64,000 bases of DNA from contig CAVTRN010000001.1 of the NCBI GenBank assembly GCA_963737155.1, positions 1,376,001 to 1,440,000 on the forward strand, in the 5' to 3' direction. The translations under genes and the position numbers were made by a program. How positions within the stretch are numbered: the stretch's first letter is position 1; the number at the start of each line of letters is the position of its first letter. Source of the DNA: Nitrospirota bacterium. Lineage in GTDB: Bacteria; Nitrospirota; UBA9217. The notes under the pieces are model-generated. The model saw only the letters and a list, made by a program, of their open reading frames with translations, had not been told where the DNA came from and ran no database searches. Shown here in pieces: positions 1 to 64,000 of this stretch.

Positions 1-506
1 CGGGTATGGCGGGAAGCGCCGATGTCATCCTCGTCCCCGAGATTCCGTTCAGCATGGACGATGTTGCTAAAAAGCTTCTGGATCGGAAAAAAGCGGGAAG
101 CAAATCAAGCATCGTGGTTGTGGCCGAGGGAGCGAAGCCGGCGGGAGGAGAGATGGCGGTGCGCGAGAAGGCAGCTGACGGGTATGTGCTCAGGCTTGGC
201 GGTATGGGTGAGATCGTGGCGAACGAAATCGCCAGGCGTACGGGATTCGAAACGCGTGTGACGGTACTCGGTCATGTGCAGCGCGGCGGTAGCCCTTGCC
301 CCTTTGACCGGCTACTGGCAACGAGGTATGGGGCCCATGCCGTAGAGTTAATAGCCCAAAAGAAATTCGGTGAAATGGTCTCCTATCAGCCACCGATAAT
401 CACCTCGGTGCCGCTAGGGGATGCGATCAGCAGCCTCAAGCTCGTTGAACCTGACTGCGAGCTGGTGAAGATCGCCGAAGGCATGGGAATCAGTTTCGGC
501 AGATGA
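1..506 (+). CDS. pfkA: 6-phosphofructokinase, C-terminal part (gene starts before the window)
   Basis: PFK motifs ILVPEIPF, VVAEGA, RVTVLGHVQRGG and FDRLLATRYG. Confidence 0.92.
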   Translation, partial: GMAGSADVILVPEIPFSMDDVAKKLLDRKKAGSKSSIVVVAEGAKPAGGEMAVREKAADGYVLRLGGMGEIVANEIARRTGFETRVTVLGHVQRGGSPCPFDRLLATRYGAHAVELIAQKKFGEMVSYQPPIITSVPLGDAISSLKLVEPDCELVKIAEGMGISFGR

Positions 507-1645
507 GCCTTTTTTTCTTCACAATATTTGCGGTTTACGGCGGGATTCATATTTATGCATTCTTGCTTGCTCGGAACGCGCTCGGCTTCGGCGCTGGAAC
601 CGGCTTAGTCCTTGCACTTTTCATGGTTCTAATGGTAGCTGCGGTGTTTCTAATCCGCGCCCTCGAGGCCTACGCATATGAACGCACGGCCCGCGTGCTG
701 GCTTACATCGCCTACATCTGGATGGCAATGCTGTTTCTCTTTTCCTCCGGTTCCTTCCTCATCGAAATCATCAACCTTCTCATTCGGAGTTCAGGCTGGT
801 TAACGCGAACAAACGTTGCTTCCATCCTTGTCACGCCGCGTATCTCCTTCGCTGTTAGCCTGGCGCTTGCGCTTGCGATCAGCGCTTACGGTTATTTCGA
901 AGCGCTCAACATCAGACCGGAGAGGGTCAGGATCGAAACAGAGAAACTTCCATCCGGGATGGACCACCTCACGATCGTACAGATCTCGGATGTGCATCTC
1001 GGCCTTATCATCCGGGATAACCGACTTAAAAAAATACTGGGCGTTGTCAAAGCCGCGAAACCCGATATCTTCATCTCCACAGGCGACCTCGTCGATGCAC
1101 AGATCAACCACCTGACGGGCCTTTCCGATCTTTTGCAGGCGGTAAAGCCCAAATATGGGAAATACGCCATCACCGGGAATCACGAATACTTTGCCGGTGT
1201 CCAAAAGGCGATCGATTTTACGAAGAAATCCGGATTCAAAGTCCTCCGGAATGAGGCTGTAGCAGACGGGCCAATTGCGATAGTCGGCGTAAATGATGGA
1301 ACAGGCGTCCGATTGGGTTTCGAGAAGCCCGTCGTCGAGAGTACGCTTTTCTCAAAGTCCCCACGGAGCAAATTCGTCCTTTTTCTGAAGCATCAACCGC
1401 TGATCGATCGGAACTTGCTGGGATTGTTTGACCTCCAGATTTCGGGCCATACACATAAGGGGCAGATTTTTCCTTTCACCCTGTTGACGCTTCTTTCCTA
1501 TCCGCTGAACGCGGGGGATTACACACTGGGCAAGGGATCATTCCTGCACGTTAGCCGCGGCACCGGCACCTGGGGCCCTCCGATCCGTTTCCTCTCGCCA
1601 CCGGAAGTAACGGTCTATGAGCTTGTGAGGAAACCCACCCTCTGA
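503..1645 (+). CDS. Membrane-anchored calcineurin-like metallophosphoesterase (YkuE/YaeI-like)
   Basis: About 4 N-terminal TM helices, then SDVH, TGDLVD, GNHE, HQP, GHTH and SRGTG motifs; ATGA overlap with pfkA. Confidence 0.9.
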   Translation: MSLFFFTIFAVYGGIHIYAFLLARNALGFGAGTGLVLALFMVLMVAAVFLIRALEAYAYERTARVLAYIAYIWMAMLFLFSSGSFLIEIINLLIRSSGWLTRTNVASILVTPRISFAVSLALALAISAYGYFEALNIRPERVRIETEKLPSGMDHLTIVQISDVHLGLIIRDNRLKKILGVVKAAKPDIFISTGDLVDAQINHLTGLSDLLQAVKPKYGKYAITGNHEYFAGVQKAIDFTKKSGFKVLRNEAVADGPIAIVGVNDGTGVRLGFEKPVVESTLFSKSPRSKFVLFLKHQPLIDRNLLGLFDLQISGHTHKGQIFPFTLLTLLSYPLNAGDYTLGKGSFLHVSRGTGTWGPPIRFLSPPEVTVYELVRKPTL

Positions 1646-1673
1646 TTTATCCCGCATAACTGGCGTGCTGCTG

Positions 1674-1993
1674 ATGAAAACGGCCGCTCCTTTTCTCCTC
1701 TCTTTTTCTCATGGTCCTGTCGGGATGCATGACCGAGCGCGTTCAGCCAGTCAAGGAATATCCTTTTTTTTGAGCTTAAGCTATCCACCTTTCTTGTGAA
1801 AAAAATAGAATACGATGGACGTGGACTTCCATTATTCTATAGCACCTTGCCTGATTGGCCGGGCAAACCCGAGGAAATGTTCGCTATCGTAAAGGACGTG
1901 AACGAAGTCATACGATATCGGGTCGTCGCGCAGCAGAAACCCGCTATGAACAAGCCCACAGGGGCTGTTTTCGAGTGGATCGCCAAGGGTTAG
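1674..1993 (+). pseudogene. Small lipoprotein gene split by two +1 frameshifts in T tracts
   Basis: Removing one T near 1705 and one from the T8 run near 1764-1771 gives MKTAAPFLLSFLMVLSGC (lipobox) continuing in frame into ORF 1796-1993. Confidence 0.55.
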
Positions 1994-2268
1994 AAGGAGG
2001 CCGGGTCATCTCTAAGGGTAAGCTTCAATCGGTTTCCAGACTCGGGAAGAGAAGCTGCGGTATTATCTGGCGTTCAAAGCGGCCCCGCGGGTCATGGCAA
2101 GCGTTACCGGTTTCGTCGACTTTCTTACTTGAGGAACATGTCGAAGTGCCGGTGAAAATGGTATTTTTGTTATGCAGCGGACAGCGATATGCCCATAAAA
2201 CAGAAGACATCGGCGTGGTTGAAAAGAAAGTGTGGATGACCGTCCAGAGTGAAAAAATGGCTCGCGTA

Positions 2269-2526
2269 CTATTTCTTTTGCGCCAGCCCGCCGGGGATCA
2301 CAAAGCGGTCCCGGATGATTCTCCTGAATCTTGGTGTGTAGATAAGCTCAAAGACATCTTCCTTCCCCGGGAAAAGATTGAGAGCCGCCTGCTTGGTACC
2401 CCTCATGATCTCGAAGGCTTCGCGCAGCGTCAAGTCGGTCTGTTGCATGAGGATTGCCTGGTTAAGATCCACGATAAACCGCAGCATCCTCATCCTCCTG
2501 TCTTCCTCGCGCAGCGATTCGTTCAT
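2269..2526 (-). CDS. Small helical hypothetical protein (85 aa)
   Basis: AGGAGA RBS; resembles a recurring conserved hypothetical family (EEDRRMR..LFPGKE..FELIY.PRF.R), recognised from memory. Confidence 0.75.
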   Translation of the reverse strand: MNESLREEDRRMRMLRFIVDLNQAILMQQTDLTLREAFEIMRGTKQAALNLFPGKEDVFELIYTPRFRRIIRDRFVIPGGLAQKK

Positions 2527-2900
2527 TTTCTCTCCTTGAGTGATTTATGTCGCACGTTGACGCATGATACTGCTGTCGACTGTTTTTTTCAAGAGCGGAA
2601 AGGGGTACAAGGGTGATTAAGGACTAATTTTAGTTGTCCGGTTGTGCATTGAAAGGGAATATTGAAGGCTCGAAAAAGGCCTGGGCATTTGAATGATGAA
2701 TAATAAAGCAACGTAAACAAAGCAGGAAGGGCAGCCTTTAACCGCTTCCCTTCCTGCAGTTGATATCAGTATCCCCACTTGAAGTTTTGGTTTCATGGAG
2801 GTAACTTTTGCTGCTTATTTTTTGCCACCCTACTGGGGTCCTCCCCTCAAGAGAGGCGTGATAATTCGATTGAGATTCGCCCCAGCTTGACCGAAGAGGT

Positions 2901-3389
2901 TCATTCAGCGGCCCGTATGCGTTCGAAGGTTCCGCTTTTCCCGCCCGATTTTTTCAAAAGGACAATATTAGTTACTGTCATGGAGCGGTCCGCGGATTTG
3001 CACATATCGTAGATTGTGAGCCCCGCAACTGCAACTGCGGTCAGGGCTTCCATTTCAACGCCTGTCCGGTCGGTTGTCGTAACCGTGGCTCGGATCAGTA
3101 CGCTCGACATCTCATGGTCCGGTTCAAACGCAATCACGACTGCTGAAAGACGTAGCGGGTGGGTAAGGGGTATGAGTTCAGGAGTTTTTTTTGCAGCCAT
3201 GATGCCCGCCACTCGGGCAATGCCGAACACGTCTCCCTTGGCGACCTTCCGATCAAGAATGAGCGAGAGCGTTTCGGGCAGCATGGTGACACGGCCCTCG
3301 GCAATTGCCTCGCGAGCAGTTTCCTCTTTGCCCGAGACATCAACCATGCGCGCGGCGCCCTGATCGTCGAAATGCGTAAACTCAGCCAT
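2901..3389 (-). CDS. moaC: Cyclic pyranopterin monophosphate synthase MoaC
   Basis: [46 protein letters not shown] and KSGGKSG motifs. Confidence 0.97.
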
Positions 3390-3422
3390 GCTTTTTTATT
3401 GATCCTCTCTCATTCCTGGATT

Positions 3423-4412
3423 TTAACCCCCGATTTTCGACATGGTTCTCCGAAAGCATCCCGGTTCAGATTCCGAAAGGTGATGACACTTCGGCTTGAT
3501 CTCAAGAGCTCGCCTGAGCAGATGTTCGAGCTCCGCGTCATTGCATCCGCTTCGCAGGGGAGACTTGACATCGATCTCCCTGTCGGACAGAAGGCAGGGC
3601 CGCACCTTCCCGTCCGCGGTCAGCCGAAGACGCCTGCAGGAACCACAGAAATGCTTGCTGATGGGACTGATGAATCCAATCACACCCTGGGCGCAGGGTA
3701 TCTGGAAGTTGGCCGAAGGGCCTGCGGATGGGGATGACGTGAACGGCACGAGTGCGCCGAATTTCCTTTCAATCGCAGCACGGACTTGGTCCGATGATAT
3801 GCACTCATCCTTGTGCCAGCGGTCCTTTGCGCCGATTGGCATGAACTCGATAAAACGTACGTGGAGCCTTCGCTTAAGCGTTAAAAGGGCGAAATCAACG
3901 ACTTCATCGTCATTCAGCCCCCGAACCGGCACCATGTTCAGTTTGATCGGAAAAAAACCGAGCTCTTCAGCCCGGTTGATGCCGCGCCAGACCGCATGCC
4001 AGTTGTCGCTTCCAGTAATCTTATGGAACCTGTCAGGCTTCAAGGAGTCTAGGCTGATGTTGAGGCGCGGTTTCCCGGCTAGCACCAGGTTTTCAATCAT
4101 ATCTGCGAGAAGCACACCGTTCGTGGTCAGACTGATGTCCTCGACCCCTCTAAATCGACGAAGCGATGCGATAAGGTCGACGATGCCGCGCCTCAGGAGC
4201 GGTTCTCCGCCGGTCACCCGGATTCGGGAGATCCCGAGCCGCGCCGCAATGGACACGAGCCGTTGAATTTCCTCATAGGTTAGTATGTCCCGGTGCTCCA
4301 GCATCTTCATCTCCCCTCGGGGCTTGCAGTAGACACATGCAAGATTGCACCGGTCAGTCACGGAAATCCGCAGATAGTCGATGCGGCGGTGATAGGAGTC
4401 GACAAGTGTCAT
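3423..4412 (-). CDS. moaA: GTP 3',8-cyclase MoaA (radical SAM)
   Basis: YLRISVTDRCNLACVYC, TGGEPLLR, FCGSCRRLRLTADG..PCL and C-terminal MSKIGG. Confidence 0.97.
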   Translation of the reverse strand: MTLVDSYHRRIDYLRISVTDRCNLACVYCKPRGEMKMLEHRDILTYEEIQRLVSIAARLGISRIRVTGGEPLLRRGIVDLIASLRRFRGVEDISLTTNGVLLADMIENLVLAGKPRLNISLDSLKPDRFHKITGSDNWHAVWRGINRAEELGFFPIKLNMVPVRGLNDDEVVDFALLTLKRRLHVRFIEFMPIGAKDRWHKDECISSDQVRAAIERKFGALVPFTSSPSAGPSANFQIPCAQGVIGFISPISKHFCGSCRRLRLTADGKVRPCLLSDREIDVKSPLRSGCNDAELEHLLRRALEIKPKCHHLSESEPGCFRRTMSKIGG

Positions 4413-4418
4413 GGAAAA

Positions 4419-4447
4419 ACTTTACCACAGAGGGTGGGGTTGTTCAA
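4419..4447 (-). promoter_or_regulatory. Sigma-70 promoter of moaA, probably giving a leaderless mRNA
   Basis: TTGAAC-17 nt-TAAAGT with extended TG; -10 ends 6 nt before the ATG (4412); no SD. Confidence 0.55.
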
Positions 4448-4496
4448 GATAAAACTCATGGCAGGCGTTGACACGAATAGCACGAAAATGCCCGGG

Positions 4497-5598
4497 TCAT
4501 TCGATTTTTATCCAGCGGCCATTTTTTTTCTCAACTTTAAAAAGCAGCTTGATTGAGGCGTTGTCCCCGCAGTAGATATATTTCATATGTGTCTCCGAAA
4601 ACCGCACCTCAACCAAGTAGGTGCTTTTGCAGAAAACCAGTTTTTTCAACATCCTCTCATCGAGCCATGACTCATTCGCCGGAAGGGCTTGAAGTTTGGA
4701 AACATCATATTTCAGATCTTTCTCATTCCTAGGTAAATCATGATTGCTGAAGAAATCGCCAATTTTTTTCATGAGCACGGCTTCTGCTTGCCTGCTGCTT
4801 GTCGTTAAACCGTTTAAAACGGGTTCTTTTGCAGATGCCCTTGTCTTTTCTGCAATGGCGAAGGAGCGTTGCTCGACCTCTAGGTGGGGCGTCTTCTTCT
4901 TAGATGCCACAGCGTAATCCTGCAGATTTGTGCAGGCAGGAGCCTCAGATGCTGGGGTGGTTTTTTCCATGCGTACTGATTCCCCTGCAGGTGCGGCCTG
5001 CTTTGCACGATTGGCCTTATCGAAGGTGGTAGCTGTTTCTTCGTCCTTGCGAACCGGCAGCGAAGGTGCCGTGTATTCAAGTTTCATATCCAGTGATTTG
5101 TAGGCCTGCGATTGTGGGATCTGCTGTGAAGGGAGTGAGGAGTTTTCTTCTTTACGCAGACCATTCAGTTCTTGATCAGACAGGGATAACCCAGGGCTCG
5201 CAGCATACTGCCCCGTTGAGAAACGTTTCGCCGGCAGTTTAAGGGATCGGGATGAGAGGTCAATGTTCCTATAGACATAGAACGCGCTGACGATCAGCAA
5301 GATAATAACCGCGGCGTGGATCGGCATTTTGATGAGGAGCGGGAAAAAGAGTTTTTGGAACAGACTTTTTTGCTCAGTCTTTTCTGAATGGATCCTTACC
5401 ATGATTTTCTTTGTTATCCAGTTGAGGCTCCATGTCCTCGATGGTCTGCATGTGCACGATGGTTTTTTGCAATTCGAGAAAAGCATCGTTGCAGACCGAA
5501 CACGTCTGGAGATGGGCGTCTATTTCTGCTTTTTCTTCAACCGTGACCGAACCGTCGATATATTCGGAAAGCCTGTGACGTATTTCATTATGTCCCAT
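4497..5598 (-). pseudogene. Zinc-binding (zf-HC2) transmembrane anti-sigma factor, DUF2275-like, frameshifted
   Basis: ATG at 5598 with AGGAG RBS; LSEYIDG..HLQTCSVC (HxxxCxxC) in one frame, continuing after ~5425 in another frame (WITKKIM..TM helix..C-terminal domain). Confidence 0.8.
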
Positions 5599-6440
5599 TG
5601 AAGATCTCCTACAACATGCTAAAGTCAGTCTTTTTTGCCATTTTGTTTTTCTGAACAAGTGAGTTTTTACCGTTTTCGCGTAATTTCAGCACGCTTCTTA
5701 TACCATCATGAGGAAAATCCTGAAAATCGCAGATGTATCGTCAAACTATTAAGCTTAGAACACAGAGAACATACGGTATTCAGTGAGTTATCAGTCACTG
5801 GTATTTCCCCCCAGATGCCTCTTATTACCCAGCGTTTCTGATCCTTGATGGATCAACGACGAGAGCACAGGGTATCTTATTGAAAAAACAGGCGCGGCAT
5901 TTAGTTGGCATTTCTTTGCGGCCTCTGTGTTTCATTCTTGCCTATCTGGTATTCATAAAACTTTCGACTACATCATCGGGAGAGTCAGTACCTCACGAAA
6001 TCCTTGTCCGTACATCTGAGCCTTTAGTTGTACCTCCTGCCGTTTGAGTCTGATGAGCGCAGACTTTTCTTTTGAAGGCGAGTAAATTGTGATTTGGCCG
6101 CCGTTTGTCAAAAAACGGTTCGTCAAGAGAAAATGCCTCGCATTCATTGTTTAAGCCCGTTCTTCAAGGGGCTAACGATTATGCCTGTCAGCTAAGTAGT
6201 GAATTTAGACTCTCCCCAGAAGGAACCGAGATTTTTGTACAGTGGCACAAATGTGTTCTGCACGGCCTCGTAGGCTTCCCCATAAACATTTGTACGTCAG
6301 CAAGTATTTTGTTTAGCATCCTTTTCTGTTGTCTGCTCACCGGCGTCTCGAAGCGTTCAGATCGACCTGCTGTAACGAGGGTACAATGGTTGCATCGGTC
6401 CGATCCAAACATTTCGCTACTTCCTGTTTTTTGAGACAAT
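5598..6440 (-). pseudogene. Heavily decayed ECF (RpoE/SigW-like) sigma factor
   Basis: Fragments in shifting frames: DLNA.ETPVSRQQKRMLN, EAYEAVQNTFVPLYKNLGSFWGESKFTT*L (region 2), FREVLTL and LKLRE.TVKTHLFR (region 4); abuts the anti-sigma start. Confidence 0.72.
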
Positions 6441-6553
6441 GCTGCCGCAGGCTATGTACCATTTTGCATGGTATGATGATTGTATCTCAAAAATTTTACT
6501 TTTGCATTGCTAAAATGATATTATAAATGATAAAGAGTAAAAAGGAGGACACT

Positions 6554-6772
6554 ATGACGGAGAAAGTAAAAATTTTCGGGAAAGCGAGCTGACCGCATAC
6601 AGAAAAAGCCAGGTCGGCTTTTCGCGACAATGCGGTCTACTATGATGTCAAGGCGGAAAGTGAAAAACTGGATGAGATGCTGAGATATTCAAAGGGTGTG
6701 CGGAAGGTACCGACTATCGTGGAAGGTGGCAAGGTAAGCATCGGCTATGACGGCGGCGCATGAGGAGTATAG
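6554..6772 (+). CDS. Glutaredoxin-like selenoprotein with two selenocysteines (UPHT active site, C-terminal U-G-V-stop; Uxx-star type)
   Basis: AGGAGG RBS; MTEKVKIFGKAS-U-PHTEKARSAFRDNAVYYDVKAESEKLDEMLRYSKGVRKVPTIVEGGKVSIGYDGGA-U-GV*; TGA at 6590 and 6761, each followed by a SECIS-like hairpin; Grx cis-Pro motif VPTI. Confidence 0.88.
6602..6623 (+). promoter_or_regulatory. SECIS element for UGA 6590
   Basis: Stem AAAAGCC/GGCTTTT with loop AGGTC, starting ~11 nt after the UGA; loop resembles the E. coli fdhF SECIS loop (AGGUCU). Confidence 0.78.
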
Positions 6773-6791
6773 GGGCGGCGGTCTGCCGCCC
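6773..6791 (+). promoter_or_regulatory. SECIS element for UGA 6761, lying just after the TAG stop
   Basis: Stem GGGCGGC/GCCGCCC with loop GGTCT, 9 nt after the UGA. Confidence 0.78.
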
Positions 6792-6890
6792 AGAGTTATA
6801 TTTTGCCAAGGGTCAGAGAGCTGATCGGCAGTAATGATTACAAAAACGATATTTCTAGGCAAAAATATTTTGAGAGGAAGAAGATAAAGA

Positions 6891-7448
6891 ATGACTCTAA
6901 GCGGTTTTGTCCTAAATAAGGAAGAGGCAGTGCTTTTGATTATTGATTTTCAGGAGCGTCTTGCCGCAATCATGAAGGAGAAAGACAAAGTCGTGAAAAA
7001 CTGCCAGCACCTGCTTGAGTTGGCGAAAATGCAGGGTATCCCGGTCGTCGTGACTGAGCAGTATCCCAAAGGCTTGGGCAGAACCGTGCCTGAGCTCCGG
7101 TCGGCAGTTCCGGACTATAAACCGATTGAAAAAACGGCCTTCAACTGCTGTGGAGAGCCGGCATTCGTAGCGGACATCAAAAAACTTGGGAAGAAGCAGA
7201 TTGTCATTACCGGCATGGAGACGCATATTTGTGTGCTCCAAACCACGATAGGGCTCTTACAGCTTGGCTTCACCGTTCATGCTGTGCAAGATGCAATAAT
7301 TTCGCGAACAAAGGATAACTGGAGGACCGGGATTGCGTTCATGCGTGATGCCGGCGCTGTCGTGACGTGCACGGAGACGGTTCTGTTCCAGCTCCTTAAG
7401 GTCGCGGGTACTGAGGAGTTTAAAAGAATATCGCAGAGAATAAAATGA
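6891..7448 (+). CDS. Isochorismatase-family cysteine hydrolase (YcaC/ISOC2-like)
   Basis: LLIIDFQERL, TEQYPKGLG.TV, EKTAFNC and GMETHICVLQT (Asp-Lys-Cys triad). Confidence 0.92.
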   Translation: MTLSGFVLNKEEAVLLIIDFQERLAAIMKEKDKVVKNCQHLLELAKMQGIPVVVTEQYPKGLGRTVPELRSAVPDYKPIEKTAFNCCGEPAFVADIKKLGKKQIVITGMETHICVLQTTIGLLQLGFTVHAVQDAIISRTKDNWRTGIAFMRDAGAVVTCTETVLFQLLKVAGTEEFKRISQRIK

Positions 7449-7549
7449 TGAAGGAGATGGAAGTCGGTAAACTTGGCACTACATTGGACTAAAACAAATC
7501 CACGAACATTTGAATCAGCCTGTTTCCTGACTTCTCACAGAGGTTCACT

Positions 7550-9217
7550 ATGGTGCAACAACAAATTATCCCAGACGATGTAAAGAAGGTAATTAAAGAA
7601 ACATTTGATCAGGGGTTCAGGGAAGACATTGTCGTCGAGGTTTATACCCAGAAGGGCACGAATGACCAGTTTAACGATGCGGCAATTGCCCTCCTTCAAT
7701 CCCTTGCCGAGCTCTCGGACAAACTGAAGGTGTCCTACCATACCGTGGGTGATGAACAATCGGCGAAGCGTAATGTCACGCGTACGCCGACAGTGCTCAT
7801 TGCTCCGGACAAATATCATATTCGCTACACGGGTGCCCCAGTCGGCGAAGAAGGAAGGTCGTTCATGATCTCTCTCATGATGGCCTCCACCGGGAATACC
7901 ATTCTGACAGAGCCCGCATTGGCAAAAATCAGGGAGCAGCTGCATGATAAGCGGGATATCAGGGTTTTCGTCAGCCCCACCTGTCCCTACTGCCCGCAGC
8001 AGGTTCTTGCCGCATTCTCGGCCGCGATCGCTGCACCCGATCTCGTGTCGGCCGAGGCCGTCGAGATCTACGAAAACCAAGAACTAGCGGAGAGTCTCGG
8101 GTCACTGGCTGTGCCGCAGACTTTCATCAACAATACCTTTACGGGAGCGGGGCTCCAGCCGGAGCCGTGGTTCGTGGAATCGCTGCTTTCGCTCAAGGAG
8201 CCCCAGGTCGCGTCAACGCAGATTTCCGGTGAACCTGTGGAGAAGGACCTTGTCATCATAGGCGGTGGACCGGCTGGACTGACGGCGGCGATTTATGCCG
8301 AGCGCGCAGGGCTCGACTGTATAGTGGTTGAGAAGAGCAACCTCGGCGGCCAGGTGGCGATTACACCGGTCGTGGAGAATTATCCTGGCTTTATGCGCAT
8401 CGGTGGCAAAAGCCTCATAGACCTCATTGCTCAGCAGGCGGCCCAATATTCCGAGATACATATTGGTGAGTTCGTGACGGAGGTGTCAAGAGACCGTGAG
8501 GACGGCAGGTTCTCGCTCAAAACGAATCATGCCATTTACCTCACCAAGGGCATAGTTATTGCCACCGGCGTGGGTAACCGGGCGCTGGAAGCACAGGGCG
8601 CGCAGAAATTCTACGGAAGAGGAGTCAGCTACTGCGCAACCTGCGATGGCTACTTCTTCAAGGACGGGAAACAGGTGCTTGTGGTAGGAGGCGGTAACAC
8701 GGCGATTACCGATGCGCTCTACCTTCACAACATCGGCGCAAAGGTGATGTTGGTACATCGGCGTGATGAACTCCGGGCGGAAGCGAGGCTCCAGGAGAGC
8801 TTCCGACAGGCTGATATTCCGGCGCTGTGGAACAGCGAAGTCCGGGAGATCACGGGAGAAAAAGTTGTCAAAGCTGTAAAGATTGAAGACAAGAAGAGCG
8901 GCAAGGTCAAAGAATTGGTCATGGATGGGGTTTTTGTCGCCATCGGTTACGTTCCGAACAATGACCTCGCGAAACAGCTCGGCCTTGAGCTCGACGATCA
9001 GGGATACATCAAGACCGATCTCATGACCATGCGGACATCGGTTCTCGGAGTGTACGCCGCGGGCGATATCACGGGCGCGCCGAAACAGATTGTCGTCGCT
9101 GTGTCGCACGGTTCTACGGCCGCCATGACGGCATTTGAAGATCTCACGAGCCCATCTTGGCTGAAACAGGAAAAAGTGATCGGGGCGGCCGCAGCCGCGA
9201 AAGCCCAGGTTGGGTAA
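7550..9217 (+). CDS. trxB: Thioredoxin reductase fused to an N-terminal PDO/AhpF-N-like double thioredoxin domain
   Basis: N-terminal domain with FVSPTCPYCP and AVPQT; reductase with GGGPAG, GVSYCATCDG, GGGNTA, HRRD and AAGD motifs. Confidence 0.9.
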   Translation: MVQQQIIPDDVKKVIKETFDQGFREDIVVEVYTQKGTNDQFNDAAIALLQSLAELSDKLKVSYHTVGDEQSAKRNVTRTPTVLIAPDKYHIRYTGAPVGEEGRSFMISLMMASTGNTILTEPALAKIREQLHDKRDIRVFVSPTCPYCPQQVLAAFSAAIAAPDLVSAEAVEIYENQELAESLGSLAVPQTFINNTFTGAGLQPEPWFVESLLSLKEPQVASTQISGEPVEKDLVIIGGGPAGLTAAIYAERAGLDCIVVEKSNLGGQVAITPVVENYPGFMRIGGKSLIDLIAQQAAQYSEIHIGEFVTEVSRDREDGRFSLKTNHAIYLTKGIVIATGVGNRALEAQGAQKFYGRGVSYCATCDGYFFKDGKQVLVVGGGNTAITDALYLHNIGAKVMLVHRRDELRAEARLQESFRQADIPALWNSEVREITGEKVVKAVKIEDKKSGKVKELVMDGVFVAIGYVPNNDLAKQLGLELDDQGYIKTDLMTMRTSVLGVYAAGDITGAPKQIVVAVSHGSTAAMTAFEDLTSPSWLKQEKVIGAAAAAKAQVG

Positions 9218-9271
9218 TACTGCCGTAGCAGGCATGAAGAGATAGTCGGCCAAAGGAGAGAAGTGACGAGT

Positions 9272-9304
9272 CGAGGGGCCGCACCGCCAATGCGACGCCC
9301 CTCG
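9272..9304. terminator. Hairpin between the convergent trxB and lemA genes
   Basis: CGAGGGGC...GCCCCTCG inverted repeat; no strong U tail. Confidence 0.4.
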
Positions 9305-9318
9305 TTAAAGCTGGCAGT

Positions 9319-9897
9319 TTAGTTAAACTGTACCGTCGGCACTTGCTTTTCCGCCTGCGGAATTTCATAGTATTGGGCTTCGTTCACTCCTGCCAGGGAA
9401 GCAAAGAATCTTCCAAATACGGTCCTTCGATAAGTGTTGAGCGCCTTCACGTCGTCATTGTACCGCATCCGTTCCACGGCGATCCGGTTTTCCGTTCCCT
9501 CTAGGCTGTCCTGCAGCTTCAGGAATGATTCATTGGCTTTGAGCTGGGGATAGGATTCCTGCAGCATCAAGAGACGAGAAAGGACCCCTTCCAATTGCTG
9601 CGATGACTGGATCTTGTCCTTCACTGTGGCCGCCTGAAAATATTTTGTTCGCGCATTTGCGATATTTTCGAACAGTTCCTTCTCGTGTTTGGCGTACCCT
9701 TTCACGGTTTCCACGAGATTCGGGATCAAATCGTAGCGCCGCTTCAACTGGTTTTCTACTTGGGCCCACTGCGATTTCACCTGTTCATCCATGGACACAA
9801 CCTGATTGTACTGGCTTATCCCCCATGTAAAGCTACCGATAGCGATGAGCGCGACAACTGCCAAAATAATCAATAACACCTTAACTCCGTTGCTCAT
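9319..9897 (-). CDS. lemA: LemA family protein
   Basis: N-terminal TM helix; WAQVENQLKRRYDLIPNLVETVKGYA, YPQLKANE and LEGTENRIAVERMRYN. Confidence 0.95.
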   Translation of the reverse strand: MSNGVKVLLIILAVVALIAIGSFTWGISQYNQVVSMDEQVKSQWAQVENQLKRRYDLIPNLVETVKGYAKHEKELFENIANARTKYFQAATVKDKIQSSQQLEGVLSRLLMLQESYPQLKANESFLKLQDSLEGTENRIAVERMRYNDDVKALNTYRRTVFGRFFASLAGVNEAQYYEIPQAEKQVPTVQFN

Positions 9898-10013
9898 TTT
9901 TCCTCCTAATAAGAACAGTCTTTTTTAGGGCCTGAGTTCTGAGTGCGAAGCATACATGCTGGAAAAGTTATGGATCGTAGACTCGAGACTAATAAAACTG
10001 AAAACGAATCTAT

Positions 10014-10796
10014 CTACCATCCCCCCGATGCTCCGCCTCCTCCTCCGCTGCCGCCACCGCCCCCTCCGAAACTGCCACCACCAAAACCGCCCGCTCCTCC
10101 TGACCAGCCGCCTCTGCCTCCTCCCATCGAGGAGGCTAGTATCAGGATCAGGCATTGCCCTGGATGGGTTATGAAAAGTACGATTGCTCCGAGAGCGAAG
10201 ATGCCGAATATGACTATCTGCAGAGGACCGAGCGGCTTAGCTGCGTCGACCGCGCGCTGCTGGCGGAAACCGGGCATGCCGGTGATCTGCACACCTTCAT
10301 GGTCGGCTATCGTATTGGCAACTACGAGTGCGGCGGCATAAATGCCGGTGCCGAAGTCGCCATTTCTAAAATAAGGCACTAGATATTCACGGCCGATCGA
10401 TCCGACCATGCTGTCGGGAAGCACACTTTCCAGTCCGTATCCGATCTCGAACCGGTATTTTCTGTCCTTAACTGCAACGGCGATCAGCACGCCGTTGTCC
10501 TTACCTTTTTGCCCGAGCTTCCATTGTTCTTTTATATTGAATGCGAATTCTTCGATGCTCTGGCCGTCGAGACTCTGGACGGTGAGGACAAGGACTTGCG
10601 CGCCGGTTTTCTGTTCGAGTTCCTTGAGGTAGGCATTCAGCCGGGACTGCAACTCTTCCGGGATAACGCTGGCAAGATCGACGACATAATCGTGCGGAAT
10701 TGCCGGCGGCTGCGGCGTCGAGGCCGCAGCAAGGGATACGCAGAGGGACATGAAAAAAAACGCCACGAGAATGAAGCGTTTATACATGGAGTTCAT
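10014..10796 (-). CDS. TPM domain protein (YgcG family) with Gly-rich tail
   Basis: Signal peptide, VVDLA, W.LGQKGKDNGVL, FEIGYGLE, TM helix and GGGGASGGW end; start 10796 or 10787 overlaps the upstream stop. Confidence 0.92.
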   Translation of the reverse strand: MNSMYKRFILVAFFFMSLCVSLAAASTPQPPAIPHDYVVDLASVIPEELQSRLNAYLKELEQKTGAQVLVLTVQSLDGQSIEEFAFNIKEQWKLGQKGKDNGVLIAVAVKDRKYRFEIGYGLESVLPDSMVGSIGREYLVPYFRNGDFGTGIYAAALVVANTIADHEGVQITGMPGFRQQRAVDAAKPLGPLQIVIFGIFALGAIVLFITHPGQCLILILASSMGGGRGGWSGGAGGFGGGSFGGGGGGSGGGGGASGGW

Positions 10797-11526
10797 CGAT
10801 GATTTTTCCTGTGGATTCGAGGGCATGATAGTAGTTCTCGAAAAATGCGTGCAGTTCATTCTCAGAGAGTTTTATGCGTTGTGCTTTAAGCGCGAGCAGC
10901 TTGTCAAATATGCCGGTATCAACGCCCGTTGCTGCCCCGAGCATACGTATTACCTCAACTCGTTCGACAGGAGGGACCTGGCCGAGCAAAGTGATAATTG
11001 CCCGGAACAGAGCCATGGAGCCGGTGATCGATTTTACCAGGGCCGCTGTAAGATGTTCCTTCTTCCCGAGTGAGGAAATATATCCTTGCCGCACCTGGAT
11101 GAGTCTTGTTTTAATCTCGCGCTCGCACTGCAGTCTGAGATTGCGTCCGGAGATGTTGAGGTCCTTCAGAATGTCAGAGCCGAACACAGTTTTATGGATG
11201 AGCTTGAAATCGAGAAACTCTACGGGAAAGGCATTGAGTGATTGATGGATATATTCAGGCGTCATCACCAGCGGCGCGGCTATATGTTTTTTCCCATATT
11301 TTTTGCCGAGCGGCGCCAGGAAAGCAATGAACTGCAAGTCCATGTTGTTGAGAAGAATGACCGAATTGATATCCGATAGCCTTTCGTCGTAGTCGGAGAT
11401 TACTGCGCTTCCCACTATATGAAAGGAGTGAATGTTCGAGCCATGCTCTCCGAACAGATCCTCTACCATAGGCGAAACTTTCTGAGCAACTGCGGGATTG
11501 AGTCCTCTAAAATCAAGGTTTTTCAT
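10780..11526 (-). CDS. Nucleotidyltransferase-fold hypothetical protein of the lemA operon
   Basis: GSAV..DY...LSDIN (pol-beta-like GS..DxD with N at the second position), FPVEFLD and LRLQCEREIK; ATG 11526 follows a TGcTATAAT promoter. Confidence 0.75.
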   Translation of the reverse strand: MKNLDFRGLNPAVAQKVSPMVEDLFGEHGSNIHSFHIVGSAVISDYDERLSDINSVILLNNMDLQFIAFLAPLGKKYGKKHIAAPLVMTPEYIHQSLNAFPVEFLDFKLIHKTVFGSDILKDLNISGRNLRLQCEREIKTRLIQVRQGYISSLGKKEHLTAALVKSITGSMALFRAIITLLGQVPPVERVEVIRMLGAATGVDTGIFDKLLALKAQRIKLSENELHAFFENYYHALESTGKIIDELHV

Positions 11527-12325
11527 AGTGGCGCTATTATAGCATAGGAGAGGGTTATTCACAATAAATCTAAATGCGGGGAATGCGGGGCATTGCACCA
11601 GAGATCATCTCCCTGCGTGTTGCTTTTCCGCGCGAACGCTCGACTCTTGATTCGATGGAAATCGCGGATTCTGTTGTGATTCTCAAGTTCGGTTTCCCAA
11701 AAGTTTCAGGATGGGAGAAACGATGGAGGGCATTCATCCAAGCTGGCAGGTCGTATTTATTCTTTTGCACAGTAAAACCTCGTCTCTTCAGGACGGGGAT
11801 CTAAGGCGCTGGTCACAATACAACCAAAAACATATAGCTTCTGAGAAAATAGCAGACAAGTGTTCACCTTTTTGCTATCGAAACCGTAACAAAGGCAGCA
11901 CAACCCAGTGCGAAGAAGTGTGCTGGCAGTTTCTCTAAGGCAACGCACTTTGGATACTGCACAAGTATTAAAGCAGGAGATGCGTTGCGAAAAAGGGACG
12001 GAGGACGGGTCGCTTTATTCTCGTACCTCGGGCGCGCAATTGAAAAAATAAAAGTAGATTCTGTTATTGGACTCAATACAGCGGCAATGCGGTGTACATC
12101 ATGTGTTTCATGGGGAGTCTTTGCAGGATCAATGTCTTGTGTGTCTTTGGGATGAGCCGCGATTAGGTAAAAAATCAAGAGGGGATCTCGATATTCTAAA
12201 TGATGCGCCTAGTCGGATGATCATGCGCTTTGCTTCACGAGTGGGTCGGCCCTCTTGTGAGCTTCTCCGAAGCATGGGATACCCTTCCCCGGTATCCCCT
12301 TGTTCGATTCCACCCATCGGAAAGC

Positions 12326-12355
12326 AAAAAGATCGGTAGAATAACCGATCTTTTT
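12326..12355. terminator. Intrinsic (bidirectional-type) terminator immediately 3' of tRNA-Leu
   Basis: AAAAAGATCGGT-agaata-ACCGATCTTTTT perfect 12-bp stem. Confidence 0.8.
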
Positions 12356-12358
12356 TAT

Positions 12359-12445
12359 TGGTGCCGGCGGTCGGAATCGAACCGACATGGAGTTGCCCCC
12401 GGAGGATTTTGAGTCCTCTGCGTCTACCAGTTTCACCACGCCGGC
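12359..12445 (-). tRNA. tRNA-Leu(CAA)
   Basis: GCCGGCG acceptor stem, GAGGA-CT CAA AA-TCCTC anticodon arm, long variable arm, GTTCGATTC and encoded CCA. Confidence 0.97.
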
Positions 12446-12493
12446 ACGGAGTAAAAGTTACACCAACCCTTATTTTCTGTCAAGTAAAAAGGC

Positions 12494-12522
12494 TTGCATC
12501 TTGTGAATCGGATTTGTATAAT
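12494..12522 (+). promoter_or_regulatory. Sigma-70 promoter, divergent from the tRNA-Leu promoter
   Basis: TTGCAT-17 nt-TATAAT, 8 nt before ATG 12531; opposite-strand TTGACA at 12483-12478 faces tRNA-Leu. Confidence 0.6.
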
Positions 12523-12530
12523 AACCATCT

Positions 12531-13004
12531 ATGCTTACGGGGTATAATACCGACTTTAAATTTCAGGGGATAATCTACCACGTACAAACCGAAGACGGCG
12601 GGACACACAGCCCCTCCATAACATCTCTCTTGTACCAGCAGGGCGCGATTCTCGCCTCACGCAAGACAAGCTACGCCGATATTCTTAAGGCCGACTGCCT
12701 GGAAGAAGTTGTGCATCAGCTCATGATGGAGCAGCATAAACAGATGATCCGTGATCTGATGCACGGTAAGATTGAGCTTCATACAGCGCCGCGCGAAGCA
12801 TTCTCTCAGTCGACACCATTCCGCAGGGCCGCTCCCGCACCCAAAGAAGCGCCGGTTGCGCCGGTCAAGGAAAAGGAGCCCGTAAAATCAGCGTCCACTC
12901 TGATGCCTCTGGAGATAAATGCCGAAGAAAAGGGAAAAAGCCTTGATGACATTATTCTGGACTTTCTTGCCCAAGAGCAAAAAGAACAGAGTCAAAAGAA
13001 GTAG
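12531..13004 (+). CDS. Conserved hypothetical protein
   Basis: N-terminal GYNTD..YHVQTED.G domain, Pro/Ala/Lys linker and C-terminal KSLDDIILDFL motif. Confidence 0.8.
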   Translation: MLTGYNTDFKFQGIIYHVQTEDGGTHSPSITSLLYQQGAILASRKTSYADILKADCLEEVVHQLMMEQHKQMIRDLMHGKIELHTAPREAFSQSTPFRRAAPAPKEAPVAPVKEKEPVKSASTLMPLEINAEEKGKSLDDIILDFLAQEQKEQSQKK

Positions 13005-13144
13005 ATTCATTATCAGAAGCACGGTTGAATTCCGATTATCGCGTTTCAGGCCGCATCAGCCGAATATCGATACCGGAATAACACAAAGCGCATGCGCCCA
13101 TTTGGAGCACATAATAAAGCTGTACTAAACAGGAGGTTTGTTGC

Positions 13145-13987
13145 ATGGCAGTTTCGAGCGAGCAGTTGAAGGTTTTGACGGACAGGGCACGAAGAATCCG
13201 GATCGACATTCTGAAGATGCTTACTGGGTGCGGTTCCGGCCATACGGGTGGCAGCCTGTCCTCGGCCGACATCGCAACAGCGCTTTATTTTTATAAAATG
13301 AAATACGACCCAAAAAAACCGGACTGGAAAGGCCGCGACCACTTTATTCTTTCGAAGGGCCATGCGGCGCCACTCTTGTATACGGTTTTGGCCCATGCTG
13401 GATATTTTGAACACGCAGAACTCTGCACGCTCCGCAAACTCGGTTCACGGCTCCAGGGACATCCGGACAGCAAATATCTCCCTGGAGTTGAAATTTCAAC
13501 GGGTTCACTCGGGCAGGGTCTGTCCGTGGCTAACGGGATCGCCCTCGCGCACAAGCTCGACAAGACACCGAACCGAGTCTATGCTCTGCTCGGCGACGGA
13601 GAGCTCCAGGAAGGGCAGATCTGGGAAGCGGCCATGACCGCAGCCCACTACAAACTTGACAACATCTGCGCACTGGTGGACAACAACGGTCTGCAGATCG
13701 ACGGGCCGGTGGCAAAGGTGATGGGTGTGGAGCCGATCACAGACAAATGGCGTGCATTCGGTTGGGCGGTCATTGATGTCGGAGGCCACGATATGGCGAA
13801 AATCATTGACGCCCTTGACGAGGCCGAGACGATAAAGGGAAAACCTACGATGATTGTTTGCCGTACGGTTAAAGGAAAGGGTTCGAAGGTATTCGAAGGC
13901 AAAGTTGAATTTCATGGCACGACGCCGTCCAAAGAGGAGCTCGAAATAGCCATAAAAGAGCTTTCCGAGGAAACGGTCTGCAAGTAA
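13145..13987 (+). CDS. Transketolase, N-terminal (TPP-binding) subunit
   Basis: SGHTGGSLS, FILSKGHAAP, LQGHP, TGSLGQG and GDGELQEGQIWEA. Confidence 0.95.
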   Translation: MAVSSEQLKVLTDRARRIRIDILKMLTGCGSGHTGGSLSSADIATALYFYKMKYDPKKPDWKGRDHFILSKGHAAPLLYTVLAHAGYFEHAELCTLRKLGSRLQGHPDSKYLPGVEISTGSLGQGLSVANGIALAHKLDKTPNRVYALLGDGELQEGQIWEAAMTAAHYKLDNICALVDNNGLQIDGPVAKVMGVEPITDKWRAFGWAVIDVGGHDMAKIIDALDEAETIKGKPTMIVCRTVKGKGSKVFEGKVEFHGTTPSKEELEIAIKELSEETVCK

Positions 13988-14122
13988 TTTTTTCATAAAA
14001 GGAAACATGAACAAGGTGCGATTCTAAAAAACAAATTAGACAGATCGATATTCGTTGAGAATTCGGGTACGCTCTCTGCCGGATAGTGTCATGGTATCCT
14101 GTCTAAAAATATTGGAGGACAT

Positions 14123-15064
14123 GTGACAAAGGTTGCTACGAGAGACGCATACGGGGATGCGCTGGTCAGCCTCGGGAAAAGAAGGGACGATGTAGTCGTG
14201 CTTGATGCAGACCTTTCGGGGTCCACGAAAACTGCGAAGTTCGCCAAGACGTTTCCGGACCGGTTTTTCAACATTGGCATAGCTGAGCAGGACATGATGG
14301 GCACCGCTGCGGGGCTCGCCGTCGGGGGCAAGCTGCCCTTTGTGAGCACCTTCGCGATTTTTGCCACCGGACGGGCATGGGAACAGGTTCGGCAGTCAAT
14401 CTGTTATCCGAACCTAAGCGTTAAGATCGTGGCGAGCCATGCGGGCATCACCGTGGGAGAGGATGGCGGTTCGCACCAGTCCATCGAGGACATCGCCGTG
14501 ATGCGAGTGATTCCGAACATGACGGTGATCGTGCCGGCGGACGGACCCGAGACAATGCAGGCTGTCGAGGCGGTGGCCGAGCTTAAGGGTCCTTGCTATG
14601 TACGCGTAGGCCGTAATAAAGTTCCGACGCTCTTCGGCGAAGGCTACATATTCAAGATCGGCAAAGCTCATGTATTCAACGAGGGCAAGGATGCGGTAAT
14701 CATCGCCGCGGGCATTATGGTTGCCGAAGCGCTGAAGGCGAGGGACCTGCTCAAGGCTGAGGGAATTGATGCCGGTGTGATCAACATGTCCACCATCAAG
14801 CCGATTGATGCCGATGCCATCATCGCCGCAGCGAACCGAAGCGGCGCCGTGGTTACGGCTGAAGAGCATTCGATCATCGGGGGCTTGGGTGGCGCAGTGG
14901 CGGAAGTGCTGTCGGAATCCGCTCCCGTACCGCTCGTTCGCGTGGGGGTCAAGGATGCCTTCGGCACATCGGGCGATCAGGAAGGACTTCTCAAGCATTA
15001 CGGTATCTCCGCTGAGAACATCGTGGCTTCTGTGAAAGAGGCTATTAAGAAAAAGAGGCGTTAA
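14123..15064 (+). CDS. Transketolase, C-terminal subunit
   Basis: ATRDAYG, LDADLSGST, GIAEQDM, GEDGGSHQ and EEHSIIGGLG. Confidence 0.95.
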   Translation: MTKVATRDAYGDALVSLGKRRDDVVVLDADLSGSTKTAKFAKTFPDRFFNIGIAEQDMMGTAAGLAVGGKLPFVSTFAIFATGRAWEQVRQSICYPNLSVKIVASHAGITVGEDGGSHQSIEDIAVMRVIPNMTVIVPADGPETMQAVEAVAELKGPCYVRVGRNKVPTLFGEGYIFKIGKAHVFNEGKDAVIIAAGIMVAEALKARDLLKAEGIDAGVINMSTIKPIDADAIIAAANRSGAVVTAEEHSIIGGLGGAVAEVLSESAPVPLVRVGVKDAFGTSGDQEGLLKHYGISAENIVASVKEAIKKKRR

Positions 15065-15098
15065 CGTTTACGAACATGAAGTTAGAGAAACAACCGGG

Positions 15099-15177
15099 GA
15101 ACCGCGAAGTCGCGAAGGACGAGAATAAAGGACGATATTCAGTATCAACCTTTGCGCTCTTCGCGTCTTGGCGGTTC
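15099..15177. repeat. REP-like imperfect palindrome with 9-nt periodicity
   Basis: GAACCGCGAAGTCGCGAAG ... CTTTGCGCTCTTCGCGTCTTGGCGGTTC. Confidence 0.7.
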
Positions 15178-15236
15178 ATCTTGTTAGGAGCCCAACTGCT
15201 GGGGAGGACGTCGGAGCGTATCGTTTGTTTTGAATC

Positions 15237-15980
15237 ATGATCAAGCTATATCGGGTGACCAAATACTATGAGGGCGTTCCCGCTCTGAGCGATGTAAGCT
15301 TCGTCGTGGAAAAGGGGGAGTTTGTGTTTGTTACCGGCCCCAGCGGCGCTGGTAAGAGCACGCTCCTCAAGGTAATCTTCTGCGCGGAACATGCTGATGA
15401 AGGGAAGATCGTCATCCAGGGCATCAACACTTTTCAACTGAAATCCTCGGACATACCCTATCTCCGGCGGAACATGGGCTTTGTCTTCCAGGATTACAAA
15501 CTTCTCTCCCATAAAACAGTATTCGAAAATATAACCCTAGCGCTCAAAGTTGTGGGCACTCCTTACGGCGAGATTGAACGACGGGCCATACAGGTACTGA
15601 AAAAAGTCGGCATGTACGAAAAACGCCACCTGACGCCGCCCAAACTCTCGGGCGGCGAGCAGCAGAAAGTCGCCGTAGCGCGGGCGCTCGTGAACGAGCC
15701 GCAGATGCTTCTCGCCGATGAGCCTACGGGTAACCTAGACCTTCAAAGCGCGCAGGAAGTGTTCCGTCTATTTCGGGACATTAACATGAAGGGCACAACG
15801 GTGCTCGTGGCCACTCATGATTGGGACATGGTGAGAAAGATGCGCCGCCGCATCATCTCTATGGAGCGAGGGAAGATCATAGACGACGGAAGCAATGCCG
15901 TGAAGAGCCAGTCTCAGCTCTCGTTTCTGGATCAGGAAGAGAGTGCAGAAGGACTGGTTGCGCGTGAGGGGGAGCTGTGA
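15237..15980 (+). CDS. ftsE: Cell division ATP-binding protein FtsE
   Basis: [24 protein letters not shown] and [11 protein letters not shown]; lies upstream of ftsX. Confidence 0.93.
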
Positions 15981-16864
15981 GAGGGTACGGGCTGTTTTAC
16001 TTTATGTCAGAAGCCATACGCGGGCTTCGTTCCAACAGCCTGGTGAACCTACTTGCCATAGGCACGATCAGCATGGCTATGCTCATTGTCGGTTTCTTTC
16101 TGATCGTGTTCTTCAACGTCCGCTCGGCCGTTAACACGCTTGGTGACCGGCTCGAAATGTCGGTATACCTGAAGGATGGCCTGACGCAGCAAGAGAAAGA
16201 TTATCTGTACGGTCGCATCGTAAAGGAGCCCGGCGTCAGGAAGGCCACATATCTGTCGAAAGACCAAGCGCTTGAACTGTTTAAAAAAGAATTAAAAGGT
16301 CAGGAAGCGTTGATCCAGGGTCTGGGAGAAAACCCGCTTCCGGACTCTTTTGAGCTTACAATCGACCGCAGCCATGCCGACAAGGACCGGATCGCCGCCA
16401 TTGCGAAGAACATATCCGCCTGTCCGGGCGTAGAGGACGTGTCCTATGGAAAACAGGGCGCTGAGTTGATTGCAACCTTGTACAAGCTTCTTGCCTATGG
16501 CGGTATGGCGCTAGCGATCCTGCTCGGCGTGTCCGTCGTTTTCATCATATCCAATTCGGTGCGGCTCGCCCTCTATTCGCGAGGGCAGGAAATTGAACTT
16601 ATGCAGTGGATCGGGGCGACCCGCGGATTCATCCAGGGGCCCTTCCTGATCGAAGGTGCGCTGCTTGCCATGCTCGGTTCGGCTCTCGCAGTCAGCATCC
16701 TAGCCGCAATCTATTATTTGCTGCCGCCCGAGGTGGTGATGCTCGTGTCGCGGCCAAATGGGCTGGACTTTTTGCCGCTGGCAGTGGTATCATATATGAT
16801 CGTTGGGGGCGGCTTGCTCGGCCTGGCCGGAGGGCTGGTTTCAGTCAGCAGGTTCCTTGAGTAG
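15977..16864 (+). CDS. ftsX: Cell division permease FtsX
   Basis: 4 TM helices; ENPLPDSF, IISNSVRL..R..EIELM and GATRGFI.GPFLIEG. Confidence 0.93.
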   Translation: MRGYGLFYFMSEAIRGLRSNSLVNLLAIGTISMAMLIVGFFLIVFFNVRSAVNTLGDRLEMSVYLKDGLTQQEKDYLYGRIVKEPGVRKATYLSKDQALELFKKELKGQEALIQGLGENPLPDSFELTIDRSHADKDRIAAIAKNISACPGVEDVSYGKQGAELIATLYKLLAYGGMALAILLGVSVVFIISNSVRLALYSRGQEIELMQWIGATRGFIQGPFLIEGALLAMLGSALAVSILAAIYYLLPPEVVMLVSRPNGLDFLPLAVVSYMIVGGGLLGLAGGLVSVSRFLE

Positions 16865-16883
16865 CGGAAACGGGGAAGGAACA

Positions 16884-18053
16884 ATGACGATCTCCCGCGT
16901 ATTCCTCTTTATGATGCTGTTAGCCCTTCTAGCAGGAGCTGCAAGGCCGTCCGTCTTCGGTGAGGACGGTTCATCGGACTCTGCGAAGGAGTTAGAGCGC
17001 ATTCAGCGCGAAATGCGGGTAAAGAAAAATGATATCCGGCGGGCTGACCGGAAGGAACGGTCAGTTCTGAGTGATCTCGAAAAAATTGATCGTGATATTC
17101 AGTCGGGTAGCAGCGAGCTGGCGGACCAGCAAAGACGGCTTAACGAAACTGAGGCTTCCCTTCGCATCATCGAGGCAAACAGCACCAAGCTCAATCAAGA
17201 CCTGGGCGAACTGAGAACGCTTTATGGCCAGCGGATTCGGGCGCTGTACAAGATGCACCGTAGCAGCGGAGCCGACATGGTTTCGGCAACGGACGGTCTA
17301 GTGGGCATCGCCAGGCATTTCAAGTATCTGGGCCTGATTGCCGAGCGGGACAGCCGAATTATTGGTGAATACGGAAATGCGCTTGGCCGACTTACGGAGC
17401 AGCAGAGACAGATTGCCTTAAAAAAAGCTGAAATACTGGAGAGCAGATTGGGGGTTGTTTCAAAGAAAGTGGAGCTTGAAACAAAGAGACGGTGGAAAGC
17501 GGCCATCCTCACAAATGTGCGGCAGCAAAAGGGCCTTTATACGCATACATTGCACGAGCTTGAGGAAGCGTCGGTCAGCCTCTGGGCCATGGTTAGGAAA
17601 GACGAGGAGGAGCGGCGAAACCAGATACATTCAGCCCCTCCCGCGGCAGTCCACGGTGAGACTGGTAGCCTGCCATGGCCTCTTGACGGGTCTGTGCTTA
17701 CACGATTCGGTTTGCAGCGTCACCCGCAATTCGGGACCATGGTCTTCCGCAGGGGCATTGAAATTAGTGCCCATGAGGGGCAGTCGGTCTATGCTGTCGA
17801 GAACGGCCAAGTGGCCTATGCGGACTGGTATAAGGGATACGGGAAACTTGTGATCCTTGACCACGGCGGCGGACTATACACTCTCTATGGAAATCTTTTC
17901 AAGCTGGACCATGCGAAGGGCGATTATGTTGTCAAGGGTCAGGAACTCGGGCTTGCGGGGGAAACGGGGAGTCTAAAAGGATCGAAATTATACTTTGAGA
18001 TACGCTGGAACGGCGAGGCGCAAGACCCTCTTCACTGGCTGGCCAAACGGTAG
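16884..18053 (+). CDS. envC: Murein hydrolase activator EnvC (coiled coil plus degenerate M23 domain)
   Basis: Signal peptide, long coiled coil, LPWP..G, GYGKLVILDHG and LYFEIR; zinc ligands absent; ftsEX context. Confidence 0.88.
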   Translation: MTISRVFLFMMLLALLAGAARPSVFGEDGSSDSAKELERIQREMRVKKNDIRRADRKERSVLSDLEKIDRDIQSGSSELADQQRRLNETEASLRIIEANSTKLNQDLGELRTLYGQRIRALYKMHRSSGADMVSATDGLVGIARHFKYLGLIAERDSRIIGEYGNALGRLTEQQRQIALKKAEILESRLGVVSKKVELETKRRWKAAILTNVRQQKGLYTHTLHELEEASVSLWAMVRKDEEERRNQIHSAPPAAVHGETGSLPWPLDGSVLTRFGLQRHPQFGTMVFRRGIEISAHEGQSVYAVENGQVAYADWYKGYGKLVILDHGGGLYTLYGNLFKLDHAKGDYVVKGQELGLAGETGSLKGSKLYFEIRWNGEAQDPLHWLAKR

Positions 18054-18151
18054 ACGGCGACGAAATAGAATTTGTTTTTGCAATTTTCAAGTAGGCGTGC
18101 TATTTTTATGTAGCATTTATATTCTGCGCATATTCTTCCAGGAGAGTACTT

Positions 18152-19543
18152 ATGCAGAACAAAGTGGAGGATGACGATATGGTTCGGATCAACAAAAGGA
18201 AATTTATTATTGCCGCGCTGGTTATTTTGCTGACGGGAATGGTTATCGGTCAGCAAATGGTTCAGGCCAAGCCGGATACCTATGAAGAGCTGAAGTCCTT
18301 CACACAGGCTCTCGAAATTGTGAAGCGCAATTATGTCGAAAATCCCGATAACCGGGAGCTCATCGAGGGTGCCATCCGGGGTATGGTTGCCAGTCTGGAC
18401 CCCCACTCATCGTTTATGAACGAACGGGAGTTCAAGGAAATGAACATGGATATCCGGGGCGAGTTTACGGGTGTCGGGATCCAGATCGGGATCAAGGATC
18501 AACAGCTTACTATCATTGCCCCAATCGAGGATACGCCCGGTTTCCGCGCAGGCCTTGCCGCAGGCGACAAGATTCTCAAGATCAATGACGAATGGACCAA
18601 GGATTTCTCGATCGAGCAAGCCGTGGACAAAATGCGCGGTCCCCGCGGCACGCCGGTTCGCTTGATGATACTTCGCGAAGGGTGGGACAAACCGAAGGAG
18701 TTCAAGATTATCCGCGACGTGATTAAGGTTGTGAGCGTCAAATCCCGGATGCTCAATGATTCAATCGGATATGTGAAAATCATCCAGTTCCAAGGGCAGA
18801 CCGCAGATGAGCTGGAAAAGGCGCTGAAAGTACTCGAGGACAAAGGCATGAAAAAGCTTGTCATCGATCTGCGAAACGATCCGGGCGGACTTCTCGATGC
18901 GTCAGTGGACGTGAGCAGCAAGTTTCTGCCCAAGGACAGCCTCGTGGTGTACCTGCAGGGCAGACAGAAGTCTGATCGCAAGGATTTCCTGACGACGAGC
19001 ACGGAATTGCCGCGAAATTATCCCATCGTCGTGCTGGTAAATGCGGGCAGTGCAAGCGCATCGGAAATTGTTGCTGGCGCGCTCCAGGATTCTAAACGCG
19101 CGCTTATCGTGGGATCACAGACCTTCGGCAAGGGATCGGTCCAGACAGTATTCCCACTCGAAGGCGGTGGCGGCCTCCGGCTTACAACGGCAAAGTATTA
19201 TACCCCAAGTGGGCGCTCGATCCAGAACGTGGGCATTACGCCGGACATCGACGTGAAGCTTCCAACAGTCAAGGAGGCAAAAAACGGCGATACTGTTCAC
19301 ATGATGGTTCGCGAGAAAGATCTCGAACATCATTTGAAGAACGAGACAGTGAAGGAAGACAGGAAAAAAGAAAAGCCCGTGGAAGAAGAAGACTTCACGA
19401 TGGAGATGTTGCCGAAAAACGATAAGGATGATATCCAGCTTCAGAAGGCAATTGAGATTCTGACGCCTTCGGTTTTGGCAGCAGACGTTTTCAAGTCAAT
19501 ACCCGTTACTGAGAAGAAAGATGATAAAGTGAATGTACGCTAA
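18152..19543 (+). CDS. ctpA: S41 carboxyl-terminal processing protease (start may be 18179)
   Basis: LDPHS, PDZ domain, DLRNDPGGLL, SASASEIV and TFGKGSVQ. Confidence 0.93.
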   Translation: MQNKVEDDDMVRINKRKFIIAALVILLTGMVIGQQMVQAKPDTYEELKSFTQALEIVKRNYVENPDNRELIEGAIRGMVASLDPHSSFMNEREFKEMNMDIRGEFTGVGIQIGIKDQQLTIIAPIEDTPGFRAGLAAGDKILKINDEWTKDFSIEQAVDKMRGPRGTPVRLMILREGWDKPKEFKIIRDVIKVVSVKSRMLNDSIGYVKIIQFQGQTADELEKALKVLEDKGMKKLVIDLRNDPGGLLDASVDVSSKFLPKDSLVVYLQGRQKSDRKDFLTTSTELPRNYPIVVLVNAGSASASEIVAGALQDSKRALIVGSQTFGKGSVQTVFPLEGGGGLRLTTAKYYTPSGRSIQNVGITPDIDVKLPTVKEAKNGDTVHMMVREKDLEHHLKNETVKEDRKKEKPVEEEDFTMEMLPKNDKDDIQLQKAIEILTPSVLAADVFKSIPVTEKKDDKVNVR

Positions 19544-19764
19544 TAATTAGCGGAATAAGCATTCATTTCTTGGTTATCAGGATAATAAATCCTTATAAAA
19601 GCAGGACAACAAGTCCTGCTTTTTTTTATCAAATGCGAAGCAGAAGACCATGGACGTTAGCCCATCTTTCGCAGATTGATCATCTTTTAAACTATTTTTA
19701 AGCTGATTTGAACAACCAATATATTGATTTTTTTGACTGGTGATATTTAAAAACCGCATGTAGT

Positions 19765-20347
19765 GCCGACTACCCTCTTGACAGGAAGCGACAAAGTCAC
19801 ACGCCTGAGCATCACGATCACTAAAAAAGATGAACGATGCAACTGGACGCTCAAAACAAGCGGCATATCTCTTGCGTGCGAACTGGCCCGAACGCGATCC
19901 GTAGGAGCTGTAGAGGACCTATGTCGAGCTGACGCAGGTGGAGGATGCTTTTCGCATAAACAAAAGCGATCTTGGTATGCGACCAATTTTCCATCAGAAG
20001 AAAGATCGCACCCAGGCGCACATCCTTGTGTCTTTCCTCTCACTTGCCATGTGGCGGATGCTCTTCACTGGATGTCCTGTTCCGGCATCGGAATTGCGCC
20101 AAGGAAACTAATCGAAGAACTCCGTTTCGTAAAATCGCTCGATGTGTTATTGCCAACACGCGATAAGACAATCAGACTTCGGATAGTGAGCAAGGTGTCG
20201 AAAGATTTGCAGCCGCTTCTTCAGAGACACAGCTGCCGTTACCGATCAAACCGAAAATAGTTGAAAATATAGTGCCGTCTTTTGCCAATTGTGCCAGCTA
20301 AGAAACTGATTTATTGGAACTTTGAATTTTTAACTGCGGAAGACGGG
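19765..20347 (+). mobile_element. IS1634-family remnant (transposase 3' end plus right end)
   Basis: Broken frames AYLLRANWPERDP*EL*RTYVELTQVEDAFRINKSDLGMRPIFHQKKDRTQAHIL and APRKLIEELR..SLDVLLPT; putative end AACTGCGGAAGACGGG at 20332-20347. Confidence 0.82.
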
Positions 20348-20540
20348 TTAGCCGGTGGATGAATGTGTCTCCCTGTGTTACACTCTACATTCTGGGCAGG
20401 CAGTAGGGGTTGCTTTTGTAATCTTAAAGTACCACAGGTGTAAGCCATAGAGATCTGTTAAAATAATTAGAAAATCACTAAATTCTTCCTAATTCTGACT
20501 AAATCAAACTAGAAACTCCAATTTTAGCCAAAAATAGGGT

Positions 20541-20594
20541 TTGCATTTTTTCTGTCCGAGAAATATATTAGCACTCGCCATGAAGGAGTGCTAA
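20541..20594 (+). promoter_or_regulatory. groESL promoter with CIRCE operator (HrcA site)
   Basis: TTGCAT-17 nt-TATATT overlapping a perfect TTAGCACTC-N9-GAGTGCTAA at 20568-20594. Confidence 0.95.
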
Positions 20595-20642
20595 TACTCC
20601 GATGCAATAATAAATATTAACTCACAGAAAGGAGTTGAATGT

Positions 20643-20909
20643 ATGAGTGTCAAATTTAAGCCATTGAAGGATCGAGTGTTCGTAAGCTATACGGCGGAAC
20701 TGGAGAAGACCGCAGGAGGTCTTTATATTCCTGATACTGCCAAGGAAAAGCCGCAGAGTGGCAAAGTCGAAGCAGTGGGTGATGACGTGAAGTCCCTAAA
20801 GGTGGGAGACAAGATTCTCTTTGACCGCTATTCAGGGTCCAAAATCAATATCGACAATGTCGAGTACCTCATCGTAAAAGAGGAAGATGTGCTCGGGGTC
20901 CTGAGCTAA
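20643..20909 (+). CDS. groS: Co-chaperonin GroES
   Basis: FKPLKDRV, TAGGLYIPDTAKEKPQ and EEDVLGV. Confidence 0.97.
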   Translation: MSVKFKPLKDRVFVSYTAELEKTAGGLYIPDTAKEKPQSGKVEAVGDDVKSLKVGDKILFDRYSGSKINIDNVEYLIVKEEDVLGVLS

Positions 20910-20943
20910 GTCCCTTTTAATTATTAACATCAAGAAAACGTAA

Positions 20944-22626
<1,683 letters not shown>

Positions 22627-22656
22627 GAATAAGTTTTCTTTCAAGAGGAAATACAC

Positions 22657-22693
22657 AGAGGCCGGAGGGATTCATTCCTTCTGGCCTTTTTTT
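22657..22693 (+). terminator. groEL intrinsic terminator
   Basis: AGGCCGGAGGGA-ttcat-TCCTTCTGGCCT followed by a T run. Confidence 0.85.
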
Positions 22694-22754
22694 GTCCGAC
22701 GTTATTTTTGTTGTCGAATGGATGGTCCAAAAAATGGAAGTCGGGCCGCCGATA

Positions 22755-23270
22755 GTGAGCACTGGGCAGCGCACTGGTCATGAGGGTTGAAGTCCCTCCG
22801 GCGCTCGGATGAGGTACGCCGTATACAAAGGCGGGGGTAATGCCTCGCTGGCCAGAGGAAGTGGAAGGCATGGAGAAGCCTAAACAGGCACGAAGGCGAA
22901 AGCCGGATACAGCCAAGGCAGACCTGGAGCCACCACGTGCAGCACTTTGGGGAGGGCATGGTGTCCATCGTGAGATGGAATCCGAAGGGCATGAGGAGAA
23001 GTACCGGGCCTTAATCGATGGGGTTACCCCGAGGATGAACCGGTCGGCCAAAGGCGGGTAAGGTCGAGTTTGCACTATTGAAGTCTTTCTCATTCACTCA
23101 CCGCACCACGGTGTTTGCGGGCGGTACGGAAGAATCAGTACGTGACCCCAGGAGGACTCCCGTGGTTTCCGGGTAGCACCGGAATAAGCAACTCTATAAC
23201 CCTTGATGAAATGAGAAGCGACGCCACGAGAGTCGTCGGACGACCAGATAATACCAGAAGTAAGGTGAAA
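22755..23270 (+). mobile_element. Group II intron 5' fragment (domains I-II and start of III; no RT ORF, no domain V/VI)
   Basis: Starts GTGAG (variant of GUGYG); GAGGG-TTGAAGT-CCCTC hairpin, GGCGAAAGCC tetraloop, domain II stem ACTCCCGTGG/CCACGAGAGT, then GTCGGAC..GATAATACC. Confidence 0.8.
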
Positions 23271-23592
23271 CGAAGAATCTAGGAGATCGTCATAAGCTAT
23301 CGAGATAGCTTTGCATGAACTTCAGGCATGAACGATCGTTTTTCAGATCCGGGTTCTTGTTGCCCTCTACATCGATTTCAGGTTTGAATACTGCTATCCG
23401 GTCAAGCGCAATTGACTATTCCCGTTGCTCCAGAGCGTCTGTTTCAGAGCTGCCGTTGTGATCGGAAGAAGGCATTTGTCCCTATTTTTTACGCCAGATG
23501 CGCTATAATAAAATCGGGAGTTATGGTTAATGAGCAATCGGGAATCGAGGACGACTTTTGGACACGAAAACAATTTGATATCTTTCTGAAAG

Positions 23593-24501
23593 GTGAATCC
23601 CATGAAGATCTTGCTGGCAACAGACGGTTCCGAATACTCTGAGGGTGCAGCCCACTTTCTGGCCAAGATGGCGTGGACGCGGGATGATGCCATTACCATT
23701 CTTCATGTTATCTCTGCGATTCCTTTTCATGAGGATGAAAAGTTTCATTTCAGTACGCTCCAGGCTATAAAAAAAGAGTGTGCTCCCCGTATCCTCGATT
23801 CAACTTTAGATATTCTCAAAACTGTCGATGCGAACATCAGTGTGGAGATTGTGGAAGGCTCCATGAACCAGTGCACGCCTGATCAGTGCATTATCTCCAC
23901 GGCAGAAACCTCGTGTGCGGACCTCATCGTTCTCGGGGGAAGGGGGATAAAGGTGCTTGCATCGATCCTCCTCGGAAGCGTTTCAAGAGCGGTTGCAATC
24001 CACTCGCCGAAGCCAGTCCTGGTTGTAAAATCGCAGCCCCCCGCGCGGCCTAACATAATTAATGTCCTCTATGCCGTTGACGGATCTGACCATTCCCTTA
24101 CCACAGGGCGGGTACTGACTTTCCTGCCCTTGTCTGACACCACCAGTCTCACGATCATGAACGTCATATCATCAAACTTCCTCGACATTCCTGAACGGTT
24201 CGTCCCGGAGATAGGAGAACGCGTCAAGGACGCTGTGGCCGGCATACGGGCAAGGGAGTATTCTCATGCTGAAAAAAATATTGCACAGGCTAGGAATCAA
24301 CTGGAAGGTAGATTTAAACAGATAGAAGCTCTTACCAGGGTCGGAGACCCGTCTACGGAAATATTGAAACAAGCAGAGGCCATGAAGGCGGATCTCATCG
24401 CGGTCGGTTGCCGAGGGCTGCGGGGGGTCAGGGGGACCATGGGCAGTGTATCGAGGAATATCCTTGGTCATGCGACATGTTCTGTGTTGGTCGGCAGGTG
24501 A
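23593..24501 (+). CDS. Tandem universal stress protein (2 USP domains)
   Basis: KILLATDGS..ADLIVLG..GSVS and VLYAVDGS..ADLIAVG..GSVS..CSVLV. Confidence 0.92.
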   Translation: MNPMKILLATDGSEYSEGAAHFLAKMAWTRDDAITILHVISAIPFHEDEKFHFSTLQAIKKECAPRILDSTLDILKTVDANISVEIVEGSMNQCTPDQCIISTAETSCADLIVLGGRGIKVLASILLGSVSRAVAIHSPKPVLVVKSQPPARPNIINVLYAVDGSDHSLTTGRVLTFLPLSDTTSLTIMNVISSNFLDIPERFVPEIGERVKDAVAGIRAREYSHAEKNIAQARNQLEGRFKQIEALTRVGDPSTEILKQAEAMKADLIAVGCRGLRGVRGTMGSVSRNILGHATCSVLVGR

Positions 24502-24673
24502 TGCAAAAGACACCGCTGGGAGCTGCTTGCCAGCGGTTGAATATGCACATGCCCTATAATAGGCGCGAACGGTATTGACATAACGTCGTTTCAGTGTTAC
24601 CTTTCTCCAGTCGAGCCACATAATCTTATCTCTTTACATTCTCACCTCTTTTTTTCGGGACAGGAGACAGCCG

Positions 24674-25384
24674 ATGCTACCTTTCTATCTGCATGCGAAA
24701 AGTATATCCGATGCATGGTTCCAGCTTATCTATAACATTTTCGACCACTCCTATACGCAAAAAATTCAAAAAGGGTCTTTTGAAAAGGAGCAATATCGGC
24801 TGCAGTATCCCGGTTTGGCCGTGTATATTGAACATCCCTATGAAGACATGATTCCGCAGATCCCGCCAGCACTCGGGATCCCATCGCCGACTACCATGGA
24901 ATACATTGATGACTATTTTGTAAAATATTTAATGGACCCTACTCTCGCGGAGAATGAAACGTACACGTACGCAAGCAGGATTCAGCATCCAATGCCTAAA
25001 GGAGGGACACAGCTTGACCGGGTCATCGAGATGCTGAGGCATACTCCGCTCACGAACCAGGCCATTCTGGAAATAGGTTCCCCCGACGACCATGACGTAT
25101 GCATCGGCAATGATGGCAAACTCGACCCTCCGTGTCTCAGGCTTCTTGACTTCAAGGCAATCCCGGCGAACAATGAATTAGTGCTATCCCTCAGCTGTTA
25201 CTTCCGGTCGTGGGACCTCTGGGCCGGCTTCCCGACGAATCTCGGTGGACTGGAGCTTCTGAAAAAGTATGTTGCGTCGGAAACCGGGCTGAAGAATGGC
25301 CCCATGTATGCGTACAGCGCTGGCGCCCACATCTACGGCTATCAGGAAGACATCGCTCGCATACGAACACTGCGCCAGAAATAA
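24674..25384 (+). CDS. thyA: Thymidylate synthase-family enzyme (short, archaeal-like)
   Basis: TYTYASR, DPPCLR (catalytic Cys), YFRSWDL.AGFPTN and AHIY. Confidence 0.78.
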   Translation: MLPFYLHAKSISDAWFQLIYNIFDHSYTQKIQKGSFEKEQYRLQYPGLAVYIEHPYEDMIPQIPPALGIPSPTTMEYIDDYFVKYLMDPTLAENETYTYASRIQHPMPKGGTQLDRVIEMLRHTPLTNQAILEIGSPDDHDVCIGNDGKLDPPCLRLLDFKAIPANNELVLSLSCYFRSWDLWAGFPTNLGGLELLKKYVASETGLKNGPMYAYSAGAHIYGYQEDIARIRTLRQK

Positions 25385-25557
25385 TAGGGGAACCACGTAA
25401 TTTAATGATGTATCAAGATGGGCAATGGAGACTCAAGGTTTGGATGCTGTTAGCGGCAATGAATGCTACAAGAACACACTTGGCGAAAAATGGTTCTGGC
25501 GTCTGCTGATCGGGGTTCTGCCGGCAGGACGCAGGGGCCGGATTAATGTCGCAGAGC

Positions 25558-25592
25558 AAATAAAATGACCGGAAGGAGAAATCCCTCCGGTC
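25558..25592 (-). terminator. Terminator downstream of hemY
   Basis: GACCGGA.GGA/TCCCTCCGGTC hairpin with a minus-strand T-rich tail. Confidence 0.6.
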
Positions 25593-25629
25593 GTTGTCAT
25601 CTGGTCCTCTTGGCGTTGCCGAATGTCGA

Positions 25630-27054
25630 TTAACTCTTCAATATTTTCTCCGCCGCGATCTGTGCTTCGTGCACGCAGTCGCCGATCCCGATCCCTTTAT
25701 ACGAGCAGCCGATGAGGTGGAGTTTGGGGTGTGTTGCGAGCATCCGGTCGAGCAGGGCTATGCGGTCCAGATGGCCGACCGTATATTTCGGCATTCCTTT
25801 GTTCCAGCGGTATACTTTCGAGAACTGCGCATTCGCTCTGAGCCCGAGAATGCTGTCGAATTCCTGAAGCACCATTTTGACCATGCCTGCATCATCGAGT
25901 TCTTGGACTAGTTCTTCATGATGGCCGCCACCTACAAAAGCACGGATTAAAACAGTATCGTCGGGAGCACGGAAGGACCACTTGATCGAGCTGTAAGTTG
26001 CGGCATTGATTCTTTTCCCTTCGATGCGGGGAACGATGAACCCGAACCCTTTGAGCGGAATTTTGATATCCTCCTTTCGGAAGGCAATCGAAACGGTGGA
26101 GGATGATGACCATTCGATTTTGCCCAGCTGAACGGCCAGCGGTTGATCGAAACTCTTTACCATCGCTGCTGCATCATACGCCGCAGATGCTATCATGACA
26201 TGGTCAGCAAAAAGGGTTTCGCCATTTTCGAGCACGACCGCATAACCTTTGCCCTTCGGCTCAATGGCCTTGACCGGGGATCCCGTGCGGATGGATTCTT
26301 TGCCGATATAGTCGGCACAGGCCTGCGACAGGGTTTGCATGCCGTTCTTGAAGCTCATAAAATAGGTCATCTTCGGTTGGCCGGCTTTGGGTGGCGGGCC
26401 GCTTAGCGTTGCATGAGGCCTGCTCTTCAACGCCGCAAGCATGCCGAGGATCAGGCTGCCGCTTTTTTGCTCCATCTGCACGAAGCGCGGGAATGTTGCA
26501 AGCACGCTCATATTGTCCGGATTTGACGTATGGATACCGGCAACGAGTGGCTCAGCGATCTTCTCCAGACATTCGCGTCCCAGTCTCCGCGTGACAAATA
26601 AGGCAAGACTCTCATCTTCCATGATTTTGCGCTTCGGTACGAAGATGTCCATACCCATGCGCAGCTTGCCGTGCCAGCTGATGAGATGGGATTTTGCCAT
26701 GGGCCAGAACGAGGTGGGAACCATGAGCATGACTCCCTCGGGCAATGAATGGAGTTTTTTTTGTGAGTAAATAAAGGTGCCCTTGAACTGGTCGTTCGAC
26801 GGCAGCATTTCCGTTTCAAGGCCCAGATGCCTTGCAAGGTTCACACTCCAGACCTTCTCCGGAAGGAAACTGTCGGGACCGCCTTCAATGAGGTACTTGT
26901 CCTGCTTCTCTGTCAGGATCTTTCCGCCGAGCCGCCCGTTTTTTTCCAGCAGCAGTACCTCGACGGTTTTGTCATAGGCTTTGGCCCCCGCTTTGAGGTG
27001 GACGGCCGCCGCAAGGCCGGCAATCCCCCCTCCTATAATGATGATTTTCGGCAT
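25630..27054 (-). CDS. hemY: HemY-type copro/protoporphyrinogen oxidase
   Basis: GGGIAGL FAD motif, RLGGKI.T, EGGPDSF, GFGFIVP, MPKYTVGH and GIGIGDC. Confidence 0.93.
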   Translation of the reverse strand: MPKIIIIGGGIAGLAAAVHLKAGAKAYDKTVEVLLLEKNGRLGGKILTEKQDKYLIEGGPDSFLPEKVWSVNLARHLGLETEMLPSNDQFKGTFIYSQKKLHSLPEGVMLMVPTSFWPMAKSHLISWHGKLRMGMDIFVPKRKIMEDESLALFVTRRLGRECLEKIAEPLVAGIHTSNPDNMSVLATFPRFVQMEQKSGSLILGMLAALKSRPHATLSGPPPKAGQPKMTYFMSFKNGMQTLSQACADYIGKESIRTGSPVKAIEPKGKGYAVVLENGETLFADHVMIASAAYDAAAMVKSFDQPLAVQLGKIEWSSSSTVSIAFRKEDIKIPLKGFGFIVPRIEGKRINAATYSSIKWSFRAPDDTVLIRAFVGGGHHEELVQELDDAGMVKMVLQEFDSILGLRANAQFSKVYRWNKGMPKYTVGHLDRIALLDRMLATHPKLHLIGCSYKGIGIGDCVHEAQIAAEKILKS

Positions 27055-27133
27055 GGTTTTTTCCCTTCACGATGAATGGGGCATTTTTGAGTTGAGTCGA
27101 GCAGCGTCAAATCATCCCCCGACTACAATTTTT

Positions 27134-28033
27134 CTATAATGCTCTTTTGACTACATCGGCCAGCGCCTGGATGAACAAGGGAGAAGTGTTCAGCGACTCC
27201 GCCCTTTCGAAATTGATGCCCAGCTTTGTTGCATGCGCACGGTGGACAATATCGATATCGTATAAGGTCTCCATATGGTCGCAAGTGAAACCGATTGGCA
27301 CTTCAAGCACATTCTGGAACCCTTCCAGGACTATCTGGTTGAGTACTGTCTCCACCTCGGGTTCGATCCAGAGCTCTGTCGCGCGCGCTCCTTTGCTTTG
27401 CCAGGCAACGCGGTATTGGTTCAAGGCCAGACCGTCCGTAACGAGCTTCACCGTCTCCTCAACCTGATGTTGGTATGGATCTCCTGCGGCGATGTACCGC
27501 ACGGGGATGCTATGGCTCGTAAAAATAACAACAACGTTGTCCCGACGTTCTGTCGAGAAACGCTTCAAGCCGTCGAGCACCTTCTCCCTCCATGCTTTAA
27601 CGAACAAAGGATTGTCGTGCCAGCTCGCGATGAACTGCGGACAGGTCTCTCCGCTCCCCAGTCCTTCGCAAGCGCTCCGGTATGCGCCGGTTGTCACTTC
27701 TGTGGCGAAGGGGGACATGGAAAGTGCGATCACCCGACGGGCACCCTCCTTGATGGCCTCCTCGAACGATTCCTGAACGGTGGGATGGGAATACCGGAAA
27801 CCTTCGAAAACCTGGAAGCTGCCGCCCAGCTCCTGTTTGAGTGCGGTAGCCTGTGCTTTTACGAGTTCCGGCAGCGGTGATTTGCCGCCTATGAGTTTAT
27901 ATCGTTCCGTGATTGCCGTAACCACATGGGGTGGAGCAGGCCGCTCCATGAAGGCCGCCATAAAAGGGCCGACCTCATCGAGTGACCGCGGCCCTCCCAG
28001 GGCGATGAGTATTATTGCAGTTTGGTTGGACAT
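27134..28033 (-). CDS. hemH: Ferrochelatase
   Basis: LGGP, Y..IGGKSPL, SHSIP, GDPY, WQS, W.EP and DHMETLYDID. Confidence 0.94.
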   Translation of the reverse strand: MSNQTAIILIALGGPRSLDEVGPFMAAFMERPAPPHVVTAITERYKLIGGKSPLPELVKAQATALKQELGGSFQVFEGFRYSHPTVQESFEEAIKEGARRVIALSMSPFATEVTTGAYRSACEGLGSGETCPQFIASWHDNPLFVKAWREKVLDGLKRFSTERRDNVVVIFTSHSIPVRYIAAGDPYQHQVEETVKLVTDGLALNQYRVAWQSKGARATELWIEPEVETVLNQIVLEGFQNVLEVPIGFTCDHMETLYDIDIVHRAHATKLGINFERAESLNTSPLFIQALADVVKRAL

Positions 28034-28135
28034 AGAATAAAAAAAGGACCAAATATCAGGCAGTGAGGAGTAGGTCGAAGAGTCGGCTAGCTCACTGACT
28101 CCCCCCTCTTGGGTATTTGATCTGGCTGCTTGACC

Positions 28136-29167
28136 CTATCTCTTGCTCAACTCATGCGTTGCGTTAATGAACTCTTCAGCGTGATCGAGCGGCGTCTGCT
28201 GTAAGATACCGTGGCCGAGGTTCATGATGTGGCCTGCTCTTCCTCCCGCCTGGTCAAGGATTTCTTTTGTCCGCTTCCGGATGAACTCCCGGGAGCCGAA
28301 AAGGGAAATGGGGTCGAGATTGCCCTGCACCGACTTGTCGTATCCCACGCGTTTCCAAGCTGCGTCCAGATCGCAGCGCCAGTCAAGGCCGATTACGTCG
28401 CCTCCTGCTTCCGACACCATTTCGAGAAGATGAGTCGCGCCATGGGCGAAGTGGATGATAGGGACGGTCTTCTTGATACCCGCGATTACGTTCTTCTGGT
28501 GCGGTAGAACGAACTCGCGATAGTCGCTGGGTCCCAGCGCACCGACCCAGGAGTCGAAAATCTGCACCACCTGCACACCCGTATTGATTTGGGCGTTCAG
28601 GTAATTGATGATGACGCCAGTTAGGTGCTCCATGAGTTTGTGCCATGTTCTGGGCTCGGAGAACATCATAGCTTTGGCGTGTTCATAGTTGCGAGATCCG
28701 CCACCTTCTATTATGTAAGAAGCGAGCGTGAACGGCGCGCCTGTGAAGCCGATGAGCGGCGTCTTGCCGTTCAATTCCTTCAGCACGATTTTGATGGCCT
28801 TCATCAGGTAATCGATCTGAGATGCTGCATCAATGGGCCTGAGCTTCTCGACGTCGGCCATGGTGCGCACGGGATTATGGATCACCGGGCCCTCTCCCTT
28901 GGCGAATTCAAGGCCGATGCCCATGGGTTCGAGCGGAAGCAGGATATCGGCAAAGATGATGGCTGCGTCAATCTCGTAGCGCCGTACTGGCTGGATCGTA
29001 ACTTCCGCGGCGATTTCGGGAGTCTTGCACATCTCAAGGAATGTATGCTTTTTCCGGATCTCGCGGTATTCGGGAAGATACCTGCCCGCCTGGCGCATCA
29101 TCCACACTGGAGTGCAATCGGCTGGCTCACGTCTGCATGCTTTCAAGAACCTGTCTGCTCTAGACAT
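28136..29167 (-). CDS. hemE: Uroporphyrinogen decarboxylase
   Basis: PVWMMRQAGRYLPEY, IGFTGAPFTLASY..EGG and NLGHGI; start placed at MSRADRF. Confidence 0.96.
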   Translation of the reverse strand: MSRADRFLKACRREPADCTPVWMMRQAGRYLPEYREIRKKHTFLEMCKTPEIAAEVTIQPVRRYEIDAAIIFADILLPLEPMGIGLEFAKGEGPVIHNPVRTMADVEKLRPIDAASQIDYLMKAIKIVLKELNGKTPLIGFTGAPFTLASYIIEGGGSRNYEHAKAMMFSEPRTWHKLMEHLTGVIINYLNAQINTGVQVVQIFDSWVGALGPSDYREFVLPHQKNVIAGIKKTVPIIHFAHGATHLLEMVSEAGGDVIGLDWRCDLDAAWKRVGYDKSVQGNLDPISLFGSREFIRKRTKEILDQAGGRAGHIMNLGHGILQQTPLDHAEEFINATHELSKR

Positions 29168-29364
29168 CCTTACTGTCCCCCCATGATGGAAATAATGAAT
29201 TATTTGCCATAGTAAACGCTTATAATAGTATTTTATAGATGAAAACTCAAGCAATATTTCCTGGCAGCATGGATAGGTGAGAGTGTAGCGGTGCAGCGGT
29301 AATGAATTACCTGATAACAGTCATGGGGCGGTACTGTATATTTTGGGGCATGGTGATATATTTT

Positions 29365-29871
29365 TTACTCTGTTTCACAAGGAGGTATGCGTTCTTTTAA
29401 CATCGAGAGCCTCTTCGGCGTCAGTTCGCTTCTGATTGCAAAGTAGGGAAGCGCAGCATCGTCCTTTTTCTTTATGAGCAGCCATTCTTTACCTGTGCCC
29501 TTTGGGAGGCCCTTCATCTGCGCAAGCACAAAGGCACCTTTGAGCTTCTTTCCTTTCAATTCAAAGCTGAGTTTGCCTGATTTCAGCGCTGCTTCGGGAT
29601 CATTGGTCTCTAGCGGCACGAATTCTCCCGTATCCCAGACAATCACTGGCCCCGCACCGTAATTGCCCCCGGGAATGACGCCTTCGAAATCGATATAAAT
29701 CAGATCATGGTCGGGAACCATGATTGCCAGACGTTTGTCCGCGGCGTTCATGGAAGGCCCCTTCGGAATGGCCCAAGATTTGAGCACCCCGCCGATCTCC
29801 AGACGAAAATCATAATGATGTCTTGTTGATTTATGCTCTTGAACGACGAATCGAAGCCGTTTAGCGGCCAT
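29365..29871 (-). CDS. Standalone LigD-type DNA 3'-phosphoesterase
   Basis: FVVQEH..HYDFRLE..LKSWAIPKGPS..KRLA..DH...Y..FEG.IP..YGAG.V.VWD.G. Confidence 0.92.
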   Translation of the reverse strand: MAAKRLRFVVQEHKSTRHHYDFRLEIGGVLKSWAIPKGPSMNAADKRLAIMVPDHDLIYIDFEGVIPGGNYGAGPVIVWDTGEFVPLETNDPEAALKSGKLSFELKGKKLKGAFVLAQMKGLPKGTGKEWLLIKKKDDAALPYFAIRSELTPKRLSMLKERIPPCETE

Positions 29872-30172
29872 TGCTTGCCTCCCTTGTGTGATCTTATAAT
29901 AATCATTCCATGGGCCCTTGTCTATAGATTGAAGCGATCGAGAAGCTCAGCTTGGTTCTGAAAAGCTATCGTCCCTGCAGAAGGTCATTAATGTTGACTT
30001 GAAAGTAAAATTTTTTCGAATATTTTATCCGCCTTGATTTATCCGAGTAGCAATCTGGTTATGGTCGAAGGGGCGAACCGCTTCCCTGATACAGAATCAT
30101 TCAGGAATGGCGTGCTGCAATTATGCCAATTCTATGCTGTGATGGGCGTGATAATGAATGTTTTAAGACAAC

Positions 30173-30200
30173 AAAAAGGGCGGTGATTTCTCACCGCCCT
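30173..30200 (-). terminator. Terminator of the small membrane protein pair
   Basis: AGGGCGGTGA-tttc-TCACCGCCCT with a minus-strand T run. Confidence 0.8.
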
Positions 30201-30255
30201 GGCATTTGCATTCTAAAAGCTTGAGATTTTCCGTCGTTTGGTGACGGGCGTTTCC

Positions 30256-30573
30256 TTACGCCTTTTCGGCAGCAGCCTGCTTGTTGCGCAGAGCTTCGGG
30301 GGTGGAGACTACAAGTCCGGCCACCGTGCCCAGAAGGCCGCCCACCACAATGCTCACCGCGGCCGCGCAGGAAATGCCAACCATGATCCCTATCACAATC
30401 GCCGCCCTGACGACGAGCGTCGGCTCAACCGGACCGCCCATCAGCTTCTGAAGCAGGATCAGAGTCCCGTAGCTCCCGAAATAGAACCCCGGCATGATGC
30501 CGAACACCAGGAATACCAAACCGCCTATTGTTGCACCAATCTTCATACCTGATTTTACCGTCTCGTTCTTCAT
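30256..30573 (-). CDS. Small Gly-rich membrane protein (105 aa)
   Basis: GAGGAG RBS; MKNETVK..FGIMPGFYFG.. almost wholly hydrophobic; paralog of the upstream gene. Confidence 0.82.
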   Translation of the reverse strand: MKNETVKSGMKIGATIGGLVFLVFGIMPGFYFGSYGTLILLQKLMGGPVEPTLVVRAAIVIGIMVGISCAAAVSIVVGGLLGTVAGLVVSTPEALRNKQAAAEKA

Positions 30574-30638
30574 GATAGTGTCTCCTCTTGGCCGCAGCCA
30601 TAGAAATTTGATGTGCCTTCGCACCTGTGATTGTTAAG

Positions 30639-30944
30639 TTATGCAACTTCCGAGGTCTTCTTCTCTGCCGATCCCTCAAGCACTCTGCCCCCGAGCCATC
30701 CCAGGGTGGCCGTGGCGGTAACGATCGTGATCCCCGCGACCACGACGCCCACGAGCATGGAAGAGAGCACGATCGCCCGTGACAAGATGCCTGGATCGAG
30801 GGGAAGCCCGAAGAACAGCCCCGCTACTTTGATTCCCGCGGCGCCGCCCAGAAGACTGCCAGGAAGGAGTCCGAAGAGAGCAAAGATCACCAGCCCTGCG
30901 CCTGCCCCGATGTATGCTGTTTTTCTTGAGAGAGTGGTATTCAT
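30639..30944 (-). CDS. Small Gly-rich membrane protein (101 aa)
   Basis: AGGGGG RBS; MNTTLSRK..FGLLPGSLLGG.. hydrophobic. Confidence 0.82.
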   Translation of the reverse strand: MNTTLSRKTAYIGAGAGLVIFALFGLLPGSLLGGAAGIKVAGLFFGLPLDPGILSRAIVLSSMLVGVVVAGITIVTATATLGWLGGRVLEGSAEKKTSEVA

Positions 30945-30983
30945 TTTTGTGTCCCCCTTTTCGTTCAGTCTTGCCAGTGTTAT

Positions 30984-30999
30984 TGCAGTTCGCATGCCA
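30984..30999 (-). promoter_or_regulatory. Sigma-54 (-24/-12) promoter
   Basis: TGGCAT-GCGAA-CTGCA matches TGGCAC-N5-TTGCW, ~40 nt upstream of ATG 30944. Confidence 0.75.
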
Positions 31000-31183
31000 A
31001 AATATAACTGCTTGAATTCACGCAAAACCAGTCCTGCTCCTATTTGGCAGATGTGAGAAAATGAGGCGTGCATTATATCAAGAATGCAAAGAAACAGTAT
31101 GCTCCTGCGCGGCCGGCGGCATATTCATGGCACTTCAGACAGGGTACCTTTTATCCTCTTGCGCCGAACCCCCCGACTCTTCA

Positions 31184-33707
31184 CTGATCTTTACCCATGA
31201 CTATGGTTGGATGAGACCGGGGGAACAGCATGTTGAGGCCGAAGAACGAAGGCGATATACGCCTGAGTAATATCATCAAGACGCTGAAGACCTCGCCAGA
31301 TGGTTTCCGTTCCCGGTTCGCCATCTGCGTTTCGGTTGAGATAGCCGCCAAGTGCGGCAACCATGAGCATAGACTCCCGGAGCGTCGGCGGGCTAGCAGG
31401 AACAGTCGGCGTCTGATGAATAAAACCGACCAGAGCTTTCCAGGTCGCATCGTCGAAGTAGACTGTACAGGGCATGTTGGGAGTCTCCCTGCCGAGCCAG
31501 GTAAGATGATGAATTCGCCATGCCACGACCATATCGATTGCCAGGCAGTTTTCCAGACGCTTGGCAGTGCCGAGTTGCCGGTCCTCGATACGACACCCAC
31601 TCTTGAGCACTCGATGATATATTTCGATGCCCCAGCGCTTGGCATAGCGGGCAAGGGCGGTTTTCGCTTCCTCGAACGAGGTCACCGGCAGCGTTGAGAG
31701 CAGCATCCATTCGAGGGGTGATTCGACCTCGGCAGGCGTATTGATCTCTTTGGCGTATACGACGGAAAGTGTTAACTCGGGCAAGCCGGGTTTGGTGCGA
31801 GGGGCTTTCAGCGTAACCGGACTGAAGCGAACTTCGAGTTTCGCTGTTCGCGCGGGCCGATCCGATCGCGGCGGCACCGTTACCTCAACGATACCGGCAG
31901 GCTTCAACGCTTGCATGAAAGGCCAGAGACGTTGAACGTTCTCTTCGTCATCGGTGACGGTTCGCTGGCGCGTTTTCTCCGCGCGAATAAGCAGATCAGC
32001 GCTTTTGCGGATGTTAAGACGGTCGGCGAACAACTCATGGATGTCGGCTTCGCGATCAGCTATGACGATGAGTGTCGTGTTGGGACAACGCGCCTGGACC
32101 GCAGAGACGGTTCGATAGCTTTTCAGCCATTTGAAGCTCTCTTTTTCTTCAATGGGTTTGCTGTGGCGCTCGTATTTTTTCCCGGCTTCCTCTTCATCAC
32201 GCGCCCAGCACTGGACATCAAGCAGGCCGAGCGGAGTTCCCTCCGGCGTAAACGCCATGGTGTCATGCAGCAGCAGCCCGACACTGGTATTTTGGGTGTT
32301 ATTGATGGGGCCAAGTCCGAGGGTCTGGGGATGGTTCGTGTAATTCAGGCTGGTTGTGTCCTGCACAACAAGAACGACATTCTGTGCACGCACACGCTGT
32401 TCGGTCATCGCGATGTGCGGCGCCAGAATAGCGCTCAAATTGACGTTGTCGTTGTCGAAGAACCGATAGGCCGCTTTGGCGGCGGCCGCTCCGGAGCAAG
32501 ACTGGGGAATATTGGCCGTGGGCATCGCGAAAAAAGACCCGCCCAGTTGCATCAGCCGATTCACCAGCCTCTTGTCGCCCAACACTGCATCCCCGAACTC
32601 CTCCTCGGTCCAGTCGGCGGGTTCTCGCACCGGCGCTTGAGAACGGATGGAAACTGTTCCGTCCGGCAGCGAGCACAACGTCGTTTTCCAGTCATCACAG
32701 AGGGGGAACAGATAGACGTCCTTGGTCGCGGTTCCCGTTCCCTGACGGCCGCGCCCCGTGGTGGCGCCTATGTGGTTCCAGTTGGCGGCGCGATAGCAGG
32801 AACCCGTAAACCGGCCGCGCTCGATGAAGGTTTCAAGCAATGCAGGCCGATACGAATACCGCGCCTGCCAATCGTCGGCGAGTCGTTTCGAACACTGGGA
32901 AAGAACGTGCGAGGCCAAGCCTGGCACCTTGACCATGGGCGGAATCAGGAACCGGCTGTTGTTGACGACGCGTTGCAGAGTGTGTTTGCGTGCTTCTTCA
33001 CTCCAGCCGATGAACTCATCCCGGCAACGCACCCGCCAGGCCGAGGCGCTGAAGCTCAATCCGCCAAGCCAACCAAAACGCTCGTTCCAAACCAGGTAGC
33101 GAAGTTGCGCACCGCAGAGCGGACCGCTGCGCAAATAGTGATACTTATCGAGCAAGGCATTCCATATCCGAGAGTTTTTGCTGGCGGCGCTGCTGATGGG
33201 GATAATTTCCACGGGGCCAAGCTCCGCAAGAGAGCACTCCACGGGAAAAAGCGATGGAAGGTCCGATGGACGGGGGCGGCGTGAGTGAAATGCATAGTCG
33301 CCGCAGTCCTGCAGTTTAATCAGATTACGGCGGTGAAGTTCCAACAATGCTTTGCGACAACTAACCTCGCGGAATTTGCCGTTGGGACTTCGCCAGTTCA
33401 TCCACTCACAGACACGCCTAGAAAGCTGGCGGCGCGATATGCCGGGTTCAGTCTGAATGGTTTCGGTGATCTTTGCCATAAGCGGTTTGTTAAATTCCAA
33501 ATGGAATAGGGTTATCATGCCGCCAATTATACAGGCGGATGAGCCTTGTGTTCAGTAAAAAATGTGTCCAAACTCCAGCGACTCTTCAGGGGGATATAAG
33601 GTGCTGGTTGAGAAGCAATCAAATACAATCTTAACAATAGAAATTAGACAGTAGCCAAAAGCACTAAATATCTTCTTTCACCGTTGGCAATCTCTGTAAG
33701 AGCTTTA
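31184..33707 (-). mobile_element. IS4-family (IS50/Tn5-like) insertion sequence; ends approximate
   Basis: End CTGATCTTTACCCAT at 31184 overlapping the transposase stop; weaker candidate end AAAGCTCTTACAG near 33707; no target duplication seen. Confidence 0.7.
31191..33518 (-). CDS. IS4-family transposase with N-terminal DUF4338 (DruA-like) domain
   Basis: N-terminal HYL..GAQLRYL..VNNSRFLI.P..LASH.L..LLETF..G.CYRAANW...G.T.GRG; Tn5-like GDKRL..R, QDTT, ADREAD, Y..RW.IE.YHRVLKSG and LGGYL.R..DGEPG..TIWRG. Confidence 0.92.
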   Translation of the reverse strand: MITLFHLEFNKPLMAKITETIQTEPGISRRQLSRRVCEWMNWRSPNGKFREVSCRKALLELHRRNLIKLQDCGDYAFHSRRPRPSDLPSLFPVECSLAELGPVEIIPISSAASKNSRIWNALLDKYHYLRSGPLCGAQLRYLVWNERFGWLGGLSFSASAWRVRCRDEFIGWSEEARKHTLQRVVNNSRFLIPPMVKVPGLASHVLSQCSKRLADDWQARYSYRPALLETFIERGRFTGSCYRAANWNHIGATTGRGRQGTGTATKDVYLFPLCDDWKTTLCSLPDGTVSIRSQAPVREPADWTEEEFGDAVLGDKRLVNRLMQLGGSFFAMPTANIPQSCSGAAAAKAAYRFFDNDNVNLSAILAPHIAMTEQRVRAQNVVLVVQDTTSLNYTNHPQTLGLGPINNTQNTSVGLLLHDTMAFTPEGTPLGLLDVQCWARDEEEAGKKYERHSKPIEEKESFKWLKSYRTVSAVQARCPNTTLIVIADREADIHELFADRLNIRKSADLLIRAEKTRQRTVTDDEENVQRLWPFMQALKPAGIVEVTVPPRSDRPARTAKLEVRFSPVTLKAPRTKPGLPELTLSVVYAKEINTPAEVESPLEWMLLSTLPVTSFEEAKTALARYAKRWGIEIYHRVLKSGCRIEDRQLGTAKRLENCLAIDMVVAWRIHHLTWLGRETPNMPCTVYFDDATWKALVGFIHQTPTVPASPPTLRESMLMVAALGGYLNRNADGEPGTETIWRGLQRLDDITQAYIAFVLRPQHAVPPVSSNHSHG

Positions 33708-33868
33708 TGGACGTCCTTGTCTCCTGAGCTGACTCCCGTTTCTTTTTACGCAAGAAATCCTGAAAGCATTCTACTCGCCACTTGGCAAAAAATTATTTCC
33801 AGAAAATATCCTGTGAAAGTATTGGTTTCGGACCACACTGTCTCATTGCAGGGAGGATTTAAATCTGC

Positions 33869-33898
33869 TTGACAAAGGCAACATGCCCCGTATAAAAT
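33869..33898 (+). promoter_or_regulatory. cysS promoter
   Basis: TTGACA-18 nt-TAAAAT. Confidence 0.6.
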
Positions 33899-33947
33899 TA
33901 AAGTTCTGTTCGTGCAACAATAATTGAATTGAGGGTATTATCATACT

Positions 33948-35423
33948 ATGATAAAATTGTACAACACACTAACAGGGAAAAAAGAGAAGTTCGTTCCTCT
34001 ACAGCCGGGCAAAGTAACCATGTATGCCTGCGGCGTGACGGTCTACGATTTTTCCCACCTCGGACATGCGCGCGGCGCCGTGGCTTTCGATTTGATCCAG
34101 CGTTACTTCCGGCGCAAGGGTTTTGAAGTGAAGTATGTGCGGAATTTCACCGATGTCGACGACAAGATAATCAACCGTGCGAAGGAAGAAGCCATTACCG
34201 CCGCCGAAGTTGCCCGCAAATACATCGATGCCTACCAGGAGGACATGAAACGCCTCGGTGTGGGCAGGGCTGATGTGGAGCCCAAGGCAACAGAGCACAT
34301 CACGGAAATGCTCGAAGTCATCAAGGGACTCTTGGAAAAAAGTCACGCCTATGTGGTTGACGGAGACGTATATTTCCGCGTGTCGAGTTTCAAAGAGTAC
34401 GGCAAACTCTCAAAGCGTAATCTCGAGGACCTGAAGGCGGGCGCGAGAGTGGAAGTCGACGAGCGAAAACAGGATCCCCTTGATTTTGCTCTCTGGAAAG
34501 CATCGAAACCGGGAGAACCTGCCTGGATCAGTCCGTGGGGGAGTGGAAGGCCGGGTTGGCACATTGAATGTACCGCCATGGGCTTAAAGCACTTAGGTGA
34601 GACATTCGATATCCACGCGGGTGGCAAGGATCTTATCTTTCCGCATCATGAAAACGAGCTTGCCCAGAGTGAGGCCTATACGGGCAAGAAGTTTGTAAAT
34701 TACTGGCTCCATAACGGATTCGTGAACATCAACGAAGAGAAGATGTCGAAGTCGCTGGGCAACTTTTTCACGATTCGCGACATTCTCAACCAGTACGATG
34801 CGGAAGTAGTCCGTCTGTTTCTCCTCTCAACCCATTATAGAAGTCCAATTGATTTTTCCGACGCCAACCTGAAGGACGCGCGAGCCGGTCTTGATCGTTT
34901 CTATACGATGAAGGAGGGGATCCTTAAAGTTCTCGCTGGAAGTGCCTCCCCTACGGTTAAGCCGAATGAAGTGATCGAGGCCGGAGACCGGCCGCTTTAT
35001 GAGAAGATCGCAAACCTTCCTCGATTCTTTGAGGAAGCGATGGATGATGATTTCAACACTGCTTTTGCCATCGGCCTCATTTATGATCTCGTCCGCGATA
35101 TAAACAAGTTTCTCGCCGAAGTGGACAAAAAGAACCAGGACGGCGCCTATTACATCCTTTCTAAAGCCGCGATCGCTTTTGACGATGTCGGTAAGACTTT
35201 AGGGCTTTTTACCCGCAGTCCCGAGGAATGGTTCAGGGAAGGAAGGTTGGCGGATAGAAAAGTCACGCTTTCGGTGGAGCGCATTGAAGAGCTAATCCAC
35301 CTCCGGAATGAGGCCCGTGCGCGCAAAGACTGGCCTGAAGCGGACCGTGTCCGCAAGATTCTCGATGATGGCGGAGTGGAGTTATTTGATCGGCCTGATG
35401 GTACAGTATGGAAGCCGAAATGA
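33948..35423 (+). CDS. cysS: Cysteine-tRNA ligase
   Basis: YACGVTVYD, HLGH, GRPGWHIEC, FPHHENE and KMSKS. Confidence 0.98.
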   Translation: MIKLYNTLTGKKEKFVPLQPGKVTMYACGVTVYDFSHLGHARGAVAFDLIQRYFRRKGFEVKYVRNFTDVDDKIINRAKEEAITAAEVARKYIDAYQEDMKRLGVGRADVEPKATEHITEMLEVIKGLLEKSHAYVVDGDVYFRVSSFKEYGKLSKRNLEDLKAGARVEVDERKQDPLDFALWKASKPGEPAWISPWGSGRPGWHIECTAMGLKHLGETFDIHAGGKDLIFPHHENELAQSEAYTGKKFVNYWLHNGFVNINEEKMSKSLGNFFTIRDILNQYDAEVVRLFLLSTHYRSPIDFSDANLKDARAGLDRFYTMKEGILKVLAGSASPTVKPNEVIEAGDRPLYEKIANLPRFFEEAMDDDFNTAFAIGLIYDLVRDINKFLAEVDKKNQDGAYYILSKAAIAFDDVGKTLGLFTRSPEEWFREGRLADRKVTLSVERIEELIHLRNEARARKDWPEADRVRKILDDGGVELFDRPDGTVWKPK

Positions 35424-35575
35424 CCCTTCCTTTGGGCACGAGGCCTTAAGAACGAGGGGCGCGCATATATTGCTGATACTCCGAGAGCTTGAGTCGTTTT
35501 TCTAGCTGGTTCGAGAAATCCCTTGCTGTCCTTGTCATTGTATTTTCCACGTGTCATGTATCATCGCCCTACTCT

Positions 35576-36322
35576 ATGCAAAAAGAAAAAATAATCGGGA
35601 TCAATCCCATACGGGAAGCGCTCAGAGCAGGACGCCCCATCCAACGGCTTCTGATTGCCGAGCAGCGGAAGATGGACCGGGATGTTGCGGAGATCATCCG
35701 TATTGCCAGGGAGAAGGGGATAGAGATAAGAATCGTCACCCGGGATGCTCTGAACAGGGAATCTCAGAATTCCCGTCATCAGGGGGTGATCGCCATGGCA
35801 TCGGCGCGCACCTACGCAACACTTGAGGATATTATGCAGATACCGGCGCATCGCGGCGCACAGCCGCTGTTCCTTATTTTGGACGGCGTTGAAGATCCCC
35901 GGAATCTAGGCGCCATACTGAGGACGGCAGAAGCGGCAGGGGTGCATGGTGTGATAATCCCTGAACGACGGGCGGTCGGGCTCACGGAAACCGTCGCAAA
36001 AACCGCCGCCGGAGCATTGGAGTATGTACCGGTGGTCAAAGTGGTGAATATCGTAAATACCCTCGGGGAACTGAAAAAAGCAGGCATGTGGGTGACCGGC
36101 GCGGAGGCCGGTAGTGAGTTGGTCTACTGGGACGCGGACTTTGCGCGGCCGACGGCGCTGGTGCTCGGTGGCGAAGATAAAGGCGTGCGCAGACTGGTCA
36201 AAGAGCACTGTGACTACCTCGTGTCTCTGCCGCTTATGGGGCAGATAAGCTCCTTGAACGTTTCGGTGGTGGCGGGAACTCTGCTGTATGAAGTGTTGCG
36301 CCAGCGCAGGGGTATACGGTAA
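35576..36322 (+). CDS. rlmB: 23S rRNA G2251 2'-O-methyltransferase RlmB
   Basis: HQGV, LDGVEDPRNLGAILRTA, G.EDKG and SLNVSV (SPOUT fold); follows cysS. Confidence 0.93.
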   Translation: MQKEKIIGINPIREALRAGRPIQRLLIAEQRKMDRDVAEIIRIAREKGIEIRIVTRDALNRESQNSRHQGVIAMASARTYATLEDIMQIPAHRGAQPLFLILDGVEDPRNLGAILRTAEAAGVHGVIIPERRAVGLTETVAKTAAGALEYVPVVKVVNIVNTLGELKKAGMWVTGAEAGSELVYWDADFARPTALVLGGEDKGVRRLVKEHCDYLVSLPLMGQISSLNVSVVAGTLLYEVLRQRRGIR

Positions 36323-36396
36323 AGAGTTCCCATAAAACGGACATCAGCATGGAAACACATCTATTTCTAAACATCTAACTACCTAATCTTTTTTAC

Positions 36397-36426
36397 TTGA
36401 CAAGTCAATACGCAATCTCTTATAAT
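36397..36426 (+). promoter_or_regulatory. Promoter of the tRNA-tuf operon
   Basis: TTGACA-18 nt-TATAAT. Confidence 0.8.
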
Positions 36427-36540
36427 TACAGTTCTTTGGCGCGGCAGAACAAACACGCACAAATTAAGCATTATTAACAAATGAGCAGCATGATCCGGAT
36501 AGGAACATGCATGTACGGCGTGGTATTTTCAGAGGGTTCT

Positions 36541-36616
36541 GCCACCGTAACTCAGTTGGTAGAGTAGCTGATTTGTAATCAGCCTGTCGGGGGTTCGAGT
36601 CCCTTCGGTGGCTCCA
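36541..36616 (+). tRNA. tRNA-Thr(TGT)
   Basis: Cloverleaf; anticodon arm GCTGA-TT TGT AA-TCAGC; CCA end. Confidence 0.97.
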
Positions 36617-36721
36617 TTTTCTGGCAACCTTATTCGAGAAGCAGGTTTTGAAAGCGGTTCCCGAACATTTTTTGTAGTGGTGTAGGTGCAGTTCTAGAAC
36701 GGCTGAAGTATTGAAGTTCCC

Positions 36722-36807
36722 GGGGAGGTGCCCGAGTGGCCAAAGGGAACAGACTGTAAATCTGTCGGCGTCAGCCTACGGAGGTTCGAAACCTCCCCTC
36801 CCCACCA
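36722..36807 (+). tRNA. tRNA-Tyr(GTA)
   Basis: ACAGA-CT GTA AA-TCTGT, long variable arm, CCA end. Confidence 0.97.
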
Positions 36808-36890
36808 ATTGTAAATAAGGATCGAGGATTGATCGCGGAGTGCGGATTTGGAAGCGGGAAATCTGTAAGCCGTAATCCGATATCGAAAAA

Positions 36891-36967
36891 GCGGGAATAG
36901 CTCAGCTGGCTAGAGCGCAAGCCTTCCAAGCTTGGGGTCGCGGGTTCGAATCCCGTTTCCCGCTCCA
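36891..36967 (+). tRNA. tRNA-Gly(TCC)
   Basis: CAAGC-CT TCC AA-GCTTG; CCA end. Confidence 0.97.
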
Positions 36968-37062
36968 GTTTCTAGAGTTGTGAGTCTATAAAGTTTTTTG
37001 AGTTCATCGGATTCGACTCAATGAACCCTCGAGATTCGTAACTCAACAAACTCAGAAAATCC

Positions 37063-37138
37063 GCCCATGTAGCTCAGTTGGTAGAGCACATCCTTGGTAA
37101 GGATGAGGTCAGCGGTTCAATCCCGCTCATGGGCTCCA
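37063..37138 (+). tRNA. tRNA-Thr(GGT)
   Basis: CATCC-TT GGT AA-GGATG; CCA end. Confidence 0.97.
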
Positions 37139-37221
37139 GACAATTAGTTATTCAGGTCTGTTTAGTAATTTTTTGTACGGGCCAATCGCAATCTTTCACT
37201 TCGCGGCAGGAGGGGTAAAGT

Positions 37222-38421
37222 ATGGCAAAGGCAAAATTTGAGAGGACAAAACCTCATGTGAACGTGGGAACCATTGGCCACGTGGACCACGGCAAAACGA
37301 CCTTGACGGCCGCCATCACGAAGGTGCTCTCCTTCAAGAACATGGCGAGCTTTGTATCCTATGACAACATCGACAAGGCGCCGGAAGAACGGGAACGCGG
37401 CATCACAATCGCCACGGCGCATGTTGAATACTCGACAGAGAACCGGCACTATGCCCACGTCGACTGTCCCGGCCATGCCGATTACGTGAAGAACATGATC
37501 ACGGGGGCGGCGCAGATGGACGGAGCGATCCTGGTGGTATCTGCCGCCGACGGTCCGATGCCCCAGACCCGCGAGCACATTCTTCTCGCCCGTCAGGTAG
37601 GCGTGCCCTATATCGTCGTCTACATGAACAAAGTAGATATGGTGGACGACCCCGAGCTGATCGAACTCGTCGAGCTCGAGATCCGGGAGCTTCTATCCAA
37701 GTACCAGTTCCCAGGGGACAAGACCCCCATTGTCAAGGGAAGCGCCCTGAAGGCGCTCCAGAGCGACAGTAAGGACGTCAACGCGCCTGAGTACAAGAGC
37801 ATCCTGGAGCTGATGGCGGCTGTGGATAGCTACATACCCCAGCCGAAGCGCGACGTCGATAAGCCCTATCTGATGCCGATTGAAGACGTGTTCTCTATCG
37901 CAGGCCGCGGTACGGTGGTGACGGGCAGGATCGAGCGCGGCATCGTGAAGGTTAGCGACGAAATTGAGATTGTCGGAATCAAGCCGACGCAGAAGACGGT
38001 AGTGACGGGCGTGGAGATGTTCCGGAAGCTTCTGGACCGGGGCGAAGCGGGCGACAATGTCGGCGTGCTTCTCCGCGGTACCAAGAAGGAAGACGTGGAG
38101 CGCGGGATGGTTTTGGCGAAGCCGGGCAGCATCACGCCACATACGAAATTCAAGGCTGAGGCGTATATTCTCACGAAGGAAGAAGGTGGCCGACACACGC
38201 CGTTCTTCAACGGCTATCGTCCGCAGTTCTATTTCCGGACGACGGACGTGACGGGCGTGGTAAAGCTTGCCGAGGGAGTGGAGATGGTGATGCCGGGCGA
38301 CAACATGACCTGCAGCGTCGAACTCATCACCCCGATCGCCATGGACCAGGGCCTGCGCTTCGCCATCCGTGAAGGCGGCAGGACCGTGGGCGCCGGCGTT
38401 ATCACCGAAGTGATCGAGTAA
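37222..38421 (+). CDS. tuf: Elongation factor Tu (copy 1)
   Basis: [21 protein letters not shown] and [10 protein letters not shown]. Confidence 0.99.
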
Positions 38422-38490
38422 AAAATTGCAGGCAGCAGATGTCTTTGTCGCGCGATTATCAAATTGAAGGGGTGAAGAGAGGCTACTACC

Positions 38491-38643
38491 ATGCGGGAAA
38501 TCGTACTTCTCGCTTGCGGTGAATGCAAGCGTAAAAATTATTCCACGATAAAGAATAAAAGAAACACACCGGACAAACTCAATCTGGATAAATATTGCAG
38601 ATTCTGTCGCAAACATACGGTGCACAAGGAAACAAAGGCGTAA
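38491..38643 (+). CDS. rpmG: 50S ribosomal protein L33 (zinc-binding form; absent from ORF track)
   Basis: [29 protein letters not shown]...[17 protein letters not shown]. Confidence 0.95.
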
Positions 38644-38677
38644 CTTGAAAGTGCAGGGTGCTGCGGGGTTAGGACAC

Positions 38678-38753
38678 AGGCCAGTAGCTCTAATGGTAGA
38701 GCTCCGGACTCCAAATCCGGCTGCTGGGGGTTCGAGTCCCTCCTGGCCTGCCA
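38678..38753 (+). tRNA. tRNA-Trp(CCA)
   Basis: CCGGA-CT CCA AA-TCCGG; usual position before secE. Confidence 0.97.
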
Positions 38754-38789
38754 TTTTTCTTCAGAATCTTGTGCAGGGAGAGGCTTGGT

Positions 38790-38975
38790 ATGTTTAAAAA
38801 GTTGATGGTATTCTTTCAAGAGGTGATGCTCGAACTCAAGAAAGTCGTGTTTCCGACAAAGAAGGAGGTCATAGGTTCTACCTGGGTGGTAATTTTCACC
38901 GTGCTTGTATGCGCCTTTTTTCTGGGACTGGTAGATTTTGGGCTGGGAAGACTTATGACCCTTGCCTTTAAATAA
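38790..38975 (+). CDS. secE: Preprotein translocase SecE
   Basis: ELKKVVFPTKKEV plus one TM helix. Confidence 0.93.
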   Translation: MFKKLMVFFQEVMLELKKVVFPTKKEVIGSTWVVIFTVLVCAFFLGLVDFGLGRLMTLAFK

Positions 38976-38983
38976 AGATTATT

Positions 38984-39529
38984 ATGGCGATGAACTGGTA
39001 TGTAGTCCATACGTATGCGGGATTTGAGAACAAGGTGAAGGCCGGCATTCTCGAAACGGTGTCCAAGTTGGGCCTTACAGACAAAATCGGGCAGATACTT
39101 GTCCCCACTGAAGAAGTTTTGTCTATCAAAGCCGGGAAAAAACGCAAGTCGCAGCGAAAATTCTTCCCCGGCTACATCCTCGTTGAGATGGAGATGGACG
39201 ACAACTCTTGGCATATCATCAAGGAAACGCCGAAGGTGACCGGATTTGTTGGGGGAAGTACGAATCCGACACCGCTTTCCGAAGACGAAATCAAGATGAT
39301 TTTGAAGCAGACTGAGGAGGGGGCCGTTGCCCCGACGCAGCCCAAACATGCATATCAGAAGGGTGACCGTGTAAGAGTGATAGACGGCCCGTTCAGCAGT
39401 TTCATCGGGACGGTTGAAGACGTCAACCCCGCCCACGGAAGACTCCGGGTCATGGTAAGCATCTTTGGCCGCTCAACGCCGGTGGAACTAGAATTTCTGC
39501 AAGTCGAACGGGAAAAAGAAACCAAATAA
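38984..39529 (+). CDS. nusG: Transcription factor NusG
   Basis: [21 protein letters not shown] and KOW motif with [10 protein letters not shown]. Confidence 0.98.
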
Positions 39530-39574
39530 AAATTCGGAATTAAATAGTGTAAACACACACACAGGAGTTTATAA

Positions 39575-40000
39575 ATGGCTAAAGAAATTACAGCAAAAAT
39601 CAAGCTTCAGGTTCCGGCAGGGAAGGCCAACCCGGCACCGCCGGTCGGTCCAGCTCTCGGCCAGCATGGCGTGAATATCATGGAATTCTGTAAGGCTTTC
39701 AACGCAAAGACCCAGAAAATGGGCGACACCATAGTTCCCGTAATCATCTCGGTGTATTCGGACCGGTCCTTCACCTTCATTACAAAGACGCCCCCGGCTG
39801 CAGAACTTCTAAAGAAGGCAGCCGGAATCGTCAAGGGTTCTGGCATCCCGAACAAGGACAAGGTTGGCAAGGTGACCAAAGCCCAGATAAGGGAAATCGC
39901 CCAGACAAAGCTCCCGGACCTCAATGCCGCAAGTGTGGAATCAGCCATGCGCATGATCGAGGGCTCAGCAAAGAGCATGGGCCTGGATGTGGTAGATTAA
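39575..40000 (+). CDS. rplK: 50S ribosomal protein L11
   Basis: [18 protein letters not shown]. Confidence 0.98.
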
Positions 40001-40095
40001 TTGTTCAAAATTCATGATTCAATATTTAAAACACGGAAAACTTGTATTTCACTTTTTAGTTTTGAGTATTCACTATTGAATTATTCTTAATATTT

Positions 40096-40129
40096 ATGCG
40101 GGAGGCTGACAACAGCCGTTTGGACCGCA
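40096..40129 (+). promoter_or_regulatory. Putative L1 autoregulatory binding site
   Basis: TGCG-GGAG-GCTG..CAGC-CG..ACCGCA hairpin with an internal loop directly before the rplA RBS. Confidence 0.5.
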
Positions 40130-40139
40130 AGGAGAAACC

Positions 40140-40841
40140 ATGTCAGGTAAAAAATATAAAGCAGTGGCAGCACTGGTTGATCAGACAAAACAGTATGGTG
40201 TGGAAGAGGCCGTAGGTCTGGCCAAGAAAACAGCGAGGACCAAATTCGACGAGACCGTCGATCTCGCCGTTAGACTGGGGGTAGACCCCAAACAGGCTGA
40301 TCAGATGGTTCGGGGAACTATTGTCCTTCCGCATGGAACTGGGAAAAAAGTCAAGATTTTAGTGTTTGCAAAGGGTGAAAAAGACAAGGAAGCGCGCGAT
40401 GCCGGGGCCGATTATGTTGGCGCCGAGGATCTTGCCGAGAAAATTCAAAAAGAAGGCTGGACTGATTTCGACACCGTGGTCGCGACACCTGACATCATGG
40501 GGCTGGTTGGACGGCTCGGTAAGGTGCTCGGTCCCCGCGGGTTGATGCCTAATCCCAAGACCGGAACTGTTACCTTCGACGTGGCCAAAGCTATTAAGGA
40601 GATCAGGGCTGGTAAAGTCGAGTATCGCGTTGAGAAGGCCGGCATTGTCCATGTGCCGGTTGGCAAGTCTTCTTTCGATGAGACCAAATTGATCGACAAT
40701 GCCAAAGCTGTGCTCGAATCCATTTTGAAGGCAAAGCCTTCCTCCAGTAAAGGCAAATATCTCAGGAGTGCAACGGTTTCGACCACTATGGGACCGGGCG
40801 TCAAAATCGATCTTGACGAGATTGAAAAGATAGCTGGGTAG
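40140..40841 (+). CDS. rplA: 50S ribosomal protein L1
   Basis: [25 protein letters not shown] and STTMGPG. Confidence 0.98.
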
Positions 40842-40871
40842 TAATTTTTTGAAAAGGTCGGCCCCTTAATT

Positions 40872-40960
40872 CCGGGGTGCGGTCCGAGACAGCAGGCACC
40901 GAGGTTCAGTATCATAAAATCGCGGTTTAATTCCGAAAAGGGGCCTGCCGAGACCCGGGT
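40872..40960 (+). ncRNA. L10 leader (rplJL autoregulatory RNA)
   Basis: CCGAGACAGCAGG...TTAAT...CCTGCCGAG pattern upstream of rplJ. Confidence 0.75.
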
Positions 40961-41047
40961 CAGAAAAGACAGTAGAGCTTACTAGCTGCTTTCTTTCGAG
41001 ATTCCTGGGCTGGTCATCGGGAACTCTTGAAAGAAAGGAGGACTGCA

Positions 41048-41560
41048 TTGAATAAAGTAGAAAAAAAAGAAGCGATAGATGAGCTTCATGAGAAGTTTGC
41101 CCGTGCGAAGACCGCGGTGATTACCGGCTACTCCGGGATCAATGTGGAGCAAATCACGGAGCTTCGCTCCAAGTTGCGCAAAGCGCAGGTGGAGTACAGA
41201 GTCGTGAAGAATACCTTGGCGCGGAAGGCCGCGGAAGGCACCGGACTCGAGCCGTTGAAGGACTACTTTGTCGGGCCGGTGGGCATTGCGCTCGGATATG
41301 ACGACGTGGTTGCGCCGGCGAAGGTACTCTCTGATTTCAGCAAGACACAGGTCAAGCTGCTGCTCAAGGTTGGCGTGCTTGACGGAAAACTTCTTAAGCA
41401 GGCAGATATCAAGGCGCTTGCCAATCTGCCGTCGCTGAACACACTTCGCGGAAAAATTGTCGGGCTTCTCCAAGCGCCGCCGTCCAGGATTGTCGGTGTG
41501 CTTGCAGCTCCGGGCGGTCAGATCGCCAGGGTCCTGAAGGCAAAAGCCGATAAGGGGTAA
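41048..41560 (+). CDS. rplJ: 50S ribosomal protein L10 (TTG start)
   Basis: LRSKLR..YRVVKNTL and LA.LPS; AGGAGG RBS. Confidence 0.96.
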   Translation: MNKVEKKEAIDELHEKFARAKTAVITGYSGINVEQITELRSKLRKAQVEYRVVKNTLARKAAEGTGLEPLKDYFVGPVGIALGYDDVVAPAKVLSDFSKTQVKLLLKVGVLDGKLLKQADIKALANLPSLNTLRGKIVGLLQAPPSRIVGVLAAPGGQIARVLKAKADKG

Positions 41561-41634
41561 CTTGAAATATACATGCCCGTCCAGCGGGTACGTGTTACAA
41601 AAATTTTTTAACCATTCTCAGGAGGAATTGAAAC

Positions 41635-42012
41635 ATGGCAGATTTAGCGAAGATTGTTGACGAGTTAAGCAGCTTGACCGTTCTGGAAGCTGCGGAATTG
41701 AGCAAGAAACTTGAAGAGAAGTGGGGCGTGTCGGCAGCGGCGCCCGTGGCTGTTGCAGCCGCAGGCGCAGCAGGCGGGGCAGCGGCAGCGGTGGAAGAAA
41801 AGACCGCATTCGATGTGATTCTGGCAAGCGCCGGCGCGCAGAAAATCAATGTGATCAAAGTGGTCCGCGAGCTCACAGGTTTGGGCCTCAAGGAAGCAAA
41901 AGACCTGGTTGAAGGCGCTCCCAAACCGGTGAAGACCGGAGTCTCAAAAGAAGATGCCGAAGGTATGAAGAAGAAGCTGACCGACGCAGGCGCAACCGTC
42001 GAGGTCAAGTAA
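41635..42012 (+). CDS. rplL: 50S ribosomal protein L7/L12
   Basis: [17 protein letters not shown] and [12 protein letters not shown]. Confidence 0.98.
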
Positions 42013-42040
42013 TAAAACATCATAAAGAGCAATAGTGGTC

Positions 42041-42085
42041 AAGTCCTTGCCCTCCGGTGTTAGCCCGGAGGGCAGAGGACTTTTT
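42041..42085 (+). terminator. Terminator/attenuator between rplL and rpoB
   Basis: AAGTCCT.GCCCTCCGG...CCGGAGGGC.GAGGACTT followed by T run. Confidence 0.75.
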
Positions 42086-42238
42086 GCGTTTATGGATACT
42101 GGTTGCGGTTTCGTTGGTTCGGTATGCAAATTAACGGCTGTTAAGTGCAAGTGAAAAATGTACCTCAGGCTGAAGAAGTCCACGGAACCGGTGTTGTCGT
42201 CTGCATTTTTCATTTAATGCTGTATGAGGGGTGCGAAT

Positions 42239-45200
42239 ATGTCAAAGGAAAAAAGAGAACTTGTCCGCGTCAGAAAGGATTTTTCCAGGATCCCAACGAT
42301 TCTGGAGATTCCCGATCTCATCGAGATCCAAAAAAAATCCTATGATTCTTTTCTCCAGAAGGACGTTGCGTCCGACAAGAGAAAAGATATGGGATTGCAG
42401 GCGGCCTTCAAGAGCGTATACCCCATCTATGATTTCAACGAAACCGCCATGGTGGATTACCTCGGCTATTCGTTGGGTGATCCGAAGTATAGCATCTGGG
42501 AGTGCCTGCAGCGTGGGGCTACTTATGCCGCGCCTTTGAAAATTAAAACCCGCTTGGTTTTCTTTGAAAAGGACGAGCAGGCGGCAACCAAGCGAGTGAA
42601 GGACATCAAGGAGCAGGAGGTGTATGTTGGTGACCTTCCTCTCATGACCGATACCGGGACGTTCATCGTGAACGGGACCGAGCGCGTTGTGGTGAGTCAG
42701 CTCCATCGTTCTCCAGGGGCATTCTTCACCCACGACAAGGGCAGGACCCACGCGAGCGGCAAGATCCTCTACTCGGCCCGCATTATTCCGTACCGCGGTT
42801 CGTGGCTTGACTTTGAATTCGACGTTAAGGACATCGTGTATGTGCGGATCGACCGCCGCCGGAAAATTCCGGCTACGATCCTTCTCAAGGCCTTCGGGTA
42901 TTCGAATGAAGATCTGCTCCGTATGTACTATCCCATTGAAGACATCCGGATCAAGAAGGACGGCTTTTCAAGAGGGATTCATGCCGATGTACTGGCGGGC
43001 CTTAAGGCTCCCATTACCATCTCCGACAAGAATACCCGCGAGCAGATTGTAAAAGAAGGCGCCAAGATCACTCGCGTAGCCATCAAGAAAATGGAGGCAG
43101 CTGGCATCACCGAAATTCCCATGCCCCGTGAAGAACTGATCGACCGTGTCGTTCTCCGTGACGTGATTGATCCCGAAACGGGTGAAGTGCTGCTGCCGGC
43201 TAACGAAAAGATCACTGAAGCCTTCCTGACCCAGATCGCCTCCACCAAGGTGGAAAAGATGGAAGTCATCTACATGGATGGCATACACGTAATCGGTGCC
43301 ATCCGTGATACGCTTCTCTCCGACAAAGTGCAGACATCGGACGAGGCGCTACTGGAGATCTACCGTAAAATGCGCCCCGGCGAACCGCCGACGATCGATA
43401 TGGCACGGAACCTTTTCTCGGGTATGTTCTTCAACACCAAGCGCTACGATCTCTCCCCGGTCGGCAGGCTCAAGTTGAACAAGAAGCTCAAACTCGACAT
43501 TCAGATCGACAAAACCACACTGACGGCTCAGGATGTTGTAGAGGTAATCCGTTACCTCGTCAACCTCCGGACCGGCAGGGGTGAAGTAGACGATATTGAC
43601 CATCTCGGCAACCGTCGTGTGCGGTCCGTGGGCGAGCTTCTGGAGAACCAGATCCGCGTCGGTTTGGCACGCATGGAGCGGGCAATCAAGGAGCGCATGA
43701 GCCTCCAGGACATCGACACGCTCATGCCCCATGACATTATCAATCCCAAGCCGGTGATCGCCGCCATTAAAGAGTTCTTTGGATCAAGCCAGCTTTCCCA
43801 ATTTATGGACCAGACGAATCCTCTTGCGGAGATCACCCACAAACGCAGGCTTTCGGCCCTGGGGCCCGGCGGGCTGACACGAGAACGAGCGGGTTTCGAG
43901 GTGCGCGATGTGCACACCACACATTACGGCAGAATCTGCCCTATCGAGACGCCGGAAGGTCCGAACATAGGTCTGATCGTTTCTCTTGCGACCTATGCGC
44001 GGGTGAACGACTACGGGTTTATCGAGGCGCCATACCGGGAGGTCAAGGCCGCCAAGGTCACCGATGAAATAGAATATCTTTCCGCAGTGGACGGCGAGAA
44101 TTTTGTGGTAGCCCAGGCGAATACACCTATTGACGGCCGCGGCAAGATCGCCGTGGACAGCGTGTCAGCCCGCGTAGGCGGCGAGTTCAAACTAGTGAGC
44201 GCCGAGGAAGTGCAGTACATGGACGTTTCGCCGAAACAGATTGTGTCGGTCTCGGCGGCGCTAATTCCGTTCCTCGAGAATGATGATGCGAACCGGGCTC
44301 TCATGGGATCCAACATGCAGCGCCAGGCGGTTCCCCTGCTTCGGCCCCAGGCTCCAGTGGTCGGCACAGGCATGGAGCGCGTCGCTGCTCGCGACTCAGG
44401 AGCAATTGTCTCGGTCAGACGTGACGGCATCGTCGAAGGCGTGGATTCAACCCGCATTACCGTGAAAGGCGAGGATGCTAAGGGTCGGACGGTCATTGAT
44501 ACCTATCCGCTGACTAAGTTTTACCGATCGAACCAGAACACCTGCATGAATCAGAAGCCGATTGTGCGGATCAGCGACAAGGTGAAAAAAGGGCAGGTCA
44601 TCGCTGATGGGCCGGCAACAGACTTGGGCGAACTCGCACTAGGCCAGAACGTACTCGTGTCCTTCATGCCCTGGAGCGGCTACAACTACGAAGACGCCAT
44701 CATAATCAGTGAAAAGCTTGTGAAGGAAGACCGGTATACATCGATTCACATCGAAGAGTTCGAGATTGAGGCTCGCGACACGAAGCTTGGTAAGGAAGAA
44801 ATCACTCGTGATATCCCTAACCTCGGTGAAGAAACGCTTAGAAATCTCGACGAAAACGGTATCATCCGTATCGGAGCGGAGGTCATGCCTGGCGATATTC
44901 TCATCGGCAAGGTGACCCCAAAAGGCGAGACGCAGCTTACCCCGGAAGAAAAGCTCCTGCGGGCCATTTTCGGCGAAAAAGCCGGTGACGTCCGGGACGC
45001 TTCGCTTTACACTCCTCCGGGCATCGAAGGCACCGTTATTGACGTCAAGGTTTTCTCGCGCAAGGGTGAGGACAAGAACGAACGCCTAAAAACTCAGGAG
45101 AGCGAGGAGATCGCGCGGCTCCAGAAGGAATATCAGGACGAGGTGCGCGCAGCCAAGGAAGACAAGTATAAACGCATCAGGAGAATCCTGAGCGGCAAGA

Positions 45201-46231
45201 CCGCCGCTGACAAGATTGTGAACTCCAAGACCGGCAAGACCGAGTTGGCCAAGGGAAAGAAGATCAACGCAGAGATTCTCGACAAGCTGCCCGAGAAGGA
45301 TCTTGCTAAAATCAAGGTCGAATCCGAGGACTATCCCGCCAAGCTTCAGGAGATACTCGACAATTCGGAGAATCAACTCGGCATCCTTGAGTCGATTTAT
45401 GACGAGAAGATCGGTAGGCTGAAGCGCGGCGACGACCTGCCGCCCGGCGTGGTCAAACTCGTAAAGGTTTATGTGGCCATGAAACGTAAGCTTTCAGTCG
45501 GAGACAAGATGGCCGGCCGTCATGGAAACAAGGGTGTGGTTTCCCGGATCGTGCCGGAGGAAGACATGCCTTACCTTCCCGACGGCACGCCTGTCGAGAT
45601 CGTTTTAAACCCGCTTGGGGTGCCGTCTCGAATGAACGTGGGACAGATCCTTGAAACGCATCTGGGCTGGGCCGCCAAAGCCCTCGGTCTACACGTGGCA
45701 ACGCCGGTGTTCGATGGCGCTTCAGAAGATCGCATCAAGACAATGCTGAAGGAAGCGAAGCTGCCGCCGACTGGCCAGTCCCAGCTCTTTGACGGCCGAT
45801 CCGGTGAGCCCTTCGACAAGCCGGTTACCGTCGGATATATGTACATGCTGAAGCTGCATCATCTGGTCGACGATAAGTTGCACGCACGTTCCATCGGTCC
45901 TTATTCGCTTGTAACGCAGCAGCCGCTGGGCGGCAAAGCCCAGTTCGGCGGCCAGCGGCTCGGCGAAATGGAAGTCTGGGCGCTGCAGGCCTATGGAGCC
46001 GCATACTGTTTGCAGGAATTCCTGACGGTAAAATCCGATGACGTGTCTGGACGCGCCAAGATCTATGAAGCCATTGTGAAGGGCGAAAATACTCTTGAAC
46101 CGGGTCTGCCCGAATCGTTCTATGTGCTGATCAAGGAACTCCAGAGTCTCTGCCTCGACGTCGAGCTTATTGAGAGGAAAAACGAGAAAGAACGGGTAAT
46201 AGGACTTGAAAAGATATCTTCTGCGCGGTAG
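42239..46231 (+). CDS. rpoB: RNA polymerase beta subunit
   Basis: [32 protein letters not shown] and [12 protein letters not shown]. Confidence 0.99.
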
Positions 46232-46352
46232 CAGTTTTATCGTGGGCAAGGAATCAGTCCTTTGTAGACTGACGGCGTATGGTATATGAAGCAAGCAGGC
46301 CGGATGAAAGATTAGGATATGAGGACGCAGTCCTCTCCTATGGAGGTACACT

Positions 46353-49300
46353 GTGGAAGAGAAACAGTTATCAGAAAATAAAGCCAGAGCAGAGGTAATG
46401 AGTCTCTTTGAAAAACCGAAGGATATCAGCTTTGATGCCATGAGGATTAAAATTGCTTCGCCGGACCGGATTAAAGAATGGTCTTTTGGCGAGGTCAAGA
46501 AGCCGGAGACCATCAATTACCGCTCCTTCAAACCGGAGCGCGATGGTCTTTTTTGCGCCAAGATATTCGGTCCCATCAAGGACTGGGAATGTCTCTGCGG
46601 AAAATACAAAAGGATGAAACACCGCGGTATTGTCTGCGACAAGTGTGGCGTTGAAGTCATCCAGTCCAAAGTGCGGCGCGAGCGCATGGGGCACATCGAG
46701 CTTTCCTCACCCGTTGCCCATATCTGGTTCCTTAAGGGGCTTCCGAGCCGTATTGGTACATTGCTTGATATGACACTTCGGCAGCTTGAGAAGGTACTCT
46801 ATTTTGAAGGGTATGTTGTGGTCGAGCCCGGCGATACGCCGCTTAAACACAAAGAGCTTTTGACCGAGGAAAAGTTCCGCAAAGCTCAGCAGGAGTACGG
46901 TATCAGCGCCTTTAAGGCGGGGATGGGCGCCGAAGCGATCCGGGAAATGCTTAAAGCTGTCGATCTTGAGGTGGAGTCGGAAGATATCCGAAAGAAGATC
47001 GAGACCGCGACTTCCATGGCCACGAAGAAAAAACTGACCAAACGCCTCAAGGTCATTGAAGCGTTTCGTAAATCGGGCAATAAACCGGAGTGGATGATTC
47101 TCGACGTTATCCCGGTGATTCCGCCGGAGTTGCGCCCGCTCGTCCCGCTCGAAGGTGGCCGGTTCGCCACATCGGACCTGAACGACCTCTACCGCAGGGT
47201 TATCAACAGGAACAACAGGCTTCATCGTCTTGAAGAGCTTAAAGCGCCGTCCGTCATTATCCGGAATGAAAAGCGAATGTTGCAGGAGGCGGTGGACGCG
47301 CTCTTCGATAATGGCAGGCGGGGACGTGTTCTGCGTGGGCCGAATAAGCGTCCGCTCAAGTCACTCTCAGATATGCTCAAGGGCAAACAGGGACGTTTCC
47401 GCCAAAATCTTCTCGGAAAGCGCGTTGATTATTCCGGCCGTTCCGTGATCGTCGTTGGACCCGACCTCAAGCTCCATCAATGCGGCCTGCCGAAGAAGAT
47501 GGCGCTAGAGCTGTTCAAGCCTTTTATCTTCAATAAACTTGAAGAGAAGGGCTATGCAACGACAATCAAGAGCGCCAAGAAAATGATTGAGCGCGAGCGG
47601 CCCGAGGTGTGGGACGTACTCGAAGAGGTTATCCAGGAACACCCAGTTCTCCTGAACCGCGCCCCAACCCTTCACAGGCTAGGCATCCAGGCCTTTGATC
47701 CGATCCTAGTTGAAGGCAAGGCTATCCGTCTTCATCCTCTCGTGTGCGCAGCGTTCAACGCTGACTTCGACGGCGATCAGATGGCCGTACACATCCCACT
47801 TTCGGTCGAGGCACAGCTAGAAGCACGCGTCCTCATGCTTTCAGTGAATAACGTCCTTTCGCCGGCGAACGGAAGGCCAATCACGGTTCCTTCTCAGGAT
47901 ATCGTGCTCGGCTGCTATTATCTGACCAAAAGCCGTTCTGGAGTTCTCGGCGAGGGGAAAATATTCTCCAGTAAAGATGAAGTGCGTATCGCTTTTGATC
48001 AGAACGTGGCTGACATCCATGCCCACATCCGGGTCCGCATCAACGGCAAGATCGAAGAAACGACCGTCGGCCGGGTTCTCTTCAGCGATATTCTGCCTGA
48101 AGGCATGTCCTTCTCTTCGGTCAACAAGGAAATGACCAAGAAGGAGCTAGCAAAACTCATTGACGAGTGTTACCGAAAGCTGGGTCTCAGACGCACGGTC
48201 GTACTGATCGACGACTTGAAGGAAATGGGTTTCAAGTTTGCCACCCGCGCCGGGATCTCCATCTGCATTTCTGACATGCATATCCCGAGCAAGAAACAGA
48301 AGTTTATAGATCAGGCTCAGAAGGAAGTCATGGAAATCCACCATCAGTATACCGAGGGTCTCATTACGAATGGCGAGCGTTATAACAAGGAAATTGACAT
48401 TTGGGCAAACGTGACCGAAAAGATAGCAGATGAAATGATGGCTGAACTCGGCATGGAAGCCGTTGAGCTGGGGGGGGCCAAGAAGTCGGAACTCCAGGAG
48501 GCCAGATCCTTCAACAACATCTTTATGATGGCCGACTCGGGTGCGCGCGGTAGCACACAGCAGATCAGGCAGCTTGCGGGCATGCGCGGTCTTATGGCAA
48601 AACCGTCTGGTGAAATCATCGAGACGCCGATTACGGCAAACTTCCGCGAAGGCCTTACCGTGCTGCAGTACTTTATTTCGACCCACGGCGCGCGCAAGGG
48701 TCTTGCCGACACTGCGCTAAAGACCGCAAACTCCGGTTACCTGACGAGACGTCTCGTCGATGTGGCGCAGGATGTAATCATCACCCAGGTCGATTGCGGT
48801 ACGACGGACGGCATCATCGTCGGATCTCTCGTTGAAGGCGGGGAAATTATCGAACCTCTGTCCGAGCGTCTTCTCGGCCGTGTTGCCGCAGAGGACGTCA
48901 AGGATCCAATCACGAAAGAGGTAATTGTCCCGACTAAGAAGGAAATCAACGAGGAACTCGTCAAGCGCGTTGATGAGGCGGGAATAGATCGCATCAAGAT
49001 CCGTTCCGTGCTGACCTGCCAGTCCCTGCGCGGCGTCTGCAAAATGTGTTATGGCAGAGACCTCGGCCGTGGCAAACTCGTAGATATCGGCGAGGCAATC
49101 GGCATCATCGCGGCCCAGTCCATCGGTGAACCGGGTACACAGCTGACGATGAGAACGTTTCACATCGGCGGTACTGCCAGCAAGGTTGTTGAGCAGACCG
49201 TGCTTGAGGCGAAGAATGCCGGCGTCATTAAATACCTCAACCTGAACACGGTGAAAAACAAGGAAGGCGATTACGTCGTCATGTCCCGCAGCGGCAACGT

Positions 49301-50498
49301 AGCTATCTACGATGAAACGGGGCGTGAAAGGGAAAAATATGCGATTATCTACGGCGCCCGGCTTAAGGTTCAGGACGGCCAGAAGGTTGATGTCGGTCAA
49401 AGGCTTGTGGAGTGGGATCCCTATTCATTGCCGATTCTCACTGAAATCGGCGGCAAGATCGCTTTTGGCGATATCATCGAAGGTGTGACCATGCGTGAGG
49501 AAGTGGATGAAGTCACCGGGCTGTCCCGGAAGGTGATTATCGACTATCCGAACCAGAACCTGCGGCCGCGCATCTCTATCAAGGACCAGCACGGGAAAAC
49601 CGCCAGACTGCCCGGCTCCAACGTCGTCGCACGCTATCTTTTGCCTGCGGGCGCCCACATCCTCGTGGACAAGGGCGATGAAATTTTCCCCGGTGATATC
49701 CTGGTCAAGATCCCTCGTGAAACTACGAAAACCAAGGACATAACGGGCGGTCTCCCGAGGGTGGCTGAACTCTTCGAAGCAAGAAAACCGAAGGAGCAGG
49801 CCATCATCAGTGAAATCGACGGTACCGTGGAATTCGGCGGTTTCGTGAAGGGCATGCGCCGTATTCTGGTGAAAGATGGTATGGGGAACGAAAAGGAGTA
49901 CCTCATCCCCAAGGGCAAGCATGTGAATGTGCACGAGGGTGACTGGGTTACCGCCGGTGAACCACTTATGGACGGCCCCGTGGATCCTCACGATATTCTC
50001 AATGTGCTCGGACCGAAGGAACTGCAGAAGTACCTTGTCGACGAAGTACAGCAGGTCTATCGCCTCCAAGGCGTGAGCATCAACGACAAGCATATCGAGG
50101 TCATCGTGCGCCAGATGCTTCGCAAGGTCCGGATTGAAGATGCCGGCGATTCGTCTTTCCTGATCGGTGAGCAGGTGGACCGCTTCTCATTCGCGAGGGA
50201 GAACGAGGCGGTGATCGCCAGAGGCAGCAAGCCTGCCACGGCACGGCCCATTCTTCTAGGTATCACCAAGGCGTCGCTCACTACGGACAGCTTCATCTCC
50301 GCGGCTTCATTTCAGGAAACCACACGAGTGCTGACGGAAGCAGCCATCACTGGAGCGGTGGACGATCTTGTAGGATTGAAAGAGAACGTGATTATGGGAA
50401 GGCTGATTCCGGCAGGGACCGGGATGACTGAGTACCGAAATACTTATGTGGTTGTCGACGAAGATCCTGGGCAGACGGTGGAAGAAAGTCTTAGTTAG
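46353..50498 (+). CDS. rpoC: RNA polymerase beta' subunit
   Basis: NADFDGDQM catalytic motif and zinc-binding Cys clusters. Confidence 0.99.
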
Positions 50499-50612
50499 CC
50501 AAATATCCTGGGTAACATTGCGTTAACCGGTGTAGTAATGCCCCTTGGAAAGCGTATTATCGGAAGAGATTGTTGACGCCAAAAAATATGAGCTAAATGA
50601 TCCAAAAAAAGC

Positions 50613-50641
50613 TTGACAAATTAGTCTTATACCGATATAAT
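50613..50641 (+). promoter_or_regulatory. str operon promoter
   Basis: Perfect TTGACA-17 nt-TATAAT. Confidence 0.85.
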
Positions 50642-50705
50642 TACCGGGTTTTGACTCAATGTTTTTAAAAAACTACTATTTATTTGTTTTTAAGGAGTAA
50701 TTCTC

Positions 50706-51077
50706 GTGCCGACCATTAGTCAATTGGTAAGAAAAGGCAGAACTCTTGCCGCAAGCAAGACCAAGAGTCCCGCACTCAAGAGCTGCCCTCAGAAGCGAGG
50801 GGTCTGTATCAGGGTTTACACAACGACCCCGAAGAAACCAAACTCGGCGCTCAGAAAAGTTGCCAGGGTGAGGCTGACAAACGGCATGGAAGTTACTACG
50901 TACATCCCGGGCGTTGGCCACAATCTGCAGGAACACTCGATTGTTCTCATTCGCGGCGGGAGAGTAAAGGATCTTCCTGGTGTCCGGTACCATATTGTGC
51001 GAGGCACGCTTGATACGGTGGGGGTCGCAAACCGCAAACAAGGTCGTTCCAAGTATGGAGCGAAGAGACCGAAGTAG
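50706..51077 (+). CDS. rpsL: 30S ribosomal protein S12
   Basis: [11 protein letters not shown] and [10 protein letters not shown]. Confidence 0.99.
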
Positions 51078-51138
51078 CGGTTAGACGCTGGCTAAAAAAT
51101 CCCGCTTAGGCGGCGATGATATTAAGAAAAGGTAAGCT

Positions 51139-51609
51139 ATGCCGAGAAAAACAGTTATTGTAAAAAGAGAAACGCTGCCGGATCCGAAATACAACAGCAA
51201 AATGCTGGCGAAATTTGTGAACGTGCTTATGCGAAAGGGCAAGAAAAGTACGGCTGAGGCGATCTGCTATAAGGCCTTGGAACGTATTCAGACGAAAACC
51301 AACAGCGATCCGATTGCTATTTTCAAGAAGGCCGTCGAGAATCTCAAGCCGACCCTTGAAGTGAAGTCCCGTCGGGTCGGTGGTGCCTCCTACCAGGTGC
51401 CCATCGAGGTCAAGCAGCCGCGCAGGCTTTCACTCGCATATCGGTGGCTGCGTCTCTATGCTTCGCAGCGGCCTGAAAAATCTATGGTGGACAAGCTCGC
51501 CGGAGAAATTCTTGACGCATCGAACAACACGGGGGCCGCTGTTAAAAAGAGGGAAGATGTGCACCGGATGGCAGAGGCAAACAAGGCCTTCGCTCATTTT
51601 CGCTGGTAA
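51139..51609 (+). CDS. rpsG: 30S ribosomal protein S7
   Basis: [12 protein letters not shown] and [13 protein letters not shown]. Confidence 0.99.
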
Positions 51610-51636
51610 GGTGTTCATGTTGGAGTGGAGGTAGCA

Positions 51637-53727
51637 GTGGCTAGGCAGTATTCTCTGGAAAATACACGCAACATCGGTATCATGGCTCATATCGACGCCG
51701 GCAAAACGACGACGACCGAGCGTATTCTTTACTATACCGGTGTTTCTTATAAAATCGGCGAAGTGCACGATGGCACCGCAGTCATGGACTGGATGGTGCA
51801 GGAGCAGGAGCGCGGCATCACGATCACGTCCGCAGCCACGACCTGCTTCTGGCGGGACAAACGCATCAATATCATTGATACGCCCGGTCACGTGGATTTC
51901 ACCATTGAAGTGGAACGTTCGCTCCGCGTATTAGATGGCGCTGTCGCGGCGTTCGACTCTGTTAGTGGTGTTGAGCCCCAGTCCGAGACGGTCTGGCATC
52001 AGGCTGATAAGTATCAGGTCCCGCGTATTGCCTTCATGAACAAAATGGACCGCATCGGCGCGGACTTCTATATGAGCGTCCAGTCCATGATCGACCGGCT
52101 TGGTGCGAATGCTGTGCCGATCCAGATCCCGATTGGCGCGGAGGACAAGTTCCGTGGTTGCATTGACCTGGTGAAAATGAAGGCGGTTCTATTCGACGAT
52201 GAGACTCTCGGATCAAAATATGTTATCGAAGAGATTCCTGCGGACCTTATGGTCAGAGCGAAAGAGTATCGCGAAAAAATGATCGAGAAGATCGCAGATG
52301 CCGATGATGTGGTGATGGAAAAATTCCTGAACGGAGAGCAGCCGACGGAAGCCGAGATCATGCTGGCGATCCGTAAAGGTACGATCGCCATGAATATTTT
52401 CCCGGTTATTTGCGGGTCGGCGTTCAAGAATAAGGGCGTACAGCTGCTGCTCGATGCTGTCGTGGATTATCTTCCGTCGCCGCTGGACATCCCTCCGGTA
52501 AAGGGAATAAACGCTAAAGGAGAAGAAGTCACCCGTATGACCTCCGATAGTGAACCCTTTGCAGCCGTGGCTTTCAAGATCATGACCGATCCTTTCGTAG
52601 GCCAGCTCACCTTCGTCAGGGTTTACTCCGGGACGCTGCATTCCGGCTCTTATGTGTATAACTCCAGCAAGGGGCAGCGTGAACGCATAGGCAGGCTACT
52701 CAAGATGCATGCGAACAAACGTGAAGAGATCCAGGAGATATATGCCGGCGACATCTGTGCGGCTGTGGGACTGAAGACTACACTTACAGGACACACCTTG
52801 TGTGATGAGAGCAAGCCTGTTATTCTGGAGGCTATGACCTTCCCCGAGCCGGTTATTTCTGTGGCTATCGAGCCAAAAACAAAGGCCGATCAGGAAAGGC
52901 TCGGGTTATCGCTCCAGAAGCTGATGCAGGAGGATCCTTCGTTCCGCGTGTTCACTGACCAGGAAACTGGCCAGACCATTATCTCGGGGATGGGCGAACT
53001 TCATCTTGAGATTATTGTCGATCGCCTGATGCGTGAGTTCAAGGTTGACGCTAATGTGGGCAAGCCCCAGGTGGCGTACCGTGAGACGATTAAGAAAAAA
53101 GTCGTTGCAGAAGGCAAGTTCATACGTCAGTCCGGCGGACGCGGTCAATACGGCCACGTAGTCCTCGAGCTTGAACCGCAGGAGCCGGGAAAAGGTTTTG
53201 AGTTCGTGAACAAGACCGTTGGCGGTTCAGTGCCCAAGGAATATGTTGGACCTACTCAGAAGGGGATAGAAGAAGCCATGGAGAGCGGCGTACTCGCTGG
53301 GTATCCGGTGGTTGATCTTAAAATCACGCTCATTGACGGATCGTATCATGACGTCGACTCCTCGGAAATGGCATTCAAAATAGCCGGTTCCATGGGATTT
53401 AAGGAAGGCGCAGCGAAAGCTAACCCTACGTTGCTTGAGCCTATTATGGCTGTTGAAGTTGTATGTGCCGAGGAGTATATGGGAGATATCATCGGCGACC
53501 TCAGTTCCCGCCGCGGCCGAGTCCAGGGTATGAACATGAGGGGTGCTGGCAGGGTCATAACCGCTCAGGTGCCGCTTTCGGAAATGTTCGGTTATGCAAC
53601 TGACATCCGATCCAAAACACAGGGCAGGGCTACCTATACCATGCAGTTCGCACATTATGAAGAAGTGCCGAAAAACATCTCGGAGCAGATCATTGCTAAG
53701 GTAAAAGGCGAAGCGGTCAAGAAATAA
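51637..53727 (+). CDS. fusA: Elongation factor G (GTG start)
   Basis: [23 protein letters not shown] and GMGELHL. Confidence 0.99.
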
Positions 53728-53780
53728 TCATTCTTTAACTATTACATTCGATTTACACTTCCCAACAGGAGGCGGATAGT

Positions 53781-54980
53781 ATGGCAAAGGCAAAATTTGA
53801 GAGGACAAAACCTCATGTGAACGTGGGAACCATTGGCCACGTGGACCACGGCAAAACGACCTTGACGGCCGCCATCACGAAGGTGCTCTCCTTCAAGAAC
53901 ATGGCGAGCTTTGTATCCTATGACAACATCGACAAGGCGCCGGAAGAACGGGAACGCGGCATCACAATCGCCACGGCGCATGTTGAATACTCGACAGAGA
54001 ACCGGCACTATGCCCACGTCGACTGTCCCGGCCATGCCGATTACGTGAAGAACATGATCACGGGGGCGGCGCAGATGGACGGAGCGATCCTGGTGGTATC
54101 TGCCGCCGACGGTCCGATGCCCCAGACCCGCGAGCACATTCTTCTCGCCCGTCAGGTAGGCGTGCCCTATATCGTCGTCTACATGAACAAAGTAGATATG
54201 GTGGACGACCCCGAGCTGATCGAACTCGTCGAGCTCGAGATCCGGGAGCTTCTATCCAAGTACCAGTTCCCAGGGGACAAGACCCCCATTGTCAAGGGAA
54301 GCGCCCTGAAGGCGCTCCAGAGCGACAGTAAGGACGTCAACGCGCCTGAGTACAAGAGCATCCTGGAGCTGATGGCGGCTGTGGATAGCTACATACCCCA
54401 GCCGAAGCGCGACGTCGATAAGCCCTATCTGATGCCGATTGAAGACGTGTTCTCTATCGCAGGCCGCGGTACGGTGGTGACGGGCAGGATCGAGCGCGGC
54501 ATCGTGAAGGTTAGCGACGAAATTGAGATTGTCGGAATCAAGCCGACGCAGAAGACGGTAGTGACGGGCGTGGAGATGTTCCGGAAGCTTCTGGACCGGG
54601 GCGAAGCGGGCGACAATGTCGGCGTGCTTCTCCGCGGTACCAAGAAGGAAGACGTGGAGCGCGGGATGGTTTTGGCGAAGCCGGGCAGCATCACGCCACA
54701 TACGAAATTCAAGGCTGAGGCGTATATTCTCACGAAGGAAGAAGGTGGCCGACACACGCCGTTCTTCAACGGCTATCGTCCGCAGTTCTATTTCCGGACG
54801 ACGGACGTGACGGGCGTGGTAAAGCTTGCCGAGGGAGTGGAGATGGTGATGCCGGGCGACAACATGACCTGCAGCGTCGAACTCATCACCCCGATCGCCA
54901 TGGACCAGGGCCTGCGCTTCGCCATCCGTGAAGGCGGCAGGACCGTGGGCGCCGGCGTTATCACCGAAGTGATCGAGTAA
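53781..54980 (+). CDS. tuf: Elongation factor Tu (copy 2)
   Basis: Same protein sequence as 37222-38421. Confidence 0.99.
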
Positions 54981-54999
54981 GAGAGGGAAGGGACAGCAC

Positions 55000-55305
55000 G
55001 TGACACAGAAGATCAGGATACGTCTAAAAGGGTATGACCATAGACTGCTCGACCAGTCTGCAGTTGAGATCATGGATACGGCCAAGAGGACTGGAGCAAA
55101 AGTGTCCGGGCCGATTCCCCTCCCCACCAAAATCAATCGGTGGACCGTGCTCCGCTCTCCCCACGTGGACAAAAAGTCCCGCGAGCAGTTTGAGATCAGG
55201 ACGCATAAGAGACTGATGGATATTTTAGATCCTACCCCGCAGACCGTGGATGCGCTCATGAAGCTTGATCTGGCTGCAGGTGTTGATGTGGAGATTAAGC
55301 TATAG
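55000..55305 (+). CDS. rpsJ: 30S ribosomal protein S10
   Basis: GPIPLPT and [13 protein letters not shown]. Confidence 0.99.
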
Positions 55306-55364
55306 TTCTAAGAAGGATTTGATTGCGCAGAATCTCGGGTCGTATGCGGATGAAGGGACAGGCA

Positions 55365-55979
55365 ATGAGCAAGGGAATTATCGGAAAAAAAATAGGCATG
55401 AGCCAGCATTACCGCAGCGGAGAACTTATTCCGGTTACTGTGATTCAGGCAGGCCCCTGTACCGTGGTGCAAAAGAAAACCGTGGGAAAAGAAGGCTATG
55501 ACGCCGTTCAGCTTGCGTTTAATGAAGAGAAAAAGAAAGGCCGCGTAACGAAGGCCATGGCAGGCCACTTCCAGAAGGCAAATGTCCAATCGCACCGGTT
55601 TCTTCGTGAGTTCCGCACGGCAGAATTTGAGCAGGGCCAGGCGGTAACCGTGGATATTTTCCAAAAAGGCGAGCGGATTTCCGTGAGCGGAGTGAGCAAA
55701 GGTAAGGGATTCGCCGGCGTTATGAAACGGCATCGGTTTGCCGGTGGCCCCGGAGGCCATGGCTCCATGTTCAATAGGGCTCCCGGATCCATAGGCGCCA
55801 GTGCTTATCCGTCGCGGGTCATGCCGGGGAAAAAACTTCCCGGACATATGGGTGATGTGAACGTAACGCTGAAAAATATTGAAGTTATTGATGTACGGCC
55901 GGATCAGAATCTGCTATTCGTTCGCGGCGCAGTCCCGGGTGGAAAAAATGGGCTCGTCCTTTTATATAAAGCCGACTAA
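55365..55979 (+). CDS. rplC: 50S ribosomal protein L3
   Basis: GKKIGM, SKGKGFAG and RAPGSIG. Confidence 0.98.
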   Translation: MSKGIIGKKIGMSQHYRSGELIPVTVIQAGPCTVVQKKTVGKEGYDAVQLAFNEEKKKGRVTKAMAGHFQKANVQSHRFLREFRTAEFEQGQAVTVDIFQKGERISVSGVSKGKGFAGVMKRHRFAGGPGGHGSMFNRAPGSIGASAYPSRVMPGKKLPGHMGDVNVTLKNIEVIDVRPDQNLLFVRGAVPGGKNGLVLLYKAD

Positions 55980-56004
55980 TACCAAGAAGTCGAGGAAATA
56001 GACT

Positions 56005-56628
56005 ATGCCGTCAGTCTCAATGGTTGACCAGAATAATAAGAAAGTCAAGGATGTGGAACTTCCCAGCCTGTTCTCCGCGGAAGTGCGTCCCTATCTTCTG
56101 CATGCCGCTGTGGTGAATCAGCTTGCGAACAAGAGGGCCGGCACCGCGGCGACTAAGAACAAAGCGCTGGTAAGCGGAGGCGGGAAAAAACCTTTTAAGC
56201 AAAAAGGGACGGGCAGAGCCCGTGCGGGAAGCAACCGTTCTCCGCTCTGGCGTCATGGTGGAACTATTTTCGGCCCGATGCCGAGAGATTATTCTTATGC
56301 TCTTCCCAAAAAAGTAAAACGAGCCGCATTGTTAGATGCCATTGCATCAAAAGTCACGGATAATCGGCTTATTCTCGTCGACAGCCTAGAGCTTGCTGAG
56401 CCCAAGACCAAGCTTATGTCGACGTTGCTCGAAAATCTTGGAGTGCAGGAAAATGCCATCGTGCTTATTTCCGCGGACAACAGAAACCTACGTCTTGCTT
56501 CCAGGAACATTCCGTCTGTAAAAGTTCTCAGGATGGGCAACATGAACGTCTATGATCTGCTTAAATACCGGTACCTTATTACGACGCAGGACGCATTGAA
56601 TGCGATGCAGGAGGTATACGGAAAATGA
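56005..56628 (+). CDS. rplD: 50S ribosomal protein L4
   Basis: KPFKQKGTGRARAGS. Confidence 0.98.
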   Translation: MPSVSMVDQNNKKVKDVELPSLFSAEVRPYLLHAAVVNQLANKRAGTAATKNKALVSGGGKKPFKQKGTGRARAGSNRSPLWRHGGTIFGPMPRDYSYALPKKVKRAALLDAIASKVTDNRLILVDSLELAEPKTKLMSTLLENLGVQENAIVLISADNRNLRLASRNIPSVKVLRMGNMNVYDLLKYRYLITTQDALNAMQEVYGK

Positions 56629-56918
56629 TGTTAGATATGTATGATATCATCCGCGTGCCACGTATAACTGAAAAAGGTGCGCGGCTCAAGGAAAAAAATA
56701 ATGTTTTGACCTTTGAAGTCAGGGTTAACGCCAACAAGGTGCAGGTGAGAAAGGCAATAGAAGAAATATTCAAGGTCAAGGTTGCAGACGTTACCACAGT
56801 TAAAAATGCAGGCAAGAACAAGCGTGTTGGAAACCGGTTGGGCCGGAGGTCTGACTGGAAGAAAGCATACGTGACGTTGAAGCCTGGTGAAAAGATCGCT
56901 ATATTTGAGGGTGCATAA
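56625..56918 (+). CDS. rplW: 50S ribosomal protein L23
   Basis: P.ITEK and WKKAYVTL. Confidence 0.97.
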   Translation: MMLDMYDIIRVPRITEKGARLKEKNNVLTFEVRVNANKVQVRKAIEEIFKVKVADVTTVKNAGKNKRVGNRLGRRSDWKKAYVTLKPGEKIAIFEGA

Positions 56919-57746
56919 ATGCCGGTAAAGAGCTATAACCCAACATCTCCGGGAAGACGGTTTCAGACGACCTCGACATTCGAAGAGGTAACGCGCAGCA
57001 CGCCGGAGAAATCGCTGCTCGTAAAGATAAGCGAAAGCGGCGGAAGAAACAACCGCGGTAAGGTCACTGTCCGTTACCGGGGCGGCTGGCACAAGAAAAA
57101 ATACCGGGTGATTGACTTCCGACGTGAAAAAGTCGACGTGCCTGCAAGGGTTGCAGAAATTGAGTATGATCCAAACAGGTCTGCTCGTATCGCCCTCCTT
57201 CATTATGCAGACGGTGAAAAGCGATATATCATCGCTCCACTCGGTTTGAAAGTCGGCGACAGCGTTCTGTCAGGCCCTAATGCCGATATCAAAACGGGAA
57301 ATGCACTTCCGATGACCGCAATTCCGGTCGGCACTATCCTCCATAATGTGGAGCTTAAGAAGGGCGCAGGCGGACAACTCGGGAGGAGCGCTGGTGCATC
57401 GGTGCAGCTTCTGGCACGTGAGGGTGAATATGCTACCTTGAGATTAAACTCCGGAGAAGTTCGCAGAGTCCGTTCGGAGTGTATGGCAACTATCGGTCAG
57501 GTAGGGAACTTGGATCATGAGAACGTTAGCATCGGAAAGGCCGGAAGAGCACGCTGGATGGGAATGCGGCCTCGGGTGCGCGGAGTGGCAAAAAACCCCG
57601 TTGACCATCCTCTCGGAGGCGGCGAAGGTAAGTCATCGGGCGGAAGACCGGGTTGTTCGCCATGGGGACTGCCTGACGGAACGAAAACGCGGAAAAACAA
57701 ATCGACGACGAAATTCATTGTTTCACGAAGAACAAAGAGCAGATAA
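56919..57746 (+). CDS. rplB: 50S ribosomal protein L2
   Basis: [12 protein letters not shown] and [12 protein letters not shown]. Confidence 0.99.
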
Positions 57747-57767
57747 ACAAATAAGCGGAGGAATACG

Positions 57768-58058
57768 GTGCCGAGATCAGTTAAAAAGGGGCCTTTTATC
57801 GATGAGAGCCTCATGAAAAAAGTTGAAGCTATGAACGCATCCGGTGATAAGAAAATTGTGAAGACCTGGTCACGGAGATCGACGATTACACCTGAATTTG
57901 TCGGCCACACTATGGCTGTACATAACGGCAAAAAGTTTATCCCCGTCTATGTCACCGAAAACATGGTCGGACATAAATTAGGAGAGTTTTCGCAAACTCG
58001 GACGTTCAAAGCGCACGGTGGATCAAAATCCGCGGAAAAGGCAAGTGCTCCGAAGTAG
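57768..58058 (+). CDS. rpsS: 30S ribosomal protein S19
   Basis: KTWSRRSTI and MVGHKLGEF. Confidence 0.99.
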
Positions 58059-58096
58059 AAAACGGATCGCCCCGTTACGAGAAAGAGGATGGTCAG

Positions 58097-58426
58097 ATGG
58101 AAGCAAGCGCAACAGTAAGGCATATACGCATTACGCCGCGCAAGGCGCGACAAGTGATAGATCTTATCCGCGGGAAAATGGTGGGTGATGCCATCAATAT
58201 TCTCACCTTTACTCCACTCCACGCAGCACGGATTGTCAAGAAGCTTCTCGATTCGGCTGTCGCGAATGCCGAGCAGAAGAAAGTGGGAGATTTGGATACG
58301 CTCAAGGTTACCAAGGCGTTTGTAAACCAGGGTGTAACCATGAAACGGATGAGGGCGCGGGCTATGGGCCGTGGTAACGTGATCAAGAAGAGGACCAGCC
58401 ATATTACGCTGGTGCTTTCAGTATAG
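58097..58426 (+). CDS. rplV: 50S ribosomal protein L22
   Basis: RITPRKAR and [13 protein letters not shown]. Confidence 0.98.
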
Positions 58427-58445
58427 GTTCAATAACGGAGGCATC

Positions 58446-59090
58446 ATGGGACAGAAGGTACATCCGATCGGGCTGAGGCTCGGGATAATAAAGACGTGGG
58501 ATTCACGCTGGTTTTCTCAGAAGAACTATGCAGCTCTCCTGCATGAGGATATCAAGATCCGCAAGATTGTGAAAGAGCGCCTCATGCATGCAGGAGTTGC
58601 AAAAGTGGAAATCGAACGGGCTGGCCAAAAGGCCAAAATTAACATTCACACAGCACGGCCGGGGATCATCATTGGCAAAAAAGGTGCCGAGGTAGATAAG
58701 CTGAAAAAAGATCTCGAGGCAATGACCGGAAAGCAGATATATATTAATATTCAGGAAATCAGGCGCCCAGAACTGGATGCCCAGCTCGTAGCCGAGAACA
58801 TCGCTTTACAGCTGGAGCGCCGGATCGCATTCCGCAGAGCCATGAAAAAAGCTGTAACCTCGGCTCTTCGTCTCGGCGCCCAGGGCATCAAGATTAACTG
58901 TGCGGGTAGGTTGGCCGGTGCGGAAATTGCGCGGACTGAGTGGTACCGCGAGGGACGGGTTCCCCTTCATACGCTGCGTGCTGATATCAATTACGGATTT
59001 TTCGAGGCAAAAACAACGATGGGGCAGATTGGCGTTAAGGTCTGGATCTACCGGGGTGATATTCTTCAGCAGCCGACGAGCGCGGCATAA
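58446..59090 (+). CDS. rpsC: 30S ribosomal protein S3
   Basis: [13 protein letters not shown] and [10 protein letters not shown]. Confidence 0.99.
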
Positions 59091-59125
59091 GCGACCGTAT
59101 TACGAGCGATTAAAGGACTTTAATC

Positions 59126-59542
59126 ATGTTAGCACCTAAACGAGTTAAACACCGAAAGATGCACAAGGGAAGAATGACGGGTACGGCTTACCGCGGCGCC
59201 GAGGTGAGCTACGGCGAGTTTGGCCTTAAGGTACTAGAGCCGGGCTGGATTACCAGTCGGCAGATTGAGGCAGCCCGTATCGCGATGACACGTTACGTAA
59301 AACGCGGTGGCAAGATCTGGATTCGCATATTCCCCGACAAACCGATTACGAAAAAGCCGGCAGAAACCCGCATGGGAAAGGGCAAGGGAGCTCCTGAGTA
59401 TTGGGTAGCGGTGGTTAAGCCCGGTCGGGTACTCTATGAGATGGGTGGTGTCGACGAGTCGGTAGCAAGAGAAGCATTCCGCCTGGCGGCATATAAGCTA
59501 CCGATTGCGACGAAGTTTGTCTCACGGGAGGCTGAAATATGA
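59126..59542 (+). CDS. rplP: 50S ribosomal protein L16
   Basis: [12 protein letters not shown]. Confidence 0.99.
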
Positions 59543-59739
59543 AGACGCGTGCGCGAGAATTACGGGACTTGTCGAACGATGAATTGCAGGCAAAAGCTGT
59601 TGACCTCAAAAAGGAGCTGTTCAACCTCAGGGTCCAGCAGGCCATGGGACAGATTGAAAATCCGATGCGGTTGAGAACGCTGCGAAAAGATATCGCAAAA
59701 GCAAAAACAGTCTTAAAGGAAAAACATGGAAGAGTCTAA
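59539..59739 (+). CDS. rpmC: 50S ribosomal protein L29
   Basis: ELFNLR and RKDIAKAKT. Confidence 0.96.
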
Positions 59740-59983
59740 GAAGAGAAAAGCCTACATCGGGCAGGTTATCAGCGATAAAATGGACAAAACAGTCGTACTG
59801 GCGGTCACGAGACGTATTGCTCATTCTCGGTACGGTAAGACCGTTAAGCGCACTACCAAGTTCAAGGCTCATGATGAAAAGAATGAGTGCAAGGTCGGTG
59901 ATGTAGTTCGGTTCATTGAGACCCGGCCCCTGTCAAAGGAAAAACGGTGGAAGGTGCTTGAGATCGTTGAGAAAGCAAATTAA
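59726..59983 (+). CDS. rpsQ: 30S ribosomal protein S17
   Basis: SDKMDKTVV and ETRPLSK.KRW. Confidence 0.98.
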
Positions 59984-60020
59984 ATACCAGGGACGAGAAA
60001 TCTTCGCAGAGGATTGAGAT

Positions 60021-60389
60021 ATGATTCAGCAGCAGACAGTATTGGACGTAGCCGATAATTCCGGCGCAAAAAAAGTGATGTGTATAAAAGTGCTAGGTGG
60101 CACGCGCAAGCGTTATGCTACCTTGGGCGATGTAATCGTGGTTGCCATCAAGATGGCGATTCCCGAAGGGCAGGTAAAAAAAGGCACCGTTGCAAAAGCG
60201 GTGGTTGTCCGCACGACCAAAGAGGTGCGACGGCAGGACGGCTCGTATATAAAGTTTGATCGGAACGCCGCGGTATTGATAAACAACGCGAATGAGCCGA
60301 TCGGGACGCGCATCTTTGGCCCCGTTGCTCGGGAACTCCGCAGGAAGAACTTTATGAAAATTATATCGCTGGCGCCTGAAGTGCTTTAA
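60021..60389 (+). CDS. rplN: 50S ribosomal protein L14
   Basis: VADNSGAK and [13 protein letters not shown]. Confidence 0.99.
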
Positions 60390-60432
60390 AGCGACCTCCA
60401 GAAACAGCTGAGGGAAAGCAGGAATTCAGAAT

Positions 60433-60744
60433 ATGCAGATAAAGAAAAATGACAACGTACTGGTGATAGCTGGCAAGGAAAAAGGGAAAAGGGGCAGAGT
60501 CATCGCTGTATACCCGACAACGAACAGACTTCTTGTCGAGAAACTAAACATGATTAAGCGGCACACGCGACCCAACCAGCAGGTCAGGCAGGGGGGGATT
60601 ATGGAAATGGAGAACCCTCTTTCTGTATCGAACGTGCAGTTGATTTGTTCGAAATGCGATAAACCTACTGCTGTTTCTCGTAAAGACCAAGGCGATGGTT
60701 CGCGTGCAAGAGTATGTAAAAAATGCAGCGAAGTCATCGATTAA
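60433..60744 (+). CDS. rplX: 50S ribosomal protein L24
   Basis: KOW motif [11 protein letters not shown]; C-terminal CxxC..CxxC. Confidence 0.97.
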
Positions 60745-60802
60745 GCTGATCCTCCGTTTCCGTGATTCAATATTGAGAACTGTAAAACAGGATAATAGAA
60801 CA

Positions 60803-61510
60803 ATGGCAGATAAAAAAGACAAAACGAAAGAGACAGAAAGCGGAGAGCAGAAAAAAACCGCATCCAAGACGCAAAAGGCAGGCGCAAAAGCAAAGGGCAC
60901 CGCAACCACAGCAAAAAAGGAAGCGGCAGCCGGGGAGGGCAGCAAGAAAATCGCTCCCGAACCAATTCCGACCCCTCGGCTGAAGACGCGGTATCATGAA
61001 GTTGCGGTTCCTGCGCTGATGAAGGAGTTCCAGTACAAGAACCCTATGCAAGCGCCGAAACTTGTCAAGATTGTGCTAAATATCGGTATGGGAGAGGCGA
61101 TTTCCAATGCGAAATCCCTGGACCACGCCGCTGAAGAAATGGCAAAGATATCGGGTCAGCGGCCGGTAATCACCCGTGCCAAAAAATCTATAGCAACCTT
61201 CAAACTAAGAGAGGGTATGCCGATCGGCTGCATGGTTACTCTCCGGCGTGAGCGCATGTATGAGTTCCTCGATCGCTTTATCAGCGCCGCACTTCCCCGC
61301 ATCAGAGACTTTAAGGGCATCTCATCAAAATCCTTTGACGGCAGAGGCAATTACTCGTTAGGGATCAAGGAACAGGTTATTTTTCCAGAGATAGAAATTG
61401 ACAAGGTTGATTCGGTTCATGGCATGGATATTGTAATTGTTACGACGGCGAAAACCGACGAGGAGGGCCGGGCATTGCTCGGTCATCTGGGCATGCCGTA
61501 CCGGAAGTAG
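60803..61510 (+). CDS. rplE: 50S ribosomal protein L5 with Lys/Ala-rich N-terminal extension
   Basis: [19 protein letters not shown] and FDGRGNY. Confidence 0.96.
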
Positions 61511-61539
61511 TCCGGGCAACCGGACGTCATGGAGGAACG

Positions 61540-61725
61540 ATGGCAAAGAAGTCGTTGATAGCTAAAGCGCAGAGACCTGCTAAGTTCAAAGTACGGAACT
61601 ACCACCGATGTCCGTTGTGCGGACGGTCACGGGGATATCTGCGCAAGTTCGATATGTGCAGGATTTGCTTCAGAAACAGGGCGCTTCGTGGAGAGATTCC
61701 GGGCGTGATTAAGGCGAGCTGGTAA
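61540..61725 (+). CDS. rpsN: 30S ribosomal protein S14, type Z
   Basis: RCPLCGR..MCRICFR..GEIPGV.KASW. Confidence 0.98.
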
Positions 61726-61744
61726 CTAAAAGGGGTTTGAATCA

Positions 61745-62140
61745 ATGATGACCGATCCAATCGCGGATATGCTGACGCGTATTCGCAATGCAAGTAAGGC
61801 AAAGCATGAGAAAGTCGATATTCCCTCTTCGAAGATGAAGATCGAGATTGCGAAGATCCTCAAGGATGAGGGATACGTGAAGAACGTAAAGCTGGTAAAA
61901 GACCGCAGGCAGGGTCTGATTCGAGTATACCTGAAGTACACCGAGGATGAATTGCCCGTTATTCAGGGCATTAAGCGGGTCAGCAGACCGGGATGCCGAG
62001 TTTATGCGGGCAACGATGCGATCCCCAAGGTATTGGCTGGACTCGGGACTGCGATCCTGTCCACTCCGAAAGGGATTCAGACCGGCAAGCAGGCGAAGAA
62101 GGACAACGTTGGCGGTGAAGTTCTATGCCATGTGTGGTAG
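61745..62140 (+). CDS. rpsH: 30S ribosomal protein S8
   Basis: [13 protein letters not shown] and SRPG.RVY. Confidence 0.99.
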
Positions 62141-62185
62141 TTTCAAAGCAGTGATTTCGTCCTCTCGAAGAGGGTAGGAGCTGTC

Positions 62186-62734
62186 ATGTCAAGGGTTGGA
62201 AAAAAACCGATTGAGATTCCATCTGGTGTCGAGACCAAGCTCGAGACCGGCAAGATTACAGTGAAGGGTCCTCTGGGCGAGATGAGCCAGGATGTGAATC
62301 CGAAGCTGACAATCAAGAAGGAAAATAATCAGCTGTTCGTGGAGCGTCCGACGAACCAGAAAATGTATCGAGAGTTGCACGGTATGACGCGGAACCTGAT
62401 CGCCAATATGGTAACCGGCGTGAGTAAGGGTTATGAAAAGACCCTAGAAATTTCCGGAGTCGGTTTTAAAGCCGCCGCTCAGGGAACGAACCTGATGCTT
62501 ACACTCGGGTTTTCTCATCCCATCGTTTATCCGCTGCCAAAGAGCATTAAGGCTACGGTAGATGCAAAACAGACGCAGGTCACATTGAAAGGTGTGGACA
62601 AACAGCTCGTCGGTCAGATTGCCGCGAATCTCAGGAGTTTGAAAAAACCGGAACCTTATAAGGGGAAGGGTATCAAGTACAGCACTGAGGTCATTCATCG
62701 CAAGGAAGGCAAAGCAGGCAAGGGCGGAAAATAG
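62186..62734 (+). CDS. rplF: 50S ribosomal protein L6
   Basis: MSRVGKKPI and PEPYKGKGIKY. Confidence 0.99.
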   Translation: MSRVGKKPIEIPSGVETKLETGKITVKGPLGEMSQDVNPKLTIKKENNQLFVERPTNQKMYRELHGMTRNLIANMVTGVSKGYEKTLEISGVGFKAAAQGTNLMLTLGFSHPIVYPLPKSIKATVDAKQTQVTLKGVDKQLVGQIAANLRSLKKPEPYKGKGIKYSTEVIHRKEGKAGKGGK

Positions 62735-62779
62735 AAACCGGTCTGAATTTCAGAATCGTATAGAGCAGGAGAGAAGAGC

Positions 62780-63142
62780 GTGGCACAGAGTAAACTGAAG
62801 TCGAGGCAAAGACGGCACGAAAGAGTCAGGGCGAAGGTTCGTGGCACGACAAGTAAACCAAGACTGAGCGTGTTCAAGAGCCTGAGCCATATCTACGCAC
62901 AGCTTATTGATGATACCACGGGGAAGACACTGGTTACGGCGTCCACAACCGAAAAAGCGGTTAGTTCTGGCTTGAAGCACGGGGGTAATGTTGCGGCGGC
63001 CAAAAAAGTTGGCGTAAGCATTGCCGAACGGGCGATAGGGAAGGATATTAAAGTAGTCGTGTTTGACCGAGGCGGCTACAAATATCACGGATGCGTCAAG
63101 GCGCTGGCTGATGCGGCGCGTGAAGCAGGTCTCAGATTCTAG
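62780..63142 (+). CDS. rplR: 50S ribosomal protein L18
   Basis: [13 protein letters not shown] and [10 protein letters not shown]. Confidence 0.98.
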
Positions 63143-63169
63143 TGGCACCATTTATTACCGGAGGCGGCA

Positions 63170-63682
63170 TTGGCAGAGCGATACAATAATAAAGAGACGG
63201 AAGAAGGCGATGGCCTGAAAGATAAACTGGTTTATCTGAACCGTGTGGCCAAGGTGGTGAAGGGCGGAAAAAGATTCAATTTTAGCGCCCTAGTTGTCGT
63301 AGGCGATGGTAAGGGCAAGATCGGTGTTGGCAAAGGCAAAGCGGCTGAGGCGCCGGTAGCCATTAAAAAAGCCGTGGAGCGGGCAAAAAAGAACATGGTT
63401 CTTGTTTCCCTTAAAGGTGACACCATTCCCCATGAAGTGCTTGGGCATTACGGTGCGGGAAGGGTGTTGCTCAAGCCAGCCTCGGAAGGCACGGGGTTGA
63501 TTGCAGGTGGCGCCAGCAGATCGGTGCTAGAGGTTGTAGGCGTGCGGAATGTGCTGTGCAAATCTCTTGGTTCGAGCAATCCTCATAACGTTGTCAGCGC
63601 TACGATTAACGGGCTCACCAGACTTCGGAGCGCCGCCCAGGTTGCATTGCTCAGGGGCAAACCCGTGGAGGAGTTGATTTAA
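63170..63682 (+). CDS. rpsE: 30S ribosomal protein S5
   Basis: [12 protein letters not shown] and GTGLIAGG. Confidence 0.98.
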
Positions 63683-63683
63683 C

Positions 63684-63884
63684 ATGGCGAAGACAGACGG
63701 AAAAAAGCTGAAAATTACCCTTGTGAAAAGCGGTATCGCCCGTCCGGGGAAGCACAAGGTTGTGTTAATTGGTCTGGGTTTGAAGAAATTAAATAAGTCC
63801 GTAATTCGTCTGGATACTCCTGAAATTCGCGGCATGATCAATAAAGTGAGCCATCTCATCCATGTTGAGGAAGCAAAAAACTAA
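63684..63884 (+). CDS. rpmD: 50S ribosomal protein L30
   Basis: [14 protein letters not shown] and RGMINKV.HL. Confidence 0.96.
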
Positions 63885-63914
63885 CCATACGATTCGAACG
63901 CAGGATTGCCTATT

Positions 63915-64000
63915 ATGAGATTAGAAGAGCTGAAACCCGCAAAAGGGGCGACAAAAAAAAGAAAGAGGGTCGGCAGGGGGCCGGGCTCAGGTGCAGGTAA
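63915..64000 (+). CDS. rplO: 50S ribosomal protein L15 (5' part, runs off the window)
   Basis: MRLEELKPAKGATKKRKRVGRGPGSG. Confidence 0.93.
   Translation, partial: MRLEELKPAKGATKKRKRVGRGPGSGAG

Follow-up and report, generated by a model that had tools for sequence, protein, structure and literature searches.

What a short frame interrupted by two in-frame TGA codons encodes, if it encodes anything, is the question raised by this locus of a Nitrospirota bacterium (contig CAVTRN010000001.1). The original prediction had read both TGAs as selenocysteine (Sec) and the product as a small redox protein. Positions given here are those of the window, i.e. the whole 64,000-nt stretch of DNA that was analysed, and the features discussed are collected in Table 1.

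With TGA translated as U, the frame reads MTEKVKIFGKASUPHTEKARSAFRDNAVYYDVKAESEKLDEMLRYSKGVRKVPTIVEGGKVSIGYDGGAUGV, followed by TAG at 6770-6772. Direct reading of the sequence bears out the basic description given of it earlier: an AGGAGG ribosome-binding site ahead of 72 codons, TGA at codons 13 (U-P-H-T) and 70 (U-G-V-stop), and no Cys codon anywhere in the frame. A GGAGG-like site is likewise found 5´ of the start in nearly all homologues. The ORF list made under table 11 contains no + strand ORF of at least 40 aa over the 6554-6772 frame, so that a plain ORF caller splits it. The statement that the gene is missed by ORF calling is thus true of naive gene callers, but not of the NCBI annotation library, which has a curated model for the family. 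Taken together with the evidence below, it is almost certain that 6554-6772 encodes a real two-Sec protein.

Table 1. Features of the locus, with positions in the 64,000-nt window
Feature	Position	Strand	Details
Conserved upstream block with promoter-like site	6455..6528	+	TTTACT, 18 nt, TATTAT, with TG before it, at 6495-6524 (promoter scan)
Ribosome-binding site AGGAGG	6543..6548	+	5 nt before ATG 6554-6556; read from sequence
UXX-star selenoprotein family 1 gene	6554..6772	+	72 codons plus TAG; translation with TGA=U
UGA codon 13, putative Sec at Trx-fold redox position	6590..6592	+	context K-A-S-U-P-H-T
SECIS 1, within coding sequence	6602..6623	+	stem 6605-6610/6616-6621 (6 bp), loop AGGUC 6611-6615, 18 nt after UGA
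UGA codon 70, putative Sec three residues from C-terminus	6761..6763	+	context D-G-G-A-U-G-V-stop
SECIS 2, 3´ untranslated region	6773..6791	+	stem 6773-6779/6785-6791 (7 bp), loop GGUCU 6780-6784, 16 nt after UGA
Isochorismatase-family cysteine hydrolase (ISOC2/MAR1/YcaC-like), middle gene of trio	6891..7448	+	PF00857, 119.5 bits
AhpF-like flavoprotein disulfide reductase, 555 residues	7550..9217	+	matches AhpF 1hyu over residues 42-532

The protein belongs to a defined family. The equivalog NCBIfam NF041114.2 ("UXX-star selenoprotein family 1", cut-off 72) is matched with 98.6 bits in an alignment spanning residues 5-72 of the protein and positions 1-70 of the 70 in the profile, and the umbrella model NF041212 with 68.4 bits (cut-off 66). 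Both hallmarks of the family are present, namely U-x-x-T with Sec at the redox position (U13-P-H-T) and the U-x-x-star ending of Sec, two residues and stop (U70-G-V-TAG). The Pfam Glutaredoxin domain PF00462 is also matched (36.1 bits, cut-off 22.9). Three better-known redoxin types were considered and rejected. The Cp9/YruB redoxin (TIGR02196) is the nearest non-UXX model, but its score is 36.2 bits against a cut-off of 88.55, and the site is UPHT without a second Cys, not CxxC. NrdH redoxin (TIGR02194) reaches 13.4 bits with a cut-off of 85.75, and its C-[VMI]-Q-C motif is absent; the classical dithiol glutaredoxin Grx3 (TIGR02181, CPYC) reaches 24.9 bits with a cut-off of 90.

An AF2 model of the protein, built from 16 homologues with U shown as C, has a mean pLDDT of 80.7 and consists of strand 5-9, helix 14-26, strand 27-31, helix 36-46 and strands 54-57 and 60-63. 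The model has no C-terminal helix, and tail residues 64-72 are of moderate pLDDT (~67-74). Sec70 lies on a Gly-rich C-terminal tail that replaces the last helix of ordinary glutaredoxins. Foldseek places glutaredoxins, the Cp9-like BC3987 and NrdH closest to it among solved chains (TM ~0.7, best E = 1.5e-3). These neighbours and the PF00462 score agree with the earlier description of the protein as Grx/NrdH-like. The earlier assignment to a "Uxx-star" family is confirmed by the NF041114 match over cut-off, and the remark that this family lacks biochemical characterisation is in line with our literature search, which found no biochemical study of UXX-star proteins; full-text search for "UXX-star" matched the review PMC13188914 only.

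A table in that 2026 review lists UXX-star family 1 as a two-Sec protein with a UxxT motif and attributes the family to Zhang & Gladyshev 2008 (PMC13188914). It is the "Distant Grx-like protein 1" of selenoproteome reviews, Grx-like and of ~70 residues as here, and the present gene shows no sequence difference from it. The term "distant Grx" is absent from the main text of the 2008 GOS paper. The two-Sec find thus stands but is no novelty, the family having already been curated in NF041114 and catalogued in the 2026 review.

Decoding of the two UGA codons

That both TGAs would act as Sec codons is supported by the Sec machinery of the genome, by SECIS hairpins and by Cys aligned at both positions in homologues. 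The machinery, on whose presence the original prediction depended, was found in full for selA, selB, selC and selD. The gene for selA (603.6 bits) adjoins selB (374.3 bits), selD scores 370.5 bits and itself has an in-frame TGA, all three being over their cut-offs, and tRNA-Sec(UCA) is present as a single copy (ARAGORN). With CCA as the anticodon of tRNA-Trp, tRNA-Sec is the sole UGA-reading tRNA in the genome, and TGA terminates 702 of 1,940 open frames of at least 300 codons, from which it follows that TGA is a normal stop in this organism.

The hairpins claimed 3´ of both UGAs are found and conform to the bacterial rules. A review of selenoproteins gives the limits of a bSECIS as 4-16 bp for the stem, 3-9 nt for the loop, whose first two positions include a G, 16-37 nt for the distance from the UGA and an energy of -7.5 kcal/mol or lower (PMC13188914); both SECIS 1 and SECIS 2 fall within them. 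The 51-nt fold of SECIS 1 has an energy of -20.1 kcal/mol (z = -3.98; 0/200 shuffles fold as well), and an outer helix (6591-6598/6630-6637) is present in this genome. SECIS 2, which begins one base past the stop codon, folds at -19.4 kcal/mol over 51 nt (z = -2.37; equalled by 4/200 shuffles). Neither hairpin was matched by Rfam, where the sole row in 6000-7400 was a chance SNORA16 match (E = 2.3).

Covariation, tested on 31 homologous sequences with 500 shuffles, backs the 3´ hairpin strongly and the coding hairpin partly. In SECIS 2, 90.6% of cells are paired compared to 80.9% in shuffles and 13-58% in slid controls, and six of the seven pairs changed on both sides, which was equalled by 0/500 shuffles. 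In SECIS 1, 84.9% of cells are paired and 11 cells changed on both sides where 3.9 were expected (0/500 shuffles); the number of pairs changed on both sides is two, which is no better than in shuffles (337/500), and the protein code is a confounding factor here. In the alignment of the 3´ hairpin, the distant rows L026, L028 and L032 were misplaced by MAFFT and were counted as gaps in five of the seven pairs. Judged by eye, these rows have their own compensated 7-bp hairpin. A crude hairpin finder applied to distinct homologous genes placed a hairpin after the C-terminal UGA in 47/47, with the loop starting 16-20 nt downstream, and after codon 13 in 45/47, where one of the two exceptions is a Cys13 form.

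The same picture emerges from the codons themselves. We read 62 homologous genes as DNA, 47 of them distinct, after leaving out the frameshifted copies L052 and L057. At codon 13, the distinct genes have TGA (45 genes) or TGC for Cys (two genes), and every one of the 47 carries TGA at the C-terminal site; none of the 62 has TGG at either position. The second TGA is followed by GGN in 44/47 and then by GTN in 44/47, with all four synonymous codons in use at each place, and U-x-x is followed by a stop in every case (TGA 19, TAA 16, TAG 12). This purifying selection on Gly-Val implies that translation continues past the second TGA.

More remote relatives were sought by a profile search of 1.84 billion representatives, which gave 516 at E ≤0.001. 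Among the best 150 of these 516, which were inspected, the aligned position 70 is Cys in 11, Trp in 11 and another residue in four, and is not covered in 124; at least four Cys forms in this set end C-G-V, C-G-I, C-A-V or C-P-V. All-Cys relatives ending C-x-x-stop also exist. Homologues with Cys aligned to TGA, anticipated by the original prediction for a true selenoprotein, thus occur at both positions and form Cys/Sec pairs at both sites. The 14 nearest public protein records are fragments, truncated forms or sequences with Trp at the Sec positions. Where comparison is possible, the Trp coincides with TGA at the C-terminal site, and with TGA or TGC at codon 13, in the 62 genes read as DNA, and it most probably arose when a gene caller translated TGA under another code. 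The case illustrates that genes of this kind can go missing from public protein sets or appear there in garbled form. We also considered whether Cys or Sec at position 70 is confined to proteins whose CxxC site lacks the second Cys; this was rejected, since several CPYC or CPHC records end ...GGS, exactly where the C-terminal TGA would stand. With a C-terminal Sec seemingly beside full CxxC cores, Sec70 is not simply a stand-in for a missing resolving Cys.

Two other readings of the frame have to be weighed against a two-Sec protein. The W shown at both positions in the public protein records of relatives could point to a decayed glutaredoxin pseudogene or to an organism that reads TGA as Trp or Gly, but the two TGAs hold the same two positions across many genera, the genes read as DNA never have TGG there, and a genome with a CCA tRNA-Trp, a lone UGA-reading tRNA-Sec and TGA at the end of so many long frames leaves decay or recoding a negligible chance. 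A product of 69 residues, with Sec at the first UGA, a true stop at the second and a hairpin that acts as a terminator or stabiliser, is hardly more credible and very improbable in its own right. The hairpin does lie in the 3´ untranslated region, where terminators lie, and its shuffle test is modest. However, it has no T-run after it and is not called by the terminator scan, whereas a G of the SECIS type in the loop and a loop start 16-20 nt downstream of the UGA recur in 47/47 genes. The Gly-Val-stop that follows the TGA in 44/47, with its four synonymous codons at both positions, and the C-x-x-stop ending of Cys homologues also argue against termination at codon 70, as does the definition of the curated NF041114 family by its U-x-x-star motif.

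Distribution and gene neighbourhood

Matches to NF041114 over cut-off, which show the same frame and its in-frame TGAs, occur in 34 of 61 related genomes and, in a sample of 301 genomes spanning the phylum, in 77; 14 control genomes gave no match over cut-off. Recurrence of the frame with its TGAs on this scale is not a matter of chance. The 301 genomes hold 79 over-cut-off matches, 73 with two in-frame TGAs, five with one and one with none. In four of the five one-TGA rows and in the no-TGA row the aligned stretch ends before the C-terminal site, and the remaining one-TGA row is the Cys13 form. Judged by record titles, the related loci are from Nitrospirota, mostly from Thermodesulfovibrionales-type MAGs.

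In the window, the UXX-star gene is the first of a trio with intergenic gaps of 118 and 101 nt, and the terminator scan called no terminator between the trio genes. The closest solved chain to the product of the middle gene is the ISOC2/MAR1-type 2b34 (E = 3e-32), and the enzyme is related to YcaC. Cys86, Cys87 and Cys114 are invariant in 72 sequences, and Asp19, Lys81 and Cys114, taken from the translation, are what we take to be the Asp-Lys-Cys triad of the family. A comparison of 33 cluster and 39 solo hydrolases revealed no distinguishing column, and the notion that trio hydrolases form a distinct type was dropped. Six solo hydrolases were found to lie among housekeeping genes unrelated to the trio.

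The third product combines an N-terminal double Trx-fold domain containing CPYC (145-148) with a TrxR-like module containing CATC (362-365). It scores 283.8 bits against the model for AhpF proper (TIGR03140, cut-off 502.9), which was rejected as its identity, and 331 bits against that for TrxR (TIGR01292, cut-off 343.45). Because the architecture is of the AhpF type with both CxxC centres, yet the TIGR03140 score is below cut-off, the enzyme is referred to here as AhpF-like rather than AhpF. In one genus, the N-terminal CPYC site is UPYC, its first Cys being replaced by Sec.

In 21 of 30 relatives' loci, the three genes stand in the order UXX-star, hydrolase, AhpF-like reductase. Two of the nine exceptions are cut by contig ends, two are second copies beside mobile-element genes in genomes that keep a trio copy too, and five are from two other taxonomic families and have other gene contexts. 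When the hydrolase was used as the anchor in a survey of 80 public loci, 29 were found to have a UXX-star gene upstream and an AhpF-like gene downstream, and 47 to have neither. One locus has the UXX-star gene without the reductase, its contig ending just past the hydrolase, and three have the reductase without the UXX-star gene, one of these being cut so that a UXX-star C-terminus is left at the contig edge. The reductase is accordingly present downstream in 29 of the 30 loci holding a UXX-star gene, and truly stands without one in only two of the 80.

Within the taxonomic family of the window, all 27 genomes with a UXX-star gene also have the N-terminal domain of the reductase, five have the reductase and no UXX-star match, and four have neither. 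Three loci from the five reductase-only genomes consist of hydrolase and reductase with no UXX-star gene upstream. Outside this taxonomic family, the same query found the AhpF-like N-terminal domain missing in 7/7 genomes with a UXX-star gene. On this comparison of genomes, the reductase link appears to be specific to one lineage, and synteny within one taxonomic family can be inherited rather than selected. The trio may be a candidate addition of the present analysis to what is recorded for the NF041114 family, in one Nitrospirota family. As a separate observation, a PanC-like motif was read by eye upstream of the UXX-star gene in five loci outside the taxonomic family of the window.

A candidate redox carrier

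Several known systems resemble the UXX-star protein in part. Mammalian thioredoxin reductase has a flexible C-terminal Gly-Cys-Sec-Gly tail that shuttles electrons from a buried redox centre. The UXX-star protein similarly has Sec on a Gly-rich tail a few residues from its end, but the mammalian tail is part of a large flavoenzyme and pairs with a neighbouring Cys, whereas the tail considered here is on a 72-residue carrier and its likely partner is 57 residues away. Selenoprotein L is a eukaryotic Trx-fold protein with a UxxU motif and a described natural diselenide. It shares with the UXX-star protein the presence of two Sec in one Trx fold that could form a diselenide, and differs in being eukaryotic and in having both Sec within the one UxxU motif.

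Cp9 of Clostridium pasteurianum is a 9-kDa Grx-like protein that is encoded between a TrxR-like enzyme and a peroxiredoxin and is described as the electron carrier from the former to the latter (PMC3720550). Cp9/YruB, with Cp34 (TrxR-like) and Cp20 (peroxiredoxin), is comparable to the present case in its Grx fold, its length of ~75 residues and its position beside a TrxR-type flavoenzyme (PMC3720550). Cp9 differs from the UXX-star protein in its CxxC site, its C-terminal helix and the absence of Sec. In addition, the partner enzyme in the trio is a complete AhpF-like fusion with a Grx-like N-terminal domain of its own, and the remaining gene encodes a hydrolase in place of a peroxiredoxin, which is missing from the trio. 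The active-site Cys of class II (monothiol) glutaredoxins, in turn, is described as pairing with a semi-conserved C-terminal Cys in an intramolecular disulfide, which is reduced by Trx, TrxR or GSH (PMC9854632). Like yeast Grx5, E. coli Grx4 and Chlamydomonas GRX3, for which the same source is drawn upon, the UXX-star protein has one redox residue in the active site and a second after the last strand. It differs from them in that it has no CGFS, that both residues are Sec and that it ends two residues past the second. The position of Sec70 may be equivalent to that of the class II C-terminal Cys, although the alignment reaches only to about residue 65.

The explanation that we favour on balance is that of a two-Sec, Grx-fold protein that serves as a redox carrier and is recycled by the AhpF-like reductase. 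According to this model, SelB and tRNA-Sec would decode both UGAs as Sec, the first by means of the SECIS in the coding sequence and the second by means of the hairpin just beyond the stop. Sec13 would occupy the position of the nucleophilic Cys of the Trx fold, in a U-x-x-T site without a resolving Cys, and would form a redox pair with Sec70, as a diselenide in the present protein and as a selenenylsulfide in Cys13 forms. Such an intramolecular bond, which was also part of the original prediction, is putative and about as likely as not. That the protein cycles as a small electron carrier is the likelier part of the model, and we regard it as probable. In the taxonomic family of the window, the protein may be recycled by the reductase encoded with it. 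By analogy with AhpF, electrons would pass from NAD(P)H via FAD and CATC to the N-terminal CPYC and on to the UXX-star protein. We would put the chances of this enzyme being its reductase in the present organism at even. Candidate acceptors are the trio hydrolase with its invariant Cys residues or a peroxide-type substrate.

One unlikely extension is that the UXX-star protein, the hydrolase and the AhpF-like reductase make up a dedicated three-part, NAD(P)H-driven selenium redox module. The N-terminal domain of the reductase would then cycle the Sec13-Sec70 diselenide, and electrons would be delivered to the hydrolase or used to keep it active. If true, this would make the three-part module the first diselenide relay in bacteria for which both donor and client are defined. 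In one Nitrospirota family, the gene is grouped with those of a putative client and a putative reductase, which provides a testable hypothesis on its partners, and an NAD(P)H assay with the three proteins could decide whether a diselenide or selenenylsulfide electron relay operates on a Grx scaffold. Proteins with two Sec are rare; the present case reveals no new kind of them but makes the UXX-star family approachable.

A different role for the two selenolates is as ligands, such that the protein binds or carries a soft metal or metalloid (Hg, As, Cu) or selenium or sulfur, and the reductase only keeps the selenols reduced. A possible role of these Sec residues in binding metal is suggested in a review (PMC13188914), the one published comment on UXX-star proteins that we found. 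The protein is without any other Cys, and the C-terminal Sec is never replaced in 47 genes, as expected if selenium itself matters. On the other hand, all-Cys forms exist, the protein is built on a classic redox fold in which Sec13 takes the nucleophile position, the partner gene encodes a disulfide reductase, and no gene for metal resistance or transport was seen within the trio or beside it. This makes a ligand role rather improbable compared to the redox carrier favoured above.

The region upstream of the gene

A sigma-factor partner of the zf-HC2 protein encoded upstream was considered for the 950-bp gap and rejected, there being no Sigma70_r2 match in it. Directly ahead of the UXX-star gene is a block of ~75 nt that blastn finds with 72-90% identity 5´ of the gene in ~25 related loci. 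Based on the promoter-like site that it contains, this block may function as the promoter. In the alignment of the upstream region, TTTACTTTTGCA...AAAATGATATTAT, GATTGTATCGCAAA and TTTGTTCC are conserved.

TGA read as selenocysteine and as stop

In 19 of the 47 distinct UXX-star homologues read as DNA, the stop codon that follows the C-terminal U-x-x is itself TGA and lies 9 nt past the Sec-TGA, so that the same codon serves first as selenocysteine (Sec) and then as stop. The two are presumably distinguished through their spacing from the single hairpin, the SECIS after the C-terminal Sec-TGA. Public records of UXX-star relatives (the 14 nearest, P0004-P0017, and the best 150 of 516, P0018-P0167) include three aberrant forms: pieces of 42-49 residues lying between both TGAs, proteins cut off ahead of the C-terminal Sec, and proteins with Trp in place of Sec. 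These fragmentary, shortened or Trp-bearing records are best taken as gene-calling artefacts affecting this family. In two UXX-star copies (loci L052 and L057), what appears to be an indel of one base splits the coding sequence between frames, as a result of either assembly error or decay.

Other probable selenoproteins and the hydrolase

In one genus (locus L133 in genome G035 and L129 in G020), the site in the N-terminal domain of the AhpF-like reductase is UPYC, with an in-frame TGA, rather than CPYC, which marks these enzymes as a Sec form of the known selenoprotein type "AhpF N-terminal domain homologue". The selD gene of the window's own genome contains one in-frame TGA and is therefore probably a selenoprotein gene itself. 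In the isochorismatase-like hydrolase encoded between the UXX-star and reductase genes, a vicinal Cys-Cys pair (residues 86-87) is invariant across the protein and its 72 homologues, in addition to the presumed catalytic Cys114.

Surroundings of the UXX-star gene

Features of the window and of contig C1 of the same genome
Feature	Position	Strand	Remark
moaC and moaA	2901-4412	-	upstream of UXX-star gene
Membrane ORF	4497-5486	-	329 residues; weak DUF2275 match
zf-HC2 ORF (anti-sigma-type zinc finger)	5377-5598	-	74 residues
Repeated stretch, ~240 bp	5735-5976		within gene-poor gap upstream of UXX-star gene
Isochorismatase-like hydrolase	6891-7448	+	
Five clustered tRNA genes	36541-38750	+	
selB-model match	37258-38157	+	GTPase part only, ~187 bits
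selB-model match	53817-54716	+	GTPase part only, ~187 bits
selD	C1:1242985-1243899		outside window

The zf-HC2 and membrane ORFs share about 110 nt in different frames, and no sigma-factor gene was found adjoining the pair. A frameshift or faulty assembly could explain this overlap, as could the presence of two genes; the nearest relative (L044) apparently has the same split, judging from tblastn coordinates. The two selB-model matches are taken to be elongation-factor genes. The repeated stretch has at least 10 more copies in the genome, on both contigs and at 67-82% identity, and looks like a small dispersed element of MITE-like or REP-like type.
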